Virus record (IMG/VR): IMGVR_UViG_3300027974_001530
Strand: one strand, 5' to 3'
DNA length: 64,000 bases
From: a virus
Taxonomy: Duplodnaviria; Caudoviricetes
Shown here: piece after piece, positions 1 to 64,000 of the stretch
Layout: each line of letters opens with the position of its first letter
Numbering within the stretch: the stretch's first letter is position 1
The notes under the pieces: generated by a model
What the model saw: the letters and a program-made list of their open reading frames with translations, nothing else
Databases searched by the model: none
What the model was told of the DNA's origin: nothing
Made by a program: the position numbers and the translations under genes

Positions 1-259
1 GAGTTCCTTTAGGTCCAAATATATCAACCCCAATATGTCCGTTTAAATGACCTCCCGCACCTGCGTGAGTTGCTTGTCTTGAATAGTCAGAATTGGCAGT
101 CCCCATAGGGTTATTCCAATCATCCCATTTTTGATCATAACCAATATTATATCTTCCCCCATCAATTGGGAATGCCTCTAAATCGGGTAAGGACTCATTT
201 AGATTATGGGTTTTTAAAATATATTTTTTTTCTTCTTCAGAAATTATTAATCTTTTCAT
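1..259 (-). CDS. M23-family metallopeptidase, 5' part only (runs off window edge), with N-terminal tag
   Basis: Not in ORF track. Manual translation MKRLIISEEEKKYILKTHNLNES...GGHLNGHIGVDIFGPKGT; HxxxD plus G.P.GT is typical of M23; TATTTAT at 272-278. Confidence 0.7.
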   Translation of the reverse strand, partial: MKRLIISEEEKKYILKTHNLNESLPDLEAFPIDGGRYNIGYDQKWDDWNNPMGTANSDYSRQATHAGAGGHLNGHIGVDIFGPKGT

Positions 260-280
260 TTGGCTTTTTATATAAATACT

Positions 281-760
281 TCAATCTACATAAAATATCA
301 TATTACCTATACCAACTTTTTTTGGTTCTTCAAAGGTGTGTTTAAGAAGGTCCATTACTTCGTCTTTTTTTGGGTGGTTCTCATGACAATTTATTCTAAA
401 CTCTTTTGGTAATTGACTATAAACTTTAAACATGTATTCTTCAATTTTACGATTAAATTTATATCCTAAACTATCATCTATATCATCAAAAAAATGTGCT
501 ACATAAGATAATCCCCATTTGTTCCAATCAAATATAACGTCTCTTAATTTTTCAATATCCATATCTTTAAATTTTTCAGAAAAAGGAATCCCAACATATT
601 TTGATAACTCCAAAAGGTTTATATGTAAATCAACATCAAAAGAATAAATCCAATGGTAAACATTTTCTCTTTGAGGTACTATCTTTTTTATAAATGGAAA
701 TTCCGTTGTTACAACAGAATTTAACACCTTAAAACCTTGTTCTTGTTTATTTGTTATCAT
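281..760 (-). CDS. hypothetical protein, similar to 6018..6428 (FPFIK motif)
   Basis: ORF track; TATTTAT at 767-773. Confidence 0.8.
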   Translation of the reverse strand: MITNKQEQGFKVLNSVVTTEFPFIKKIVPQRENVYHWIYSFDVDLHINLLELSKYVGIPFSEKFKDMDIEKLRDVIFDWNKWGLSYVAHFFDDIDDSLGYKFNRKIEEYMFKVYSQLPKEFRINCHENHPKKDEVMDLLKHTFEEPKKVGIGNMIFYVD

Positions 761-766
761 ATACTT

Positions 767-773
767 ATAAATA
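767..773 (-). promoter_or_regulatory. TATTTAT motif (putative phage late promoter), representative copy
   Basis: Same motif close upstream of about 30 gene starts; listed in findings. Confidence 0.5.
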
Positions 774-863
774 TACTAACTTTAAAATGAATGATTTTGT
801 AACGGTTCTTATAATAGGGTGGATTATTATAGGGATTTCTTTTTTTAACAATACTAAAGATAA

Positions 864-1562
864 TTAATCTAAAGTATCTGCGGTAACCTCAATATCTAAA
901 CCGACATTATCCCATTCTTCTCTATTCCAATTATGATCAACTATTAATGAATCATTGGTAATAACTATTTCCCCACTAGATCCTTCATTTATTTCCCAAC
1001 CAGAAAACTCTTCTAATTGACTGTAACAAATGTCTTCAATGTCTGAAGGTATATCAACACTCCTACCGTCTGATGTTATTCCATTTTGTTCTAAGGCTCC
1101 ACTATCTCCTGAACCATCATAAGATATTGTAACACTATCAGGATCCCCTAAATTAGATAAAAACTCACGACATTTAATTACAATGTTATCGTCCTCATCT
1201 TGTTCGTCAAATTCATATTCTGTAGATTCTTCTTCTTTTCCGTATGATTGTATGTCGGCATTTGAATAAACCAATAAACCTTTCTTTGGAAATATCTCTA
1301 CATGGAGGTCAAATCTTGATATATCATCATTATACCTATATACATCACTTTCAATTTCTTGAACCGTGTGATCTAGAATATCTTCTAAAAGACTATATAA
1401 CGCCTTTGGGGTCGCAATATACTTTGTCTCTCCAGATTTTTCACAACCCAATTCTTGCAATCCCCAATCATAACCGGAGTCATAAAATGTGTATGTTTGT
1501 GTAATTTTATCACAATCAAATTGTTTTAAAAACTCCATTAAATAAATAAACTTTCTTTTCAT
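864..1562 (-). CDS. DUF6878-like protein (YDGSGDSG...GWEINEGSSG)
   Basis: Motif shared with 39038..39724 and 41959..42642. Confidence 0.7.
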   Translation of the reverse strand: MKRKFIYLMEFLKQFDCDKITQTYTFYDSGYDWGLQELGCEKSGETKYIATPKALYSLLEDILDHTVQEIESDVYRYNDDISRFDLHVEIFPKKGLLVYSNADIQSYGKEEESTEYEFDEQDEDDNIVIKCREFLSNLGDPDSVTISYDGSGDSGALEQNGITSDGRSVDIPSDIEDICYSQLEEFSGWEINEGSSGEIVITNDSLIVDHNWNREEWDNVGLDIEVTADTLD

Positions 1563-1584
1563 ATCATTAAATATTATCTACACC

Positions 1585-1902
1585 TTACATGTAATCGTCG
1601 TTATCATACTCATCATTAACATCATAAAAATCATCAAAACAAGATTCTTCTTGTAATAAGTTTTCAAACACTTTTCTTATATGAGTATGAAAATTATTTC
1701 TAACCCACATATGTATAAGGTCATTATATCCTATACCACTTAATTGTAATAATTCTTTTTTATCTGAAACTTGCCAACAAATCTCGGTTAAAAATTCACT
1801 AAAGGTATAATCACAAACATCACCCTCAAGAACGTCAAATGACTCCTCAATTAGTTCTTTAATAATAGTATATCTTCTAATAAAAAGTATATTTTTATCC
1901 AT
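1585..1902 (-). CDS. small acidic 'RR-family' protein
   Basis: FIRRY and VCDYTF motifs shared with paralogs. Confidence 0.75.
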   Translation of the reverse strand: MDKNILFIRRYTIIKELIEESFDVLEGDVCDYTFSEFLTEICWQVSDKKELLQLSGIGYNDLIHMWVRNNFHTHIRKVFENLLQEESCFDDFYDVNDEYDNDDYM

Positions 1903-1908
1903 ACTTAA

Positions 1909-2286
1909 TTAACAATCATAATTATCCTTATCTTCATTCCAAAGATTTGACAGATAATCAAAATACTCTTCATACATCATATCTGTTATCTCATCTCTTA
2001 AATGGTCTTCTTCTTCGTCTTTAAAAATTTCATCTTCTCTTTCGTAACCTTCATCACCATAAAAAAAACTTAATCCTTCTCCAATACAAAAATCTGCATA
2101 TTCTTCCCCATCATCAAAATTGCAAGGGTCTTGAACTTCTGTTTGAAACTCTATTGTATTTCTTACTTCTTGAATTCTTCTGAGTCTTTTTAGTTCTTCA
2201 GGAGTTATTGATTCATACAAACCATTTATTTGGTTATACTCTTTATTTAAAACAGATCTTACAATTTTTTCTATAATAGTACTCAT
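1909..2286 (-). CDS. small acidic 'RR-family' protein, tag-like N-terminus
   Basis: LYES, LRRIQ, DPCNF motifs; TATTTAT directly upstream. Confidence 0.75.
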   Translation of the reverse strand: MSTIIEKIVRSVLNKEYNQINGLYESITPEELKRLRRIQEVRNTIEFQTEVQDPCNFDDGEEYADFCIGEGLSFFYGDEGYEREDEIFKDEEEDHLRDEITDMMYEEYFDYLSNLWNEDKDNYDC

Positions 2287-2307
2287 ATAAATAAATATAA
2301 TAAAAAT

Positions 2308-2341
2308 AAAAAACCCCTAAACAATTTATTTAAGGGTTTTA
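2308..2341 (-). terminator. intrinsic terminator
   Basis: AAAACCC...GGGTTTT hairpin downstream of 2397..2975. Confidence 0.65.
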
Positions 2342-2396
2342 ATATTTAATTTACTTTTTTTATTACCATTTTGATATGTCAATATAGTTTTTAAAG

Positions 2397-2975
2397 TTAA
2401 AACATGGGTTTTTTTCTTTTAAATCTAAGATTTCTAAATACTCTATTTAATTTTCTTTTAAATTTTCTAGCGTTTCTTCTTAATTTGTTCATGAACATTT
2501 CAACGTCATGACCCGCAGCCTCAATTTTATCAATTAACATTTGTAATGGTCCAGGATCTGGACTATTTTCATCCATAGAATCCAAAGCAGAATCAATTTC
2601 ATCAACCAAAGCATCTTCAGATTCTCTTAATAAGTATTGTAATTCTCTATGACGAGGAATGTTAAAAGATTCATTCATTCCACCAAAACCATTCTTTATC
2701 CACTTACCCATTTTAGATCGTTTGAATTTTCGTTTTAAATTCATTTCTAATTTTCTACGATTCCTTCTTAGTTTTTTAATGAACATTTCAACGTCATGAC
2801 CCGCATCTTGTATTTTATTAATAATTCTTTCTAAAATTCCTGGATCAGGATTGTTCTCATCCACAGAATCTAACTCAGTATCAATTTCATCAACCAAAAC
2901 ATCTTCAGATTCTCTTATTACTCTTTTTACGATTCTTGCCAAATCATTTTCATTTAGTCTAACTATCCTTTTCAT
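2397..2975 (-). CDS. tagged protein with internal duplication of an acidic/basic module
   Basis: MKRIVRLNENDL tag; two copies of RESEDxLVDEID...AGHDVEMF...KLRRN. Confidence 0.85.
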   Translation of the reverse strand: MKRIVRLNENDLARIVKRVIRESEDVLVDEIDTELDSVDENNPDPGILERIINKIQDAGHDVEMFIKKLRRNRRKLEMNLKRKFKRSKMGKWIKNGFGGMNESFNIPRHRELQYLLRESEDALVDEIDSALDSMDENSPDPGPLQMLIDKIEAAGHDVEMFMNKLRRNARKFKRKLNRVFRNLRFKRKKPMF

Positions 2976-2977
2976 TA

Positions 2978-3289
2978 TTATATAAGATTTCTAAGATTAG
3001 TTTGATACCCAGGATTTTTTTGGATGTATCCAACGGAAAGTATTCCGTTTGAAGTTGGGATATTATATCCTGTAGACTTATTTAAAGTCGCTATAATATT
3101 AGCATCTTTAATGGCAGTTCCTGGTACCGTTAGATCAACATACCCGATATTCCCATCACCAAATTTTTGTGCTACATATGTTTTAGGTCCAATTTTCATT
3201 GGTTTACCTAATTGTGATGCACCTTCGTTTATTACTCTTCTTACAATTCTTGCAAGATCTGATTCTGTTAGTCTAACTATCCTTTTCAT
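2978..3289 (-). CDS. tagged hypothetical protein
   Basis: MKRIVRLTESDLARIVRRVINE tag. Confidence 0.85.
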   Translation of the reverse strand: MKRIVRLTESDLARIVRRVINEGASQLGKPMKIGPKTYVAQKFGDGNIGYVDLTVPGTAIKDANIIATLNKSTGYNIPTSNGILSVGYIQKNPGYQTNLRNLI

Positions 3290-3383
3290 GTTTTTTTATT
3301 TTTAATTTTTAATTTCTTTAATAATAAATATGTACTATTAAAAAAAAAAATCATTTTATGGCGCAATTAATGGAAATAAACAT

Positions 3384-3391
3384 TATATTTG
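3384..3391 (+). promoter_or_regulatory. Bacteroidota sigma-A -7 element (TATATTTG)
   Basis: Matches TAnnTTTG upstream of 3421. Confidence 0.65.
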
Positions 3392-3420
3392 TAATATATT
3401 AATCACTAAATAATTAAACC

Positions 3421-3978
3421 ATGAAAAATTTAATATCTTTTGTTTTTACTTTTTTGATTGTTTTTGTTTCAAATTCACAAACATATGAGATGTATTCTGA
3501 CGTTTGGGAGTATGTAAGTAAAGATAGTAAGATGATTGTCCCAAAAGGTGGTGGTTCATTTTCATTCCCATCTGAAGAGATGATTGGAAAAATTGACACA
3601 AACAAAATTAATTCTTACATGTTGGAATCATTTAACAACTTTAGAAAATCTTATGGTAAATCTCCCGTAACTGAAGATAAGGATTTAACAAAAAAATCTA
3701 AATCATACGCTAAATGTTTGGTGTCTGAATTTAAACATGACCCTAATTTACCAAATAATAATTCTGAAAATATTGCCGAATTAAATTTCATGTTATTTAC
3801 AAAAATTGATCTAAATAAATACGATATAAATAAAGTTATTGCCGACTGTTGTTTTGATATATTTATTAGATCTAAAGGCCACATGGAGATGTTGTTAAGT
3901 GAAAGATCAAACAAATATGGTTTTGGTATCTACAAGTCAACTCATTCTATTATGATCTGTCTTAGATATAAAGCATAA
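3421..3978 (+). CDS. secreted CAP/SCP-like domain protein
   Basis: Signal peptide; FNNFRKSYG, ENIA, SKGH, YGFG motifs; own promoter and terminator. Confidence 0.75.
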   Translation: MKNLISFVFTFLIVFVSNSQTYEMYSDVWEYVSKDSKMIVPKGGGSFSFPSEEMIGKIDTNKINSYMLESFNNFRKSYGKSPVTEDKDLTKKSKSYAKCLVSEFKHDPNLPNNNSENIAELNFMLFTKIDLNKYDINKVIADCCFDIFIRSKGHMEMLLSERSNKYGFGIYKSTHSIMICLRYKA

Positions 3979-4004
3979 AAAAAGAGGACTAAGTCCTCTT
4001 TTTT
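3977..4004. terminator. bidirectional intrinsic terminator
   Basis: AAAAAAGAGGAC-TAA-GTCCTCTTTTTT between convergent genes. Confidence 0.85.
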
Positions 4005-4018
4005 GTATTATAAATAAC

Positions 4019-5968
4019 TTATAGTTTGCTTCCAAACGCCTCACATTTTGTCGCTCCGTTTTTCTTACCTGCCGGAGGTCCGTATGTTCCTCTTGCCCTT
4101 CTTTTAAATGTAAAAAGTTGTTTCCATTTAATTCTTAATCCGGGGATTGGAATTTTAAACGGTTTTTTACCAGGTGCGTAGAAATAAATTGGGTAAAGAT
4201 TAGTTTCTATAACTTCAACTTCTGGGTCAAAATCTTTTTTCTTATCATCCGGTGGTGTATTATCGGGTTCTGGTTTATAGTCGTCATTAAATATTAGTTT
4301 AACCGATCCATTAATAAATTTATATTTATCATATTCTAATATGTTAGTATGTGGGGTTCCGCACTCAGTTCTAAGTACGGTTTTTCCATTTAACGTACAT
4401 GATGGGTCATTTGGACCACAATTTGGTGTCATAGGAAAATTACCTTTCGCAATAAATCCTTTGCCCATTGGTGGGTTAGGTCCAGATGAACCGTCTCCGT
4501 TACCCTTGGGGTTTGTGTCCGTTGGATTTGCGTCCGTGTCAAAATAATATTTTGTATTACCGTCAATTAAAACACCAATCGCCGATAATTCTCTTATCAT
4601 TATTGCTTTACCTGTTGCCAATCTATTTTCTGATAATTGTTTAAATGATAATGTTGCAGCTTTTCCCCCATTTCTTAATCTTGATGCTGATGCCTGTAGA
4701 TACATAGCTTCAAGGTAGGCCTTAGGTTTACCTTCAGGTGGAGTTAATCCTGACATTTGTTTTTGTATTAACGAACAAAGATCTTTCATTTCTTGTACGA
4801 AAATTTGTGCAAAAGACTCATCCCACTCATTATCTTTAAATAAATTTTTATCGTTATCAGGATTTAACGGAAATTCAAAAGTTTCCGTAGGGTATAGTTT
4901 TTCTTCTTGAGGAATGTTATTAACTATAGGGTCCTCTTCACACTCTCTGATGAATGTTTCTTGATCAATACCAACACCAACTTTTCGCCATTTTTTTTCT
5001 TCATAAGTGTCATTAAATCTTTCTAACACGGCAACCGCATATGCGATTTCTTCAGGATCTGCCTTTAATGTTGCCCAATTAGATTTAGATGTTTTAGACA
5101 TAAGACTAACCATTTTAGATTCATTCTCTTTTAAATAAGATACGTACTCATCCTCCCCAATTGAAGGTTCCATTTCTTCTTCCGAACTAAAGTCTTCTGA
5201 TGCCGAACCTCTACCTTTACCAAATGTTAACCAACCTACTCTACCAATTTTTATCGTACCTCTTTTATTTTTTGCCCATACTTTATCTAATGATTTAATT
5301 TTACGACTATTCTTACGTTTGTAATTTTTACCTTTTTTTCTACGTTTTTTATGTTCAATGTTAAGATCAATACCTTTTACATTTTTCATGAATTTTCTAA
5401 AACCGTTTTTTACTTTTTTACCAAATTTTTCCATTGCTTCTTTGGTAGGTCTACCAATTTTTCTTTTAAACCATCGAGCAAATTTAGTTCTTTTAAATTT
5501 TTTACCCCACTGTTTAAAACAGTCAGCTAAATATTCGGGACATCTTTCTATTAATAGGTCGGCTTCAATTAATAATCTTTGATCTGATTCGGTTAAAGTT
5601 TCACCCTCATCCTCATCACCAAGGAAATCTTTAAATGTTGTTCTAAGATATTCATCATATTCTTCAGGGTAATACGCAATTATTGCGTCATAATCCTCGT
5701 CTGATTCAAGATCAGGGATACCTGATAAATCCTCTTCACCTTCAGGATCTTCCTCTTCTTGTTCTAAGATAAAATTTTTAGTACCACCATATTTAAGTTG
5801 TTCCTCAATTAATCTTTGTTTTTCCAATAGATTTAAAAAGGTTTTCTTTTCTCCTTGTTCAGAGATAAACCCGACTGAAGAATTTGTTATCTTTTCTTCA
5901 ATTAATTTATTATCCATTCTTTTATTAATTTCTTGGATATATCGTATTTTACTATAACTCCTATTCAT
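4019..5968 (-). CDS. large protein with acidic and very basic blocks; possible OmpA-C-like segment
   Basis: Start reassigned from 6082 to ATG 5968 (TATTTAT at 5981-5987; longer start overlaps upstream gene); QASASR...LSENR resembles OmpA-like fold (weak). Confidence 0.75.
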   Translation of the reverse strand: MNRSYSKIRYIQEINKRMDNKLIEEKITNSSVGFISEQGEKKTFLNLLEKQRLIEEQLKYGGTKNFILEQEEEDPEGEEDLSGIPDLESDEDYDAIIAYYPEEYDEYLRTTFKDFLGDEDEGETLTESDQRLLIEADLLIERCPEYLADCFKQWGKKFKRTKFARWFKRKIGRPTKEAMEKFGKKVKNGFRKFMKNVKGIDLNIEHKKRRKKGKNYKRKNSRKIKSLDKVWAKNKRGTIKIGRVGWLTFGKGRGSASEDFSSEEEMEPSIGEDEYVSYLKENESKMVSLMSKTSKSNWATLKADPEEIAYAVAVLERFNDTYEEKKWRKVGVGIDQETFIRECEEDPIVNNIPQEEKLYPTETFEFPLNPDNDKNLFKDNEWDESFAQIFVQEMKDLCSLIQKQMSGLTPPEGKPKAYLEAMYLQASASRLRNGGKAATLSFKQLSENRLATGKAIMIRELSAIGVLIDGNTKYYFDTDANPTDTNPKGNGDGSSGPNPPMGKGFIAKGNFPMTPNCGPNDPSCTLNGKTVLRTECGTPHTNILEYDKYKFINGSVKLIFNDDYKPEPDNTPPDDKKKDFDPEVEVIETNLYPIYFYAPGKKPFKIPIPGLRIKWKQLFTFKRRARGTYGPPAGKKNGATKCEAFGSKL

Positions 5969-5980
5969 ATAATTTTTATT

Positions 5981-5987
5981 ATAAATA
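5981..5987 (-). promoter_or_regulatory. TATTTAT motif
   Basis: 12 nt upstream of ATG 5968. Confidence 0.5.
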
Positions 5988-6017
5988 TCGTGGAGTTTAA
6001 AAAAAAATAAATGTTTT

Positions 6018-6428
6018 TTAAATTTCTTTGAGTTCAGATACATTAATACCGGCAGCTTCACTTGGCCATGTTGGGTGATCATCAGGGTAATTGTATCTTA
6101 CATTTTTAGGTAATCTATCGTATATTTTTCCTAAAAGATCTTCAAGGAGATCTTTATTCCATTCACCACTACGACTATATTCATCTCCACCATCACCAAC
6201 AAAAAGATAATTTTCCATTTCATCTTTATTTACAGTAATATTAATATAAATAATGTAATATTTACTTTGATCTCTATAATCATTAGAAGTCTTAAATTCA
6301 TTAAAAGACAAATTTTTAATAAAAGGATATTTTGACCTAACCATATCTTTAAATAAATTAAAACCAAAATCATATTTGGTTTTATTTTTTAAATCATTAA
6401 ATTGACCTTCTGTTATTATTATTTTCAT
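6018..6428 (-). CDS. tagged hypothetical protein
   Basis: MKIIITEGQ tag; YPFIK similarity to 281..760. Confidence 0.85.
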   Translation of the reverse strand: MKIIITEGQFNDLKNKTKYDFGFNLFKDMVRSKYPFIKNLSFNEFKTSNDYRDQSKYYIIYINITVNKDEMENYLFVGDGGDEYSRSGEWNKDLLEDLLGKIYDRLPKNVRYNYPDDHPTWPSEAAGINVSELKEI

Positions 6429-6433
6429 ATCTT

Positions 6434-7291
6434 TTATCCAAATACCACTTCACCCATTACACAAAGTTGTAGGAATACATCGGCATCTCCGGCATCTCCT
6501 TCTTCTAACAGGATTCGTTCCCATATCTCAGGGTAATCTTTTTTTATAATAGGAATTGATTCCAATATTTTATCCATATCAATATAACCTAATTTTGTTT
6601 CTTCTAAATCACTATAATAACTTTTATCGTCTTTTAAATCACCAGTAATATCATAATCACCATCAATATAGTTACGTTTTACCTCCCTGTACTCCTCAAT
6701 ATCATAAACTTCAATATTACCACCTTGTAGGATATATTCACCAACGGCCTCTGATGTTGATTGTCCATAGGATCTTATATTTTTAGGTAAATCCATGTAA
6801 TACCAATAGTTTGATCCTCCTTCTAAGGCGGTAACAAATAAATCAATTAAATTATCCTTTGTTAAACTTTTTTTCAACGCCTCTTCTCGATATCTATTGT
6901 ATCTAAATGACCACCCAAGACCACCGGCACTATAGATATTCCAATCCCTTATTCTTTCTTTTGTTTTTTCAATATCGTGTTCAGAAAGATATTTTTTTAA
7001 ACGTTCAAGTTCTTTTTTTGCTGGTTCGACAATTTCTTTTTTTATGTGATCTAAAACATACTCATCTTTTATGTGTGAGGTGTCAAAATTTGAGTAATGT
7101 TCAACGTCTTTCTCCTTCTCTTTAATATTTTTTTTTAGATTTTCAAGATCTTCTAAAGCCTCTTTTTCTGCCAATTCCTCAACTTGACGCATTTCATCGG
7201 CAGTTAAACCATATTTATTAAGTTCTTCACTTTCATTTAAAAAATTACTTTTTAAAGTATTATATTGATCCTCACTTACTATTATTTTCAT
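6434..7291 (-). CDS. tagged hypothetical protein, coiled-coil N-half
   Basis: MKIIVSEDQ tag; ALEGGSNYW and DADVFLQLCVMGEVVFG segments. Confidence 0.85.
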   Translation of the reverse strand: MKIIVSEDQYNTLKSNFLNESEELNKYGLTADEMRQVEELAEKEALEDLENLKKNIKEKEKDVEHYSNFDTSHIKDEYVLDHIKKEIVEPAKKELERLKKYLSEHDIEKTKERIRDWNIYSAGGLGWSFRYNRYREEALKKSLTKDNLIDLFVTALEGGSNYWYYMDLPKNIRSYGQSTSEAVGEYILQGGNIEVYDIEEYREVKRNYIDGDYDITGDLKDDKSYYSDLEETKLGYIDMDKILESIPIIKKDYPEIWERILLEEGDAGDADVFLQLCVMGEVVFG

Positions 7292-7293
7292 AA

Positions 7294-7854
7294 TTAATCT
7301 TTTCTTAGTTCTTCAAAAACCTCATCACACCTTTCTGATAACATTTTTAGGTAATCATTTTCTAACCATCTTTTAATGTCATTAAAACTATTAAACTCTG
7401 TTGGAGCGTCCTCCATATGGTTAAAATCTCCATTTATATCTTCTTCTCTTAACTCTTGACCATCGTAATTCCAACTATAAAATTCAAAATCAATAGGAAT
7501 GTAACACTCACCATTCCAATAAGGGGTTGCCCACCCTGATAAAGATTCATTGGATTCTGAGTCTAATTTTTTACATGTAAACTCAAGAGACCCTGCCATA
7601 CGATCAAATCCAAAATCAAAGTTATGGTTGTTAAAAATTTTTGGTTCTGAGGTTAATATTTTTATTTGATCTCGTATCATATCATAAAGATCTTGACATG
7701 ATATTTCAGGCATATCCCCATTAAAAATTACCGATAATGCCCTTAAATTAAGATTATATCTTTTTAAAGTTTGGTAAACACCAACATCGTCAATTGAATC
7801 CTCTAAAGTTTTTTTTAGACCACCAAGTTGATTTTCGTTTAAGATAATTTTCAT
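7294..7854 (-). CDS. tagged hypothetical protein, paralog of 56365..56967
   Basis: MKIILNENQ tag; SCQDL/SCQEL and GWATP/GYAQP shared. Confidence 0.85.
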   Translation of the reverse strand: MKIILNENQLGGLKKTLEDSIDDVGVYQTLKRYNLNLRALSVIFNGDMPEISCQDLYDMIRDQIKILTSEPKIFNNHNFDFGFDRMAGSLEFTCKKLDSESNESLSGWATPYWNGECYIPIDFEFYSWNYDGQELREEDINGDFNHMEDAPTEFNSFNDIKRWLENDYLKMLSERCDEVFEELRKD

Positions 7855-7897
7855 ATAAATAAATATATGGGAGAATGATTATAAGTTTAATTTCATT

Positions 7898-8377
7898 TTA
7901 TAATCTAAATTCTTCATCAGTTACATTACTGTCATATACGTCACTATCAACAATTGTCCATTCCCAAGGACGGATTTCCTCACTTTCTCTTAAAGACCAA
8001 AGATAAGAGGAATCAAAATCATCCCCATCTAAATAAGTTGTCATATTTTCGGAATATGTGTTTTGTTGATATAAGGTCTCTTCCACAACATATTCAACGG
8101 AACGTTCTTTATTTTCAGGTCTATTAATAACGTCTCCTTCTATTTTTTCTTCATTATTATATTTTATAAGGCACCAAATATATTCAATATCCATACGACT
8201 TCCTCCTGCAATAGGAGTAAAAATTTTTTTAAATAGATTATTGTTATCTGAAATTTCTGAAGAGAATTCCGAGATTTCAGTACTATCGATATATGACTGT
8301 ATTACCATTGGGTATATAAAATTATAATATCTTATAATAGCGGAGTCCGATAATTTTTCTAATTTAGATTTTTCCAT
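7898..8377 (-). CDS. acidic hypothetical protein, tandem paralog of 8389..8877
   Basis: MEKSKLEKL start (reassigned to 8377, TATTTAT 8382-8388). Confidence 0.8.
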   Translation of the reverse strand: MEKSKLEKLSDSAIIRYYNFIYPMVIQSYIDSTEISEFSSEISDNNNLFKKIFTPIAGGSRMDIEYIWCLIKYNNEEKIEGDVINRPENKERSVEYVVEETLYQQNTYSENMTTYLDGDDFDSSYLWSLRESEEIRPWEWTIVDSDVYDSNVTDEEFRL

Positions 8378-8388
8378 AATAATAAATA

Positions 8389-8877
8389 TCAATTAAAGTC
8401 AAACCAATCATCTCTTTGGTCCCAATCTAATTCCTCTCTATCGGTCTCATCCCAATCGTAAGGTTCAAAATCGGACGCACCCCTTAAATCAAATAAGTAA
8501 CCACTATCTAAATTGTCAGGAATATACGTGTCAATACCACCAGATCGTGTTATTCTAGTCAATATTCTTTCTTCTGTGATATATTCGATCTCTTTATATT
8601 CAAATGTGGGTCTTGTTATTTTACCATCATCTTGATTTGAGACGTATAATATATAATATAGATACTCAATGTCGGTTCGTTTAAAAGAACCCCCCACAGG
8701 TGACATTATTGATCTTTTTAACCCATTTTGTTCTGTCCTGTAATTCGAACTTAAAAAACCATAGAAATCACTAATGTCCTCAAAGCCAATGTTGGCGTCA
8801 GATAATAATTTTTTTACATGATTTCGGTACCTAATCAAACCATCATCACCTATTCTTTCAAATTTAGATTTTTCCAT
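8389..8877 (-). CDS. acidic hypothetical protein, tandem paralog of 7898..8377
   Basis: MEKSKFERI start; shared DIEY and P(W/Y)xW motifs. Confidence 0.8.
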   Translation of the reverse strand: MEKSKFERIGDDGLIRYRNHVKKLLSDANIGFEDISDFYGFLSSNYRTEQNGLKRSIMSPVGGSFKRTDIEYLYYILYVSNQDDGKITRPTFEYKEIEYITEERILTRITRSGGIDTYIPDNLDSGYLFDLRGASDFEPYDWDETDREELDWDQRDDWFDFN

Positions 8878-8900
8878 GTTAATAAATATTATAAAAAATT

Positions 8901-8925
8901 AAAAACCCCTCCGGTTAGAGGGGTA
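8901..8925 (-). terminator. intrinsic terminator
   Basis: AAAAACCCCT-CCGGTT-AGAGGGG. Confidence 0.65.
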
Positions 8926-8932
8926 TAATGTA

Positions 8933-9112
8933 TTACAATCTAGATGCGGTTTCCATAATAAGTCTCAATTTGTTCTCAAGTTCTCTAATTTCTCTAAGTT
9001 GACTTTCATTTGGTTCCAAAGATTCACCTCTAATAGATGAAATTTTGTTTTGTGTTCTCGTATACTCATACATCAGTTGATTATACTTTTCGGCTTTTTG
9101 TGAATCGTTCAT
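8933..9112 (-). CDS. 59-aa coiled-coil protein, similar to 52308..52493
   Basis: Manual translation MNDSQKAEKYNQLMYEYTRTQNKISSIRGESLEPNESQLREIRELENKLRLIMETASRL; TATTTAT 9129-9135. Confidence 0.7.
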   Translation of the reverse strand: MNDSQKAEKYNQLMYEYTRTQNKISSIRGESLEPNESQLREIRELENKLRLIMETASRL

Positions 9113-9175
9113 AATTATTATATAGTTAATAAATAGAGAAAGGAAATAAAATTTTGTTTATATTAAAAATAATTG

Positions 9176-9183
9176 TACATTTG
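9176..9183 (+). promoter_or_regulatory. Bacteroidota sigma-A -7 element (TACATTTG)
   Basis: TAnnTTTG with TTTG about 19 nt upstream. Confidence 0.7.
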
Positions 9184-9206
9184 TTTTATAATTAAACAAA
9201 ATACCA

Positions 9207-9704
9207 ATGAAACCACTAATGACCTTTTTAATTCTATTTTTATCATTTTTAAATTTTTCACAAAATGTAATTGATGTTTCGATTTCTAAGATTGGAATAT
9301 TTTCTAAGTATGGGAAGGACTCTTTACATTTAATGATTAAGAAATCAGAGTGTGGAGAATACTCTAAAACATATACTCCAGTCAACTTGAAACTTGTGAT
9401 CAATAAATCTGAAAAAAGAATTTATAGATTTAAAAACAATTTACCTTTAGATACTTTGATGGTTAAAAAAATCTTTTTTAAAGATTCAATATACTCAATT
9501 ACTACACAAGAATTATGTGATCCAAATTACGCTGAATATGAAGGACAAATTATTGATTGTTTTTTAGTGTTAGACACAAGAAAAAATCAAACAAATAAAA
9601 ACACTCCGACTATGTGCTACTATTGGAATTGGAATTTTTCTTTAAATGATGTTCCTGTTGATTACTTTACAGGTCGGGTTAGTGATTATGTAACTATAAA
9701 ATAA
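9207..9704 (+). CDS. secreted protein
   Basis: Signal peptide; TACATTTG promoter at 9176-9183. Confidence 0.8.
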   Translation: MKPLMTFLILFLSFLNFSQNVIDVSISKIGIFSKYGKDSLHLMIKKSECGEYSKTYTPVNLKLVINKSEKRIYRFKNNLPLDTLMVKKIFFKDSIYSITTQELCDPNYAEYEGQIIDCFLVLDTRKNQTNKNTPTMCYYWNWNFSLNDVPVDYFTGRVSDYVTIK

Positions 9705-9725
9705 AAGGGTCTAACGATCCTTTTA
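9704..9725. terminator. bidirectional intrinsic terminator
   Basis: AAAAGGGTC-TAAC-GATCCTTTT between convergent genes. Confidence 0.7.
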
Positions 9726-10388
9726 TTATGCAACGTCTTGAATCCCATTCCACGTTAAAGAATTTGGTAAGGCCGGAAATCCCATTCTACCTAATTCGGC
9801 ATTTATATCATTTCGTAATGAACCCATCCATCCGTCTAAATCTTTTAACGCCATAGAAAGACTTAATTCTACAGACGCTCTAGCACCACCTTTTGTTGTG
9901 TCCATTGATTGTTTTTTAAATTGTTCGGTAAATGACGGCATAGTTAAAATTTGAAACTTTCCACTTTTTAATTTCGCACATTTAACGGTAAAATAATCGG
10001 CCTGATGAGGTTTGTTGTTAGGATACCCTTTTGAATCTTGTTCATCGGCTAAAAAAAATGATAAATAATAACCAAATGGAGCACTTAATGCCATATTTGG
10101 GGACTCAACAGGTTTTACTAATGGTTGATTTTGTGCTTGTATCATTACCCCAACATATATAGGCGTTTTTTTGTCAACAAAAATCAATGAACCTTTTCCT
10201 GGATACGTTAAAGGATTTGACGCCGCAATTTCTTTTATAACTTGTTTTTTACCTTGGGGGTTATTTGATATTCCTTGTACTGCATTCCAATACTCTGAGT
10301 TTTGTTCATTAATTAAAGGAAGGACAATACCATGTTGTGATTCCATTAAGTTTAACATTCTATTTATATTTTCTTTTATTGTTTTCAT
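9726..10388 (-). CDS. tagged hypothetical protein
   Basis: MKTIKENINRMLNLMES...LINEQ tag. Confidence 0.85.
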   Translation of the reverse strand: MKTIKENINRMLNLMESQHGIVLPLINEQNSEYWNAVQGISNNPQGKKQVIKEIAASNPLTYPGKGSLIFVDKKTPIYVGVMIQAQNQPLVKPVESPNMALSAPFGYYLSFFLADEQDSKGYPNNKPHQADYFTVKCAKLKSGKFQILTMPSFTEQFKKQSMDTTKGGARASVELSLSMALKDLDGWMGSLRNDINAELGRMGFPALPNSLTWNGIQDVA

Positions 10389-10415
10389 ATTAAATAAATA
10401 TCATTAAATTTTATT

Positions 10416-10745
10416 TTAAAACCTTGACACCGAACACTTACGGGTAAAAAGATTTCTAATATAATTACCGTAGTTCTCCTCAACTATTTTATTTAACATA
10501 CTGATGTCCATTTCTGAACCACCCTTTTCGGAAGTATCGTGAAAGAAATTCCAATTCTGATTAACAAATTCCTCAATAGATCTGCCTACAAGATTATCAT
10601 AAAATGCATATGGGCTATTATTACGACACCACCATGCACCATCTTCATTTAATTCATACCCCTCAATCTGACCTTCAACAATTTCAATAAATTGTTGTAT
10701 TCGTCTAATAAGATAGTTTTGGTTTTCTGTTATAATGATTTTCAT
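10416..10745 (-). CDS. tagged RR-family protein
   Basis: MKIIITENQ; YLIRRI. Confidence 0.85.
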   Translation of the reverse strand: MKIIITENQNYLIRRIQQFIEIVEGQIEGYELNEDGAWWCRNNSPYAFYDNLVGRSIEEFVNQNWNFFHDTSEKGGSEMDISMLNKIVEENYGNYIRNLFTRKCSVSRF

Positions 10746-10758
10746 AGTTTATTAATAG

Positions 10759-11109
10759 TTAATAATCCGATTCATCTTCATCATCGTCTTCATTACAATA
10801 ACGGTCCCGATATTCCCGTTGAATTAATCCACGGTACTTACCAATTATTAGTTTACGTATAAACTCATCAAGTTCTTTGTCTTCAACATACACATTACCA
10901 GAAAGTTCAGTATATGAATTAATAAATGTTGGTATAGACCCATTTACTACGTTAGTTTCATAACTATAATACGTATTGTATTCACAAGCATTAGTGTAAT
11001 CAAAACCCTCAATAACAATATCTTTTAATTGATCATTAATTTCAGGATAATGCAATCTCCTAAGTAGCCATTGAATTTTACTTTGAGACTCAGTTATGAT
11101 TATTCGCAT
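10759..11109 (-). CDS. tagged RR-family protein
   Basis: MRIIITESQ; WLLRRL; ACEY. Confidence 0.85.
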   Translation of the reverse strand: MRIIITESQSKIQWLLRRLHYPEINDQLKDIVIEGFDYTNACEYNTYYSYETNVVNGSIPTFINSYTELSGNVYVEDKELDEFIRKLIIGKYRGLIQREYRDRYCNEDDDEDESDY

Positions 11110-11405
11110 GATTCAAATGATTTGTGAAAAAATTTTTTTAGTTTGTCGTAATAACCATAATCCTCAAAAAATCTATACAGATCTTTATTGTGATACGAAT
11201 TTTTAATTCCAAGTGTTTGATTAATTTCCCATACAATTCCCAAAATAACGTCATCAGCAAAAAATAATGCGTCCTTTTCTGTGTTCGACCATATTCTACA
11301 AATGTCTTTAGGGTTTAATCTAGAAATAATTTCGTCAGCAATACTAAGTCTTCGAATAAATGAAAGAATTTGTTTATGTTGATCTTCGGTTATAATTATC
11401 CTCAT
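11100..11405 (-). CDS. tagged RR-family protein
   Basis: Start reassigned to MRIIITEDQ (11405); FIRRL. Confidence 0.85.
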   Translation of the reverse strand: MRIIITEDQHKQILSFIRRLSIADEIISRLNPKDICRIWSNTEKDALFFADDVILGIVWEINQTLGIKNSYHNKDLYRFFEDYGYYDKLKKFFHKSFESCE

Positions 11406-11470
11406 ATAGGATAAATACATTTAAAAATAAAAAATAATACCCTATAGTTGTTTGAACCAAAAAAATCCAT

Positions 11471-11478
11471 TACATTTG
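11471..11478 (+). promoter_or_regulatory. Bacteroidota sigma-A -7 element (TACATTTG)
   Basis: TTG-N20-TAnnTTTG upstream of 11501. Confidence 0.7.
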
Positions 11479-11500
11479 TAATAACCTTAAAAAAAATATT

Positions 11501-11968
11501 ATGAAAACTTTTATTATCTCTTTCTTGTTCTTTGTCTTCACTTCATTTATTGTAAAAGACGTAAATTTAAATGACAATGTTAATTATAAAACAGAACCAA
11601 ATGATTCTTTAATTAGTATTTCAGTTAGAAAAATTAATTACACAAGAAATATAGATTCGGTTGTTTATAACAAAGAAATTAGAGAAACAAATACAGAATA
11701 CTTTATTGATTTAAAAAATAACACCCTTAATGTAAATTTTTCTGATGGTTCTTCAGTTTTTATCGATTCAATTAAAGTTGTGAAAAATATTAATTCATAT
11801 GAAGTCTATTTTTTTGATAATGATTTGATGGGTAACGTACCATCAATCTACACAAAAATAAAAATCGACCCTGTATTAAACAAGGTCGACTATATTGAAA
11901 GAAATTTAGAGTACAATAACGACTATAATCGATATGAATTCTTAGATTTTAAAATGGATATTAAATAA
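11501..11968 (+). CDS. secreted or membrane-anchored protein
   Basis: Hydrophobic N-terminus; TACATTTG at 11471-11478. Confidence 0.8.
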   Translation: MKTFIISFLFFVFTSFIVKDVNLNDNVNYKTEPNDSLISISVRKINYTRNIDSVVYNKEIRETNTEYFIDLKNNTLNVNFSDGSSVFIDSIKVVKNINSYEVYFFDNDLMGNVPSIYTKIKIDPVLNKVDYIERNLEYNNDYNRYEFLDFKMDIK

Positions 11969-12478
11969 TTATCTTGGACTTGCGGACCCTCTGAATACTT
12001 TTTCAAGTTGAGCGTTAATACCACCGATATCTTGAGCTTTTTGTCGTTCATCTGCACCTAATTTAAAAGTTGCATTTGCTTGTGATGGGTTAACACCATA
12101 ATTTCCTTGTCTAACGGCATATAATTGATAGGCTAACGTTTTATCGTCTAATCCCATACCAGGTGTTGCCATATCAAACATTGAAGTATATGTGTGGTTA
12201 TCAAACCAAGGTCCGTCAAGTTTATATGTTAATATAACGTCTGGTATCTTACCTTTTTTCATCATATCGTAATAAGGTTTTCTGTTTGTAACACAACCCA
12301 AATTTTGTCCTGTTGCAGACTTTGTGTCTTTACATCCAGGAACAGTACCACCCATGTTATTGCTCGCCTTGGACATGCTCATGGATTCGTCACCAGGACC
12401 ACCCATTTCTTCTTCTCTAATTACTCGTCTTACGATTCTTGCAAGATCGGACTCAGTTAATCTGATTATTTTTTTCAT
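11969..12478 (-). CDS. tagged hypothetical protein
   Basis: MKKIIRLTESDLARIVRRVIREE tag. Confidence 0.85.
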   Translation of the reverse strand: MKKIIRLTESDLARIVRRVIREEEMGGPGDESMSMSKASNNMGGTVPGCKDTKSATGQNLGCVTNRKPYYDMMKKGKIPDVILTYKLDGPWFDNHTYTSMFDMATPGMGLDDKTLAYQLYAVRQGNYGVNPSQANATFKLGADERQKAQDIGGINAQLEKVFRGSASPR

Positions 12479-12696
12479 AATTATTTTTCTTTATTTATAA
12501 ATATATGTTATCTTAAAAAAATCATTTTTTTCATAATTAATTTATTAAGGATTCCTTTTTTCTGAGAGACCCATTAAGTAAACGACTTAAATAATTTAAA
12601 AATACCCGAAGGGGTCGGACGGTCAAAAAATTCCGACGAAGTCGGGTTCGGTTTCCGGACCCAATCAAAAAGGAAGAAAATTAAGATTTATTATAG

Positions 12697-13155
12697 TTAC
12701 CGATTAGACTCCCAAATTTCTTTTAAGTATTCATAAAAATTACTACGAATATACTGGATTATCTGATTTCTAAATATAACCTTTTCATCCCCACTTAAAT
12801 TAAGTTCGTTTGCCATTTGGCTACCAACATAATCAGATATATGTAATCTAAAATGTTCAAAAGGAGTAAATTTAAGTTCTTCATTATCAAAATTATTACG
12901 AACTATCCAATCCAATTTTTCTTTCATCATAGATTCTCTTCTACGCAAATGAAAGTTATTTTCTTTTAATATTCTAAATCTTAATAATGGTTTACCGTTA
13001 ATTGTAATATCACCCTTATCATTTTTTCCAATTGTTTTAACAACAACCTTTTTGTTTTTAAACTTACCCCCCATTATAGTGTCGCCAACTTTAATGTCAA
13101 GTTTAATCATCTCAGATAATAATCCGTATTGGTCCTCTGTAATTATTATTTTCAT
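12697..13155 (-). CDS. tagged two-module protein (small beta-barrel-like module plus RR module)
   Basis: Start reassigned to MKIIITEDQ (13155); IKVGDTIMGGKFKNKK; ILKEN junction then HLRRR. Confidence 0.8.
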   Translation of the reverse strand: MKIIITEDQYGLLSEMIKLDIKVGDTIMGGKFKNKKVVVKTIGKNDKGDITINGKPLLRFRILKENNFHLRRRESMMKEKLDWIVRNNFDNEELKFTPFEHFRLHISDYVGSQMANELNLSGDEKVIFRNQIIQYIRSNFYEYLKEIWESNR

Positions 13156-13460
13156 AATCCACCTTCCCCACATCCCTTTTTATGAATTTTATCAAAGTAT
13201 GATTTTATTTTACGAAAAAATATTTCTCTAATACTATTTTCCATCATGTATGAAAAATCATCAATCATGTCCATTGCCTTTTCCCATTCTAAATTAAGAT
13301 CAATATCAACAACTTCACGTATAACTGCAGTTGAAACATCATCAAAGTAATCATTAAATCCACCAATGTAGGTATAATCACACGGGGGATAATACATCAT
13401 CTTTTCATTAACAATTTCGTTAATGCGATCATACCTTCTTATTATAAAACTGTTATTCAT
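13152..13460 (-). CDS. RR-family protein
   Basis: FIIRRY, PPCDY; start 13460 preferred over 13487. Confidence 0.75.
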   Translation of the reverse strand: MNNSFIIRRYDRINEIVNEKMMYYPPCDYTYIGGFNDYFDDVSTAVIREVVDIDLNLEWEKAMDMIDDFSYMMENSIREIFFRKIKSYFDKIHKKGCGEGGL

Positions 13461-13467
13461 TATACTT

Positions 13468-13791
13468 TTAATTATAGTAATTTTCAAAATACTTTTTTAT
13501 AGTGTCATCATACCTTGAGTCCAAAAATCGTTTAATTGGTATAGAGAACTGTTCCCAAGTTTCATCCCCCCAACATATTTCAATACCATATTCTAAATCA
13601 AGTTTGTCATAGGTAAAATTACATACGGATTCAACAAAACTTTCAATCGAAGACCTAACACCAACCAACACTTCCATAGCTTTAATAACAATCTTATCAA
13701 GTGCATCAATATCCAACCTTCGTTTAATACAGTTAGATAATTGATAATAATCCAATGATTGTTTTTGACTTTCAGTTATAATGATTTTCAT
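13468..13791 (-). CDS. tagged RR-family protein
   Basis: Start reassigned to MKIIITESQ (13791); TATTTAT 13798-13804. Confidence 0.85.
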   Translation of the reverse strand: MKIIITESQKQSLDYYQLSNCIKRRLDIDALDKIVIKAMEVLVGVRSSIESFVESVCNFTYDKLDLEYGIEICWGDETWEQFSIPIKRFLDSRYDDTIKKYFENYYN

Positions 13792-13815
13792 ACAACAATA
13801 AATATATGGGGAAAC

Positions 13816-13843
13816 AAAAAACCCCACTGATGAGGTGGGGTTT
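13816..13843 (-). terminator. intrinsic terminator
   Basis: AAAAAACCCCAC-TGATGAG-GTGGGGTTT. Confidence 0.8.
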
Positions 13844-13860
13844 AAAATTTTAATTTTTAG

Positions 13861-14541
13861 TTAGTTTTTTTTCTTGTAGAATGTATGTGATGGGATCGGA
13901 GTTCCAACAGGGTAAGGGAAACCAACCTTAGCGGCGGTAACCGATGTCTGTCCGTTCTTTACAGGGATCGCTTTTCTCAATGGAACCGCAGCCTCATTAA
14001 GTGGACCATATACTTTAGCAAGTACAATACCTGAAGATGTTGTATCAAAGATAATCCCCGGCATAGCAAACATATTACTCTCACTTGTACTTGGTGAATC
14101 CAAGTTAATAACAAACGATCTGTTATATGGTGTCATATATTCCCACTCCTTAGTTGAAGGGTTAAATTGAGGGATAGTAGTAGTTGTATCATAATACCAA
14201 AATAAAGACCATACGGTATTACTTGTACCATCAGGAGTTTGGAAGTTTTTCTCAACATTGAACTTACCATAAGTTCCACTTACTCCTTCCATCGCCAAAC
14301 TTGAAAGAGATGGTCCGTTTAATACAGGACAGATTGCACAACCCTCGTCATACTCAACTCCTTGTACTATAATCTTTCTTCCCGTAGGAACTGCTGCCGA
14401 TGCCCCACAAAAAGCAAAAGACCCATCATGTACCATAACAATTTTATCAGACTCAACATCTTCTAACGTTTCAGTTTTTGTTTCTTTACCACAACTAAAT
14501 AACATAGTAGCAGTAACAATAAATAATAATAATTTTTTCAT
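13861..14541 (-). CDS. lipoprotein
   Basis: MKKLLLFIVTATMLFSC lipoprotein-type signal. Confidence 0.8.
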   Translation of the reverse strand: MKKLLLFIVTATMLFSCGKETKTETLEDVESDKIVMVHDGSFAFCGASAAVPTGRKIIVQGVEYDEGCAICPVLNGPSLSSLAMEGVSGTYGKFNVEKNFQTPDGTSNTVWSLFWYYDTTTTIPQFNPSTKEWEYMTPYNRSFVINLDSPSTSESNMFAMPGIIFDTTSSGIVLAKVYGPLNEAAVPLRKAIPVKNGQTSVTAAKVGFPYPVGTPIPSHTFYKKKN

Positions 14542-14580
14542 AAGTTTTTTATTATAAATATAAACATATAAAGTAAAAAG

Positions 14581-14609
14581 AAAACCCCACTCTTATTAGA
14601 GAATGGGGT
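14581..14609 (-). terminator. intrinsic terminator
   Basis: AAAACCCCACTCT...AGAATGGGGT. Confidence 0.7.
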
Positions 14610-14631
14610 AATTATCGTTTTTATTCTGTGG

Positions 14632-15372
14632 TTATAATCTTCTTGTCAATCTTACTGCATGACGACTAATATTACGGTCTTCACTTCCTCTTAAACTATA
14701 AAGATCGTCCATAATTTCTTCATCAGTTGCGTCACTAGATACGTTACCATATCTAAACACGAAATCTTTAATTTCATTTGGTAAATTTGACATATCAATC
14801 TCTCCATCATCTGCAGATTCTTTAATAACCCTTTTAATAAGTCTTGTTAAATCCGATTCTGTTAGTCTTATAATTTTTTTCATACTTTCATAAAGTTTTC
14901 CATATTTATTTTGTATCCTACGAACCTCCTCCCAATCTTGGGAATCAATCGCAGAATTTAACATGTCATTATATTCTGATTTTGATGGCATGTATTCTTT
15001 TTCATTTTCAATTCCAAGATACGATAATTTTGTATCATCATAGGCGGTTTTAATATAAGGTGAAACATTATTTTCAATTTCCTCAACTGAATCAAAAAAG
15101 GTTGGTTTTAAAACAATACCTTCACTTGATTTTACATATAAAAGATATTTAAACTCACCGTTAGAAAAATTACATAATCCAACATAAACTGTAACATTAC
15201 CCATATTAAAGTTTACCATTAGAGTATCTTTTTCTCCATCTTTATTTATATCAGCATAACTTTTGTCTGAGTTTGAATCCATTCCTATGGAATATAGAAA
15301 ATTAAATAGTTCTTCTTTTCTATCCAAAAATTCATAGTCCTGAAATACATTTTCAAATATAAGTCTTCTCAT
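14632..15372 (-). CDS. two-module protein with an internal MKKIIRLTESDL tag
   Basis: Internal tag with its own ATG at 14883. Confidence 0.85.
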   Translation of the reverse strand: MRRLIFENVFQDYEFLDRKEELFNFLYSIGMDSNSDKSYADINKDGEKDTLMVNFNMGNVTVYVGLCNFSNGEFKYLLYVKSSEGIVLKPTFFDSVEEIENNVSPYIKTAYDDTKLSYLGIENEKEYMPSKSEYNDMLNSAIDSQDWEEVRRIQNKYGKLYESMKKIIRLTESDLTRLIKRVIKESADDGEIDMSNLPNEIKDFVFRYGNVSSDATDEEIMDDLYSLRGSEDRNISRHAVRLTRRL

Positions 15373-15433
15373 AATATTATTTTAATTATAAATATACCGA
15401 ACTATAAAATAAAGATGGGGTTGTGTTTATACA

Positions 15434-15474
15434 AACGAGAGTAATAAACGCCCTTGTTTAAAGAACGAGAGTAA
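15434..15474 (+). repeat. 11-bp direct repeat pair, period 30
   Basis: AACGAGAGTAA at 15434 and 15464 in an intergenic gap. Confidence 0.7.
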
Positions 15475-15477
15475 ATG

Positions 15478-15852
15478 TTACCCCATTGATTTTCTTTTTT
15501 CCCAAGATTGTAATATCATATCCTTATATCGTTTTTCAAGAAAGGGGATTATTTTCCAATATATCTCCATAGCTCTATTTCTACTTAGGTCTACATAAAC
15601 TTCCCCATACTCAGGATCGTGTTCGGTTTCAATTTCATCGTACTTTTCGTGTAAAACAAATTCGTGAACAAGGTTAGTGATTATAGAATTTAAATAATCC
15701 TCAAAATCATTATAAACCGGGATATACCTCATATTAAGTATTACTTCTTTATCAAGATACTCCAAGTCCTTTCGAGTTATTCTTCTTTTAAGAAGAACAG
15801 GAAGATCCTTAAATAATTGTTCGTACTGATTTTCTGTAATTATGATTTTCAC
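15478..15852 (-). CDS. tagged RR-family protein
   Basis: MKIIITENQ; LLKRRI. Confidence 0.85.
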   Translation of the reverse strand: MKIIITENQYEQLFKDLPVLLKRRITRKDLEYLDKEVILNMRYIPVYNDFEDYLNSIITNLVHEFVLHEKYDEIETEHDPEYGEVYVDLSRNRAMEIYWKIIPFLEKRYKDMILQSWEKRKSMG

Positions 15853-15857
15853 ATTAT

Positions 15858-16250
15858 TTAATTTTCAGTATAAAATTTCATATTATAATTTGAATCCATT
15901 TTAAACATAAGGGTAAATGGATGGTCGTATTTTAAATTAAACTCATCAACAAAGTTACTAATTTTATCTGAATACCTGTTTAAAACATCAACACCTTCAT
16001 CGTATTCATTTCTCCACATATAAGGATCTTTATAAAAATCCATTAAGTCCAAACTTTCTCCATCTTCCGAAACCATAAAATCAAGACCACCAAAACTATA
16101 TACCGGATCCGAAGGGAAATGAAAACTTTGTGATAATCTTCTTAACTTAAACCAAATATCCTCCCATGAAATTTCTTTAAAGTTTTCATTAACTAATCGT
16201 TTAACAATAAGAGCCAAATCTTGTTCTGTTAATCTTATAATTTTTTTCAT
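15858..16250 (-). CDS. tagged hypothetical protein
   Basis: MKKIIRLTEQDL tag. Confidence 0.85.
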   Translation of the reverse strand: MKKIIRLTEQDLALIVKRLVNENFKEISWEDIWFKLRRLSQSFHFPSDPVYSFGGLDFMVSEDGESLDLMDFYKDPYMWRNEYDEGVDVLNRYSDKISNFVDEFNLKYDHPFTLMFKMDSNYNMKFYTEN

Positions 16251-16255
16251 AATTT

Positions 16256-16984
16256 TTAACGTTGTAGTTTTGTTTTAACTTTAGACACCATATTTTGTAT
16301 TCCTTGTTTGGCCTTGTCAACCACAGGTGCCGCAAGTGATTTAAGTTCTTGACCAACAATCTTAACTTGTCCTTTTAAATCTGCATTATTAAAATTTTGA
16401 TATTTTTGAGCGGTAATACCCATAGCATAGAAGTCCTTCATGTAGTTGTAAATGTTTGTGGTTTCCTTTGATTGTCCTAAAGTTGTAAGATTAAGATCCC
16501 CCAGACTAGATCTCCACATATAGAATCCTGGTTTTTTTTCTGTGGGACCACTAGTTGTCATCTCCCACTTATCTTTTCTAGATAAGGTATTTAAAAACTC
16601 CTTATCTTCTTCAGTTGGTTTAGTATAAATCGGACCAACATATTTTCCACTCTGATCAACACCAGTAAATGTGGTTAGTAGATCAGGTGTAATCTTTTCA
16701 ACATTAAGATCAACTGCCGACTGATAATCTATTAAAATTAGTTTATAATATTTCTGTTGTTGAGAATCAACCTGTAGTTGAAATGAAAGTGAAAGAGTTC
16801 CTTTTTTGGCTTCAACAAGTTTAGCGTTAGAATTATTAATAGTAAAACCGTTTTTCTTTAGGTCTTCAAAAATTTCATTCGAAAAGTCTTTAACTTCTTG
16901 TTCAGAAATAAGTGGCCTAACATCCCCCATTGTGGATTCCATCAATTGGTTAAATCTATTTTTATAATCTCGAATTGTGTTCAT
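16256..16984 (-). CDS. tagged hypothetical protein
   Basis: LMESTMGDVRPLISEQ shared with 16995..17435; start 16984. Confidence 0.8.
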   Translation of the reverse strand: MNTIRDYKNRFNQLMESTMGDVRPLISEQEVKDFSNEIFEDLKKNGFTINNSNAKLVEAKKGTLSLSFQLQVDSQQQKYYKLILIDYQSAVDLNVEKITPDLLTTFTGVDQSGKYVGPIYTKPTEEDKEFLNTLSRKDKWEMTTSGPTEKKPGFYMWRSSLGDLNLTTLGQSKETTNIYNYMKDFYAMGITAQKYQNFNNADLKGQVKIVGQELKSLAAPVVDKAKQGIQNMVSKVKTKLQR

Positions 16985-16994
16985 ATTATTTTTA

Positions 16995-17435
16995 TTAATC
17001 AATCTTTAGTGAATTTAGTGAAGATGAAGACATAGATGTACTTAATGCTGATGGTGAGGTATTTGTGGGGGTAAATTTCACATTTTTCTTAATGGACTCC
17101 AATCCAGCTCCCGTGGCCTCCACAGGTTTAGGGTATTTTTTATTTGCCGGAGTATTTGGTTGTCCCATAAAATAATATTTGCCAGTTAAAGGCAGATAAA
17201 TGTAGATGTAATTCTTATCGTGAGTTTTATTAATTATAGGACGCATTGATTTTTGTGTTTGAGTTCCTCCAGATGTGGTAACAGTACCTCCCGTTGTTTG
17301 TGTAGATCCTGTGGTAACAGTTCCCCCTGTAGTTTGAGTGGTTCCTGACTGTTCCATTATTAACGGTCTAACATCACCCATTGTGGATTCCATTAAGTTG
17401 TAAAATCTTTTTTTATAATCGTTAATGTTTTTCAT
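16995..17435 (-). CDS. tagged protein with Thr/Gly-rich linker
   Basis: LMESTMGDVRPLIMEQ; (TQTTGGTVTT) repeats. Confidence 0.85.
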   Translation of the reverse strand: MKNINDYKKRFYNLMESTMGDVRPLIMEQSGTTQTTGGTVTTGSTQTTGGTVTTSGGTQTQKSMRPIINKTHDKNYIYIYLPLTGKYYFMGQPNTPANKKYPKPVEATGAGLESIKKNVKFTPTNTSPSALSTSMSSSSLNSLKID

Positions 17436-17471
17436 ATTATTTTTATTAATAAATACATGGGACTTACAAAG

Positions 17472-17663
17472 TTATTTAACCTTTAAACTATTATGATCCA
17501 ATAAAAAATCATATAGTTCATCCTTGGTTGGAATTTCCATTAGATTAAATGTCTTTATGTATTCATCCGATAGATGATTTGGTACGTGGACAATCTCAAT
17601 TTGATTGACTTCATTAATAACCATAATGTTCATATGGTTTTTTCTTCTTCTGACTTTACGCAT
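17472..17663 (-). CDS. small hypothetical protein
   Basis: ORF track; TATTTAT at 17681-17687. Confidence 0.65.
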   Translation of the reverse strand: MRKVRRRKNHMNIMVINEVNQIEIVHVPNHLSDEYIKTFNLMEIPTKDELYDFLLDHNSLKVK

Positions 17664-17782
17664 AATTTTGTTATATACAAATAAATATCAAAATTTTCCA
17701 AAAATTTTTTTTAGAAATGGGGGGTTAATTAAAATAGGGGGTCGACTTTACAGATTAGAAGGGTTTTACTTTACATATTATA

Positions 17783-18061
17783 TTAACAATTACGTTCGTA
17801 GTATATTTCAGTTAACTCAACATAGAACATATCCTTTAGTTCAGACATAATCCCATCGTAGTCAAAATCATCCATCAAATAATATACAGGGTGAAGTTCA
17901 TCCATCATAATGTTTACAAATCTTCTTTCGTATTCATCAAAAGATTTAAACTTACAAGGAGTAATAGTGTCAAGGGTTTCTTCAAAACTATTCTCAACTA
18001 ACTTATATCTTCTTAGTAACCACCATCTATTATTTTGTGCTTCCGTAATAATAATCCTCAT
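17783..18061 (-). CDS. tagged RR-family protein
   Basis: MRIIITEAQ; WLLRRY; TPCKF. Confidence 0.85.
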   Translation of the reverse strand: MRIIITEAQNNRWWLLRRYKLVENSFEETLDTITPCKFKSFDEYERRFVNIMMDELHPVYYLMDDFDYDGIMSELKDMFYVELTEIYYERNC

Positions 18062-18193
18062 AGTAATAAATATACCACCAATTAGTATGGGGGAATATTT
18101 CCGATTTTTCCCAAAAATTTTTCCAGAATTTTTTTACGAATATTTCATTTTTGGGATTGAACCCCCTTTTCCCCCTGTCAATATGTCATATAA

Positions 18194-18249
18194 GGGGGCA
18201 TACGGGAGGGGGGAGGGGGTAGTTCTTATATACCCCCATAGGGGAGGGG
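18194..18249 (+). other. G-tract cluster (potential G-quadruplex)
   Basis: G5-CATAC-G3-A-G6-A-G5, then G4-A-G4, in an otherwise very AT-rich genome. Confidence 0.6.
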
Positions 18250-18356
18250 TATGCCAAACCCATTTGACCCCCGTCCTATGTCAGTCTGTCATGTTGATAA
18301 CTTTATGATCCCCTATGGGTTGTTAATATCTTTTAATGAATAAACATGGGGGATAG

Positions 18357-18388
18357 TTTGGTGGTGTCAATTAAATCCCGTACCTTTA
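18357..18388 (+). promoter_or_regulatory. near-consensus sigma-A promoter (TTTG-N20-TACCTTTA)
   Basis: One mismatch to TAnnTTTG; precedes the candidate ncRNA. Confidence 0.45.
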
Positions 18389-18392
18389 TATT

Positions 18393-18565
18393 GTCAGTGG
18401 TTCATATACCGAGACGGGTCAGGGAAACAAGTTCTTCTCTAAGAGGGTAGACTCCACCCTGCTTTATATTATAGTATGGGGAAAAGTATAAGGCAGGTTG
18501 GAGTCCACTTGCTTCTCATCTTTCAGAGTAGTCGTCTAGAGTATAACCCCCAAACCAATACTCTA
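18393..18565 (+). ncRNA. candidate structured non-coding RNA, unknown class
   Basis: Nested stems found by eye (20-bp 18450-69/18486-505; 18422-32/18507-17; 18412-17/18532-37; 18537-44/18558-65) downstream of a near-consensus promoter. Confidence 0.45.
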
Positions 18566-18746
18566 AGATACGATATATATTTGACATGGCAAAACAATTA
18601 GGCATAAAAAAATTCCCCATCATAAATAGGAAAGTGACATTGTTATTTGGTTGACCTCATCTTAATCTTTATGGTCCCTTGGGATCCTGATTAACTAACT
18701 CCCTACTGTGGGGAAAATAAGTTCTATAATAAATATAACGTAGATC

Positions 18747-18777
18747 TTGAAAAGGTAAATTGTATCCATTATATTTG
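18747..18777 (+). promoter_or_regulatory. sigma-A promoter, leaderless type
   Basis: TTG-N20-TATATTTG-N4-ATG. Confidence 0.7.
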
Positions 18778-18781
18778 TACC

Positions 18782-18934
18782 ATGGAAAATCTTTTAACTG
18801 TATATCTTATTCTTATCTGTCTCTTACTTTGGGGGATGACACTGTGTGCCTTCTTCTTGAAATACTTCCCCAAGTCAAAGGTCTCAGACTTTATTCGTCG
18901 TCACATTGTAGATGAGATTGATGATCATGAATAA
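18782..18934 (+). CDS. 50-aa single-pass membrane protein
   Basis: Manual translation MENLLTVYLILICLLLWGMTLCAFFLKYFPKSKVSDFIRRHIVDEIDDHE; TTG-N20-TATATTTG promoter 4 nt upstream. Confidence 0.7.
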   Translation: MENLLTVYLILICLLLWGMTLCAFFLKYFPKSKVSDFIRRHIVDEIDDHE

Positions 18935-19202
18935 GACTGAGGGAATAGTCCTGTAGTTCAGATCCTATCTTATTGAAGTCCCCATCTTTTACCATCCCTT
19001 GTTGATACATATACTCTATTACATCTCCCATGTCTGCTGACTGTAGTGTGTAGAACCTTTGTCTTATTGGTTTATTCTGCCCCACAATGTTGTGTTCTTT
19101 GTACACACACGTGCCAGAAAAGTTATGGTGACAATATGTCAGGGTTATGGTATCACCACTTTTGTTAATAACTTTATTGAAAACTTCTAATAACTGTGTC
19201 AT
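18891..19202 (-). CDS. hypothetical protein
   Basis: ORF track; 3' end overlaps the convergent small gene. Confidence 0.5.
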   Translation of the reverse strand: MTQLLEVFNKVINKSGDTITLTYCHHNFSGTCVYKEHNIVGQNKPIRQRFYTLQSADMGDVIEYMYQQGMVKDGDFNKIGSELQDYSLSLIHDHQSHLQCDDE

Positions 19203-19773
19203 AAGGGGGAATTGTTAATAAATAAATATGTTAATTTTCTTGTTTTTGTCAAAATGTCATGCTCGTTCGCGTCACTACACAATGCTTTTCCCACTTTCTA
19301 CCACTTATATTATGGTATATACTTACCACTTCTTCCCACCACTATTGGTCCTGTTGCTATCGTAAGAGTTAAAAAAACCCTTCTAGTGGTACCTGTAGAG
19401 GGGATTTTTTTACTATAGACAAACTCCAGCGAAAAACATCTAGTTATGGTACAGTAGCCGTGGACAGACATTTATGTCGTTAGTAGATCACTTATAGATA
19501 ACTTCAACGAACCATAAGTGTCCAACTTATGACCCTTTTAACCTTTGACCCCATAACAATAGACAACTTATATAGACATGTAAACATATTATTAAGTGGT
19601 AATAAGCGGTAATAAGTGGGGAACATAATGTATTTTATACTACTCATTGTTCCCCCTTCATCTACCAACTAATAACACACCATAACAATTACCTCATCAA
19701 GACCATTGGTCTTACATACAATTACACATAATGTGTTACACAAAATGTATATTAATTTTGTCTACTTAATAGG

Positions 19774-19811
19774 GACCGATTAAATGGTGAGGTCGAAGAC
19801 CGATTAAATGG
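19774..19811 (+). repeat. 14-bp direct repeats flanking a GGTC-GAA-GACC hairpin
   Basis: GACCGATTAAATGG at 19774 and 19798. Confidence 0.85.
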
Positions 19812-19919
19812 AGAACGAAACGAAGTGTAGTGATTAAAAGGGGGGGACTTATTATAAGGTTATATCCTTACATTACTGTTTAAGATATGTCCCAATAATT
19901 ACCACATATCCTTTATAGA

Positions 19920-19970
19920 AAGGTAAAGATTACTCTTGTTTTTAATACGAAGGTAAAGATTACTCTTGTT
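19920..19970 (+). repeat. 21-bp direct repeat pair, period 30
   Basis: AAGGTAAAGATTACTCTTGTT at 19920 and 19950. Confidence 0.9.
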
Positions 19971-20098
19971 AAGAGTATAAGATTAAATTATGAGGTGAAT
20001 TCCGTAGTGATAACGGAGGACTATGAACCGAATGAATTAATCTTATACTGAACCATTATTTGTTCTTGTAGTTTCATATCATATAATTATCAATTTAC

Positions 20099-20452
20099 TC
20101 ATCTTTTATTTTTATGATATAATTTGTAAATTTCATCAGAATAATTTCCTTGAATATACTCCGCTAATACATTGTAATATGTGTCATATACCTTATCAAC
20201 AACTGACTGATCATATTTTTCATCTTCTTCATCTACAGTATAACCAATACTATCAATATAATCCGACAATAAATCATTTATTATTAAATCGGAAATTTCA
20301 TCAATAAGAGTTCTAAAACTACCTTTTAAATTGTGGTTACCATATGCTAATAAAATATTATTAACATATCCATCAATTCTTCTCAACATAGACGTTGGAA
20401 TAACTTCAGTTTCTTCAATCAGTATTCTTCTTATGTGTTCTTGTAGTTTCAT
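20099..20452 (-). CDS. tagged RR-family protein
   Basis: MKLQEHIRRILIEE; MLRRI. Confidence 0.85.
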   Translation of the reverse strand: MKLQEHIRRILIEETEVIPTSMLRRIDGYVNNILLAYGNHNLKGSFRTLIDEISDLIINDLLSDYIDSIGYTVDEEDEKYDQSVVDKVYDTYYNVLAEYIQGNYSDEIYKLYHKNKR

Positions 20453-20820
20453 ATTATTTCATTGTATCTTTCTTTTATTCTACTCCCATAATTTTTAAGA
20501 AGTGGTTTTCTAATTTTATCATAATAGAAATCGTCGTCCTCAAAATATATACGATTATCATCATTAAAATAATCTTGTTCTAAATATGTTACCATCTCAT
20601 CAATTACAAATTTAGCAAATAATCTTAATGTAGTTCCCTTTTCTTTATATATTACCGAATTTGGGTTTTCCATTGATCCTCCCATTCTATCTAACGCCGA
20701 TTCAAAAGCCTCTTCTATATTTTCAGCCGATACTCTTCTTCTAATAATTAAAGGTATATCGGATTCATTAATCGCCCCCATCATTGATTGTATCCTTGAT
20801 ATTTGTTCTTGTAGGTTCAT
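20449..20820 (-). CDS. tagged RR-family protein
   Basis: MNLQEQISRI...INES; IIRRRV. Confidence 0.85.
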   Translation of the reverse strand: MNLQEQISRIQSMMGAINESDIPLIIRRRVSAENIEEAFESALDRMGGSMENPNSVIYKEKGTTLRLFAKFVIDEMVTYLEQDYFNDDNRIYFEDDDFYYDKIRKPLLKNYGSRIKERYNEII

Positions 20821-21596
20821 TACTCTTTTATTTCAGGGAGTTTAGTGTCCTTCATAAATTTATTATGTGATGCTTTGTATGATTTTTGTGTCTCGTCATT
20901 CTCATCTTTGGTGTATTGCCAGTTCCAATATAAATTATCGTTTGGTTTGAACCCGTAGAATTCATGTACTTCTTTTTGTATTTTGGTTACATTCTCACCA
21001 TTCCAATTCTGTCCCACACAAATAAATCCTGTTTCAATATCTTTGATAATGTTAGATTCACCCAATGTTGTATGTCTATTCTCCAACCAGTTTAATCTCT
21101 CAATTAAATTTTGGTAATACATATTTGCTTGTCCCCATCTTATTGAACTAAAAAATATAACTGCGTCTGACTCAAATAACTCTTTTGATATCTTCCACAA
21201 CTCATCTGAAGGTTCATTAATATTAACCCAACATCTGTGATCCCCTGATGGGTTCTTTTTCTTATCTTTAAGTGCGGCTTTTAATACTCCACAACTGTTT
21301 CCATCTTTTCTTGATACATTACCCTCACAAGGTAATATTTTAAGTTCGGGAACATCAATCAATACTGACTTATCTCCCAACTCATCGTTCAAGTACATTG
21401 CTATCATCTTGGACTTTGGTATGTCTATATTCTTTTCATCAAAATTATATCTATTGGAACAACTAAGTAGTAATACTTTTTTCTTATCTTTAAGGATATC
21501 TAAAGTTTGTTTGATTGATTTCCATGCATCTGATTGAACCATCTCCTCAGATATCATCATTGATCTTATTTTTGATATTTGTTCTTGTAAGTTCAT
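20820..21596 (-). CDS. tagged flavodoxin-like protein (NADPH-dependent FMN reductase / iron-sulfur flavoprotein type)
   Basis: LLLSCSNR, ILPCEG, DAVIFFSSIRWG...LIERL. Confidence 0.75.
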   Translation of the reverse strand: MNLQEQISKIRSMMISEEMVQSDAWKSIKQTLDILKDKKKVLLLSCSNRYNFDEKNIDIPKSKMIAMYLNDELGDKSVLIDVPELKILPCEGNVSRKDGNSCGVLKAALKDKKKNPSGDHRCWVNINEPSDELWKISKELFESDAVIFFSSIRWGQANMYYQNLIERLNWLENRHTTLGESNIIKDIETGFICVGQNWNGENVTKIQKEVHEFYGFKPNDNLYWNWQYTKDENDETQKSYKASHNKFMKDTKLPEIKE

Positions 21597-21598
21597 AT

Positions 21599-22009
21599 TT
21601 ATATTTTTTCAAAAGTTACAAATGAAATGGTTAATGATTTTTTTTCGGTGTCATCAATAAAATCAAGTATTTTTTTTACATTTTGTACTTCTATCAATTT
21701 AACAGTTCCACTTTTACCTTTAAAATTATATCCTACTAATTTTTTACTGCCATCCCCAAAATCTTCTACAACATGATCCACATCCACAATGTTAATAAAT
21801 TTACCATTAGGTGCTTTAATTTGCATTTTGATCAAGGTTTTATTTTTGTCCTCAATTTGGAATTTGTGTGGTTCTTCTATGAGGTCCAATTTGAATTGTC
21901 TACCTAAAATTTTATCGGTACTCAAATCAATTGATTCTAATAATATTAAATCAGAATTATTATAATTTATCATTTCTCTAATTCTTTGTATGTTCTCTTG
22001 TATGTTCAT
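21599..22009 (-). CDS. tagged hypothetical protein
   Basis: Start reassigned to MNIQENIQRI (22009). Confidence 0.8.
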   Translation of the reverse strand: MNIQENIQRIREMINYNNSDLILLESIDLSTDKILGRQFKLDLIEEPHKFQIEDKNKTLIKMQIKAPNGKFINIVDVDHVVEDFGDGSKKLVGYNFKGKSGTVKLIEVQNVKKILDFIDDTEKKSLTISFVTFEKI

Positions 22010-22010
22010 A

Positions 22011-22370
22011 TTAATACTCATCATCACAGATTCTACCGTCAAATTGATTTATAAGGTAATTACCATATTTTTTAGTTAATAAGTGCCATATAATTTCTTC
22101 AATTTCTGACATTTCATGTTTAACATAAAGTTCATCACTAAAATGATTAATAAAATTAGAACTTGCAACTTCAAAAATTACATCTTTATAATCTTCAGAT
22201 GTACTATAACCACAAGGACTAATTTGATCGGTTAAACTATCAATTTGTTCATTTAGGTATTCTTTTATATCTTGGGTTTCCAGTCTTCTTAATAACCAAA
22301 TCTTATTTTTATATGACTCATTCAGATTCATCATGGATCTAATCCTTTGTATGTTTTCTTGTGGATTCAT
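22011..22370 (-). CDS. tagged RR-family protein
   Basis: MNPQENIQRI...LNES; WLLRRL; SPCGY. Confidence 0.85.
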   Translation of the reverse strand: MNPQENIQRIRSMMNLNESYKNKIWLLRRLETQDIKEYLNEQIDSLTDQISPCGYSTSEDYKDVIFEVASSNFINHFSDELYVKHEMSEIEEIIWHLLTKKYGNYLINQFDGRICDDEY

Positions 22371-22385
22371 AATGATAAATACTTT

Positions 22386-23099
22386 TTACATATAAATTAT
22401 TTTCCACTTACCTTTAAAATCCTCCACAAGACACGTAGAGTTCTCACAAAAGTCTCCACTGTTCATATAGTCCAAATCTAACTTAGGTTGATGGATGTGT
22501 CCACATACCGCAACATCACATCCTTTTTGTTTTGATAAACCTTTTGCATTCTCCTCAAAATCAGATACAAAGTTGATTGCTCCCTTTACAGATTGTTTAA
22601 TATCATTTGCCAAGGAATGGTATGGTAAGTTAAACTTTCTTCTAATATAGTTGTATATTGTATTTAATCTAATAACTAAATCATATGACCATCCACCAAG
22701 AACTGCCAACCATCTTACTTTCATAATAACAAAGTCTAATACGTCGCCATGAAAACAATAGTAACTCCTTCCGTCTGCTCCGATGTGTGTATATTTTCTA
22801 ACAATCTCTATGTTGTTTAATAAGAACGGAACAAATGGTTTTAAAAAGTCATCGTGGTTTCCCCTGATATACACTACCTTTGTTCCATCTTCTGATCGTT
22901 TCATAAAACGTCTGAATATCTTTGAACAATCTTTTTTCCATTTACCTCCACCCTTTAATGCCCATCCATCAATAATATCACCATTTAATATTAGTGTTTC
23001 AGATTCATTCTCTTCCAAGAACTTAATTATCTTGTCTGTTTGTGATTGTCTGGCACCTAAGTGCAAATCACTCATTATTATTGTTCTCCACTTTTTCAT
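22386..23099 (-). CDS. calcineurin-like metallophosphoesterase, UDP-2,3-diacylglucosamine diphosphatase (LpxH)-like
   Basis: SDLHLG, NGDIIDGW, RGNHD, FHGD, CGHIH, NSGD motifs. Confidence 0.85.
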   Translation of the reverse strand: MKKWRTIIMSDLHLGARQSQTDKIIKFLEENESETLILNGDIIDGWALKGGGKWKKDCSKIFRRFMKRSEDGTKVVYIRGNHDDFLKPFVPFLLNNIEIVRKYTHIGADGRSYYCFHGDVLDFVIMKVRWLAVLGGWSYDLVIRLNTIYNYIRRKFNLPYHSLANDIKQSVKGAINFVSDFEENAKGLSKQKGCDVAVCGHIHQPKLDLDYMNSGDFCENSTCLVEDFKGKWKIIYM

Positions 23100-23422
23100 A
23101 CAAATAAAGATATGTATTGTGCCAATTTATAACCTGTAAATGCCCCAATGGCTGCAGATCCAGGAAGGATAATAAATTTACCTAATTTTGTTTTATACTT
23201 TTCACGATTTACAATGTATGAGATTAATAAATAATATAATATAAAATTTATAAATACCATAAAATCAAGCTCCTTTGACATAAAAACAACAATTGAATTA
23301 CCAATAAGTCCCCACATAAAATTTATAATGGTTTCTCGTATTAACTCAAATGGTGTTGTAATGGCCCCAAATATATTAATTTGTTTGCTCATGGGATTTT
23401 GTTTATTTTTTTTCATTTCCAA
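23096..23422 (-). CDS. multi-pass membrane protein
   Basis: Three hydrophobic segments. Confidence 0.75.
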   Translation of the reverse strand: MEMKKNKQNPMSKQINIFGAITTPFELIRETIINFMWGLIGNSIVVFMSKELDFMVFINFILYYLLISYIVNREKYKTKLGKFIILPGSAAIGAFTGYKLAQYISLFV

Positions 23423-24135
23423 TAGTCTTTGTCGTTTGTAAAATATTCTTTATTTTTATTATTGAAGAATGATGACAACATTAGTCTTAACATATACATC
23501 ACACCTTTGTTTTCAAATCTTCTTGGTGGTGTAAATACAATATTGTTTATTCTTCCGAATTTCTTTGGTTTAATTTGTTTTGAGAATATATAATCTTCGG
23601 CTAATTTAATATCTTCATCAAAACCTCCGATTAATTTAAACGTATCTGAACGAACTAACATGTACCCACCCAAACAGAATGGTGTTGACCACTTTGAAAG
23701 TGACTGTATTAAATCAAATACCTTATACACATAATTAAATTTCCCATTGTCCGAACGGAACTTTGTTGTTACCAGATCTAAATGGTATCTATGTATTCTT
23801 ACTATTGATCTTTTTAGTACTTTTGGGTCTAATAGAAATACGTCAGCGTCCATAAACAACACATATGGTGTTGTCACAAGTTTGAATCCGTTGTTTCTTG
23901 CTATTGATGGGAGACCTCCATCCGTTAAATGTAAATCAAACATATCTGAATTATGTTCATATTCTAATCTACCCAATAGGTTAAGTTTTGTTACACCATC
24001 ATTTGATGCGTCACATACAACAACTTTTACGTTATTTATATCAACCTGATAGTTTAACAGGTCCAACGTTTTTAATATAATATCCTTCTCGTTCTTACAA
24101 GGTATTACAATCGTTACTAATTTACTTAAATCCAT
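23413..24135 (-). CDS. glycosyltransferase family 2
   Basis: VTIVIPCKNE, ARNNG, LFMDAD, GGFDE...AED. Confidence 0.9.
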   Translation of the reverse strand: MDLSKLVTIVIPCKNEKDIILKTLDLLNYQVDINNVKVVVCDASNDGVTKLNLLGRLEYEHNSDMFDLHLTDGGLPSIARNNGFKLVTTPYVLFMDADVFLLDPKVLKRSIVRIHRYHLDLVTTKFRSDNGKFNYVYKVFDLIQSLSKWSTPFCLGGYMLVRSDTFKLIGGFDEDIKLAEDYIFSKQIKPKKFGRINNIVFTPPRRFENKGVMYMLRLMLSSFFNNKNKEYFTNDKDYWK

Positions 24136-24198
24136 ATATAATAAATATAATTCACATTACACTTAACATATTAGTTAATAATTTAATAATCAAATTTA

Positions 24199-26529
24199 TT
24201 AATATCTTTTTTTAATTTCAACAGTATGAACAATATCCAAATAAAAATCTTCAAGGTCTCTTTCACCTGATGTAATTTTATTAATAACCTCATCTCTACG
24301 ATAAGCGGTATTATCTACAATAAACTCAAGCATTTCTTCATCAGTAATATCTTCAGGTTTAACTGGTTCAGGAATACAATCGTGGTTTCTATCAAATAAA
24401 TCAACATCATCAAAATAAAAACCTGTTTCACCAACTATTTGTTCAAACTTTGGGATCATAGTATCTTCATACCATTCCTCTATTATGCTCGTCACAAAGT
24501 TTTTTCTTGCGTTAAAAATTCTCATTATCTTTTCTACTAATGTTTTTGTTATCAGTAATGAACCACTATAAAATTTACCGTCTTCGTAATAGTATATTGC
24601 GGTAATAACTTCTTTACCGTTAACACACCAATCCTCACGAAGATTACCATAGTTACGAGATTTTTTACCTATTTCTCTATTACCACCCTCAATATAATCA
24701 TCAAGAAATAATGTGATAACTTTTCTAAGACTATCTGTGGATTTAAGGTATCTTTGTCTTTGGTCTTCTTCCCTCAATACTTTTATTATGTTTTCTTTTA
24801 AATCTGTTCCCCCACCATCTAACTTATCAGTAAACCCCATAAGTTTATCAAATGCTGGATGTGACATTATTGGTTCTTTTTTCTTATCTTTCATCTGATT
24901 CCAAGTTGACGGTTTAACTTTCATATGGTTCTTAACAAGATATTTAATTTCATCAACATCCATTCCTTCAAATGATTCAATCCAATCTTTATATCTTTCA
25001 ACATAGTCCGTTGATTTATCTTCGTGTCCGTACGCCGTTGGTTGATTTGTTTTTGGATTTATTTTATATGTGTCTATCTTACCTAAGTCGTGAAATAATG
25101 CCGCCATTACCATGTTTGGATCATCAGGATAGTGATGGTAAGCTCGTTTAATAACAACAATAATATGTTTAAGAGTATTCCCTTCAGGATGCCATTCAGG
25201 ATTTTGTTTTGCCCCCCATTGTTTGAATAAAAGTTCTTTTAATTCCTTTGGTAAGTTCTTAATTAACTCCTGTGGTGTCGCATGAAGTTTTTCTTCCCTC
25301 AATACTCTTCTTATAGATTCTTGCATATTTCTTGGTTCAAATTTTTCTCTATTTTTCCAAATCTGTCCACCTTGATCTAATTGATTTCGTCCTTTTGTTT
25401 TTGAATTAACAATTGGAAGGCCAAAGTAGTCTGATATTTTTTGATATACTATTGTTGCAATTCCTTGTCCTCTATATTTTTCAGGAATAACAATATCTCC
25501 TACATATATTTCACCATCATTAATTACAATGTTCATTTGTCCAAGATCAACAACACCGTCTTCACTGGTAATATCTTGGTCGTCAACCATAATAATAATA
25601 TTTTGAATTTTACCAAAATGATTATACATATTCCGACCTAAACGAATTTGAACTCTATCTTCTTCAATTCTTGTTGATGGGTCTGAAAGTTTAAATGGGT
25701 TTCTTATGTTATTTTTATGTTCATCGGATTCCCACATTTCTCGTTTATTAATATTCTCCTGTTCTTTAATATTAAAAATAAAATGTATTCTCCATTTATT
25801 AATTATTCTATCGGAAATATTATACATAAAATCATCATAATCAATCCCTCCCCAAATACCATTAAACGTCAGATTTACATCAACTTCAAACATAGGAATT
25901 CTACTTATACCTTTTTTTATTTCTATATTTAGAATACTTATTTTATCTATAGTATCAACAACATCGCAACCATCAAACGATAACCAATCAGGGAAAGTAT
26001 CCGCATCAGGCACTTCACAAATATTTTTAATTTCATCAAGTGTTTGATCAACGATGTTTTGGAATGTCCCAATCATTGTTTTTTTATTTAACTTATTATC
26101 ATTAGTTGATTCCATTAATCCCCAATCCTTACCTGTACCTTCATGTTTTAATGTTATTGCATTTGCAGGTATGTTTTCAAATGTTACTATATGTTTTGAT
26201 CTTGATTCATAGTGTTTATCTTTATACCACTTAACATCAGGTATCATTTCAGTATTAATTTCCCATACATCGTCATCGTATGTGGAATCAAAAGACGCTC
26301 TTTTATTTGTTGAGTTGGTTGCAAAGATTGCTGGTATACATTTTTCACCGTAACCCGCATAAATTTTATAACATTCTCCAGCTCTTACTTTTAAACCTTC
26401 ATTTGTTATTTTATCTCTAACCTTTGGATTAGATTTATGTATAACAATTTTGTTTGGTATTATTTCTTTACCCGCAGGACTATATTCATCTTCCCTTAAT
26501 ATTCTTCTTATGGATTCCTGTAGGTTCAT
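24199..26529 (-). CDS. polyvalent protein: ART-like + unknown + GNAT + HD + unknown domains, separated by tag repeats
   Basis: IHKS...EGL (ART-like), YRGQGIA (GNAT), WHPEG...KH...ALFHDLGK (HD); tag at N-terminus and twice internally. Confidence 0.8.
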   Translation of the reverse strand: MNLQESIRRILREDEYSPAGKEIIPNKIVIHKSNPKVRDKITNEGLKVRAGECYKIYAGYGEKCIPAIFATNSTNKRASFDSTYDDDVWEINTEMIPDVKWYKDKHYESRSKHIVTFENIPANAITLKHEGTGKDWGLMESTNDNKLNKKTMIGTFQNIVDQTLDEIKNICEVPDADTFPDWLSFDGCDVVDTIDKISILNIEIKKGISRIPMFEVDVNLTFNGIWGGIDYDDFMYNISDRIINKWRIHFIFNIKEQENINKREMWESDEHKNNIRNPFKLSDPSTRIEEDRVQIRLGRNMYNHFGKIQNIIIMVDDQDITSEDGVVDLGQMNIVINDGEIYVGDIVIPEKYRGQGIATIVYQKISDYFGLPIVNSKTKGRNQLDQGGQIWKNREKFEPRNMQESIRRVLREEKLHATPQELIKNLPKELKELLFKQWGAKQNPEWHPEGNTLKHIIVVIKRAYHHYPDDPNMVMAALFHDLGKIDTYKINPKTNQPTAYGHEDKSTDYVERYKDWIESFEGMDVDEIKYLVKNHMKVKPSTWNQMKDKKKEPIMSHPAFDKLMGFTDKLDGGGTDLKENIIKVLREEDQRQRYLKSTDSLRKVITLFLDDYIEGGNREIGKKSRNYGNLREDWCVNGKEVITAIYYYEDGKFYSGSLLITKTLVEKIMRIFNARKNFVTSIIEEWYEDTMIPKFEQIVGETGFYFDDVDLFDRNHDCIPEPVKPEDITDEEMLEFIVDNTAYRRDEVINKITSGERDLEDFYLDIVHTVEIKKRY

Positions 26530-27926
26530 ATTTCCTCTTCTATTTTTTTTTGTTTAAGTGGTGGATCCAATAAAAACTTATTATTAATCCAATTTCTTAA
26601 TTCATTTTCAACAAAAAATTCTGGAACTTCGTTATCTTCAGGCATAGTTGACGCTAGTTCAGCAATGTATCTGGCAAATTTAACTTTATATTTATTATCC
26701 ATTAAGGTCATTAATCCATCGGATATAAAAAAAATTCTAGATAATGGATCAGATAAATTTAATTCACCTTCAGTTAAATCAAACATTTTCATTACCACCT
26801 TACCCCACCAAGTCTTATAACTTGTTGTTTCTTCTAAGGTTGGTCTTAAAACTTTATTAACCGCTCTAACAATTGAACCTGTAAAACCGGCAATTGCCAA
26901 TTGTGGAATAAACCAAGGTAATAATCGTATTGTTGCTTTAACACCTCCCTCACCTACGTGTTGAAATAATCTTCTGCTAGTCGCGGAATCAACTATAGCC
27001 TTTAATTGACCAAATGTTATTTTACCTTGAGAACTACAAAATTTTTCTGAATCACAAATGTTTTTTAAAGCATTTTTGTCGGGATTTGTTTCATTTAACC
27101 CAATCAATGATTGTGATCTTAATGTTTGTTCAGTTAAAGGATCAAAGTATCTACCTTCTAAGTCAATGTCTCTAACTTCAAGACCTGAGTTATCCTCGAA
27201 CCATTTTTTAAAGACAGGAATCCATTTATCTCCAAATAATAATGTTAACCCATTGTTTACCCATTTTGTGATCACTAAGGCATATAAATAATCATACCCA
27301 TCCCACTCACCAAGATAAGCGTAAGCAAAGAGATCGTTTATCTCAAAGTCATAACTCCCATGTTTATTTACATCATCCCTATAAAAATCATGTAATTCTG
27401 GACCCCAATTATAATCAGGATGATATTCTTCTTTTAAATATTGATATATAAATTCATTAAGATCTTCTCCATCAAAATTTAATATCTTTATTAATCTTTC
27501 TACACTACCAACCGCCTTTGCCGTTTTTTTAATTCCTATAGTACGAATCATTCGGGACAAATTATCTTGTATTGTTTCTTCCCTCAGTATTTTTATTACT
27601 GATTCATTTATACCATATTTTCTTTTTATTAAGTCGTATCTTTCTTCTATTCTTTCATCATAATATTTTCTAAGAACATAAAAAACATCATCATACCATT
27701 GTAACTCATTTGGGAGGGTATATACCAATATATTGTGTATTCCGTCTATGGTCATTGATAATATGGTATTTCTAAATGTGACCAATGGTACAATACTACC
27801 ACTTTCTTTAAGATTTATTGAACATTTATTTGAAATCGTATCTAAACACTCGGTAAATTCCATTTCTAAATACTCAGGACTTACTCTACGTAAAATTAGA
27901 TTTAATGTTTTATCGTTTATGTTCAT
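26526..27926 (-). CDS. multi-module protein (RR module plus two further modules)
   Basis: Start reassigned to 27926; internal INESVIKILREE and LTEQ...LNE junctions. Confidence 0.8.
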   Translation of the reverse strand: MNINDKTLNLILRRVSPEYLEMEFTECLDTISNKCSINLKESGSIVPLVTFRNTILSMTIDGIHNILVYTLPNELQWYDDVFYVLRKYYDERIEERYDLIKRKYGINESVIKILREETIQDNLSRMIRTIGIKKTAKAVGSVERLIKILNFDGEDLNEFIYQYLKEEYHPDYNWGPELHDFYRDDVNKHGSYDFEINDLFAYAYLGEWDGYDYLYALVITKWVNNGLTLLFGDKWIPVFKKWFEDNSGLEVRDIDLEGRYFDPLTEQTLRSQSLIGLNETNPDKNALKNICDSEKFCSSQGKITFGQLKAIVDSATSRRLFQHVGEGGVKATIRLLPWFIPQLAIAGFTGSIVRAVNKVLRPTLEETTSYKTWWGKVVMKMFDLTEGELNLSDPLSRIFFISDGLMTLMDNKYKVKFARYIAELASTMPEDNEVPEFFVENELRNWINNKFLLDPPLKQKKIEEEI

Positions 27927-27985
27927 ATTAATAAATACGACCATAAGATAAAACTGACTATTTTATAATTAACATAGTTGTTGTA

Positions 27986-28279
27986 TTAATAAAAATCATA
28001 ATTTGTTTTATAGTACTCTACAAACTCTGATGTAATTTTTATTTTTTTTATATTAATGTTAAGTGTTGAGGATAGAAAACTTTTAATCTTGAATATGTTT
28101 GGTGTTTTAGATATTCTACCGAAAATACCATCTACAGGACCTAAAGTTATGACTAATTTTATGACGTATTGATCATCCCCAAAATCTTTAGGTTCTTTTA
28201 AAACATTTATTTGCACATCTTCCATTTCTTGGTAAACATGCGTATTAAGTAATTGTTTTATTAGTTTGGATTTGTCCAT
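27986..28279 (-). CDS. hypothetical protein
   Basis: Start reassigned to 28279 (TATATTTG 4 nt upstream). Confidence 0.7.
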   Translation of the reverse strand: MDKSKLIKQLLNTHVYQEMEDVQINVLKEPKDFGDDQYVIKLVITLGPVDGIFGRISKTPNIFKIKSFLSSTLNINIKKIKITSEFVEYYKTNYDFY

Positions 28280-28283
28280 ACTA

Positions 28284-28291
28284 CAAATATA
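28284..28291 (-). promoter_or_regulatory. sigma-A -7 element, leaderless type
   Basis: TATATTTG-N4-ATG. Confidence 0.65.
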
Positions 28292-28350
28292 CAAAATATT
28301 TTTTAATTTAATAATAATATAAATAAAAAACCCCATCCATGTGATGAGGT

Positions 28351-28488
28351 TTATTTTATTTTAATACCTGTAATTTTTTTAAATCTTTGTTTTAGTTTTA
28401 TTCTCAAATACCTATTAACAACTTTACTGATGTTTTTTTCTTTTTCTAACAACCTCATTTTTAGATCGTCCTCTGTTCTTATATTCAT
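28351..28488 (-). CDS. 45-aa basic protein
   Basis: Manual translation MNIRTEDDLKMRLLEKEKNISKVVNRYLRIKLKQRFKKITGIKIK; fills the gap between genes. Confidence 0.45.
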   Translation of the reverse strand: MNIRTEDDLKMRLLEKEKNISKVVNRYLRIKLKQRFKKITGIKIK

Positions 28489-28489
28489 A

Positions 28490-28723
28490 TTAAATTAATT
28501 TAAAATTTTCTGTAGTTAACAATTTAACTATTCGTTTCTCAGATACTGAGTTAATTGCTGGTCTTGTTGCAACTTCAGTTATCCCCTTGGAAAATACTAC
28601 TTGAAACTTCTCTGTGTTTTTAATGTAAAACCTTGATACATGACAGTATTCTCCTTTGTCATTAACAAAATTACCAAAAGATTTGGCCATTAATAGTTGT
28701 CCGAGTGTGATTTTATTTTCCAT
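28490..28723 (-). CDS. hypothetical protein
   Basis: Start reassigned to 28723 (TATCTTTG 4 nt upstream). Confidence 0.7.
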   Translation of the reverse strand: MENKITLGQLLMAKSFGNFVNDKGEYCHVSRFYIKNTEKFQVVFSKGITEVATRPAINSVSEKRIVKLLTTENFKLI

Positions 28724-28727
28724 ACCA

Positions 28728-28735
28728 CAAAGATA
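28728..28735 (-). promoter_or_regulatory. sigma-A -7 element, leaderless type
   Basis: TATCTTTG-N4-ATG. Confidence 0.65.
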
Positions 28736-28775
28736 TGTGAAATTTATTAACCCCACAAATAAATTTATTTATTTC

Positions 28776-29225
28776 TTAAGATTCTTCTATCTGTTCTGAA
28801 TCTAACACTACCGTTGTATTTCTACCGGCAAATGCTGGTTCGTAAGCAGCAACTGATTTAAATGGAAAAAATTTGTTCATTTCATCACGTAAAGTACCTA
28901 TAATCCAAGATTGCATATTACTGGCCATAAGATTTGTTTTAAAATATATTTTAATACGTACTTTATCCGGTCTATTTCTATTAACCTCAAGAAAAGATAT
29001 TTCAACATCATCAAATTCCACAAAATTAATAAAGTTTTTAACTAACATTTCTTGGGTTTCAATATCGGTAACATCCAAATTTAATATTTTTACAACATTT
29101 TTAAATCCTCCAACAACACTAGATACAAAATGAATACCTTTAGTTTCAAATAAATTTCTAACACTCTTTTGAATATCGGTATCTTCTTCCCTTAATATTT
29201 TTAATATTTTTTGATTGTCAAACAT
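28776..29225 (-). CDS. tagged hypothetical protein
   Basis: ILKILREE tag; VGGFKNV shared with 32646..33143. Confidence 0.8.
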   Translation of the reverse strand: MFDNQKILKILREEDTDIQKSVRNLFETKGIHFVSSVVGGFKNVVKILNLDVTDIETQEMLVKNFINFVEFDDVEISFLEVNRNRPDKVRIKIYFKTNLMASNMQSWIIGTLRDEMNKFFPFKSVAAYEPAFAGRNTTVVLDSEQIEES

Positions 29226-29280
29226 ATTAAATAAATACATCGTAAAAATAAAAATAAACCCAACTTTTTGGTTAGGTTTA

Positions 29281-29880
29281 TTAATCCAATGATTTTGGTA
29301 GATACAACAATGTTGGGTTCTTTTTTTGAATATCTACGTCAGGAAACTTCTCACTAAAAGTCTTAACATCAAATCTACCTGTAATCAAATGCCACCCGTT
29401 TTTTGTTGGTATAACCGCTTCAATTTTTTTACCTTCGGGTCTAAGATAATTAATAAATTGCGATAGTTCAGTGACCGCATGAAAATCAGTTACGTCAATA
29501 TCAACAATCCATCTTTTCTCTTGAGTTTTAATTTGTCCAACAACTGAATCAAATAGACCCTTTTGATTTGATACACCATCTCTAATACGTTCAGCAAGTG
29601 ATGCTAACATATTTAACGATACATCTTTATGATTTTGTTTTTGTACGTGAATGTATGCTCGTGCTTTAAAGATCTCACATAGTTCTTTAATCTCATCATA
29701 CCTACGTTCCAAGTGTTCAATAGATTCAATACAATATGTTTTAATTGTACGAACTGACTGATGGTTATCTCTTTCTCCTTCAGGTTGATCTTTCTTACGT
29801 TTAAAAACATATAACATATAGAAATCCCCCTGTTCAGAAAAATTCAATAAAGGTTTAATAATTTCTAAATTGTTTATCAT
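29281..29880 (-). CDS. AEP (primase-polymerase) superfamily-like protein
   Basis: WIVDID (DxD) and TKNGWHL motifs. Confidence 0.55.
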   Translation of the reverse strand: MINNLEIIKPLLNFSEQGDFYMLYVFKRKKDQPEGERDNHQSVRTIKTYCIESIEHLERRYDEIKELCEIFKARAYIHVQKQNHKDVSLNMLASLAERIRDGVSNQKGLFDSVVGQIKTQEKRWIVDIDVTDFHAVTELSQFINYLRPEGKKIEAVIPTKNGWHLITGRFDVKTFSEKFPDVDIQKKNPTLLYLPKSLD

Positions 29881-30184
29881 TTTTTATAATTTTATATCCA
29901 TTCAATTTTATCCACCCTAAAAAATCAAGTGCGGTCCATTTGTTTGGATCTAATTCACCTAAAGGTCCGTCACCAAACTGATCAATAAATCCTTGGAGGA
30001 TATCTTTTTCTATTTCAAATCCTCTATTTTCACTTTCATTTATTTTAATCTTAACCATTTCAATGGCACATTTTTCACATTGGACTGCCTTTTTATCTCC
30101 TGAAAAAGTATTCTTACATGTAATACAATTACAGTGATAAAATCCAGAAGCAAATCCACCTATTGGATATTTTACTTCTCCCAC
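29855..30184 (-). CDS. zinc-finger protein
   Basis: CITC...CEKC. Confidence 0.75.
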   Translation of the reverse strand: MGEVKYPIGGFASGFYHCNCITCKNTFSGDKKAVQCEKCAIEMVKIKINESENRGFEIEKDILQGFIDQFGDGPLGELDPNKWTALDFLGWIKLNGYKIIKNDKQFRNY

Positions 30185-30423
30185 TATTCTTCAATATTAT
30201 TTATAAATGATTGTCGTTTAATTTTAACCAAACTCTCAAGTGGTTCAATAACTGTGTATTGATAATTTCTCCAATATTTGGCATTTTCGTTATTTATTAA
30301 TTGTTTTGCAAAATTACTAATCAATGTTTTAGCGGTAATTGTTTGTTGGTATGTCTCACAAGAATCAATTACCTTTTCAATCCATTTTGATACGTCTCCG
30401 TAGTGTGTGCTTCTTTTTTCCAT
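30184..30423 (-). CDS. hypothetical protein, paralog of 51700..51927
   Basis: KWIEKVIxSC motif; start 30423 preferred. Confidence 0.75.
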   Translation of the reverse strand: MEKRSTHYGDVSKWIEKVIDSCETYQQTITAKTLISNFAKQLINNENAKYWRNYQYTVIEPLESLVKIKRQSFINNIEE

Positions 30424-30425
30424 TT

Positions 30426-30923
30426 TTATAATTTTTTTAATATTAAACAACCTTCTTCATCCAATTTTGGTTTACCTGTAGTAATACAAACACCTTTTTT
30501 ATTTATACCATCACAATTCTTGTCTAAACACTCTTCAACTATCTCAACATCCCATTCAGTTTGTTGATTAGCTAAACTAAGATATTGTATTGTCAATCCT
30601 GTTTTTCTACTTTTTTCAATTATAGAAATAACATCATCCTCACTAAACTTCTTATCACCCATCAACTCTATCATAACTTCAATAGTTCTTTCTACTGCGG
30701 CTAATGTAAATGAATCAGGACATCCATCAAAACCATTAAATATTTTTTTCTTTATATCAACCAAATCATAACCACGTTCAATTTCTTTGCAGTTTTTGAT
30801 GGATAACATACCAACCTGATCATCTCTTGTTGTTCCTAATAGATAACCGGTGTCGTAAGTTCCTTTGGTTGGGTCAATTAAAATGTAGTTACCCTTATCT
30901 GTCTTAATTAGTTTTGCTTTCAT
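30426..30923 (-). CDS. hypothetical protein
   Basis: ORF track. Confidence 0.8.
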   Translation of the reverse strand: MKAKLIKTDKGNYILIDPTKGTYDTGYLLGTTRDDQVGMLSIKNCKEIERGYDLVDIKKKIFNGFDGCPDSFTLAAVERTIEVMIELMGDKKFSEDDVISIIEKSRKTGLTIQYLSLANQQTEWDVEIVEECLDKNCDGINKKGVCITTGKPKLDEEGCLILKKL

Positions 30924-30955
30924 AAGTTAATAATACAAAACTTTTTTTAAAAAAC

Positions 30956-30989
30956 AAAATCCCACAACCTGTTAAAGTGTGGGATTTTT
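30956..30989 (-). terminator. intrinsic terminator
   Basis: AAAATCCCACA...TGTGGGATTTT. Confidence 0.8.
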
Positions 30990-31019
30990 ATTGTTTGGTG
31001 TTGTGTTAATCTTATTGTA

Positions 31020-32228
31020 TTATATTTTTCCAAAATTAATGTAACTTGAGATATCATCTGCTTGGTCTCTTATTTTGTTAAATTCATATTGTAGTTCGTT
31101 AACCTCGTAAGTTATGTTTTTTAATTTTTTATCTAAATTTTCTTTTATTTTTAATAAATTATAGTACTTATCTTTTATCCCGTTAAATTCTAAAAATTGA
31201 TCAAAACTTTTTGGTTCTATTTTCATTACTCTATAATAATTCATAACAATATCATACAATTCTAAAGTTTCTTTTACAAATCTTACAGATTTTGTTGCAT
31301 TATAACTTCTTTTTGCGGTGTTCAACACTTTGTATTTTTCTTTAAGTAAATTATCTAACTCTTCATACCTAGACTTATTAAATTCTTGTTCCTTTTTATA
31401 CTGTTGATCATAATATTTTAAATAAAGATTATATGTATAATCTCTAATAAGTTCAATAAATGAACCTAAAATATTACTACCAATATATTTTCTAACAGTT
31501 CCAGGAGTTACCTCATCATCAATTGCATTCCAAAAAGCAAAATCACCTTTTTTACTATTTGCCAAAAAATTCTCTTTATACCTCCAATCAGTACTTGTTG
31601 GGGGGTCGTACTGAATTGCAATTTTAAAGTAGTTTTTAGATTTTTTCTTTCCTGGTATTGGTTCTCTTAATTTATCTATAACAAAGAAAAATAAATTTAC
31701 ATCACTATAATTTTCAAAATAATTGTTTGTGTTTGATGCAATACACCATTTAGTATTTGATCCATATTTACAGGAAGCCTCTTTATTTTTTGGTCTTACC
31801 AAAACATACTTATCGTCTTCATATAATTTTTCAACACCGGATAATTCAAGTTCTTTTTTTGTGATTTTTGTTATTGCCTCTTCATATTTTTTTTCAAATT
31901 CCTCATAACTATATTGGTAAATGTCTTTTTTTTCAAACTTATGTTGATTTTTATCAAAATAATTAATCATTAATATTAAATCTTCAATTTCTGTGGTTAA
32001 ATCTTTTTGATCTCTTTCAATTAATACTTTTGATATCCAATTAAAATATTTTTTGGTTGGGGATGGGTCTAAATTATAAGCATCTTTTATAATATCATTA
32101 TATGTGTCATTATATTTTTTTTCATAATATTTAAGTAAATCGTCAAGTTTACTTTCAGATAAAATGGTTTTATTTGATAAGAAATTTGTTAAACCATTAA
32201 TTCTTTTTATCTCTTCTCTTAAATTCAT
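31020..32228 (-). CDS. tagged protein with SCxYG..TKWC domain, paralog of 58866..59912
   Basis: MNLREEIKRI...ILSES; ASCKYGSNTKWCIA. Confidence 0.85.
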   Translation of the reverse strand: MNLREEIKRINGLTNFLSNKTILSESKLDDLLKYYEKKYNDTYNDIIKDAYNLDPSPTKKYFNWISKVLIERDQKDLTTEIEDLILMINYFDKNQHKFEKKDIYQYSYEEFEKKYEEAITKITKKELELSGVEKLYEDDKYVLVRPKNKEASCKYGSNTKWCIASNTNNYFENYSDVNLFFFVIDKLREPIPGKKKSKNYFKIAIQYDPPTSTDWRYKENFLANSKKGDFAFWNAIDDEVTPGTVRKYIGSNILGSFIELIRDYTYNLYLKYYDQQYKKEQEFNKSRYEELDNLLKEKYKVLNTAKRSYNATKSVRFVKETLELYDIVMNYYRVMKIEPKSFDQFLEFNGIKDKYYNLLKIKENLDKKLKNITYEVNELQYEFNKIRDQADDISSYINFGKI

Positions 32229-32248
32229 ATTAATAAATATCCCTTATA

Positions 32249-32641
32249 CTAATAATTGTATTCATCATCATCATCGTCTTCTTCATCCCAAGTGATAGGC
32301 TCATCATCGTCTTCAATAGTACCTAAATTACTACCTGATTCAACCCAAACTTCAAAAGGTGTTGAAAGTCCACAATTTTCAACATACTGAATAAAAAATT
32401 CTTCCAAATATGAATCGTCTTTAAAAATTCTAGATATTTGGTCATAGATTTCTTTTTGTACCGATAATGATTTATCTGGTTTAACTATTAAAAATATAAC
32501 AGTGTTTCCCGGAGTTGCAAGATATTCCATTCCATAACGTTTGTTTTCCCAAGGTCTTAAATCCAACCTTGAGAGGAATAGTTTTGCGATCTCTTGTTTA
32601 TCTATAGTTTCTTTTAATATATGTCTAATATTTTCTTTCAT
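32249..32641 (-). CDS. tagged hypothetical protein
   Basis: MKENIRHILKE. Confidence 0.8.
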   Translation of the reverse strand: MKENIRHILKETIDKQEIAKLFLSRLDLRPWENKRYGMEYLATPGNTVIFLIVKPDKSLSVQKEIYDQISRIFKDDSYLEEFFIQYVENCGLSTPFEVWVESGSNLGTIEDDDEPITWDEEDDDDDEYNY

Positions 32642-32645
32642 AGTC

Positions 32646-33143
32646 TTACATATTTAATAATTCTGCACTAAACCCATTAAAAAAATTTAATTTAATTTCT
32701 TTAAAATATCTTCTAAAATACTCATCCACAATTTCACTAACTTCATTTTTTATTTGCCAATATTCTTCAAAATCTTGCATTTCTTTACTTAAAAGATCAT
32801 AAGTTTTATCTGTTGTCATAATTAAAGTTACCTTACCATATAAAACATCAAAATTAACTTCTAAAAAATCATCTTCATCATAATTATTAATTTCCCTAAC
32901 TTTAAAAGTAAAATCATATCCACCAACTTGTATTTTAAATTCTAACTTTCTAACGTCAATTTCTTTACCTATAAACTCTTTTTTTAAAAGATCTATTTCT
33001 GACATTTTAACTATTTTAGAAACGTTTTTGATTCCTCCAACTTTTCTACAAACCATTAACAATCCTTCATTATTAATCATTTTTAAAAATTGATCACCTA
33101 AATTTAATTCTTCTTTTAAAATATTTCTTATTAGATTTTTCAT
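32646..33143 (-). CDS. tagged hypothetical protein
   Basis: MKNLIRNILKEE. Confidence 0.85.
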   Translation of the reverse strand: MKNLIRNILKEELNLGDQFLKMINNEGLLMVCRKVGGIKNVSKIVKMSEIDLLKKEFIGKEIDVRKLEFKIQVGGYDFTFKVREINNYDEDDFLEVNFDVLYGKVTLIMTTDKTYDLLSKEMQDFEEYWQIKNEVSEIVDEYFRRYFKEIKLNFFNGFSAELLNM

Positions 33144-34009
33144 CCCTCTGTAATCTCTATATAATTGAAATGTTTATCTATATTAAAACCAAAGGATTCA
33201 ATAACATTATGAACAAACTGTTCAACCAATCCTACAATACCTTCTTTAAATTCATGATAAGAATAAAAATCATCAAATGGATTATTACCTGTTGAAAAAT
33301 TTATGTCTTGTCCTGATTCTGGATCATAAAATGTACCTTCTAATACAATAAAATTGGCGTCTAAATCTATATAATTTTTAGTTGGGTTTAATAGGTTTTC
33401 TTCATCCTCTTCACTAAATTCAACTTTATCAAATTTAATAGTTAGTTTACCATCAAAAAAATCACCCATGACTTGTATCATTTCTCTTTCAGTAAATGTA
33501 TTATCCATTAGGTATTTAGTTATTATTTCAGTTCTACTATTACCATCATAACCCATATATTCCATAAAAAATAGAATTATCTCATTTTTTTTTGAACCCA
33601 ATCCAAGTTTACTTATATCATATATGTTTGGTATTTTACCTTGTTTTTTTTCTTGGTCCCATTTATTGAAAAAGAATTTTTTAAGTTGGTCTATATTATT
33701 AGACTCCTGTATTTGATTTTTTCCTGTTTTTCTAAAATTATAATAATATGCCTTTAATAAAGGATCATAAATCTCAATCATATATACTATATACCCATCA
33801 ACTTCATTTGTTGGTAACTCATCTATATTGATATTGTATTTGTAAAAAATGTAATTTTCTAATGTTGCTTTAACTAATCTCCATTTAAACTCCTCAAGAG
33901 ATTCGGATTCATAAAAAATATAACTAGTTCCTTTCCTCATCATTTTTTCAAATTTATGATGATCAATTCTTCTCACAAAAAAAGGCGAAATATTATGATT
34001 GTTATCCAT
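33140..34009 (-). CDS. two-module protein (RR module plus module paralogous to 40152..40718)
   Basis: Start reassigned to 34009; IQES junction; KKFFFNKW..GKIP. Confidence 0.8.
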   Translation of the reverse strand: MDNNHNISPFFVRRIDHHKFEKMMRKGTSYIFYESESLEEFKWRLVKATLENYIFYKYNINIDELPTNEVDGYIVYMIEIYDPLLKAYYYNFRKTGKNQIQESNNIDQLKKFFFNKWDQEKKQGKIPNIYDISKLGLGSKKNEIILFFMEYMGYDGNSRTEIITKYLMDNTFTEREMIQVMGDFFDGKLTIKFDKVEFSEEDEENLLNPTKNYIDLDANFIVLEGTFYDPESGQDINFSTGNNPFDDFYSYHEFKEGIVGLVEQFVHNVIESFGFNIDKHFNYIEITEG

Positions 34010-34105
34010 ATAGTATATAAATACCTTAATGAATATATTTGTCACTGTGTTTTACTCATAAATCTTTTTAATCAACTAACATGGTAAAAGAATGTAAAAA
34101 AGGTA

Positions 34106-34132
34106 AAAACCCATCTTAAAGTGGATTTTTTT
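34106..34132. terminator. probable intrinsic terminator
   Basis: AAAAACCCA-TCTTAAAG-TGGATTTTT. Confidence 0.5.
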
Positions 34133-34182
34133 ATTGTGATTATCCTATTGAATCTAACTTATAAAATATCTAATTTTAATTT

Positions 34183-34521
34183 ATGGATGACGTTACAAAA
34201 TATTTCCCAATATTTGATAAATTTTTAAATGAAATGTCGTATGGGTCTATATCCAATGTTGAGTTTATTAATGTAGAAAAGTTCTTTGACCGTACTGTTT
34301 TTATTGCCGAAACAAAGTTTGGTGAAGAGTTTGTGGTTAACCAAAGACGTATTAATTGTAAAATGGTTATTGGTGTTAATACATATAATTACCGTTGGTC
34401 TTACAATAAAAGTTTATTAGAAAAACAATTTGTTTCGATGTTTAAAAGACAATTTAAAAGTATAGACTTTGATTATTGTCAGGTCGTTATTGAATCTGCT
34501 AATATGATTTCAAGTTATTAA
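34183..34521 (+). CDS. hypothetical protein
   Basis: ORF track; occupies its own intergenic slot. Confidence 0.6.
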   Translation: MDDVTKYFPIFDKFLNEMSYGSISNVEFINVEKFFDRTVFIAETKFGEEFVVNQRRINCKMVIGVNTYNYRWSYNKSLLEKQFVSMFKRQFKSIDFDYCQVVIESANMISSY

Positions 34522-34972
34522 CAAATCTTTTTATTTCACGATTTGATATAAATTCCTCAGTGTCTTTTTTTACTTGTTCTTGATCACATTCGTTATTATC
34601 AAAGAACAAGTTAGGTATCCCATTACTTTCACCTTCTTTAATTGTTAGTTCTATAAAATCAGGAAGATATTTTACTGCTTCTGATTCATATTTTTCTATT
34701 TTATTAATTACGTCATCATAATCATGTACTCCTTTTGAATCGATATAATGGTCCCCTATTTTTATGTAAACGTGTATTAAATGATATTCAATAACTTCAT
34801 TTGTGTCCAAGACTAATTCTTCGGCAATAACCAAATAATAAGTTATATCTTTATTGGGTAATAGTTTTTGCAATTTTTCTTTAACATTCATTGCAAAATA
34901 ATGACAAAAACCAAACTGATAATCGTAAAAATTCCGATTTTCTCTTAAAATTTTTACAATTAAGTTTTTCAT
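34499..34972 (-). CDS. tagged papain/transglutaminase-like Cys-His-Asp protein
   Basis: MKNLIVKILREN; GFCHYFA...HVYIKIGDHYIDSKG. Confidence 0.6.
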   Translation of the reverse strand: MKNLIVKILRENRNFYDYQFGFCHYFAMNVKEKLQKLLPNKDITYYLVIAEELVLDTNEVIEYHLIHVYIKIGDHYIDSKGVHDYDDVINKIEKYESEAVKYLPDFIELTIKEGESNGIPNLFFDNNECDQEQVKKDTEEFISNREIKRFVNNLKSY

Positions 34973-35691
34973 AACTTGGAATCTATTTCTCTCCCTATTG
35001 TTTCGTATATTTTTAAATTACCGTGTGGATCTGAAACTTTACCAATTGGCGTATTTATAATTTTTGCTCCTTGGTTTTTGAATACGTTATAATACCTCTC
35101 AACATTTGATTCTTTAGTATCTTTGTTTCCTCCCCATCCCCAAGATCCCTGAACAACGTAAAAATTGGCCTTAGGGAAAGTTTTTTCTAAGTTGTCAAAC
35201 AACCCACTGATGTCGTCATTGGTGTTGAATCCTCCGTTGGTACCAATACTTATGATCACATTTTTAACGGTGTCATCCGTCTCATATTTTTTAACTGCAT
35301 TTTTTAACCAACTTACACCTATTCCACCTAACCATAAAGACTCTTCGCTACCTTTAGTTGATATTCTACTTGCCTTATCGGTCTTATTATCAATGTATGG
35401 AACCTGTGAGTCACCAATTATAATGTTTTTATTTTCTATTTTAGAGTTTTCAGACGAAAATGATTTCTTTTCTACTTCTTTTTTTATTTCTTTTTCAACC
35501 TCATCTTTGGTGGGTTCTTTTCCTTTAAACTTACTCATTATTTTTTTAAGAATATACCCCACCGCGGCACCTCCCAAAACATATTTACCTATTGTACCTA
35601 AAATACTAAATAAACCTTCATTAATTGGTTGATTTTTTAACTTGTTATTAACAAGTTTTTTAAATTGTTCTTCTGTTATTTTTATTTTCAT
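34969..35691 (-). CDS. tagged SGNH/GDSL-type hydrolase with N-terminal hydrophobic helix
   Basis: IIGDSQ, SIGTNG, SDPH motifs. Confidence 0.7.
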   Translation of the reverse strand: MKIKITEEQFKKLVNNKLKNQPINEGLFSILGTIGKYVLGGAAVGYILKKIMSKFKGKEPTKDEVEKEIKKEVEKKSFSSENSKIENKNIIIGDSQVPYIDNKTDKASRISTKGSEESLWLGGIGVSWLKNAVKKYETDDTVKNVIISIGTNGGFNTNDDISGLFDNLEKTFPKANFYVVQGSWGWGGNKDTKESNVERYYNVFKNQGAKIINTPIGKVSDPHGNLKIYETIGREIDSKL

Positions 35692-35755
35692 TTTTTTATT
35701 TAATAAATATTTGGTTAATCTTTTTAAATACTTTATTTTTGTATAAAATATAATT

Positions 35756-35884
35756 ATGAAAAAAAATTCTTGGTCTTTTATTTTTACAATCTGTGAGATG
35801 TTAATAATGTTTTTACTATCAATGGGATTGACCGCTGCGTTGTATTCTATTTTTTTTATTGTTTATGTTTTTTTGATTAAATAA
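35756..35884 (+). CDS. 42-aa membrane peptide
   Basis: Manual translation MKKNSWSFIFTICEMLIMFLLSMGLTAALYSIFFIVYVFLIK; TATTTTTG at 35734-35741. Confidence 0.6.
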   Translation: MKKNSWSFIFTICEMLIMFLLSMGLTAALYSIFFIVYVFLIK

Positions 35885-35904
35885 AAATTAGTGACCAAAA
35901 TATT

Positions 35905-38349
35905 TTAATATTTAATTCCGTCATAAATTAAAGAATTCTTCTCAACTGTTGTTGGTCCTGGTGTGTTCCTAAACATTGGTTCGTTATAATTAATTTGATT
36001 GGTGGTTTTATCTAACCTACCTTGAGGTGGAAAAATAATAATATTATTTTTTGAGTCAACTACTGCTGCCAATCCACTATTTAATGGTATACCTGGTGAC
36101 CTAAAATTAATAACTTTATTACCTGTTATGGGTGATACTTCATTTTTGAAAAAATTATAATAAGAGTCTTCGGATATTGATTTAACTGAAACAACGTCAA
36201 CTTTACCGTTTGGTGATTTAACAATCATATCAACACCAGCTTTATCTAAAGCATTACCTTTTCCTCCTCTCCATAAAACACTATACCCTAAATCCTCAAA
36301 TTTTTTTGCAATCAAATCTTCACCAAAATCTCCTCTTTTTGTATTCACAATAGAATTTTTTGTATATCTTTTTGTATTTTTAGAAATTTTTTCTTTCATT
36401 TTGGTTTTATTATTTTTCATGTAGTCCATAGTGTCTTTAAATAATTTTTCTATTTCTTTTTCATCTAAAAGTTGCATATCATTTATATTCTTTATTCGAT
36501 AATTACCTTCATTCAATTTATCTTGTAAAACATCTCTGAAAAATGTTTTTCTATCACCAGAATTTGTATTTAACATATTTATTGGTAACCATTCTTCATT
36601 TTCAGTAACATATTTATATTTTCCATTATCTAAGTTTTTAAAAAAGTTTTTTAATTCTGGAACTGATTCTATCGCATTTTTAATATCTTCCGTTACTCCG
36701 TTTGGAAAGGTATTGTCCACATCCGAAACTACTAATTTGACTTTTACACCATCTTCTAATTCGGATAAAATATCTTGGATTGTTTTTGTAAATTCTGTTC
36801 CATTATATCCTCGTAAATAATCACCGATTGATTTATTTAAATTATTTAATGAGGTTTCAGTTCTAAAAACATTATCAGTAAGATCAACTTCCTCACCTCG
36901 TAAATATTTTTCTACATCGTCAACTAAATTTTGTTGGAACTTTCCTAATTTTTTTTGGTTTTTTAAATATAGATAATTATTTGTTACTACTTCGCCTAAA
37001 TCCTCTAAACTTCTACTTTCACCGGGTAAATTTTTATTCATCATAGATAGATATTCTTCCATTGTACTTAATCCCATTTCAGATCTTTTAGCATTAAGTT
37101 TAGTTAAAAAATTAACATCATCTAATAATTTTTGTGGAGTTTCAAAAAAATAAAGTTTACCATCCATTTCTATTGGTCTAGGTATCCAATAATTACCATC
37201 AGAAGTAACACCCCCTTGTGATCCATATTTTTGTACTCCACTTGAAATTTCTGAAAAATTTAAATCTCCCGTTTTATTTACACTTATTCTGTCTTCCAAC
37301 ATTGCCATCCCTTTTTTAATTTTTAACTCTTGGTCAGGAAATTTATTTATAAAGTTTTCTTTATTTGTATCAAATAAGTTAAACATACTTTTTTGGAACT
37401 CTAAATCGTTGTCAGCATGTTGGGTTATTAACCAAATTGCTTCAATGTCTTCAATTTTATCTATACTTGATATAAAATTTTGTGGGTCGTCCCCCATTAT
37501 TTTTTTTAATTGTTCTTGATTTTTTATATCAACAGTTATGTCAAAAATTTCACTTTGTCTCATTGTTTGATCTAACTCAATCATTTTTGATAAATCTTGA
37601 CTATTTTTTTTAGGATTAACTATATCGTTTATTTGATTAACAACATTATTGTCTATTTTGTTTGCAAAATCTAATTCTTCATTTTTAATTTTTAATAAAT
37701 GTTCGTCAGGGCTTGTTTTTTTTAAAATATCATCACTTATTTTTTTTAAATAATCGTAAAGACCATCTGTTTTATTTTTATAATTAAGTTTTAAATTTTC
37801 TAAATTGACATTAAAAATGCCCCACAACTCGTCTTGACCTCCAAATATATCTGATTTCTCAACTCCACCTTTTTGTTCAATGTTAGATAACACATCAAAT
37901 ACCGTCAAATTTCCTCCTGTATTTGGTTTTGTGTTTTTTAAAAATTTTTGTACATCTGCGGATGTTTTTATAAGATTAGACCCTATTTTTGCACTTTTTT
38001 CTGATAATTCTTTTGCTAATAATCTTTCGGTTTTGGCTAAAACTGATTTTATTGTGTCTGTTCCTCCGTTCTTTAAAAAGTTTTTTAAACTTGCTATTGT
38101 TACCGCATCAGTTAAATTACCAGTAATTTTACCGTCCGAAGAATTAATTAAAGCCCTAAGTAAATTTTGATCCTCTTCTGATAAATTTTTAAAAAATACG
38201 GTTGCCTCATCATCTGATAATTTTAAAAGACTAATTAAAAGTTCTTGTAATCTTGGTCCTCCTGAAGAAGATAAAGATTCATTTAAAACCTCAGATTTAA
38301 TTCCCATTAACTCACGTATCCTACTTATTTCCGTTAAAAGTTTACTCAT
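35905..38349 (-). CDS. tagged 814-aa multidomain protein: DUF6624-like domain plus C-terminal PD-(D/E)xK-like nuclease
   Basis: WLITQHADNDLEFQ...QKYGSQ; GDFGEDL...GVDMI...VSVKS. Confidence 0.7.
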   Translation of the reverse strand: MSKLLTEISRIRELMGIKSEVLNESLSSSGGPRLQELLISLLKLSDDEATVFFKNLSEEDQNLLRALINSSDGKITGNLTDAVTIASLKNFLKNGGTDTIKSVLAKTERLLAKELSEKSAKIGSNLIKTSADVQKFLKNTKPNTGGNLTVFDVLSNIEQKGGVEKSDIFGGQDELWGIFNVNLENLKLNYKNKTDGLYDYLKKISDDILKKTSPDEHLLKIKNEELDFANKIDNNVVNQINDIVNPKKNSQDLSKMIELDQTMRQSEIFDITVDIKNQEQLKKIMGDDPQNFISSIDKIEDIEAIWLITQHADNDLEFQKSMFNLFDTNKENFINKFPDQELKIKKGMAMLEDRISVNKTGDLNFSEISSGVQKYGSQGGVTSDGNYWIPRPIEMDGKLYFFETPQKLLDDVNFLTKLNAKRSEMGLSTMEEYLSMMNKNLPGESRSLEDLGEVVTNNYLYLKNQKKLGKFQQNLVDDVEKYLRGEEVDLTDNVFRTETSLNNLNKSIGDYLRGYNGTEFTKTIQDILSELEDGVKVKLVVSDVDNTFPNGVTEDIKNAIESVPELKNFFKNLDNGKYKYVTENEEWLPINMLNTNSGDRKTFFRDVLQDKLNEGNYRIKNINDMQLLDEKEIEKLFKDTMDYMKNNKTKMKEKISKNTKRYTKNSIVNTKRGDFGEDLIAKKFEDLGYSVLWRGGKGNALDKAGVDMIVKSPNGKVDVVSVKSISEDSYYNFFKNEVSPITGNKVINFRSPGIPLNSGLAAVVDSKNNIIIFPPQGRLDKTTNQINYNEPMFRNTPGPTTVEKNSLIYDGIKY

Positions 38350-38536
38350 AACTTTCCCAAAATTTTAATAATTCTTTGTCTTTATATCTTTTTACTTTTT
38401 GATCCCAACCACATATATAACAGATAAAAGGATGATCATCATTTTTTTTCATTTTCCATGAATGATCACACTTTTTACAAACTATGTTATCTCCAAATAA
38501 TTTATCTGACTGTCTTTCTGTAATTATAATTTTCAT
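38342..38536 (-). CDS. tagged zinc-ribbon protein
   Basis: MKIIITERQ; CKKC...CYIC. Confidence 0.8.
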   Translation of the reverse strand: MKIIITERQSDKLFGDNIVCKKCDHSWKMKKNDDHPFICYICGWDQKVKRYKDKELLKFWESYE

Positions 38537-39033
38537 CTTTTTAAAGTGTTAATTATTTCTTCTTGGAAGAAGTTTTGAATTTCAGATTCACTGTCTTCAC
38601 TTTTTAATGTGTCTTGTAATCTTACGTCATCATCATTTAATACACTATAAAAATCATAGTCAGTTAAATACCCTCTTTTATCTGTAACAATAACTCCAAG
38701 AAACTCATCTCCATTGAATGTTATTTCTCCATAATATTCTACCTCATCACCTTTATTAATTTCTTCGGAGAATTCAAATCTAAATGGTCTACCTTTTAGA
38801 TTATATTTAAATCTCATTCCCTCTCTTTCATCAACCTTGTGAACATCTTCAATATCAAATATGAAATCTTCTGGATTACCTCCTCTTTCCGTAAAACTTT
38901 TAAAGGCTCTCAATATATCTTTTTCTGATGGTTTTAAATCTTCACCTTTATTCATTTTTGAATATAGGTCAAGTACCTGATCAAGATTTTCTTTTAGGTA
39001 ATTAAACTGTGATTCTGTAAGAATTATTTTCAT
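38533..39033 (-). CDS. tagged hypothetical protein
   Basis: MKIILTESQ. Confidence 0.85.
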   Translation of the reverse strand: MKIILTESQFNYLKENLDQVLDLYSKMNKGEDLKPSEKDILRAFKSFTERGGNPEDFIFDIEDVHKVDEREGMRFKYNLKGRPFRFEFSEEINKGDEVEYYGEITFNGDEFLGVIVTDKRGYLTDYDFYSVLNDDDVRLQDTLKSEDSESEIQNFFQEEIINTLKR

Positions 39034-39037
39034 TTTT

Positions 39038-39724
39038 TTATTTAAAATCGTCTCTTGTGATTATTTTTTCCATTCCAGAATCATACCATTCTCTTGATGA
39101 CCAAATGTGTGAACTACTAATAAATCCATTATTACTTATTTGTAATGTCCCTGTTGATCCATCATCAATTTCCCATCCACCATATTCCGATTCTAAGTAA
39201 TCATATGCCATGTTTATAATAGACATAGTTTTCTCATTACGTTCCCAAGTGTGAATATTCTCTTCTTTACCATCAACAGACACTGAATTTATTTGCCCAC
39301 TATCACCACCACCATCATATGAAAAATTAATAATTGATATTTTTTTTTCATTCATATATTTTATTGTATCTGAAGTTTCAATAGGAAATTTACGTTCATT
39401 ATATATATCCTGATCAACATATTCTTCAACAGAAACTCTTAATTCAAGTGTTTTATTTTTTGGTCTAAATATTGCCACTAACTGATACCCTTCAGTTTCA
39501 CTATATGCGTTATCTAATAAATTGTCAGTTGCAAATTCTTCAATAATACTAACAATAATATTCATTATAGATGACGGTATTTTTTTTCTACCTAAATCAT
39601 TACTTCCATATTCCCAATCTACATTTTCAATACCTGCCTCCCACATTGTCCATTCAAATCTTATCTCATTTTGTTCATAAGATGATAAAAAGTTCATAAT
39701 ATTATCAAAAATTCTTTTTTCCAT
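39038..39724 (-). CDS. DUF6878-like protein
   Basis: YDGGGDSG...YGGWEIDDGSTG. Confidence 0.75.
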   Translation of the reverse strand: MEKRIFDNIMNFLSSYEQNEIRFEWTMWEAGIENVDWEYGSNDLGRKKIPSSIMNIIVSIIEEFATDNLLDNAYSETEGYQLVAIFRPKNKTLELRVSVEEYVDQDIYNERKFPIETSDTIKYMNEKKISIINFSYDGGGDSGQINSVSVDGKEENIHTWERNEKTMSIINMAYDYLESEYGGWEIDDGSTGTLQISNNGFISSSHIWSSREWYDSGMEKIITRDDFK

Positions 39725-39736
39725 AGTTATAAATAT

Positions 39737-40090
39737 CTAATCATCAAATTTAAGATCCAAAGTTCTAATCATCCACATTGGTTTTTCTTTTTCTTGTAAT
39801 GCTTTTATCCATTCTTTCGCAGATGGTACGTGATTAAAGCAGTCTTCTTTAACATGATCCTCACCAACATATCTGGTATAAACCGTTTTTCCATCACTGT
39901 TTTGAAATGATGGTCCGAACACTTTTTCACATTCAAATATACCCTCACTATGGTGTCTAAACACCCTATGATATGAGTGCCCAATCCATGCTTTTGTTTC
40001 ATCAAACCATTCATGTATCTTTATGTAATCTTCAACTTTTCCTCCATATTTTTTAACAGAACTTTTTGCGTGTATTTGTGGGTGTGCCAT
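39737..40090 (-). CDS. DUF6915-like His-rich protein
   Basis: MAHPQIHAKSS...IHEWFDETK...HRVFRHHSEG...HVKED. Confidence 0.75.
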   Translation of the reverse strand: MAHPQIHAKSSVKKYGGKVEDYIKIHEWFDETKAWIGHSYHRVFRHHSEGIFECEKVFGPSFQNSDGKTVYTRYVGEDHVKEDCFNHVPSAKEWIKALQEKEKPMWMIRTLDLKFDD

Positions 40091-40105
40091 AATTTTTACT
40101 TTTTA

Positions 40106-40145
40106 ATAAATATAGTTTTTTACTTCATGTTTTTGTAGTATTTAT
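40106..40145. promoter_or_regulatory. back-to-back TATTTAT motifs for divergent genes
   Basis: Minus copy 40106-40112 (gene 39737..40090), plus copy 40139-40145 (gene 40152..40718). Confidence 0.55.
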
Positions 40146-40151
40146 TTAAAT

Positions 40152-40718
40152 ATGAAAGATCTTGTTAGGACTATACTTAGAGAAAATTCTCATTTAGAAA
40201 CGTTAAAAAAATATTTTTGGGATATTTGGACTAACGAAGTAAATTCAGGTAAAATACCTAAAATAGGTTACGTAGATATTCGTAGAAAAAACCTATCTAA
40301 ATATATTAAACAAATAGATAAGTGGTATAATGAATTTGTTGGTGGTAGTGATGAGTCTTTTAAATTATTTGATCGTTACATGACAAATTTAACTGTTACG
40401 GATGTTGACATGCGAAAAGCGAATCAACCTATTAACCCTGAAGACAAATTTGAAATTTTGATTACTCGTATTTTTAATAAATCTTATGACGAAAACATTG
40501 TAAAACAAACTTTAGATTTTGGTTTTATGATTAAAGATGCGACATTATTAACTGATGAAGGTAGATTGACTTGGGATGAACTTTGGGACGAAAAGTACGA
40601 TGATCTCTGGAATGATATTGAGAATTGGTTAAGAGGAGAACTTGAGGGTTATGTTCACACGATTCAATTAGATTTTGGTTTAGACTACCTATATATTGAT
40701 TCCCAATGGGATGATTAA
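40152..40718 (+). CDS. tagged protein on the plus strand
   Basis: MKDLVRTILREN; TATTTAT at 40139-40145 on +. Confidence 0.85.
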   Translation: MKDLVRTILRENSHLETLKKYFWDIWTNEVNSGKIPKIGYVDIRRKNLSKYIKQIDKWYNEFVGGSDESFKLFDRYMTNLTVTDVDMRKANQPINPEDKFEILITRIFNKSYDENIVKQTLDFGFMIKDATLLTDEGRLTWDELWDEKYDDLWNDIENWLRGELEGYVHTIQLDFGLDYLYIDSQWDD

Positions 40719-40720
40719 AA

Positions 40721-40752
40721 AATAAAAAAGTCGAACTTTCATCCGACTTTAT
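40721..40752. terminator. bidirectional terminator between convergent genes
   Basis: AAAAAGTCG(A)A...TCCGACTTT. Confidence 0.65.
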
Positions 40753-40756
40753 CTTT

Positions 40757-40987
40757 TTATTTCTTTATCATATGGTATTCCATCATTTCGGTTGCTTTAG
40801 CCACCGCTTGGTCTTTGGTTTTAAACCCACGTTCTTTAATATTTTTAGCGTGTATGATTTGATAAGTAGTTGAGGCAACTTCTTTGTTTTCTCCTCTTCC
40901 TGGTTTTTTTCTCATTGCATCTGCCGCGTAAACATCTAAAAAACCAACTTTACAAATGTAACGACCTTTTGTTGTGCCCTTTCCCAT
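40757..40987 (-). CDS. small basic protein
   Basis: ORF track; TATATTTG at 41021-41028. Confidence 0.75.
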   Translation of the reverse strand: MGKGTTKGRYICKVGFLDVYAADAMRKKPGRGENKEVASTTYQIIHAKNIKERGFKTKDQAVAKATEMMEYHMIKK

Positions 40988-41033
40988 TTTTTTATTTTTT
41001 TGTTTTAATTAATACTTCTACAAATATAGTATT

Positions 41034-41402
41034 TTATTTTTGATCTGACAATATGAAATTTAAAAAATTTCTAATTGTTTTCATAAATTTTTGTCTTTCT
41101 GGGTTGTTGACATTATTTGAACCAAAAAACCAATCACCAACCATATCAGTTTCCTCAACTAACATTTCAACAATTTTAAGTTCCATTTGTTTTTTATTAT
41201 TAAAATTATTAAATCCAAATCCAGGAAATCCTTCAAATGAATATTCGGTAGATTTTAATGGTTCCATATCAACCCATTCTCTGCCAAACTCTCGTTCAAC
41301 AACTTTAATCCTTCTTAATAAAAAGTTTAATAATGAACGATCAATCTCCTCGTGTTGTGAGGAGATTTGATCCTTTTCATTTTCATTTATTATTATTTTC
41401 AT
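41034..41402 (-). CDS. tagged RR-family protein
   Basis: MKIIINENE; FLLRRI. Confidence 0.8.
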   Translation of the reverse strand: MKIIINENEKDQISSQHEEIDRSLLNFLLRRIKVVEREFGREWVDMEPLKSTEYSFEGFPGFGFNNFNNKKQMELKIVEMLVEETDMVGDWFFGSNNVNNPERQKFMKTIRNFLNFILSDQK

Positions 41403-41932
41403 TTAAGAAATTTCAATTTATAGATTGTTGAGTTAATTAACTCCTGTACCGTATCAATTTGATTTTGAATATAACTATCTTCAATAGATTCTCTATTTTC
41501 ATCAATTATATCTAATAATTTTTCAAAATAAGAGATTGTTTTTTTACAGTTTTTATATTGTTCAATTTTAAATGTTTTGAAGTTTTTAATAATTCCGTAT
41601 TTACCTTGGTAAGATTCTATAATCCCATCAAATAAATCAACAACACCATCATAGTAATTGTTTAATGCATTGTGTTCAGCAAATGATTGTGTTTGAAGGT
41701 GAAATACGTGTGCTTGGTTTCTTGAATGTAAGATATTACAAACCATTTCACAAAAATCTTCATTACCGTCATCTTCTTGGTCATCCTCACCATCCTCCTC
41801 ATCATCATCGTCTTCTTCTTGATCGTTATCATCATCGTCTTGATCATCCTCGTCCTCATCTTCTTCGAACAATCTACGTTTTTTTAATTCTTCAAATAAT
41901 TTATTGGTTAGATCTTTTTCATTAATTTTCAT
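41399..41932 (-). CDS. ferritin/Dps-like protein (DUF5856-like) with poly-acidic linker
   Basis: HSRNQAHVFHLQT.SFAEHNAL..YYD...D...ESYQG. Confidence 0.75.
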   Translation of the reverse strand: MKINEKDLTNKLFEELKKRRLFEEDEDEDDQDDDDNDQEEDDDDEEDGEDDQEDDGNEDFCEMVCNILHSRNQAHVFHLQTQSFAEHNALNNYYDGVVDLFDGIIESYQGKYGIIKNFKTFKIEQYKNCKKTISYFEKLLDIIDENRESIEDSYIQNQIDTVQELINSTIYKLKFLK

Positions 41933-41958
41933 AGTTTTTTTTATTATAAATATATTGT

Positions 41959-42642
41959 TTATTTATAGTCTTCAGGTTTTATTGTTAAATTTAAATTAGT
42001 TGGTTCATATTCTTCAGTATAATCAAATCCATCTATTAAAATATCATCACCCCATAATCTTACTTCACCTTTAGATCCAACACCTTCATTCCAAAATCTA
42101 CCTTGACGTAAAGTCATTAATTCGTTAACAACTGTCCAGTAATCTTCATCATCATAAGAGTCATGTTTCTTATTATTAACATAAACTTTTGTGATTTGTC
42201 CGTCATCCCACCTTCCATAGAATTCTATATCAACAATGTTTTCATTGTTATTTGTTAATACATTAATAATATTTCTTGTATCTTCTTTTAAGTCATTTAA
42301 AATGTATTCCCTTTCAAATTCATCCTCTTTTTCCTGTTTACAGGAACTTCGGAAGTTTATTTCTTTTATTTCTGTATTAATAAGAATAGTTAAATACCAA
42401 TATTCATCAATATCGTAATTATTGTATCTATTAAACTTGTATTCGTATTCTTCCAATAGATCTTTAATTACCTTAACTAAAAAATTTGGTAACTTTCTTG
42501 ATTGTCTTCGATCTTTTACATCATATATTATTGATTCATCCCATTCCTCAATAGTATTTACATCCAAAGTCATATTGATTTCACCAAGAAGAACTCCCAT
42601 TTGTTTTAAAAGTTCAAAAAATAATATAAGTCTTTTATTCAT
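41959..42642 (-). CDS. divergent DUF6878-like protein
   Basis: Same architecture as 864..1562 (FYGRWDDG...FWNEGVGSKG). Confidence 0.65.
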   Translation of the reverse strand: MNKRLILFFELLKQMGVLLGEINMTLDVNTIEEWDESIIYDVKDRRQSRKLPNFLVKVIKDLLEEYEYKFNRYNNYDIDEYWYLTILINTEIKEINFRSSCKQEKEDEFEREYILNDLKEDTRNIINVLTNNNENIVDIEFYGRWDDGQITKVYVNNKKHDSYDDEDYWTVVNELMTLRQGRFWNEGVGSKGEVRLWGDDILIDGFDYTEEYEPTNLNLTIKPEDYK

Positions 42643-42671
42643 ATTTCTATAAATATAAGGCTTATATTATT

Positions 42672-43364
42672 TTAAATAAATTCAATCTCATTTGTTTCTG
42701 GATCCCAATCAATGGTTATTGGTTTGTTTCGGAACTCATATCGTCCGTTTAACACCGCTGCGTTGATAAAGTGAGTATTACCATCAAACACATAACCATA
42801 ACCTTCGTGGATGTGTCCAAATACGTGGATTTTAGGTTTGATTTCTTGAACTCGTTTCATAAGTTCTTCACAACCAACACTTACACTATCATATGGTACA
42901 TAATCCAATTTACCAAATGGTGGTCCGTGAGTGATAAGGATGTCAGTATCAACAGGTATCATATCCCATTTTTCTTTTATCTTTTTACCACGAGGAAGAT
43001 TGAATGCCCAATTATTAAACTCAGGTTGCCAAGGTGTTCCCCATATTTTAACCATAGTATCATAATCTTCACCAACCATCAATAAGTCATCTTGAAGATA
43101 CTCTATAGTTTTGTAACCGGTAAGTAATCCTTTAACTTTTTCGTTATCATTTTCAAATCCAAAATCGTGATTACCACATATGAATACTTTGGTATCGTAG
43201 TTATTGATTTTATCATACCACTTAGTAAAGTTTTCTATTTCAGTGATATAACCACGGCTAGTTAAATCTCCGGCGTGGACAAGAATATCTCCACCAGTCA
43301 AGAACCCACTAATCTTGTCGTGTTTGGTGTGGGTGTCGCTTATAAATGTGATTCTTTTTTTCAT
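42672..43364 (-). CDS. calcineurin-like metallophosphoesterase
   Basis: ISDTH, HAGD, CGNHD, ITHGPP, FGHIHE. Confidence 0.9.
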   Translation of the reverse strand: MKKRITFISDTHTKHDKISGFLTGGDILVHAGDLTSRGYITEIENFTKWYDKINNYDTKVFICGNHDFGFENDNEKVKGLLTGYKTIEYLQDDLLMVGEDYDTMVKIWGTPWQPEFNNWAFNLPRGKKIKEKWDMIPVDTDILITHGPPFGKLDYVPYDSVSVGCEELMKRVQEIKPKIHVFGHIHEGYGYVFDGNTHFINAAVLNGRYEFRNKPITIDWDPETNEIEFI

Positions 43365-43368
43365 AAAA

Positions 43369-43376
43369 CAAATATA
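43369..43376 (-). promoter_or_regulatory. sigma-A -7 element, leaderless type
   Basis: TATATTTG-N4-ATG. Confidence 0.65.
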
Positions 43377-43400
43377 AGTAATTTTATTAAATAAAAAAAA

Positions 43401-43637
43401 TTAACTTATTATTTTAATTTCACTTTCTGTTTCAATAACCACTCTTGCACCACAACTAATAATTGGTTTTTTATCTCCACTACCACAATACTTTATTTTA
43501 CTTGGTCCAAGTATTTCTACTTCATTACAGTACGTATTTGTTTTACCCTCCTTAATTGTGATAACAGGAAGATCTGTGTCCTTTGTTTTATTGGACCTGA
43601 CGTGGTGTTGGTTAACGTGGATTCTTTTTATCCCCAT
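43401..43637 (-). CDS. conserved phage-type hypothetical protein
   Basis: IHVNQH...SCGARVVIET. Confidence 0.75.
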   Translation of the reverse strand: MGIKRIHVNQHHVRSNKTKDTDLPVITIKEGKTNTYCNEVEILGPSKIKYCGSGDKKPIISCGARVVIETESEIKIIS

Positions 43638-43714
43638 CCTCTACCCGATTGTGACATCGCGTTTATTCTTTGTTGTTCTAACCAACCTAAAAATTTAAAT
43701 AGTTTTTTAATCAT
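43628..43714 (-). CDS. 28-aa peptide
   Basis: Manual translation MIKKLFKFLGWLEQQRINAMSQSGRGWG; overlaps both neighbours as in translational coupling. Confidence 0.5.
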   Translation of the reverse strand: MIKKLFKFLGWLEQQRINAMSQSGRGWG

Positions 43715-43923
43715 TTTTTATTTCTGTTAAATGGTTCTTTTTTAAAAACGTATCCTGAAATATCCAAGTATCTCAATAACTCCCTATCCCCCTCAATTAT
43801 TGTGTGAGGTATAAAAGACTCTCCTCTATCATGTTTCTTATTACCATCAATTTTAATCATTCCTATTTTATATCCAAAACGGTTTGCTAACCATTTAATA
43901 AATAATGCGGGGTATCTTTTCAT
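43711..43923 (-). CDS. hypothetical protein
   Basis: ORF track. Confidence 0.7.
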   Translation of the reverse strand: MKRYPALFIKWLANRFGYKIGMIKIDGNKKHDRGESFIPHTIIEGDRELLRYLDISGYVFKKEPFNRNKK

Positions 43924-43930
43924 ATTTTAA

Positions 43931-44305
43931 TTATTTTATTGTTTTAACTGCTCTAGCGTTAATATGACCTTCTTTTAAAGTTATTGCTATAAGTTTGTGT
44001 GTAAAAACTTGCATCCAAGCATAATCAGAATTATGGTCGGTAGAACTCCAATAATTAGTATTAACAAAATTACCGATAAGGTCCTTATTTTCATACATTT
44101 TTTCTAATTCGTCTTTAGTTGGTAATCTCCAACCTTTACCTAATTCTTTACACTCTCTTTTAGCATTATACCATGTTACCTCTGTTGGTAAATCATATTG
44201 TGCAATTTCTATACTATCAAGCTTATATGTTGTTCCTATTATCTGAGATACAGATGTGAATGTAATAAAAAACAAAAGGATGATCAATATTGTTTTTAAT
44301 TTCAT
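43931..44305 (-). CDS. secreted DUF1566 (Lcl C-terminal)-like protein
   Basis: Signal peptide; TWYNA...C...GWRLPTKDEL...YWSST. Confidence 0.8.
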   Translation of the reverse strand: MKLKTILIILLFFITFTSVSQIIGTTYKLDSIEIAQYDLPTEVTWYNAKRECKELGKGWRLPTKDELEKMYENKDLIGNFVNTNYWSSTDHNSDYAWMQVFTHKLIAITLKEGHINARAVKTIK

Positions 44306-44321
44306 AATTTTTTATTTAAAT

Positions 44322-44567
44322 TTAATCTTCTAAATTTAAACTATAACCATTAAGTATTTCTCTCATTTGTTCTCTTATTTTTTCACAAATCTCTATTTCC
44401 TCACTTGATGCTTCATCGTTGGAATAAAACTTAATTCCGTGTTTGGTTGTTGTTCTTAACTTTTGGTCAAGATCCCACATTGACATCTTCCATTTCATGG
44501 CATCAAGTGCCACTCTTGCGTCTTGTGATTCTTCTACCGAATCAAATTCTATTGTTATTTTTCCCAT
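44322..44567 (-). CDS. hypothetical protein
   Basis: ORF track; TAACTTTG 4 nt upstream. Confidence 0.8.
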   Translation of the reverse strand: MGKITIEFDSVEESQDARVALDAMKWKMSMWDLDQKLRTTTKHGIKFYSNDEASSEEIEICEKIREQMREILNGYSLNLED

Positions 44568-44571
44568 AAAA

Positions 44572-44579
44572 CAAAGTTA
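44572..44579 (-). promoter_or_regulatory. sigma-A -7 element, leaderless type
   Basis: TAACTTTG-N4-ATG. Confidence 0.6.
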
Positions 44580-44807
44580 TGAATTTTTTTCTAATGAATC
44601 AACAAACTCGTTGAATTCTATTTTAGATGGTGGTCTTCCATCAATATCACAACAGGTATTGTAATAATTTCTGATTTTATTGATTACCTCTTCTTTGTCA
44701 ATATTTTCTAACCCATCCATTAAAGTATTATCCCATAAGTTCATTTCGTCGTCTTCCATATAAAAATCACCATCCGACCCTATGTAAGGTGTTGTGTCTT
44801 CACTCAT
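44577..44807 (-). CDS. hypothetical protein
   Basis: ORF track. Confidence 0.7.
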   Translation of the reverse strand: MSEDTTPYIGSDGDFYMEDDEMNLWDNTLMDGLENIDKEEVINKIRNYYNTCCDIDGRPPSKIEFNEFVDSLEKNS

Positions 44808-44819
44808 AATATTTTTAAT

Positions 44820-45071
44820 TCAATTCTGTATTTCTTTATTTTCAAATTGATCCAATAAAGCAACTACACTTTCATCAACCAAACTAACGTTATGTAATTC
44901 TTTTGATGTTTTATAATCGGAAACATTAATTTTTGATTTTATTTTTTTTTCTCCATCTGTAATGGTAATTTTAATTTCAAAATCTTGTTTCGGTTTTGTT
45001 TTTTTATCTACCGGTGGTTTGTAACCAAATTCTTTCTCTTGTCTTATTTCGTTGAGTGTTCTTTTTTTCAT
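44820..45071 (-). CDS. hypothetical protein
   Basis: ORF track. Confidence 0.7.
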   Translation of the reverse strand: MKKRTLNEIRQEKEFGYKPPVDKKTKPKQDFEIKITITDGEKKIKSKINVSDYKTSKELHNVSLVDESVVALLDQFENKEIQN

Positions 45072-46081
45072 TTAATATTATTTTTTAATTTGTTTATATA
45101 TCCTTCAAGTAATACAATCTTTCTTCTAATACCAATATTATCCATATCAGATAACATTTTCAAGTAATCGTTTAGTTCATCAAGTTGTGTTTGTGGCTCA
45201 ACTTCCTTTTGAATCTCTAAGTCAGGAAATGTGTTTTTAATTGCGTTCTGTTGTCTGATTGGCATATCACCATCTGATAATTGGGGATCATCCCACGATG
45301 TGTCTCTTTCCATAGTGTTTTCTTTTATAAAGTTTTCTATCTCTTCTGTTGTTGCGGTAGCAATACCACCATTATTGGTAAATATTCTTATAAATTCGTC
45401 TTTTAGGTGTCTTGGTATTGGTTTACTTTTTAATGTTAAACTAAGTTGATTTGGTGTTTGATCTAGTGTTTTTTCCATATAATACGCCATATAACTATCA
45501 GAATCCATAGGTGTTCCTGTTAAATATGGTGGTTCTTTTCTATCAACACTTTTAGTTTTAAAAACACCTCTTACCATAATACCTCTCTCACCTTTTACTT
45601 TATATTCTTCAGGATTGTCCAATACGTCATCTAATAACTTATGAATATCATTTCTCAATGTTAATTCATTATTAGCTCCTGATACATCTTGAGCCATTTC
45701 AGGTGACCAAGTTAATACAATTTTTTTTCTTGGTTCAAATGTCATTGGATCATATAATGCTGGAGTAATTAATGCACCATTTTTAACCGGTGTATGTAAT
45801 GAGTTTGGATCAAACATTTCAGGAGTAAAACTTAAATTATATAAGAAAACTTTCCCATCAAATTTTGTATTATCACCAAGTTTCATTGTTTGTGCGGAAT
45901 ATGTTTTTCCCTCAATTTCTTGTACCGGTATATCCATAAATTCAATTCCCTCACATTCAGAAAATTCATCACATTTTAATAGTTCTTCTTTTAGTGGTTC
46001 TAAGTCCTTTTTTAAAAATTGATCGTTTGGATAAGACAGATTTTCACCAAATGTGTTAGTTAGTAATTCTTTTAGTTTCAT
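45068..46081 (-). CDS. hypothetical protein
   Basis: ORF track. Confidence 0.8.
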   Translation of the reverse strand: MKLKELLTNTFGENLSYPNDQFLKKDLEPLKEELLKCDEFSECEGIEFMDIPVQEIEGKTYSAQTMKLGDNTKFDGKVFLYNLSFTPEMFDPNSLHTPVKNGALITPALYDPMTFEPRKKIVLTWSPEMAQDVSGANNELTLRNDIHKLLDDVLDNPEEYKVKGERGIMVRGVFKTKSVDRKEPPYLTGTPMDSDSYMAYYMEKTLDQTPNQLSLTLKSKPIPRHLKDEFIRIFTNNGGIATATTEEIENFIKENTMERDTSWDDPQLSDGDMPIRQQNAIKNTFPDLEIQKEVEPQTQLDELNDYLKMLSDMDNIGIRRKIVLLEGYINKLKNNIK

Positions 46082-46316
46082 ATTTTAATCCCCATTTTTC
46101 ACTTATCTCAGTGAATTTATCGTTTATTGTTTCTTCTTTAATTCCATTTAAAGATGAGAAATCTTTTTCAAATTGTAAACCGTGTTCTCGGTTTGCATCC
46201 ATAATTTTTTGTCCAAGAATAGAAAGTTCATTTGAAGTATAAAATTCTGTTCCGTGATCAATGATTTTTAGTTCCACAAGAACTTTTTTGTCAAAGGTTT
46301 TTATTTGGTGTATCAT
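46056..46316 (-). CDS. hypothetical protein
   Basis: ORF track. Confidence 0.7.
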   Translation of the reverse strand: MIHQIKTFDKKVLVELKIIDHGTEFYTSNELSILGQKIMDANREHGLQFEKDFSSLNGIKEETINDKFTEISEKWGLKYETKRITN

Positions 46317-46318
46317 AA

Positions 46319-47596
46319 TTAATTTGATAACGGTGCTTTAATTGGTGGGTGTGATTGATAGTTACCTAATTGAATGTCATCTTCTAATAAACATTTACAA
46401 AAATTATCATCTTTAAATGATTCAAATACCTTAACGGCATCTATAGATCCTACACCGCACTCACCTGATTCAGTTGGCCAGAACTCAGTGTTGATGTTTA
46501 GGATTGGTAGTGTATATGGTTCTCTTGTTCGGGTTGGTACATTCCATTGATCAATTTCAGAATGTGATAATGTGCTACTGTCTCCACCATTATAGATTTG
46601 ATTAAACATTTCTTGAGTAACCATTTCTCTTCTTTCATCTAAATCTAATTTTTGACCAATTTGTTCTTTCGTTTGTTCAATATGATTCAAATACAAATGT
46701 GTATCACCCAAGTTGCCAATCAATTCATCAGGAATCATATTAACTGCCTTAGCAATTATTTCCAATAACAGGCCGTAAGATGCAATGTTGAATGGTAGAC
46801 CTAAGAATGTATCTACTGAACGTTGATTCCACATTAGGGAGATTGCTCTGGTTGGTATTGTATCTTTGTATTTTTCATAGTCCATACCACCATCCCCATA
46901 TTTTTCAATATACAAATCGACTCTTTCATCTAAACTCAACTCTCTTGTATAAACTTGAAATCCATAATGACAAGGTGGAAGCATCATTTGATCCAATTCT
47001 CCAACATTCCAAGCATTAACCATTAAACGTCTTGAGTCTGGGTTTGTTTTAAGGTCGTTGATTAGGTTCGCAATTTGGTCATTCTTAGGGACTTCTTTAT
47101 AATGGGTTACAGAACCATGATTCCAACCAGAAGGGACTTTTTTATAACCACCCCAATTTCTCCATTGCTTACCATAAATTGGACCTAACTCACCCCACTT
47201 CTTAGCAAACTCATCATCTGTTTTGATTTCGTTGATGAATTCTTCCTGAGTCATCTTTCTCACTTCAATGTTACTACCTTCATATTGAAATGTTTTTTCA
47301 ACCTCAGGGTAAATTTTACAATAGTTCTTATAAGCATCACCATCCCAAATATGACAATTGTTATCAACAAGGAATTTAATGTTTGTATCACCACGTAGGA
47401 ACCATAGTAATTCAGTCACCATAGTTTTCCAAGCCATCTTCTTGGTTGTGAGTAATGGAAACCCATCACTCATTTTATGACGGATCTGTCTACCAAAAAC
47501 ACTAATTGTGCCGGTCTTTGTACGATCCATTTTACGGGTACCATTATCTAAAATGTCCTGTAATAAATCTGTGTATTGCCTATCTAAATTATTCAT
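46319..47596 (-). CDS. thyA: thymidylate synthase with several insertions
   Basis: DRTKTGT, FPLLTTKK, ELLWFLRG, GPIYGKQWR, MLPPCH, QRSVDTFLGLPFNIASY, DTHLY. Confidence 0.97.
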   Translation of the reverse strand: MNNLDRQYTDLLQDILDNGTRKMDRTKTGTISVFGRQIRHKMSDGFPLLTTKKMAWKTMVTELLWFLRGDTNIKFLVDNNCHIWDGDAYKNYCKIYPEVEKTFQYEGSNIEVRKMTQEEFINEIKTDDEFAKKWGELGPIYGKQWRNWGGYKKVPSGWNHGSVTHYKEVPKNDQIANLINDLKTNPDSRRLMVNAWNVGELDQMMLPPCHYGFQVYTRELSLDERVDLYIEKYGDGGMDYEKYKDTIPTRAISLMWNQRSVDTFLGLPFNIASYGLLLEIIAKAVNMIPDELIGNLGDTHLYLNHIEQTKEQIGQKLDLDERREMVTQEMFNQIYNGGDSSTLSHSEIDQWNVPTRTREPYTLPILNINTEFWPTESGECGVGSIDAVKVFESFKDDNFCKCLLEDDIQLGNYQSHPPIKAPLSN

Positions 47597-47720
47597 CTTT
47601 GTTTAGTAATTTACGACCTTCTTCCCATATTGGTGATCCGTACATATAAGGATGTTCAATAACATCTTCAAGAAATTCCTCAAGTTCTTTTATTCTATTA
47701 TCCTTTTCTTCTTCCGTCAT
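47589..47720 (-). CDS. 43-aa protein
   Basis: Manual translation MTEEEKDNRIKELEEFLEDVIEHPYMYGSPIWEEGRKLLNKDE. Confidence 0.55.
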   Translation of the reverse strand: MTEEEKDNRIKELEEFLEDVIEHPYMYGSPIWEEGRKLLNKDE

Positions 47721-47803
47721 CTTTTAAAATATGATTTAATTTTCATCCAAACTATTTCGGGATAATTCCGTAACCACCAAAAAAATATATAAAATTTTCT
47801 CAT
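47717..47803 (-). CDS. 28-aa aromatic/basic peptide
   Basis: Manual translation MRKFYIFFWWLRNYPEIVWMKIKSYFKR; start and stop overlap neighbours. Confidence 0.45.
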   Translation of the reverse strand: MRKFYIFFWWLRNYPEIVWMKIKSYFKR

Positions 47804-48081
47804 CAGTCAATCATTTTATAAGTTGTTGATTTAACTTTATTGTTTTCGTCAATTTGGTATCTATTCTTATATCCTTCAATTACTTTTAGAGCATCTTCTT
47901 CATTACCATACCTCACAGTAATTGTTTTTGATATTCCAAATGCCTCTCCAATCTTATGGATATTATACCAAACAAGTTCTTGTGTTTGTTTGAATAATCT
48001 TTTTTTGATTTCTAATTTACAAGCTTGTGGTATGTAACCCTTCTCTCCGTTATTTTTTTCTTCAATTTTAATTCTGTACAT
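47803..48081 (-). CDS. hypothetical protein
   Basis: ORF track. Confidence 0.75.
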   Translation of the reverse strand: MYRIKIEEKNNGEKGYIPQACKLEIKKRLFKQTQELVWYNIHKIGEAFGISKTITVRYGNEEDALKVIEGYKNRYQIDENNKVKSTTYKMID

Positions 48082-48090
48082 ATTAGTTAT

Positions 48091-48300
48091 TTAAATATAA
48101 TTTTTTAAAAAATAATTTGTTTTTCCAACAGGAACTCTTAAAACCGAAATAAGTTTTGAGGTACCATTTAATAGTACCATAACACTATATAGTTTATCTG
48201 TGTATTCAACACTATGAACATTTTCAATGGTATATACAAATGCCGATTCATTTGATAAAAATACCTTTTTTTCATTTTTGTCGTAAGTAAGTGTTTGCAT
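48091..48300 (-). CDS. hypothetical protein
   Basis: ORF track. Confidence 0.65.
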   Translation of the reverse strand: MQTLTYDKNEKKVFLSNESAFVYTIENVHSVEYTDKLYSVMVLLNGTSKLISVLRVPVGKTNYFLKNYI

Positions 48301-48303
48301 AAC

Positions 48304-48639
48304 TTATTGTTTTTCAATATTAATTTCTTTTTTAATCTTTGGTTTACGTCCTCGTTTTTTTGGTTTTTTTGATGTAAATTTTTCTTGAAACTTTTTATCT
48401 TTTTCAATGATTTCAATAAATTCTTCCAATGTAAATTCTCTTACTTTATGTTCGTTTGGGTCGTCCATCAAATAATCATAATCTGGTTCTTCCAATGTTT
48501 TACAAAACTCAAGATATCTTTCATAAGATTTTTTAAGTTTTTCATAATCTGTATCGTCTTCAATAACAATCTTTATTGTTTCAGGGAATAACATATTCAT
48601 TCCAATTCCTAAATTCACTTCAATTTTTTTCATTTCCAT
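48304..48639 (-). CDS. hypothetical protein with basic C-terminal tail (KKRGRKPK)
   Basis: ORF track. Confidence 0.75.
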   Translation of the reverse strand: MEMKKIEVNLGIGMNMLFPETIKIVIEDDTDYEKLKKSYERYLEFCKTLEEPDYDYLMDDPNEHKVREFTLEEFIEIIEKDKKFQEKFTSKKPKKRGRKPKIKKEINIEKQ

Positions 48640-48736
48640 ATTTTTTTCTTAAGTATTCTGCCCACGCAGCTTGTTTCCTACCATTAACGAAGAACCACCC
48701 AAAGTCCATCTCAAACCATTTTACAATTTTTCCCAT
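48620..48736 (-). CDS. 38-aa protein
   Basis: Manual translation MGKIVKWFEMDFGWFFVNGRKQAAWAEYLRKKYGNEKN. Confidence 0.55.
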   Translation of the reverse strand: MGKIVKWFEMDFGWFFVNGRKQAAWAEYLRKKYGNEKN

Positions 48737-48740
48737 AATA

Positions 48741-49943
48741 TTATTTATTTTTTAAATCAAATTTTATTTCTTCTGTCAGTACATTTGTTTTTGACCCCAT
48801 AACTTCTTCCGACATTTCATATTTAACATCGTCAGAATAATCTTTTAGTAATTCTTCAGATGTTAATGTACCGTACTTACCTTCAAAACCATTAACATCA
48901 ATCTTTACATTAATATTTTTATACATTCTTTCCCAATATTGTGTTCCATTCAATGAGATTGAAATTTCATTAATAATCTTATATGGGTCCGCATTTGATC
49001 CTGGTCTTCTATCTTCCAAATAACCTTTCCAATTATCTGCGGTTGTTTTTGGGACTCTGATTGATGATCCTCTATCCGATACACCCCAACTAAATTTATC
49101 AATTGATTGTGTCTCAAAATTTCCGGTTAATCTTAAATTATTATCGGAACCATATGATTCAATATGTTCTTTATGTCTATTTTCAAATGATGTGAATATT
49201 GATTTGAAGTATTCTTCCTTGCCATCATTTCTCATTTTGTCGTTTGAAAAGTTAGTATGTAAACCAGATCCGTTCCATTCTCCGTATTTAAGTGGTTTTG
49301 GATGTAGATTAACCCCATAATTATATTTTTCGGAAATTTTATATAAAAAGTACCTGGTCATCCACAAATCATCACCCGCCTTTAATTTACCTTTTGAAAA
49401 TACTTGGTATTCCCATTGACCTAATGCAACCTCAGCGTTGATCCCTGTAATATCAATTCCGTATTTTAAACACATATCCATATGTTCTTCAACAAAATCT
49501 CTTCCTGCAACATATTCACCTACACCACAATAATATTTACCTTGTGGTTCCAAGTTGTTTTCATCGTGACCTAAAATACATTTATTTTTTATATCCTGTA
49601 TAAAATATTCTTGTTCAAACCCAAACCATAAATCTTCTTGTTCTTCAATTAGTTTTGATCTTGTATTAGTTTTGTGTGGAGTACCATCAGAATTCATTAC
49701 TTCACACAACACGTAAATTGTGTTTGTATGATTGTAAAAATAATGTCTAACAGGTATTAAAATACAATCAGAACTACCTGTCTGAGCTTGTTTTGTTGAT
49801 GACCCATCAAAGTTCCATTTTGGAAAATTACCTAAAACCAAACAATTTCTAATTTCTTCGTATTCAACAATTTTAATTTTACTTCTCAAATTTGGTTCTG
49901 GTGTATACCCATCTAACCAAACATATTCTAATTTACACTTCAT
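48741..49943 (-). CDS. glnII: glutamine synthetase type II
   Basis: EYVWLDG, WNFDGSST, WFGFEQEY, GINAEV..GQWEYQV, WNGSGLHTNFS, RLTG..ET, DRGSSIR, YLEDRRP. Confidence 0.95.
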   Translation of the reverse strand: MKCKLEYVWLDGYTPEPNLRSKIKIVEYEEIRNCLVLGNFPKWNFDGSSTKQAQTGSSDCILIPVRHYFYNHTNTIYVLCEVMNSDGTPHKTNTRSKLIEEQEDLWFGFEQEYFIQDIKNKCILGHDENNLEPQGKYYCGVGEYVAGRDFVEEHMDMCLKYGIDITGINAEVALGQWEYQVFSKGKLKAGDDLWMTRYFLYKISEKYNYGVNLHPKPLKYGEWNGSGLHTNFSNDKMRNDGKEEYFKSIFTSFENRHKEHIESYGSDNNLRLTGNFETQSIDKFSWGVSDRGSSIRVPKTTADNWKGYLEDRRPGSNADPYKIINEISISLNGTQYWERMYKNINVKIDVNGFEGKYGTLTSEELLKDYSDDVKYEMSEEVMGSKTNVLTEEIKFDLKNK

Positions 49944-50122
49944 TTATTCTCGTTTATATATTTTATTATTTCCTCTTTTGTTTTTCCCTCATTAAATATT
50001 TTGTAGACATTATGTGAAAATTCATCTGTACTGATAACCGCATCAGCATCCAAATAGGTCATAATATTGTCAACGTTTAACAATATTCCTTCTTTTCTTA
50101 AAAATCTTTTATTAAAACCCAT
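49940..50122 (-). CDS. hypothetical protein
   Basis: ORF track. Confidence 0.7.
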   Translation of the reverse strand: MGFNKRFLRKEGILLNVDNIMTYLDADAVISTDEFSHNVYKIFNEGKTKEEIIKYINENK

Positions 50123-50163
50123 TTGTTAAAAAATAAGAATAATTTATATTAAATTCAATTATT

Positions 50164-51429
50164 TTAAAAATATTTTTTAGATTGTTTTTGTCTGTGGAAT
50201 TTAATGGCAAATCTGTGTACTTCTTCTTGTATTTTACCAAAAAGTGTAAAGTTCTTATAATCCTTTATGTTAAATTCCGTACCGTCTATCTTATGAATAA
50301 CTGAAGACTTATGGTTAGAGTCCTTAGATATTGAAATTAAATCTATCTTATCAGTTAAATTAAGTTTTTCAAACACTCTTTTTGCAACACCTAATTGTCC
50401 TTTACCCCCATCAATTAAAATAAGATCAGGTAGTTTTTGTTTTTCATCAATAAGTCTTTTTAGTCTTCTTTGTAAGATCTCATCAAAAGATGCGTAGTCA
50501 TCAATACCAACAAAACTTTTAATATTGTATTTACGATACTCAGATTTTAATGGAACACCATCATCAAACCTAACCGAAGCCGCAACATTAGAATCTCCTT
50601 GGTTATGTGAATTATCAAAAGCCTCAATAACCTGCGGTATATTTTTCAGATTTAAAATATCCTTTATTTCAAAGATATTTTTTTTGCGTTTCTGAATTCT
50701 TATTACCTCTAACTTATTATCAATTGTTTCCAATACTGTAAGTTTCGATAATATAGTCTGAGCTTTTTCATATTCCGTATTATTTGAATAATGTTTCATT
50801 AATTTTTTTATCTTTGACTTTAATCCATCCAAATCAAGAGAAAGAACTTTTTTAACGTCACGAACTATTTCATTATAGTAAAACTTTTTAATACCATTTA
50901 CGCAAGGGGCATTACATCTACCAAGATGAAATTCTAAACAATTTTTAAATTTTTCTTTTAGAATATTTTCTTCTGTAAGATCGTAAGAACAACTACGAAG
51001 TTCAAAGATATCATGAATAAGATCATATACTTCACGACACAACATTCCTGAAGTAAAATCAAGACTTACTCTATCGTCTTGTTTATCTCTTACTATTTCA
51101 AGTTTAGGAAATTCTTCGTCCGTAAAACATAAGGACCATTTTCTAGTCTTATCATCTTTACCCTTGATATTAAACTTTGGTTTGTATAGTTTAATTAATT
51201 CTTCTTCAAGGATTATTGCCTCTTGTTCTGATGAGGTAATTTTAAACTCAACATCGTGAATGTTCTCAACGAGGGTTTTTGTTTTACCAGTTTGATTTTT
51301 TTGGAAATAAGAGGAGACTCTTTTTGGTAAGAACTTTGACATACCAACATAAATTATTTGCCCTTTGTTGTTTTTAAACAAATAGCAACCTGAATTTTTT
51401 GGTATGTCCTTAAGTCTTTCTAAAATCAT
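50164..51429 (-). CDS. uvrC: excinuclease UvrC-like (GIY-YIG + UVR + RNase H-like), no C-terminal HhH domain
   Basis: GCYLF...IYVGMSK, IEAFDNSH, DDYAS, PDLILIDGGKGQL, EVHRFA; start reassigned to 51429. Confidence 0.9.
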   Translation of the reverse strand: MILERLKDIPKNSGCYLFKNNKGQIIYVGMSKFLPKRVSSYFQKNQTGKTKTLVENIHDVEFKITSSEQEAIILEEELIKLYKPKFNIKGKDDKTRKWSLCFTDEEFPKLEIVRDKQDDRVSLDFTSGMLCREVYDLIHDIFELRSCSYDLTEENILKEKFKNCLEFHLGRCNAPCVNGIKKFYYNEIVRDVKKVLSLDLDGLKSKIKKLMKHYSNNTEYEKAQTILSKLTVLETIDNKLEVIRIQKRKKNIFEIKDILNLKNIPQVIEAFDNSHNQGDSNVAASVRFDDGVPLKSEYRKYNIKSFVGIDDYASFDEILQRRLKRLIDEKQKLPDLILIDGGKGQLGVAKRVFEKLNLTDKIDLISISKDSNHKSSVIHKIDGTEFNIKDYKNFTLFGKIQEEVHRFAIKFHRQKQSKKYF

Positions 51430-51433
51430 ATCA

Positions 51434-51441
51434 CAAAGATA
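51434..51441 (-). promoter_or_regulatory. sigma-A -7 element for uvrC, leaderless type
   Basis: TATCTTTG-N4-ATG. Confidence 0.65.
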
Positions 51442-51450
51442 CAATTTTTT

Positions 51451-51696
51451 TTAGATACTATCAAATAATTTTTCGGGATCTGTGTACATAGTTCCACATT
51501 GGATACAAACTAAAATGTCCAAAGGTTTTACTTTATTTCCATCAATTCTTCTTACACTTTGGATTTTTATTTTATTGTTTTCTCTACAAGAAGGACAATT
51601 CATTAGATCAATCTTTAATACTTCTTCTTGCTCGTTTTCTTGAGTCTCTTGGTTTAATTCTTCATTTTGATTTTCAGGGGTAATGTTTTCTTCCAT
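51451..51696 (-). CDS. zinc-ribbon protein
   Basis: CPSC...CIQC. Confidence 0.75.
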   Translation of the reverse strand: MEENITPENQNEELNQETQENEQEEVLKIDLMNCPSCRENNKIKIQSVRRIDGNKVKPLDILVCIQCGTMYTDPEKLFDSI

Positions 51697-51699
51697 TTT

Positions 51700-51927
51700 T
51701 TAATTTTTAAAGGTGTTATTTATTTCCACAAGTTCTTTACGTTTTAAAGTAATCTTATATTCTAAATCAACAATATAAGGTAAGGATATCATATCATCAT
51801 AATCACACTTACTCATTTGTGTTTTGAAATTTTTTATCAGTTTTTCACAAGTAGTTATTTGATCCCAAGTATTACAGGACTTAATAACCTTTTCTATCCA
51901 TTTTTTTGTTTTACTAAAATCTGTCAT
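51700..51927 (-). CDS. hypothetical protein, paralog of 30184..30423
   Basis: KWIEKVIKSC. Confidence 0.75.
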   Translation of the reverse strand: MTDFSKTKKWIEKVIKSCNTWDQITTCEKLIKNFKTQMSKCDYDDMISLPYIVDLEYKITLKRKELVEINNTFKN

Positions 51928-51930
51928 TTA

Positions 51931-52308
51931 TTAATAATTTATAAATACACAATTCTCTAATTCATAAAGGTGATTTCTTCCTCTTGTCGATCTTACATAT
52001 AAATTTACTATATGTCCATATATTTCAAACTTTTTACGTTCTTCACCTTCTTTAACTGGTTTTAATGATTCCTTAAAATTGGTATGAATTCCCATTATTG
52101 TTTCAACATTTTTAACTTTGTCTGTCCAGTTGGATAACCCATACTTACCGTTATATCTAAACTCTTTACCTATGAGTGATGACAAATCAAAACAATAGTT
52201 ATCATCCTTGTTATCGGATATTAATGGATTTTTTTTACCTGTTAATTCCTCATAGTACGGATTTAACTCACCGGTATATGGATCATGTGTAGGTATTTCT
52301 GTTTTCAT
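51931..52308 (-). CDS. hypothetical protein
   Basis: HDPYTGELNPYYEELTG motif. Confidence 0.75.
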   Translation of the reverse strand: MKTEIPTHDPYTGELNPYYEELTGKKNPLISDNKDDNYCFDLSSLIGKEFRYNGKYGLSNWTDKVKNVETIMGIHTNFKESLKPVKEGEERKKFEIYGHIVNLYVRSTRGRNHLYELENCVFINY

Positions 52309-52493
52309 TATTTATAAAGATTATATAAACTATTTGCAATTAACTTTAATTCTCTTTCAAGTTGTGCAATTTTTTTTCTATCTTCTTCTAAAGTGGTTTC
52401 AGTACTAGCTGCTCTTATTTCAGAAACCTCATTTAATATAAGTCTATGGGTATTCATTAATTTACCCTGTAATATTTTTTTATCTTCACTCAT
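52308..52493 (-). CDS. small coiled-coil protein, similar to 8933..9112
   Basis: ORF track. Confidence 0.7.
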   Translation of the reverse strand: MSEDKKILQGKLMNTHRLILNEVSEIRAASTETTLEEDRKKIAQLERELKLIANSLYNLYK

Positions 52494-52512
52494 GTTTTTT
52501 ATTTATTTTTTA

Positions 52513-52761
52513 TCATTTAACTATTGCCAGTGTGAGTTGATTTATTAAAGTTTGTAACTCACCAAATTCGTGGAATCTTACTGATGGATCCGTATTAAAA
52601 AACTCAACATACCAATTCCCTTCTTTTATTTCCTCGTTAGTTGGTGTAATGAATGTCAACCCATCAACAATGTCCAACACGTAGTAATAAGAGTCATCTT
52701 CATCGTGCTCTTCTATTAGTTCACTTTTAAATCCTAAAAGGATTAGTTCTTTTTCTGTCAT
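52513..52761 (-). CDS. hypothetical protein
   Basis: ORF track. Confidence 0.75.
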   Translation of the reverse strand: MTEKELILLGFKSELIEEHDEDDSYYYVLDIVDGLTFITPTNEEIKEGNWYVEFFNTDPSVRFHEFGELQTLINQLTLAIVK

Positions 52762-52773
52762 ATTATTTATTTT

Positions 52774-52989
52774 TTAATGTGTTCCATTTGTTAAACTTAC
52801 CCCATGTTTAAAACCGTGAATAAAATCGGTTATATCCTCATCAGTCATATCTTTAAATGTCAATCCAACAACAACACCAATTTCATTACCAAGATCCAAA
52901 ATATCACCTGTATAGTTCATTCTGTTAACGGTTTCTTTTAATGAGTTTGCAATGTAATTAAGTTTTGTGTTATCAAATTCCCTACTCAT
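52774..52989 (-). CDS. hypothetical protein
   Basis: Start 52989 preferred to avoid overlap. Confidence 0.7.
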   Translation of the reverse strand: MSREFDNTKLNYIANSLKETVNRMNYTGDILDLGNEIGVVVGLTFKDMTDEDITDFIHGFKHGVSLTNGTH

Positions 52990-52990
52990 A

Positions 52991-53254
52991 TTATTTAGTT
53001 TCAATAATTGTGTATGTTCCTTCAATTACTCCCCAAGAAGATTCTTCGTGAAATTTATAAATCTGACAAGAATCTTGTGGTGACATTTCTCTTGTCAAAT
53101 ACCAAACTTGGGTTTCCTTCCAAGTAACATTAATTAATTTTTGTCCTTTTGGTAATGTAATTGTTCCGTCTCCGCCCCAACTTTTTACTCTACTGTTTTC
53201 TGTACAAGATGTTACCATAACACCCAACATAATTGCCAATAATACTTTCTTCAT
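52991..53254 (-). CDS. small lipoprotein
   Basis: MKKVLLAIMLGVMVTSC. Confidence 0.8.
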   Translation of the reverse strand: MKKVLLAIMLGVMVTSCTENSRVKSWGGDGTITLPKGQKLINVTWKETQVWYLTREMSPQDSCQIYKFHEESSWGVIEGTYTIIETK

Positions 53255-53265
53255 TTTACTATTTT

Positions 53266-53496
53266 TTATTTAAATCTATTATCTTTTAAAACATAAGGTG
53301 GATTAATTCTTACCTCAGATCCGTCACTATTAAAGTAATATGCGGTATCACCATCAAAACTAATTGTATCTGTATACCAAATAGCCGGATGAGGACCTTT
53401 ATTGGTAATAACACTACCTTTTATTTTATACCTATAATCGTTTCTTCCACAGGAAACTACGAGTAATACTATAAGAACACTAATTAACTTTTTCAT
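53266..53496 (-). CDS. small lipoprotein
   Basis: MKKLISVLIVLLVVSC. Confidence 0.8.
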   Translation of the reverse strand: MKKLISVLIVLLVVSCGRNDYRYKIKGSVITNKGPHPAIWYTDTISFDGDTAYYFNSDGSEVRINPPYVLKDNRFK

Positions 53497-53686
53497 CTTT
53501 CATTATTTTATCTGTAAACATATTATTTTCAGGATCATGTTTCCCTAAGTTATATGTTGTAAATGTACCATTTTCAAAGTATATTCTCAACATTAGATAA
53601 CCTAATTCAGAAACATAAATTTTATCAACAGTACCTAATCCTTTAAGGGTTTCTATTAGAACCGGATCTTTCATATTATTCAACAA
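53480..53686 (-). CDS. hypothetical protein
   Basis: ORF track. Confidence 0.7.
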   Translation of the reverse strand: MLNNMKDPVLIETLKGLGTVDKIYVSELGYLMLRIYFENGTFTTYNLGKHDPENNMFTDKIMKDEKVN

Positions 53687-54032
53687 TTATTTTTACTTTT
53701 TTGGTTGGTGCAAATGATACTCCCCAATCTTTTTTTACTTCTTCTTTACTTTCTTCTTCATCTATTTGACAAAACCATTGATTTTGTTCGATTATTACCA
53801 TTTCTTGATCTGTTATGTCAAGTTGTTCAGGTAAAGCGACAATTTTAAATGCCTTTGTTAGTGATAATTTTGAATCAATAATTAAGTTCAGGACTTGTTC
53901 GTTTTCACATTTAACCACACTTGGGAATTCTCCTCCTACGGTAACAACCGCATTGTCCCCTACTTTTATTGGATCAGCGGAAACTAAATAAGTTTTTTGA
54001 TCTATGTTGAATAATCTTACTGTTTTTTTCAT
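53676..54032 (-). CDS. hypothetical protein
   Basis: ORF track. Confidence 0.75.
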   Translation of the reverse strand: MKKTVRLFNIDQKTYLVSADPIKVGDNAVVTVGGEFPSVVKCENEQVLNLIIDSKLSLTKAFKIVALPEQLDITDQEMVIIEQNQWFCQIDEEESKEEVKKDWGVSFAPTKKVKIIVE

Positions 54033-54335
54033 TTATTTTTTATTATATACGTATTTATGGTTGTAGTTTCCGCATTGATCGCAAGATGTTCCTTCATCGG
54101 ATTCTTCAACATTATATTCATATTCATCAGACAAATTAACAATAATTTCGGCAATCACAGTCCAATCATTCATCCCCATTCCACCTTTTAATTCGTGTAG
54201 TCTTGAGATTAACTCATCTTGTATGTCCTCAACTACCTTTGGATCTCTATTGTCGTATTCGTGTATGAACAAAGACTCTCCATCAATTTCTACATCAGGA
54301 CCAAAACAATTTTCCTTTAAAATAATTTCTTTCAT
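54033..54335 (-). CDS. hypothetical protein with CDQC motif
   Basis: ORF track. Confidence 0.75.
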   Translation of the reverse strand: MKEIILKENCFGPDVEIDGESLFIHEYDNRDPKVVEDIQDELISRLHELKGGMGMNDWTVIAEIIVNLSDEYEYNVEESDEGTSCDQCGNYNHKYVYNKK

Positions 54336-54712
54336 TTTTTAAAGTTTAATAAAATACCAACTTCTTGGTTTTTTGTTTCCGTTATCGGTCCCCATTCGCC
54401 TTTATAGGTAATACCTCTTACTGGTTTATTATCAATCCAAACATATTCTTCATCCTCTAAACATCTTGGTTTATCTGTAATCAAGTCATGAAACTTGAAT
54501 CCGTGTCTCCATAACCAAGCAAGAGTGGTCCCTTTATCTTTATACTCTCTAGCGGTAAAAAAAACAATTTTGTTTCCTTCATCGTAAAGTTTATTTATCT
54601 CTTCCTTGGATCCTTCGTATGGTTTTGCAATTGAGTATAGATCACTATCCTCGTTTTTTATGTCATCACATACCGTTCCGTCAATATCAATCAAATAAAC
54701 TCTTTTTTTCAT
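54332..54712 (-). CDS. HAD-superfamily phosphatase
   Basis: LIDIDGT, FFTAR, DKP, WIDNK. Confidence 0.85.
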   Translation of the reverse strand: MKKRVYLIDIDGTVCDDIKNEDSDLYSIAKPYEGSKEEINKLYDEGNKIVFFTAREYKDKGTTLAWLWRHGFKFHDLITDKPRCLEDEEYVWIDNKPVRGITYKGEWGPITETKNQEVGILLNFKK

Positions 54713-55023
54713 AAACTTAAATTATTCATAAAACTCATATCTAAAATATAATCTTTTAAATTTTTTACTAAAGATTCTGCATCACTTTTTTCATACATAC
54801 CAGGGTATCTTTCAGCAAGTTTGTTTGTTTCCTCCATATCACGACAACTATTTAATATATCCTGCAACATAGATTTTAACATATGTTCCTTACTATAATT
54901 GTCCTCAATGTTTTTTTCAAACACCTTACCTTCAAGTTCTTGAGTATATTCTATTAACTCATCAACAGGAGTTAGATCCATTAGATGTTCATTATTTTTG
55001 AATATTTGTCTTATATTTTTCAT
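54709..55023 (-). CDS. hypothetical protein
   Basis: ORF track. Confidence 0.75.
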   Translation of the reverse strand: MKNIRQIFKNNEHLMDLTPVDELIEYTQELEGKVFEKNIEDNYSKEHMLKSMLQDILNSCRDMEETNKLAERYPGMYEKSDAESLVKNLKDYILDMSFMNNLSL

Positions 55024-55204
55024 TTAAAAAATTTTATAGTTCCCAAATACTTTTTTTTTATTAGGGAATTTATAATAAAACCATAACATTACTTTTAATA
55101 TCTGTCTTATATTTTTCATTTAAAAAATTTTATAGTTCCCAAATACTTTTTTTTTATTAGGGAATTTATAATAAAACCATAACATTACTTTTAATATCTG
55201 TCTT
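55007..55204. repeat. perfect 96-bp tandem duplication
   Basis: Sequence from 55007 repeats exactly at 55103; flanked by AATAT(T/C)TGTCTT microhomology. Confidence 0.95.
55024..55119 (-). CDS. 31-aa chimeric peptide created by the duplication
   Basis: MKNIRQILKVMLWFYYKFPNKKKVFGNYKIF; stop abuts next ATG. Confidence 0.35.
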   Translation of the reverse strand: MKNIRQILKVMLWFYYKFPNKKKVFGNYKIF

Positions 55205-55209
55205 TTCAC
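55120..55209 (-). CDS. 29-aa peptide (GTG start)
   Basis: MKRQILKVMLWFYYKFPNKKKVFGNYKIF; GTGA overlap with upstream stop. Confidence 0.4.
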   Translation of the reverse strand: MKRQILKVMLWFYYKFPNKKKVFGNYKIF

Positions 55210-55556
55210 TTCCAAAGTAGTTGTATTATTAATATCATAAATGATAAAAATAAACAAACGTATGTTTTTGTTGTTAGAGGTTCACTAAATACCGCCCAAC
55301 TTAACCACGTAAATACCATTGCCCCTATACTAAAACCTATTAATCTGGAGGGCCACATTTCACCACCAAACGCAGAAATCATATTTTTTACTGAAAACAT
55401 AAATAACATAGATATTGGTATACCTGTTAATACTGTCAACCAATAGTGATCTTTAATCCAATCAAATTTTAGTTGTCCTTGTAGTTGAAAAAATGTTAGT
55501 ATCTGAGCCAAACCCCCAAAAACAATACCGATTAAAAGATTATTTATATTTACCAT
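55206..55556 (-). CDS. four-helix membrane protein (DMT/SMR-like size)
   Basis: Four hydrophobic segments. Confidence 0.75.
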   Translation of the reverse strand: MVNINNLLIGIVFGGLAQILTFFQLQGQLKFDWIKDHYWLTVLTGIPISMLFMFSVKNMISAFGGEMWPSRLIGFSIGAMVFTWLSWAVFSEPLTTKTYVCLFLSFMILIIQLLWK

Positions 55557-55744
55557 ATTTTAATTACCTCAATTATTCTTTTAAAAAAAGTTTTTAATTT
55601 ATTATTTTTTTTTATTTCTTTTTTTGAAAATCTTCCATGATTACCCATACTATCGTAATCAGCACAATCCATATACGCCATTGGTGACGGCATATCGCTA
55701 TATTCGCACCACAAATCTTCTTTATTTATTTTTTTATTTTTCAT
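55550..55744 (-). CDS. hypothetical protein
   Basis: LWCEYSDMPSP motif. Confidence 0.65.
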   Translation of the reverse strand: MKNKKINKEDLWCEYSDMPSPMAYMDCADYDSMGNHGRFSKKEIKKNNKLKTFFKRIIEVIKIW

Positions 55745-56319
55745 CCTAAGTAGTTTAAAATCTTTTCTTTAACTCCTGATTGTTTAATACCTTCATTTGA
55801 TTTTGGTGTTAATACAAAATTATCAATTGCCCATTCATCCTTCCAAGGCTCCCCAATCTTACCCATATTTAAATCATCTATAGAAACCCAGTGAGTTATT
55901 TCAGGGTGATCGTGAAGATATTGTTTAATTTCAATAGTTCGTAATTGTTCTGACTCCCATCGTGGTGACCACATAAATAAATTACCATGAACCGTACAAT
56001 GTTGTATGTTAGGTGTCAAAGCAATTGGTCGTTTGATAATACCCTGACTTTCGTAGTAATCTCCAAGTTCTTCAAGAGTTGCGTGTAATTTCCAATCTGA
56101 ACTTACAACAATTTCAGCTCCCGTTTCTTCAAGTATCTCATTAAGTACCTTAATAGCCTTTGTGTCAAAATCATCAAAACGATATTCAACAGGTGAGTCT
56201 TTTTTTTCTTTACTACCATCAGGGTTTTCACTACGGTATTTTGCCCATTTCTTAGTTCGTCCACCCCAATTGTTGGAGAGACATATAACTCCGTCGTTGT
56301 CTAAAAATATAACCTTCAT
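55741..56319 (-). CDS. HAD phosphatase, Swiss-Army-Knife RNA-repair-like type
   Basis: IFLDNDGV, VVSSDW, WVSIDD. Confidence 0.8.
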   Translation of the reverse strand: MKVIFLDNDGVICLSNNWGGRTKKWAKYRSENPDGSKEKKDSPVEYRFDDFDTKAIKVLNEILEETGAEIVVSSDWKLHATLEELGDYYESQGIIKRPIALTPNIQHCTVHGNLFMWSPRWESEQLRTIEIKQYLHDHPEITHWVSIDDLNMGKIGEPWKDEWAIDNFVLTPKSNEGIKQSGVKEKILNYLG

Positions 56320-56324
56320 AGATA

Positions 56325-56332
56325 CAAATATA
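56325..56332 (-). promoter_or_regulatory. sigma-A -7 element
   Basis: TATATTTG-N5-ATG. Confidence 0.6.
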
Positions 56333-56364
56333 ATAAAAAAATTTTGATTTTACAAATAAAATAA

Positions 56365-56967
56365 TTACGAATGTTTTTCGTTATAACTTTTTGCCTTTTT
56401 AAAATACTCCTTTGCGGACATTTTAACTATTTTTGGGTATTCGTTTAAATACCAAGATATTACCTGATCTAAAGTTTTAAACTCAATGTCACTCATATCG
56501 TATGTGAATTCAAGATGAAATTCATCTTCTTCAATATAATTATTATCAGGTTCTTTCCAATCACCTCTCGTATAGTATTCAAAACGAAAACTAATTATCA
56601 TTGACCGCCTACTTGAACATAAAAATGGTTGAGCGTATCCATAAGTAGTTTCTACAACCTCAGACCCATTAATAATTGATGTATTCCAATGAAATCCATT
56701 ACCATCATACTCTTCATTTGTTATTTCTATTTCATCAACTTTTAATATTTCTGGTATATCTTTAGTTTGAAAAATGTAATAAAACATTATCTCAGTTAGT
56801 TCTTGACAACTAAAGTTATTTCCATTTTTTGGTTTTAAAAAAATCTTAGCTGCAGATAAAGGTAATTTAAATCCCCTTAATGTTTCATAATAACCAACAT
56901 TATCTGACATTTTAATTAGTTGTTTTGATATATCATTTGCTTGTGATTCATTAAGAATATATTTCAT
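56365..56967 (-). CDS. tagged protein isolated in the early-gene region; paralog of 7294..7854
   Basis: MKYILNESQ; TATTTAT 56972-56978; terminator upstream. Confidence 0.85.
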   Translation of the reverse strand: MKYILNESQANDISKQLIKMSDNVGYYETLRGFKLPLSAAKIFLKPKNGNNFSCQELTEIMFYYIFQTKDIPEILKVDEIEITNEEYDGNGFHWNTSIINGSEVVETTYGYAQPFLCSSRRSMIISFRFEYYTRGDWKEPDNNYIEEDEFHLEFTYDMSDIEFKTLDQVISWYLNEYPKIVKMSAKEYFKKAKSYNEKHS

Positions 56968-56971
56968 AACA

Positions 56972-56978
56972 ATAAATA
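56972..56978 (-). promoter_or_regulatory. TATTTAT motif
   Basis: 4 nt upstream of the isolated tagged gene. Confidence 0.5.
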
Positions 56979-56989
56979 TGGTATTAAAT

Positions 56990-57016
56990 TAAAAACCCCA
57001 CTTAGATGGAGTTTTA
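56990..57016 (-). terminator. intrinsic terminator
   Basis: AAAAACCCCAC-TTAG-ATGGAGTTTT. Confidence 0.6.
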
Positions 57017-57565
57017 TATAACTTCATGGGCTTTTAAAGACCAAGGATCAAAAAAATTATTAACATCACAAACCATAATCTCATTAGTCTTGGCGTTGTA
57101 ATATAAATCACCATTATTTATTGGTTCCAATAATTTTGTCAAATATGTTTTTCCTTGGTATTCAATATATAGTTTTTCGTCTCTATGATTTTCACATAAA
57201 GTATAAACCCAACCTTTAATTCTATTTTGTTCTCCCGGTTCTCCACAAACTTCACAAACAGAAAATGTTTCTTTTTCCGCTTCCACCACAAAGTAAAACC
57301 CATTTTCTGGTAGGTTATCCAAAAATATGCTCATACCGCCAAATTTTTGTTTAACGTTAATAAAACTTTTGTCCCATCCCATTTTTATTAGTACATCAAA
57401 AAGTCTTTGGAGGATCCCTAACCATCCATTTTCAACACCAAATCGTTTTCTTTCTGTTATTGGTTCCAAGTGTGGTTTATGTGAAATTTTTATACCACCA
57501 ATATTTTTCAAAAAGTTTTCAAATTCCTGATCTGTCCTGTGATTATCATTCATTCTTACCCCCAT
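57014..57565 (-). CDS. zinc-binding hypothetical protein
   Basis: GWLGIL...KQKFGG...CEVCG...TLCENH. Confidence 0.75.
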   Translation of the reverse strand: MGVRMNDNHRTDQEFENFLKNIGGIKISHKPHLEPITERKRFGVENGWLGILQRLFDVLIKMGWDKSFINVKQKFGGMSIFLDNLPENGFYFVVEAEKETFSVCEVCGEPGEQNRIKGWVYTLCENHRDEKLYIEYQGKTYLTKLLEPINNGDLYYNAKTNEIMVCDVNNFFDPWSLKAHEVI

Positions 57566-57974
57566 TTTTTCTTTCTATTTTAACCATGGTTAAAGCGTTT
57601 GTCAATATCCAATAATTGTCCCAAAAACCACCTCTATCATCAAGGAATATATTAGCGTATATCTTACCATTTACGCCATATGGTTTATCCCATTCAGGAT
57701 GCATTTTATTTACTCCGTGTACGGTGATCCCAAGTTCTTCAACTTGTTCTTTTGCTTTTTCTAATTGGTATTCACTTCTTGCGGTATTGATTAAAAATAT
57801 AATACCTTCCTTTTGGCATTCCAAAATTAAATCAACCATTTTTTTACAGTTGTCTTTAATTTCTTCATTATAAGGAATAATTGTATCATCAAGATCACAA
57901 CCAATTATAATTTTACCATTTTTTAACCATTCGGTAACTAACCTATTTGTGTAAAAGTTTACGTGATGTCTCAT
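57546..57974 (-). CDS. HAD-like phosphatase
   Basis: GCDLDDT, INTAR, KIYANIFLDDR. Confidence 0.75.
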   Translation of the reverse strand: MRHHVNFYTNRLVTEWLKNGKIIIGCDLDDTIIPYNEEIKDNCKKMVDLILECQKEGIIFLINTARSEYQLEKAKEQVEELGITVHGVNKMHPEWDKPYGVNGKIYANIFLDDRGGFWDNYWILTNALTMVKIERKNGGKNE

Positions 57975-58124
57975 TTAATCAATTTTAATAACGCCCATAA
58001 TTCTTAATTGTGCAAGTAATGCACAACCCCAACCTCCACTGGCAATCCAATTCTCTAATACAATACACATTCCAACGTTTAATACATAAAGTATTGCCAA
58101 AAATGTTTCAATTTTTCTATTCAT
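57975..58124 (-). CDS. 49-aa membrane peptide
   Basis: Manual translation MNRKIETFLAILYVLNVGMCIVLENWIASGGWGCALLAQLRIMGVIKID. Confidence 0.55.
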   Translation of the reverse strand: MNRKIETFLAILYVLNVGMCIVLENWIASGGWGCALLAQLRIMGVIKID

Positions 58125-58127
58125 AAT

Positions 58128-58661
58128 TTAAAGATAATGTTTATTTTCTTCGAACCAAAGTTCTTTTATTTTTTTGACCGATATTTTTTCTTTTGTCGTA
58201 TCACAAACCAATTCTTTAATACCAACAGATTCTAATTTTTTATCCCATTCAATACAGGACTCTATATTATCGTAATTAAAATTCCATTCATGTTTGAATA
58301 CTTTACTGTTATTCAATGCCTTTTCTATCGGTAATAAAACATTTAAAGCCTTTAAAGTTTTCTTAAAGTCTTCCACCGATTTCCATTTTTTATGTAAACC
58401 TTTTTTGTGTATATATAAAACAATATTACTCATTCCAATCAGGTGATCATCCGTTTCCTTTTCCATATTCTCAACATGGAATGGTAATTTTGATTTAACC
58501 TCTTTAACGTTATTATCAAATATAATAGGGTTTCTTAACATTGTAGCACAAGTCTCCAAAATTTGATGGTTATCATTAAAGTCCTCAGTTAATGAATCCA
58601 TAACTGACATCAATCTTCTAACACATTGATATCTATTTTCCCATTCTTCTTTAGTCCTCAT
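58128..58661 (-). CDS. hypothetical protein
   Basis: ORF track. Confidence 0.75.
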   Translation of the reverse strand: MRTKEEWENRYQCVRRLMSVMDSLTEDFNDNHQILETCATMLRNPIIFDNNVKEVKSKLPFHVENMEKETDDHLIGMSNIVLYIHKKGLHKKWKSVEDFKKTLKALNVLLPIEKALNNSKVFKHEWNFNYDNIESCIEWDKKLESVGIKELVCDTTKEKISVKKIKELWFEENKHYL

Positions 58662-58857
58662 TTGTATTTTCTATTAATGTTTCTTCCTTTATTAATTTAA
58701 CACTACCCATAGTTTTTGAGTAATATTCTTCAAGATCATAACCACTTTTACCACAGTCACATATTTGCATGTCCCAACGTCTATTTGAGAATGACTCGTG
58801 TTGTGTTTTACATTCACCACATTCCCAAGTTACTTTTTTATATGTATTATTTTTCAT
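58651..58857 (-). CDS. zinc-binding small protein
   Basis: CGEC...CDCG. Confidence 0.75.
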   Translation of the reverse strand: MKNNTYKKVTWECGECKTQHESFSNRRWDMQICDCGKSGYDLEEYYSKTMGSVKLIKEETLIENTNED

Positions 58858-58865
58858 TCTTTATT

Positions 58866-59912
58866 TCAATTATAATCATCATTGTCCTCATTAATATGGT
58901 CAACGATACATTTGGTTAGATATTCTTCCGTTGTTTCTTCTCTTCTAACAATAGTAGGTAAAGGAATAGTTTGTCCTATATGTCTTCTTAATCTTGGTAA
59001 AACTCGTAGTCGTGGTGCAAAGTCTTCCACCTGTGTCGGCATTGGTAATTCATCAACCAATTCTTCTGTTACAGTATCATAACCATTGTATTTTCTAAAA
59101 ATAATTTTTTCCTCTTCCGAAAATAACTTATAGTTAGGTAATGTTGTTGGTAAACTAGTGTCCGCCTCCATTAAAATGATCTTAATAATATTAATTGGTA
59201 GACCTGTTTGGATTGTGTCTATTTGTTTATCTTCTTGATTATACGTTTTAAATACAAGATTTTCATGTGAATCCATGTCGTAAAATTCTTTAACAGGACT
59301 ATGGAATGCAAATTTTCTATTTTCTTTTTTATCAATTAAATAAATTAAAACTCCTCTTGAATGACTGTAGAAATACGATGCGTCATTAACCATTGCAGTA
59401 CACCATTTTGTTTGATACCCGTAAGAACAAGATGCCATATAACTTAATGGTCTAAAAATTAAATAATTCTCGTCCTCAAAAATAATACTAATTTCTTTTT
59501 TTGACTTTTTGAACATGTCTTTATTCTTAGCCTCAAAAAGTTGCATTTCTAACATATCCCAAGAATCGTATTTACTAATGTCTTTTTCATCAACTAATCC
59601 TTTATCCATTAATTTACAAAATTCAACAAATCTTTCCATAGCATCATGACTAAAAAGACTATCACAAACATAATGTCTTATCATATTATTATCAAAATCA
59701 GAACTAGGAATAACTTCATCCAAATGATTATTTTGTAAATTACGTATGTAATTTTCTTTAGTTTCATTATTAAAAATCTCCCTTCTTTTATTTATCATTT
59801 TAACCAAAAATTGAGTATATTTTTTGGTCTTACTTGTATCGAACTTTCCTAACATTTCAACTAATGTCATGTTAAGATAATCATTTTCTTTTTTTAATTG
59901 TTTAATTCCCAT
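58866..59912 (-). CDS. untagged SCxYG..TKWC domain protein, paralog of 31020..32228
   Basis: ASCSYGYQTKWCTA. Confidence 0.8.
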   Translation of the reverse strand: MGIKQLKKENDYLNMTLVEMLGKFDTSKTKKYTQFLVKMINKRREIFNNETKENYIRNLQNNHLDEVIPSSDFDNNMIRHYVCDSLFSHDAMERFVEFCKLMDKGLVDEKDISKYDSWDMLEMQLFEAKNKDMFKKSKKEISIIFEDENYLIFRPLSYMASCSYGYQTKWCTAMVNDASYFYSHSRGVLIYLIDKKENRKFAFHSPVKEFYDMDSHENLVFKTYNQEDKQIDTIQTGLPINIIKIILMEADTSLPTTLPNYKLFSEEEKIIFRKYNGYDTVTEELVDELPMPTQVEDFAPRLRVLPRLRRHIGQTIPLPTIVRREETTEEYLTKCIVDHINEDNDDYN

Positions 59913-60111
59913 TTTCTTCTTTATTTTCTATTAGACATGAACTAAATATAAAAAATTCAAATATAACAAACAATACCCCACCCCAAAAATATTGGGAGAT
60001 CCACCAATCTATTGGGTTAAATGATTTATTAACTATTACCATGATGGAATACCAAAAAAGGTTTTTTGATAGGAACGGTATTAGATCTAAGTTAAATTTT
60101 TTATTCATCAT
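59902..60111 (-). CDS. small membrane protein
   Basis: Two hydrophobic segments. Confidence 0.65.
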   Translation of the reverse strand: MMNKKFNLDLIPFLSKNLFWYSIMVIVNKSFNPIDWWISQYFWGGVLFVIFEFFIFSSCLIENKEENGN

Positions 60112-60350
60112 CTTAAAACAAAATTATGTATAATGATTAATAACTCCTCTACTCTATCTGTTTTCAGTATAACGGCTCTATCTTCTTTAACCACAATGTC
60201 CATATATCCAAGATCTTCTTTTAATCTGTTTGCTTGGATTTTAATTTCTTTTTTTGCATCATCTTCATTTTTGAAGAATCCAAAGTACGAATCACATTTT
60301 CCTGTTTTATCGCACACACCATAAATGATGTCTCTTGACGGTTGTATCAT
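60108..60350 (-). CDS. hypothetical protein
   Basis: ORF track. Confidence 0.7.
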   Translation of the reverse strand: MIQPSRDIIYGVCDKTGKCDSYFGFFKNEDDAKKEIKIQANRLKEDLGYMDIVVKEDRAVILKTDRVEELLIIIHNFVLR

Positions 60351-60383
60351 AATTGTTTATTTATATATTTTTATAAAGTTAAT

Positions 60384-60413
60384 AAAAAAAGGTGACTCTT
60401 AGTGAGAGTCACC
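60384..60413 (-). terminator. intrinsic terminator after RNA ligase
   Basis: AAAAAAAGGTGACTCT-TAGTG-AGAGTCACC. Confidence 0.85.
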
Positions 60414-61526
60414 AACATTATTTTTTTCACCGTATATTAAGTAGTCGGGATTTATCACTTTGGATACTTTTCTACGATCACCAGTTACTGATTTAACCAC
60501 TATACCTTCGTGTGGTACTTTGGTACCTTCTATGTTATTATTGAACACAAACTTATCTTGTTCCTCCTTATTCCAATTACCTTGGTATAATAATTCTACT
60601 TGTGGTAATTGTAGGCAATCAAAGTGTATAGTTTCATTTATGTATGGTTGGTATTCACCATCAACTTCAACATCAAACCCAACAAACTTAACATCAGTTA
60701 AACCGTATTCATAGTTTTTTTGTATTCCCGCTCCGTATATCTCACCGTATATAACAACACCTTCAGTTAACATAGATGGTTCGTAAGTATCCTTTACGTG
60801 GTCCCATAACTTACCTCTTATGTCGTAAGTGTTAGCCACAGTTTTCCACACATCGGTATCATAGAAACCTTGAGAGTCAGATCCTTTTTCAACGTTATGG
60901 GATCCATAAACATACTCAAATGCCACCCACTCATTTCCAAAAAACATTTTAACTCGGTCCCACAAAGAAAGTGTTTTCTTTCTAACTATCCCGTAACGAG
61001 CATTGGTTCCGTGTAACTTACGAGTTATAACAACCTCATCTTCCTCACTGAACATATCAGGTACGTTCTTTTGATTAGGAAACTTGTAGTAAACTTTGAA
61101 GTTAGGATTTTGGTGGTATTTTACTTTACGTCCACCTACACTTAACTGTATAGTTTTTACAGGTGGTTCATACTTATGTATTCCCATTTTTTCCATTAAG
61201 TCCATCCCCACATAATATACATCTCCAAAACCTGGTATGTATTTGTTAGGTATTAAAAGACATTCAGAATAAACCCCACGAAGTTTTACAGTCCTAACTC
61301 TTTGACCTTTACGTAAATAATTAGTAACACCCAATTTATCTGATAATTCTTTTGGTATTACCGCATCAGTAGTTGCAACAACTACAAGATCATCAACCTT
61401 ATATTCACCTTTTTTAGTTATGGCATTCCAACCACCAACAGTTACTAATTCTATGTTGTCGGCACCTGGTATTTCAGATACTGAACCTATTACCCCTACG
61501 TATGATACACTATTTTGATTTTCCAT
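60399..61526 (-). CDS. ATP-dependent RNA ligase, DRB0094/Rnl2-like, with N-terminal OB-like domain
   Basis: Motif I KLHGTN, III YGEIYG, IIIa VGFDV, IV EGIVVK, V KVIN. Confidence 0.9.
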   Translation of the reverse strand: MENQNSVSYVGVIGSVSEIPGADNIELVTVGGWNAITKKGEYKVDDLVVVATTDAVIPKELSDKLGVTNYLRKGQRVRTVKLRGVYSECLLIPNKYIPGFGDVYYVGMDLMEKMGIHKYEPPVKTIQLSVGGRKVKYHQNPNFKVYYKFPNQKNVPDMFSEEDEVVITRKLHGTNARYGIVRKKTLSLWDRVKMFFGNEWVAFEYVYGSHNVEKGSDSQGFYDTDVWKTVANTYDIRGKLWDHVKDTYEPSMLTEGVVIYGEIYGAGIQKNYEYGLTDVKFVGFDVEVDGEYQPYINETIHFDCLQLPQVELLYQGNWNKEEQDKFVFNNNIEGTKVPHEGIVVKSVTGDRRKVSKVINPDYLIYGEKNNVGDSH

Positions 61527-61528
61527 AT

Positions 61529-61789
61529 TTATATATTTTCAAATTCTTTGTTCACTAACTTTATTTCCTCATTTATTCTCTCAAGTTCTTTAGACAACAT
61601 CTCCCTAATTGATCCTGTGTTATAAATATTAACTTCACCTTTACTTCGGAATTCTCCACCTTTTGAGTATGCAATTGTTGCCCCTAAAGAACAAGATTTA
61701 AGTGCATATTCTAATTTAGATTTTTGTGTTTCCAACCTATCAAGTGTTTCTTTTATTTTTTTTGCTTGTTCAAATTTTTCTAATTCCAT
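61529..61789 (-). CDS. hypothetical protein
   Basis: ORF track; TACCTTTG 4 nt upstream. Confidence 0.75.
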   Translation of the reverse strand: MELEKFEQAKKIKETLDRLETQKSKLEYALKSCSLGATIAYSKGGEFRSKGEVNIYNTGSIREMLSKELERINEEIKLVNKEFENI

Positions 61790-61793
61790 AATA

Positions 61794-61801
61794 CAAAGGT
61801 A
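61794..61801 (-). promoter_or_regulatory. sigma-A -7 element, leaderless type
   Basis: TACCTTTG-N4-ATG. Confidence 0.65.
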
Positions 61802-61813
61802 TAAATTATTTTT

Positions 61814-62338
61814 TTAATTATCACCATCTTCTTCAAGATAATTTATCTTCATAGATCTTGGTTCAGTAAAATCCCACTTCTTACTTTCAAACTCTGTAAC
61901 CCATTCACTAACATCTTCTCTTGTCCAATGTGGAGCAAAAGAAGGACGGTACTTAAATGGTAAATTTTTACTTTCATCCCATTCATCAAGTCGTTTTGTT
62001 ACATCTTCAATAAGGTTTTTAGTCTTAGTATGTTTAATCCACTCTCTGTAATCATCCTCGGATTTAATAAACATAACGTCACCATAATTTTCAAACTCCA
62101 TCTCAGGAAATTCCAAATTTGGGTTGTTAGTATAAACATCAACAATACCATTGTCTCCGTAATATGAATCACAAAGTTCTTTCAAACCATATAAACTACT
62201 TGGGTTTTCTTCCCATACACTACCGAACTGACGGACAGAACAGATATACAAATACCCATCTGTGTAGGAATGTATTCTTCCTTGTATCTCATTTCTTAAT
62301 GAAATAAGTTCGTCCATTGTTAATTTGTCTAAATTCAT
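61814..62338 (-). CDS. hypothetical protein
   Basis: ORF track. Confidence 0.8.
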   Translation of the reverse strand: MNLDKLTMDELISLRNEIQGRIHSYTDGYLYICSVRQFGSVWEENPSSLYGLKELCDSYYGDNGIVDVYTNNPNLEFPEMEFENYGDVMFIKSEDDYREWIKHTKTKNLIEDVTKRLDEWDESKNLPFKYRPSFAPHWTREDVSEWVTEFESKKWDFTEPRSMKINYLEEDGDN

Positions 62339-62583
62339 ATTGTTCGTGTACTGTTTGCGTTTTTAATCATTTTAATTTTTACAATAATTTCTTCTGGGGT
62401 TTCTTTAACTTTAAAATCACTTTTATCATTAACCACTAAACCTATCCAAGTATGTTTCATCTCGATTGGTTTACCCTCAAACCAATCATCACTTTGTTTT
62501 CCTTCATAGAAATATCCGATTTGATTCACATTAATGTAAATCGGTTTATCGTCTTTATATGATGTTAATTTAATTAGTTTCAT
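62335..62583 (-). CDS. hypothetical protein (FlbD-like N..YIN..I...VKETPEEI pattern)
   Basis: ORF track. Confidence 0.7.
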   Translation of the reverse strand: MKLIKLTSYKDDKPIYINVNQIGYFYEGKQSDDWFEGKPIEMKHTWIGLVVNDKSDFKVKETPEEIIVKIKMIKNANSTRTI

Positions 62584-62584
62584 A

Positions 62585-63007
62585 TTACAAAGATAAATGT
62601 TTTTTTGCGTTTTCTAAAAATTTCTCAATATTTTCTTTTCCTGCAGGATTTGCCGAATGAACCAAATATTTTGGTAATGGTACGTTCTTGTTTACACAAT
62701 ACTCAACAAGGAACTTTGCACAATCAAGTCCAGTTTTTTCCATAGAACCAAATTTCATATTCATTTCATCTTCAGACATACCTTCATAATCTTCAGGTTT
62801 AAAGTCGTAGTGAAAATCAGCCAGGTCGTGGTCAAATGAAACAAACTCCGGAACACCGTTATCTTCAAGGTACTGAACAAAATTATCGTAGTTTGTTACT
62901 ATATCCCAATCATTCTCCCAATAAAATTTATTGAATTCTGATGGTATTAATCTTATTGCGTCTTTTGGAATTCTGATATCATCCAAAAATAATTTATTAT
63001 TTTTCAT
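62585..63007 (-). CDS. cyclic-phosphate-processing receiver-like domain protein
   Basis: LFLDDIR, SFDHDL, TGLDCAKFL, VHSANP. Confidence 0.8.
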   Translation of the reverse strand: MKNNKLFLDDIRIPKDAIRLIPSEFNKFYWENDWDIVTNYDNFVQYLEDNGVPEFVSFDHDLADFHYDFKPEDYEGMSEDEMNMKFGSMEKTGLDCAKFLVEYCVNKNVPLPKYLVHSANPAGKENIEKFLENAKKHLSL

Positions 63008-63444
63008 CTTTTAATTTTTTTTAATTGTTGTTCAAACTCTTTTCTGAGAATATCCACTTCATCTGTTAGGTAATCTTTACTATCTAACCATTCAAATACT
63101 TCAATCTGTGCCTTTAACTTTTCAGTTTGTAACCACTTCGCCTTTTTAACATACTTTCGTATGAGTTTGAATATTTCTTCAATATCTGTAAATTCAGATA
63201 CGGGACTATCGTTTCTACCAGGAAGAAATATCAAGGTAAACCCATGATTTGCAAGAAATGTTTCAGTAACCCTCACACCACAAATCTCATCAATATAAAC
63301 CCAAGGAAAGTTTCCTGATAGTTTTACATCAATACCAATTTTTTTTAATCTCTCAACAAACCTTGTGATTTTATTGCCAGTTAGTTTTGTACTACTCTCT
63401 GTTTCCATTTTTATATATGTCCCAAATTTAGTTTTTACTTCCAT
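63004..63444 (-). CDS. hypothetical protein
   Basis: ORF track. Confidence 0.75.
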   Translation of the reverse strand: MEVKTKFGTYIKMETESSTKLTGNKITRFVERLKKIGIDVKLSGNFPWVYIDEICGVRVTETFLANHGFTLIFLPGRNDSPVSEFTDIEEIFKLIRKYVKKAKWLQTEKLKAQIEVFEWLDSKDYLTDEVDILRKEFEQQLKKIKR

Positions 63445-63601
63445 AACATTCTAATTTTTTATCTTTAACATTCCACAAATCTTTTTTTCCTTCTGTCATA
63501 TGACAATTGTGTTTCTTACCGGTTCTCTCAGCAAAATCAACAATAGTATCGTTGTGACGATTACGAATGAAGTGTGGGCATTCTTTACAGGGTTTTTTCA
63601 T
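63428..63601 (-). CDS. 57-aa Cys/His metal-binding protein
   Basis: Manual translation MKKPCKECPHF...KHNCHMT...KLECYGSKN. Confidence 0.65.
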   Translation of the reverse strand: MKKPCKECPHFIRNRHNDTIVDFAERTGKKHNCHMTEGKKDLWNVKDKKLECYGSKN

Positions 63602-63838
63602 TTAACAATAAATTTTATAAATTAAAAACCCCTCAATATCTCTAAGAATTTGATTAATACCGTTTTTGGGTGAATCCAAATATAAAAAACCACCACCATT
63701 TTTAATGGTAACAATTTTTCCGTTTGATAGGTATATCCTTTTTTTTGTTTTTTTGGTAACAACAATATCATTATAACCTTCACCAACGTTCAAGGATAAT
63801 AAAAACTTCTCGGAATCTCTAAAATCTGTCATATTCAT
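63602..63838 (-). CDS. hypothetical protein
   Basis: ORF track; TATCTTTG 4 nt upstream. Confidence 0.75.
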   Translation of the reverse strand: MNMTDFRDSEKFLLSLNVGEGYNDIVVTKKTKKRIYLSNGKIVTIKNGGGFLYLDSPKNGINQILRDIEGFLIYKIYC

Positions 63839-63842
63839 ACCA

Positions 63843-63850
63843 CAAAGATA
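63843..63850 (-). promoter_or_regulatory. sigma-A -7 element, leaderless type
   Basis: TATCTTTG-N4-ATG. Confidence 0.65.
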
Positions 63851-63871
63851 TAAAAGTTTTTTTAATAAAAC

Positions 63872-63900
63872 AAAAAATCCCTCCGTAAAGAAGGGATTTA
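63872..63900 (-). terminator. intrinsic terminator
   Basis: AAAAATCCCT-CCGTAAAGA-AGGGATTT. Confidence 0.7.
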
Positions 63901-64000
63901 ATTTATTTTTATATCAAAAATATTAATATTTTTTTATTTAATTATTTGTTTTATTACTTGTGTTGAAAAATTTCCATTACTTACCTGAATATAATAGATT

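Follow-up and report, generated by a model that had tools for sequence, protein, structure and literature searches.

A mosaic open reading frame of an uncultured T4-like jumbo phage: five modules joined by a conserved amphipathic tag

Introduction

In phage T4, the prohead protease gp21 has L/I-X-E specificity and the capsid-targeting sequences (CTS), of 10-19 aa, are short N-terminal amphipathic leaders ending in (L/I)-x-E on the otherwise unrelated proteins IPI-III and Alt; Alt is cut at both ends and core proteins are cut into pieces (PMC9026906, PMC3012670). About four CTS proteins are encoded, by single genes, and the internal-protein genes vary between related phages (PMC3012670, PMC9026906). 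The phages phiKZ and SPN3US have many head-internal proteins (ejection and inner-body proteins), which include large paralog families, a 20-member family being packaged in SPN3US, and are cut after Glu at a short motif by a gp21 homolog (gp175/gp245); their propeptides are long (often >100 aa) and bear the motif (S/A/G)-x-E (PMC5694885).

Polyvalent proteins bring together unrelated effector-type domains (ADP-ribosyltransferase (ART), HD, acetyltransferase-like) in one chain; it is predicted that they are transferred together with the DNA, and the classical ones are proposed to process themselves by their own zincin-like MPTase (Iyer et al. 2017, PMC5512222). Precedents for cargo of this kind are ARTs packaged in phage heads and polyvalent proteins (PMC9503650, PMC5512222). 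PeSLs, the intergenic promoter/stem-loop cassettes of T4-type phages, are short conserved sequences beside variable genes and mediate modular shuffling in hyperplastic regions (PMC2839356, PMC4122927).

The ORF described here (P0001) lies in a window of 64,000 nt, the whole stretch of DNA that was analysed, from an uncultured T4-like jumbo phage. It is a mosaic in which a conserved amphipathic tag of 13-14 aa, or the L-x-E-S half of this tag, links five modules. It fits known kinds, namely T4 CTS cargo and polyvalent proteins, as a variant; no paper describing the tag or containing tag strings was found in the literature.

Results and discussion

The ORF and its operon

The ORF ends with a stop codon at 24199-24201 (-), and its start codon shares nucleotides with the stop codon of the upstream ORF (ATGA) (Table 1). 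Its 776-aa product was recovered identically on 7 public contigs from independent assemblies, including contigs of 91 kb and >200 kb. The upstream ORF is a mosaic too, with an internal tag (INESVIKILREE) at nt about 27579-27617, and leaders of the tag kind are found on about 35 ORFs within the window alone. The TATTTAT motif also precedes the capsid, protease and scaffold genes in relatives, its distance to the ATG being far shorter in the window than at these head genes. Pfam searches of the 776-aa chain detected no peptidase domain, no LPD and no MPTase.

Table 1. Features of the five-module ORF and of the region upstream of it (nucleotide positions in the window)
Feature	Residues (aa)	Position (nt)	Strand	Description
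Whole ORF (P0001)	1-776	24199..26529	(-)	776 aa, no internal stop, five tag-joined modules
Tag 1	1-14	26488..26529	(-)	MNLQESIRRILRED; two [LI]-x-E sites, LQE/S and LRE/D
Module 1	16-135	26125..26484	(-)	Modelled ADP-ribosyltransferase-fold domain, resembles NAD-binding C-lobe of KptA/Tpt1
Junction 1	136-146	26092..26124	(-)	Holds GLMES (aa 137-141), half-tag L-x-E-S
Module 2	147-262	25744..26091	(-)	Alpha/beta domain without recognisable function, modelled
Junction 2	263-287	25669..25743	(-)	EMWES (aa 264-268), decayed tag DEHKNNIR and linker
Module 3	288-400	25330..25668	(-)	Small GNAT-like domain, motif A YRGQGIA
Tag 2	401-414	25288..25329	(-)	NMQESIRRVLREEK; copy in Module 3 homologs too
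Module 4	415-575	24805..25287	(-)	Predicted HD phosphohydrolase domain, CCA-adding/repair enzyme type
Tag 3	576-588	24766..24804	(-)	DLKENIIKVLREE; low-confidence helix and linker in the model
Module 5	589-776	24202..24765	(-)	Alpha+beta domain without recognisable function, model pLDDT 84
Upstream ORF		26526..27944	(-)	472 or 466 aa; same operon and orientation
TATTTAT motif		27931..27937	(-)	Directly 5' of ATG at 27926

Tag copies and junctions

The tag, (M)NLQESIRRILREE, is present three times in the ORF (Table 1). The first copy, MNLQESIRRILRE, carries LQE and LRE and forms a short N-terminal leader ending in (L/I)-x-E, as in T4-type CTS cargo; in the AF2 model it is a helix of low confidence outside the domain. 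The sequence of the second copy is also found in Module 3 homologs, LQExIRxxLREE following FEPRN in 10 of the 13 aligned homologs that read past FEPRN. The two shorter or decayed junctions are modelled with a pLDDT <50 (aa 137-145 in Junction 1, aa 268-280 in Junction 2).

Among 150 metagenomic relatives, the strict tag pattern has 98 copies, with up to 3 per chain among the relatives counted. The tag appears to be more than a linker because it is found at N-termini (46 copies) besides internally (52 copies). Tag DNA was found in 86 stretches across about 65 IMG/VR contigs, a repetition that is not due to chance. The motif [LIVMF]-x-E, which is that of the T4 prohead protease, is common to all junction types (145 of 165 boundaries, versus 26% of random 12-mers), one module family bears three different leader types, and unrelated leader types converge on [ILV]-x-E-E; short junctions retain x-E-S only, without the DNA repeat. 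A role of the tag as a secretion signal was also considered and was rejected from its sequence, which is charged and amphipathic, not hydrophobic.

Mosaic architecture

Homology to the 150 relatives begins and ends at aa 1-14, 132-149 (Junction 1), 265-288, 401-420 and 575-590, and in the AF2 models the tags lie outside the well-folded cores, as helices or linkers of low confidence; the predicted module boundaries coincide with the tags. Outside this ORF, each module is also found by itself, combined with different partners or placed in a different order. For example, (i) one relative (P0002) has the architecture tag-HD-tag-ART, (ii) another (P0037) has Module 2 followed by Module 1, (iii) a third (P0044) is composed of Module 1 and two copies of Module 2, and (iv) the HD domain stands alone in L005, as does Module 5 in L008-L012; many further multi-tag architectures occur in relatives. 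In addition, the HD module adjoins LPD23, a Pfam polyvalent-protein domain, in giant proteins of 3,213 and 3,941 aa. Module order is free, so no inter-domain cooperation is conserved.

The nearest relative, the ortholog in G001, is devoid of Modules 3 and 4. The left breakpoint of this indel is Junction 2 and the right breakpoint is Tag 3; the two sides meet in register within the tag codons, at a 7-nt microhomology, and the flanks of the join carry real substitutions relative to each of the two copies in the window. As read from the sequences, module joins and breaks fall inside the tag, and the tag-coding DNA is where modules recombine.

The preliminary description of this DNA had reported a 776-aa ORF with N-terminal and internal tags, at positions that agree with those given here, and weaker LMES and MWES junctions, which do exist (aa 138 and 265) and correspond to the first half of the tag. 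Its view of a polyvalent, modular chain holds for the five modules, which are also alone or reordered in relatives, and the domain boundaries, which it expected to match the tags, do so by homology breakpoints as well as in the AF2 models. Modules 2 and 5 and the tag-coding DNA as the place of module recombination were absent from it.

The five modules

The whole-chain MAFFT alignment stacked fragments of unrelated modules; therefore only aa 1-280 and 576-776 were modelled with AF2, which covers Modules 1, 2 and 5. The model of Module 1 has, at the fold level only, the ART split beta-sheet NAD-binding fold. It resembles KptA (VIA Z 10.8, rmsd 2.1 A over 89 aa, 19% identity), other ART folds (Scabin, TreX, pertussis S1, pierisin) having Z of 6-7.4; Foldseek (probability 1.0) gave an E of 1.7e-4 against the PDB, and the AFDB matches (query 16-130) were RNA 2'-phosphotransferase and, at the top, DUF4433, the family of the DarT ADP-ribosyltransferases, and RHS toxin ends. 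However, the module (about 120 aa) aligns to residues 83-180 of the KptA chain only, i.e. it superposes on the NAD-binding ART C-lobe, and the N-terminal RNA-binding lobe of Tpt1 is missing. In Tpt1/KptA, most of the catalytic Arg-His-Arg-Arg tetrad sits on the N-lobe. The modelled domain does not, then, have the two-lobe make-up of a Tpt1/KptA RNA 2'-phosphotransferase.

Module 3 is probably a GNAT domain. It matches Pfam PF00583 with an E of 0.0016-0.009 (16.7-19.2 bits, below the cut-off of 20.7), this match being found at E<=0.01 in 4 of 14 Module 3 homologs, and has an Atlas feature score of 0.95 to small viral GNAT clusters. Module 4 contains the HD motif pieces WHPEG..LKH and LFHDLGK and matches Pfam HD (PF01966) with an E of 1.4e-5 (25.8 bits, above the cut-off of 22); its nearest NCBIfam model is PRK10885, a CCA addition/repair protein (E 2.1e-7), and its PHROG match is a tRNA nucleotidyltransferase. 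For Module 2, the fold search gave generic alpha/beta matches only (RbfA, CzrB C-domain, OsmC; Z about 6). For Module 5, it gave no clear match in the PDB and AFDB; in the Atlas this module falls in viral hypothetical clusters only, and the feature search was blank. PDB sequence and profile searches with Modules 1-2, 3 and 4 returned nothing useful. In a tblastn search of 50,697 phage records, only the HD domain was matched, to CCA enzymes, and no cultured relative with these modules was found.

These results bear out the CCA-enzyme-like HD domain named in the preliminary description. Its ART-like domain is retained as a fold, restricted to the NAD lobe of KptA, with no sequence-level match to a solved ART; its GNAT domain is probable, motif A being present and the Pfam score lying below the cut-off.

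Prohead protease and head genes

Peptidase_S77, the T4-type prohead protease, and a Gp23-type capsid protein are encoded in three module-carrying relatives (G003, G005, G006), and the protease, for which alone the search was made, is encoded in all five complete tag-bearing genomes. The protease of the relatives retains the gp21 motifs LNHP and SSRG, and the site INE/A of the G003 capsid protein aligns with the site LTE/A of T4 gp23. G003 and G002 are one phage, and the RNA ligase of G002 has 76% identity to that of the window. No capsid, protease or scaffold gene is present from -29.5 kb to +64 kb, a walk along the 91-kb public contig to -29.5 kb passing lysis-type, large unannotated and tRNA-region genes. 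The link to the protease is accordingly drawn from relatives, whose shared genes are 76-97% identical. The L/I-x-E specificity of the prohead protease fits every junction of the 776-aa chain.

Proposed function and alternative explanations

We infer, with about even confidence, that the ORF encodes a capsid-targeted cargo polyprotein that is packaged and cut in trans at its tags. The tag would act like a T4 CTS: the chain would attach to the prohead core through the hydrophobic face of the tag (L3, I7, I10, L11), and the Glu of [L/I]-x-E would occupy the P1 position for a gp21-type prohead protease. Cleavage of every tag by this protease would release separate effectors, which would exit the head together with the DNA. 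Single and fused modules would give identical products, so that there would be little cost to fusion and fission at tags, which would explain why modules are shuffled freely.

Several observations count against this reading: about 35 leader-bearing ORFs in the window make a large cargo list, although the 20-member family packaged by SPN3US is comparable in kind (PMC5694885); the [LI]-x-E motif is short, and its ratio in module cores is 0.99 in a depletion test that is uninformative since the sequences are inter-related; uniform tag codons that include rare ones fit a DNA-level role too; and the TATTTAT-to-ATG spacing differs from that of head genes. Counting for it are the coincidence of boundaries and tags, the independence of the modules, the in-register G001 join, the use of the tag at N-termini, the [LIVMF]-x-E common to the junctions, the substitution pattern of the tag, the protease and capsid protein of relatives, the known head-packaged cargo of this type and the sharing of TATTTAT between the operon and the head genes of relatives.

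That the fused ORF is an assembly chimera, with reads mis-joined at the repeated tag, is scarcely credible: near-identical tag repeats of 30-45 nt do occur inside one locus, but the independent contigs that carry the identical product led us to reject this explanation, and the many other multi-tag architectures and the real substitutions at the G001 junction also speak against it. The continuous ORF, identical on these 7 contigs, speaks for another explanation, that the chain is an uncleaved multidomain (polyvalent) protein whose domains are arranged as beads on a string in the cell or virion, the tags being generic helical spacers and recombination points. This alternative is unlikely, if plausible: polyvalent proteins of 2-15 domains have been described (PMC5512222) and the chain is without a peptidase domain, yet half of the tag copies are at the extreme N-terminus, many of them on single-module proteins, where a spacer has no role. 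The convergence of unrelated leaders on [ILV]-x-E-E and the free module order, with no conserved cooperation between domains, also argue against it.

It is more improbable still that the tag is mainly a cassette boundary at the DNA or RNA level, an in-frame counterpart of PeSLs kept for shuffling or for translation starts, with a functionless peptide and internal copies that are fusion relics. Besides the documented PeSL-mediated modular shuffling (PMC2839356, PMC4122927) and the microhomology at the G001 join, the codons of the tag are what favours this explanation. Indeed, they are near-fixed between different phage genomes, rare codons (ATA, AGG, TCC, CTA) included: at one Ile position ATA is used in 14 of 17 copies, and at the other in 12 of 17, the remaining copies all having Val codons (background 41% for both), and at the last Arg/Lys position Arg is encoded by AGG in 8 of 9 copies, against a background of 10%. 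However, codon identity between genomes is 0.71 for the tags, which is inside the range of the modules (0.60-0.85). In addition, the hydrophobic face and both Glu of the tag are fixed whereas the exposed helix positions vary (Q/K, S/N/H/T, R/K), a pattern that points to constraint on the protein; the conservation of internal tags equals or exceeds that of the enzyme cores flanking them, and short junctions keep x-E-S and not the DNA repeat.

The cargo polyprotein reading can be extended to a tag that is three things in one, a packaging signal, a protease site and a 42-nt site of in-frame recombination, which would serve the shuffling of dozens of module families across hundreds of ORFs in a clade of freshwater T4-like phages of roughly 300 kb. 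This extension is possible but rather doubtful. If true, it would describe a cassette system at the protein level, in which fusion makes effector combinations that the head protease resolves post-translationally, and any module landing behind a tag would automatically be packaged and injected.

Comparison with described systems

The likeness to T4 lies in the amphipathic N-terminal leader on otherwise unrelated proteins, in a putative cargo with an ART fold, as in Alt, in the gp21-type protease and gp23-type capsid protein of the relatives and in the variation of cargo genes between related phages. The T4 CTS, MKTYQEFIAE, is unrelated in sequence to the tag. In contrast to T4, with its few single genes, the tag is here also internal, joins unrelated modules and belongs to leaders borne by dozens of ORFs per genome region. 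As in polyvalent proteins, unrelated effector-type domains are combined in one chain (ART fold, HD, GNAT-like and two others), and the same HD module occurs beside LPD23 elsewhere. Unlike these proteins, the chain has neither a peptidase nor an LPD but a repeated tag that fits a phage head protease, proposed to act in trans. The phiKZ and SPN3US proteins offer a parallel in their number, their large paralog families and their cleavage after Glu by a gp21 homolog, as would occur here; no universal repeated tag or enzyme polyprotein has been described there. PeSLs resemble the tag as short conserved sequences at which modules are shuffled; they are intergenic, whereas the unit found here is translated and in frame, so that recombination fuses or splits proteins instead of swapping whole genes.

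Significance

If the tags do signal packaging and cleavage, the small internal-protein system of T4 would in this clade have become a large, combinatorial arsenal of enzymes for injection. Polyvalent proteins would then have a second processing route, in which the head protease cuts in trans at a universal tag and no built-in peptidase is used. The tag would also be a simple sequence handle for listing, from metagenomes, the proteins that uncultured jumbo phages inject, and a portable signal of natural origin by which foreign proteins could be loaded into large capsids. Should the idea of cleavage be mistaken, the shuffling of domains through in-frame tags still illustrates clearly how accessory proteins of phages are put together.

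Modular organization of the protein

The stop-free minus-strand ORF 24199-26529 encodes a 776-residue product (P0001), shown here to be a mosaic in which five independent modules are delimited by tags and shuffled by recombination. The three tag copies lie at the sites given in the preliminary description, and the LMES and MWES junctions that it mentions are present.

Positions of tags, modules, leader types and TATTTAT examples
Feature	Position	Strand	Sequence or assignment
Tag 1	aa 1-14	-	MNLQESIRRILRED
Tag 2	aa 401-414	-	NMQESIRRVLREEK
Tag 3	aa 576-588	-	DLKENIIKVLREE
Half-tag	aa 137-141	-	GLMES
Half-tag	aa 264-268	-	EMWES
Module 1	aa 16-135		ADP-ribosyltransferase (ART) fold
Module 2	aa 147-262		only generic alpha/beta structural matches
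Module 3	aa 288-400		GNAT motif A present; Pfam scores sub-threshold
Module 4	aa 415-575		HD domain, above Pfam cut-off
Module 5	aa 589-776		confident predicted fold
Leader A (the tag)			MNLQESIRRILREE
Leader B			MKIIITExQ
Leader C			MNLQEQISKIRSMM
Leader D			MKKIIRLTESDLARIVRRVIRE
TATTTAT examples (window)	27931-27937; upstream of starts at 24135, 22370, 12478

HMMER, run exhaustively against 1.84 billion representatives, yielded 1,092 relatives at E<=1e-3 (138 at E<=1e-30); the 150 best all leave part of the chain unmatched, and their homology ends cluster at aa 1-14, 132-149, 265-288, 401-420 and 575-590. In an AlphaFold2 model of aa 1-280 (45-sequence alignment, mean pLDDT 70.7), tag 1 forms a helix of low confidence (aa 3-15). 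It is followed by a first domain with a confident core (aa 19-129), a stretch of pLDDT <50 between modules 1 and 2 (aa 137-145) and a second domain (aa 149-265), with pLDDT <50 again from aa 268 on. The model of aa 576-776 (pLDDT 84) repeats this pattern, a tag helix being followed by a disordered linker and a compact domain. Since homology breakpoints and both models place the domain limits at the tags, the earlier reading of the tags as boundaries holds.

The domain calls first made on this ORF fared unequally: the HD domain is confirmed, the ART call stands at fold level only, and GNAT identity is probable. Module 1 matches KptA/Tpt1 (Foldseek, E 1.7e-4), and residues 16-130 match DUF4433, RNA 2'-phosphotransferase and RHS toxin ends among AFDB clusters. 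With VIA-align, it superposes on KptA (Z 10.8, rmsd 2.1 A, 89 residues), followed by classical ART toxins (Z 6-7.4). Because the KptA match is confined to the NAD lobe (KptA residues 83-180) and no sequence-level match to any solved structure was found, module 1 is an ART-fold domain and not a Tpt1 enzyme. For module 3, a Pfam GNAT match is present in 4 of 14 homologs, and its language-model features score 0.95 against small viral GNAT clusters. Module 4 is nearest to the HD part of a multifunctional CCA addition/repair protein (E 2.1e-7) and to a PHROG tRNA nucleotidyltransferase. Module 5 has no named match in PDB, AFDB or Atlas, and modules 1, 2, 3 and 5 have no match in cultured phages (tblastn, 50,697 phage records). 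Given the KptA-like ART fold, the CCA-repair-type HD domain and an RNA ligase encoded at another place in the window, the modules might act in RNA-end repair or nucleic-acid modification, a reasonable if speculative guess.

Module shuffling among relatives

In the nearest record, IMGVR_UViG_3300042868_008818 (G001; 93-97% identical), the ortholog (L001:3-1835, minus strand) carries a cyanophycin-synthase-like N-domain (PF18921, E 1.7e-44) ahead of module 1, so that the tag between them is internal; no ATP-grasp or ligase part follows PF18921. This ortholog is devoid of modules 3-4, and the join MWESNEYKNNIIKVLREED is in register within tag codons, at the microhomology AACATAA. Among other relatives in IMG/VR, (i) module 5 is either a separate gene of some 200 aa that starts with leader B (L008-L012) or fused behind a different module (L013-L015), (ii) the HD module is by itself a 196-aa gene headed by leader C (L005:5971-6561), and (iii) module 1 lies inside a 642-aa protein with other modules on both sides (L007) or behind yet another module (L004). 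Module order is free in the representative set: P0002 reads tag-HD-tag-ART, P0037 has module 2 before module 1, and P0044 reads modules 1-2-2. At least one internal A-type tag is present in 51 of 146 relatives.

The standalone HD gene of L005 ends in a tag-like remnant, EIVKEEIQRIKNLM, and a stop, beyond which is a strong terminator hairpin, giving the impression of a gene excised from a fusion inside the next tag. At L004:6855, the end of a module 1-module 2 ORF is the start of the next ORF, which has its own tag (MKELIRKILKED...); a boundary that the window has fused is split here. Past MWE, L004 reads YARTLKNAR..., unlike the window, and a frameshift may be the cause.

P0001 shares its operon with an upstream ORF (26526-27944, minus strand) that is likewise mosaic and contains the internal tag YGINESVIKILREETIQ (nt ~27579-27617); in G001, an unrelated module replaces its C-terminal half after a common ...EQTLRSQ. 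The HD module also occurs, at 48-58% identity, in the metagenomic giants P0053 (3941 aa), P0105 (3213 aa) and P0097 (2340 aa). It adjoins Pfam LPD23 in P0053 and P0105, the former also with DUF3293, and these two are therefore bona fide large polyvalent proteins; no Pfam family was found in P0097.

Tag sequence and distribution

The consensus (M)NLQESIRRILREE derives from 98 strict copies (46 N-terminal, 52 internal) in 150 relatives. Two [LI]-x-E sites (LQE|S and LRE|E) lie within the tag, and short junctions (LMES, IRES, INEN and similar) correspond to its first half. In the module 5 family, leaders A, B and C are interchangeable, and all three contain [ILV][ILV]-x-E-E. Of 165 stretches of 12 residues just ahead of the five module cores, 145 contain [LIVMF]-x-E, against 26% of random 12-mers from the same proteins, a comparison that is not a p-value because the sequences are related; [LI]-x-E is short, and it is not depleted within module cores, both of which count against a protease-site role. 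L3, I7, I/V10, L11 and both Glu are invariant, and variation falls mostly at exposed positions (Q/K, S/N/H/T, R/K), a pattern pointing to a docking amphipathic helix.

At the codon level, ATA is the Ile codon of 14/17 copies at one of two positions and of 12/17 at the other, where the remaining copies have Val (background 41%); AGG is used in 8/9 Arg copies at the last Arg/Lys position (background 10%). Rare TCC, CTA and AAC codons recur in tags of different genomes, and between-genome codon identity is 0.71 for tags, inside the modules' range of 0.60-0.85. We read this as frequent exchange or conversion among the copies of the tag, in addition to selection acting on the peptide.

The window has a G+C content of about 29%, and its minus strand carries almost all genes. 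About 35 minus-strand ORFs at 1-42 kb start with one of the four leader types, which are almost absent at 42-64 kb (thymidylate synthase, glutamine-synthetase-like, UvrC-like and RNA ligase genes). A six-frame scan found minus-strand tag-like matches at 29225, 27617 (internal), 33149, 22370, 21596, 14856, 12451 and 2948, of which three belong to another leader type and a few probably arose by chance.

T4-type head genes and a candidate late promoter

The tag DNA pattern was found in 86 stretches on about 65 IMG/VR contigs. Peptidase_S77 (E ~1e-23) and a Gp23-type capsid protein (E ~1e-64) are encoded on contigs carrying modules of P0001, and the protease is present in all five complete genomes (294-322 kb) tested among tag-bearing contigs. 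For the window's own phage, no capsid, protease or scaffold gene was found within -29.5 kb to +64 kb, and the head link runs via relatives: the window's RNA ligase shares 97% identity with that of G001 and 76% with that of G002, the same phage as G003, where the head genes lie. The G003 protease keeps the gp21 motifs LNHP and SSRG, and INE|A in its capsid protein aligns with the T4 gp23 maturation site LTE|A.

A 194-aa ORF just upstream of the G003 prohead protease (L017:5-589), roughly at the place of T4 genes 67/68, contains the tag-resembling FLNES and TLKESIKNL; the scaffold N-terminus contains NLEES and LVKES. Downstream of the window, up to about 17 kb past its first base (L026:10502-17244), Peptidase_M23, NlpC/P60 and FKBP genes lie alongside a gene whose 820-aa product has a CHU_C (T9SS-type) domain at its C-terminus; several large ORFs without Pfam match come further on.

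The motif (A/T)TATTTAT(T/A) lies 20-30 nt upstream of the relatives' capsid, protease and scaffold genes (L017, L021, L016). TATTTAT precedes 26 window ORFs, including many operon-first ORFs, often right after a terminator-like GGGGTTTTTT; 22 of the 26 fall in the 1-42 kb part rich in leaders. One copy heads the two-gene operon of P0001, where just 4 nt separate it from the ATG. The motif may be a late promoter, and its sharing by head genes and this operon hints at late co-expression.

Interpretation

T4 gp21 cleaves after L/I-X-E, and T4 internal proteins carry a capsid-targeting sequence (CTS) of 10-19 residues, in which targeting depends on residues 4 and 7, and processing on residues 8 and 10; cleavage trims Alt at its two ends and breaks core proteins into pieces (PMC9026906). 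Apart from the CTS, these internal proteins are diverse and have no conserved part (PMC3012670). The tag has the same layout, with hydrophobic positions 3-4 residues apart, then L-x-E. We infer, with about even confidence, that it is a capsid-targeting sequence and protease site in one: it would direct the chain into the capsid, where the prohead protease would cut it at the tags into separate effectors to be injected. This reading agrees with the concept of polyvalent proteins (PMC5512222), and the HD module is found beside LPD23 in 3,213-aa and 3,941-aa proteins; P0001 departs from the concept in having no built-in MPTase, the domain proposed to process polyvalent proteins. Head-packaged ARTs have been proposed as widespread (PMC9503650). 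Some 35 leader-bearing ORFs are many for a head-cargo list; in SPN3US, however, >50 head proteins are packaged, a family of 20 paralogs among them (PMC5694885).

That P0001 is instead an uncleaved polyvalent protein seems less probable. Rather unlikely is a tag acting mainly as a DNA-level cassette like the PeSLs of T4-type phages, with which its codon uniformity would fit (PMC2839356, PMC4122927). An assembly chimera can be given hardly any credence: the identical 776-aa product occurs on 7 public contigs, and the fusion is therefore not an artefact. The tag strings were not found in the literature searched. The arrangement of P0001 resembles known kinds of protein, T4 CTS cargo and polyvalent proteins.
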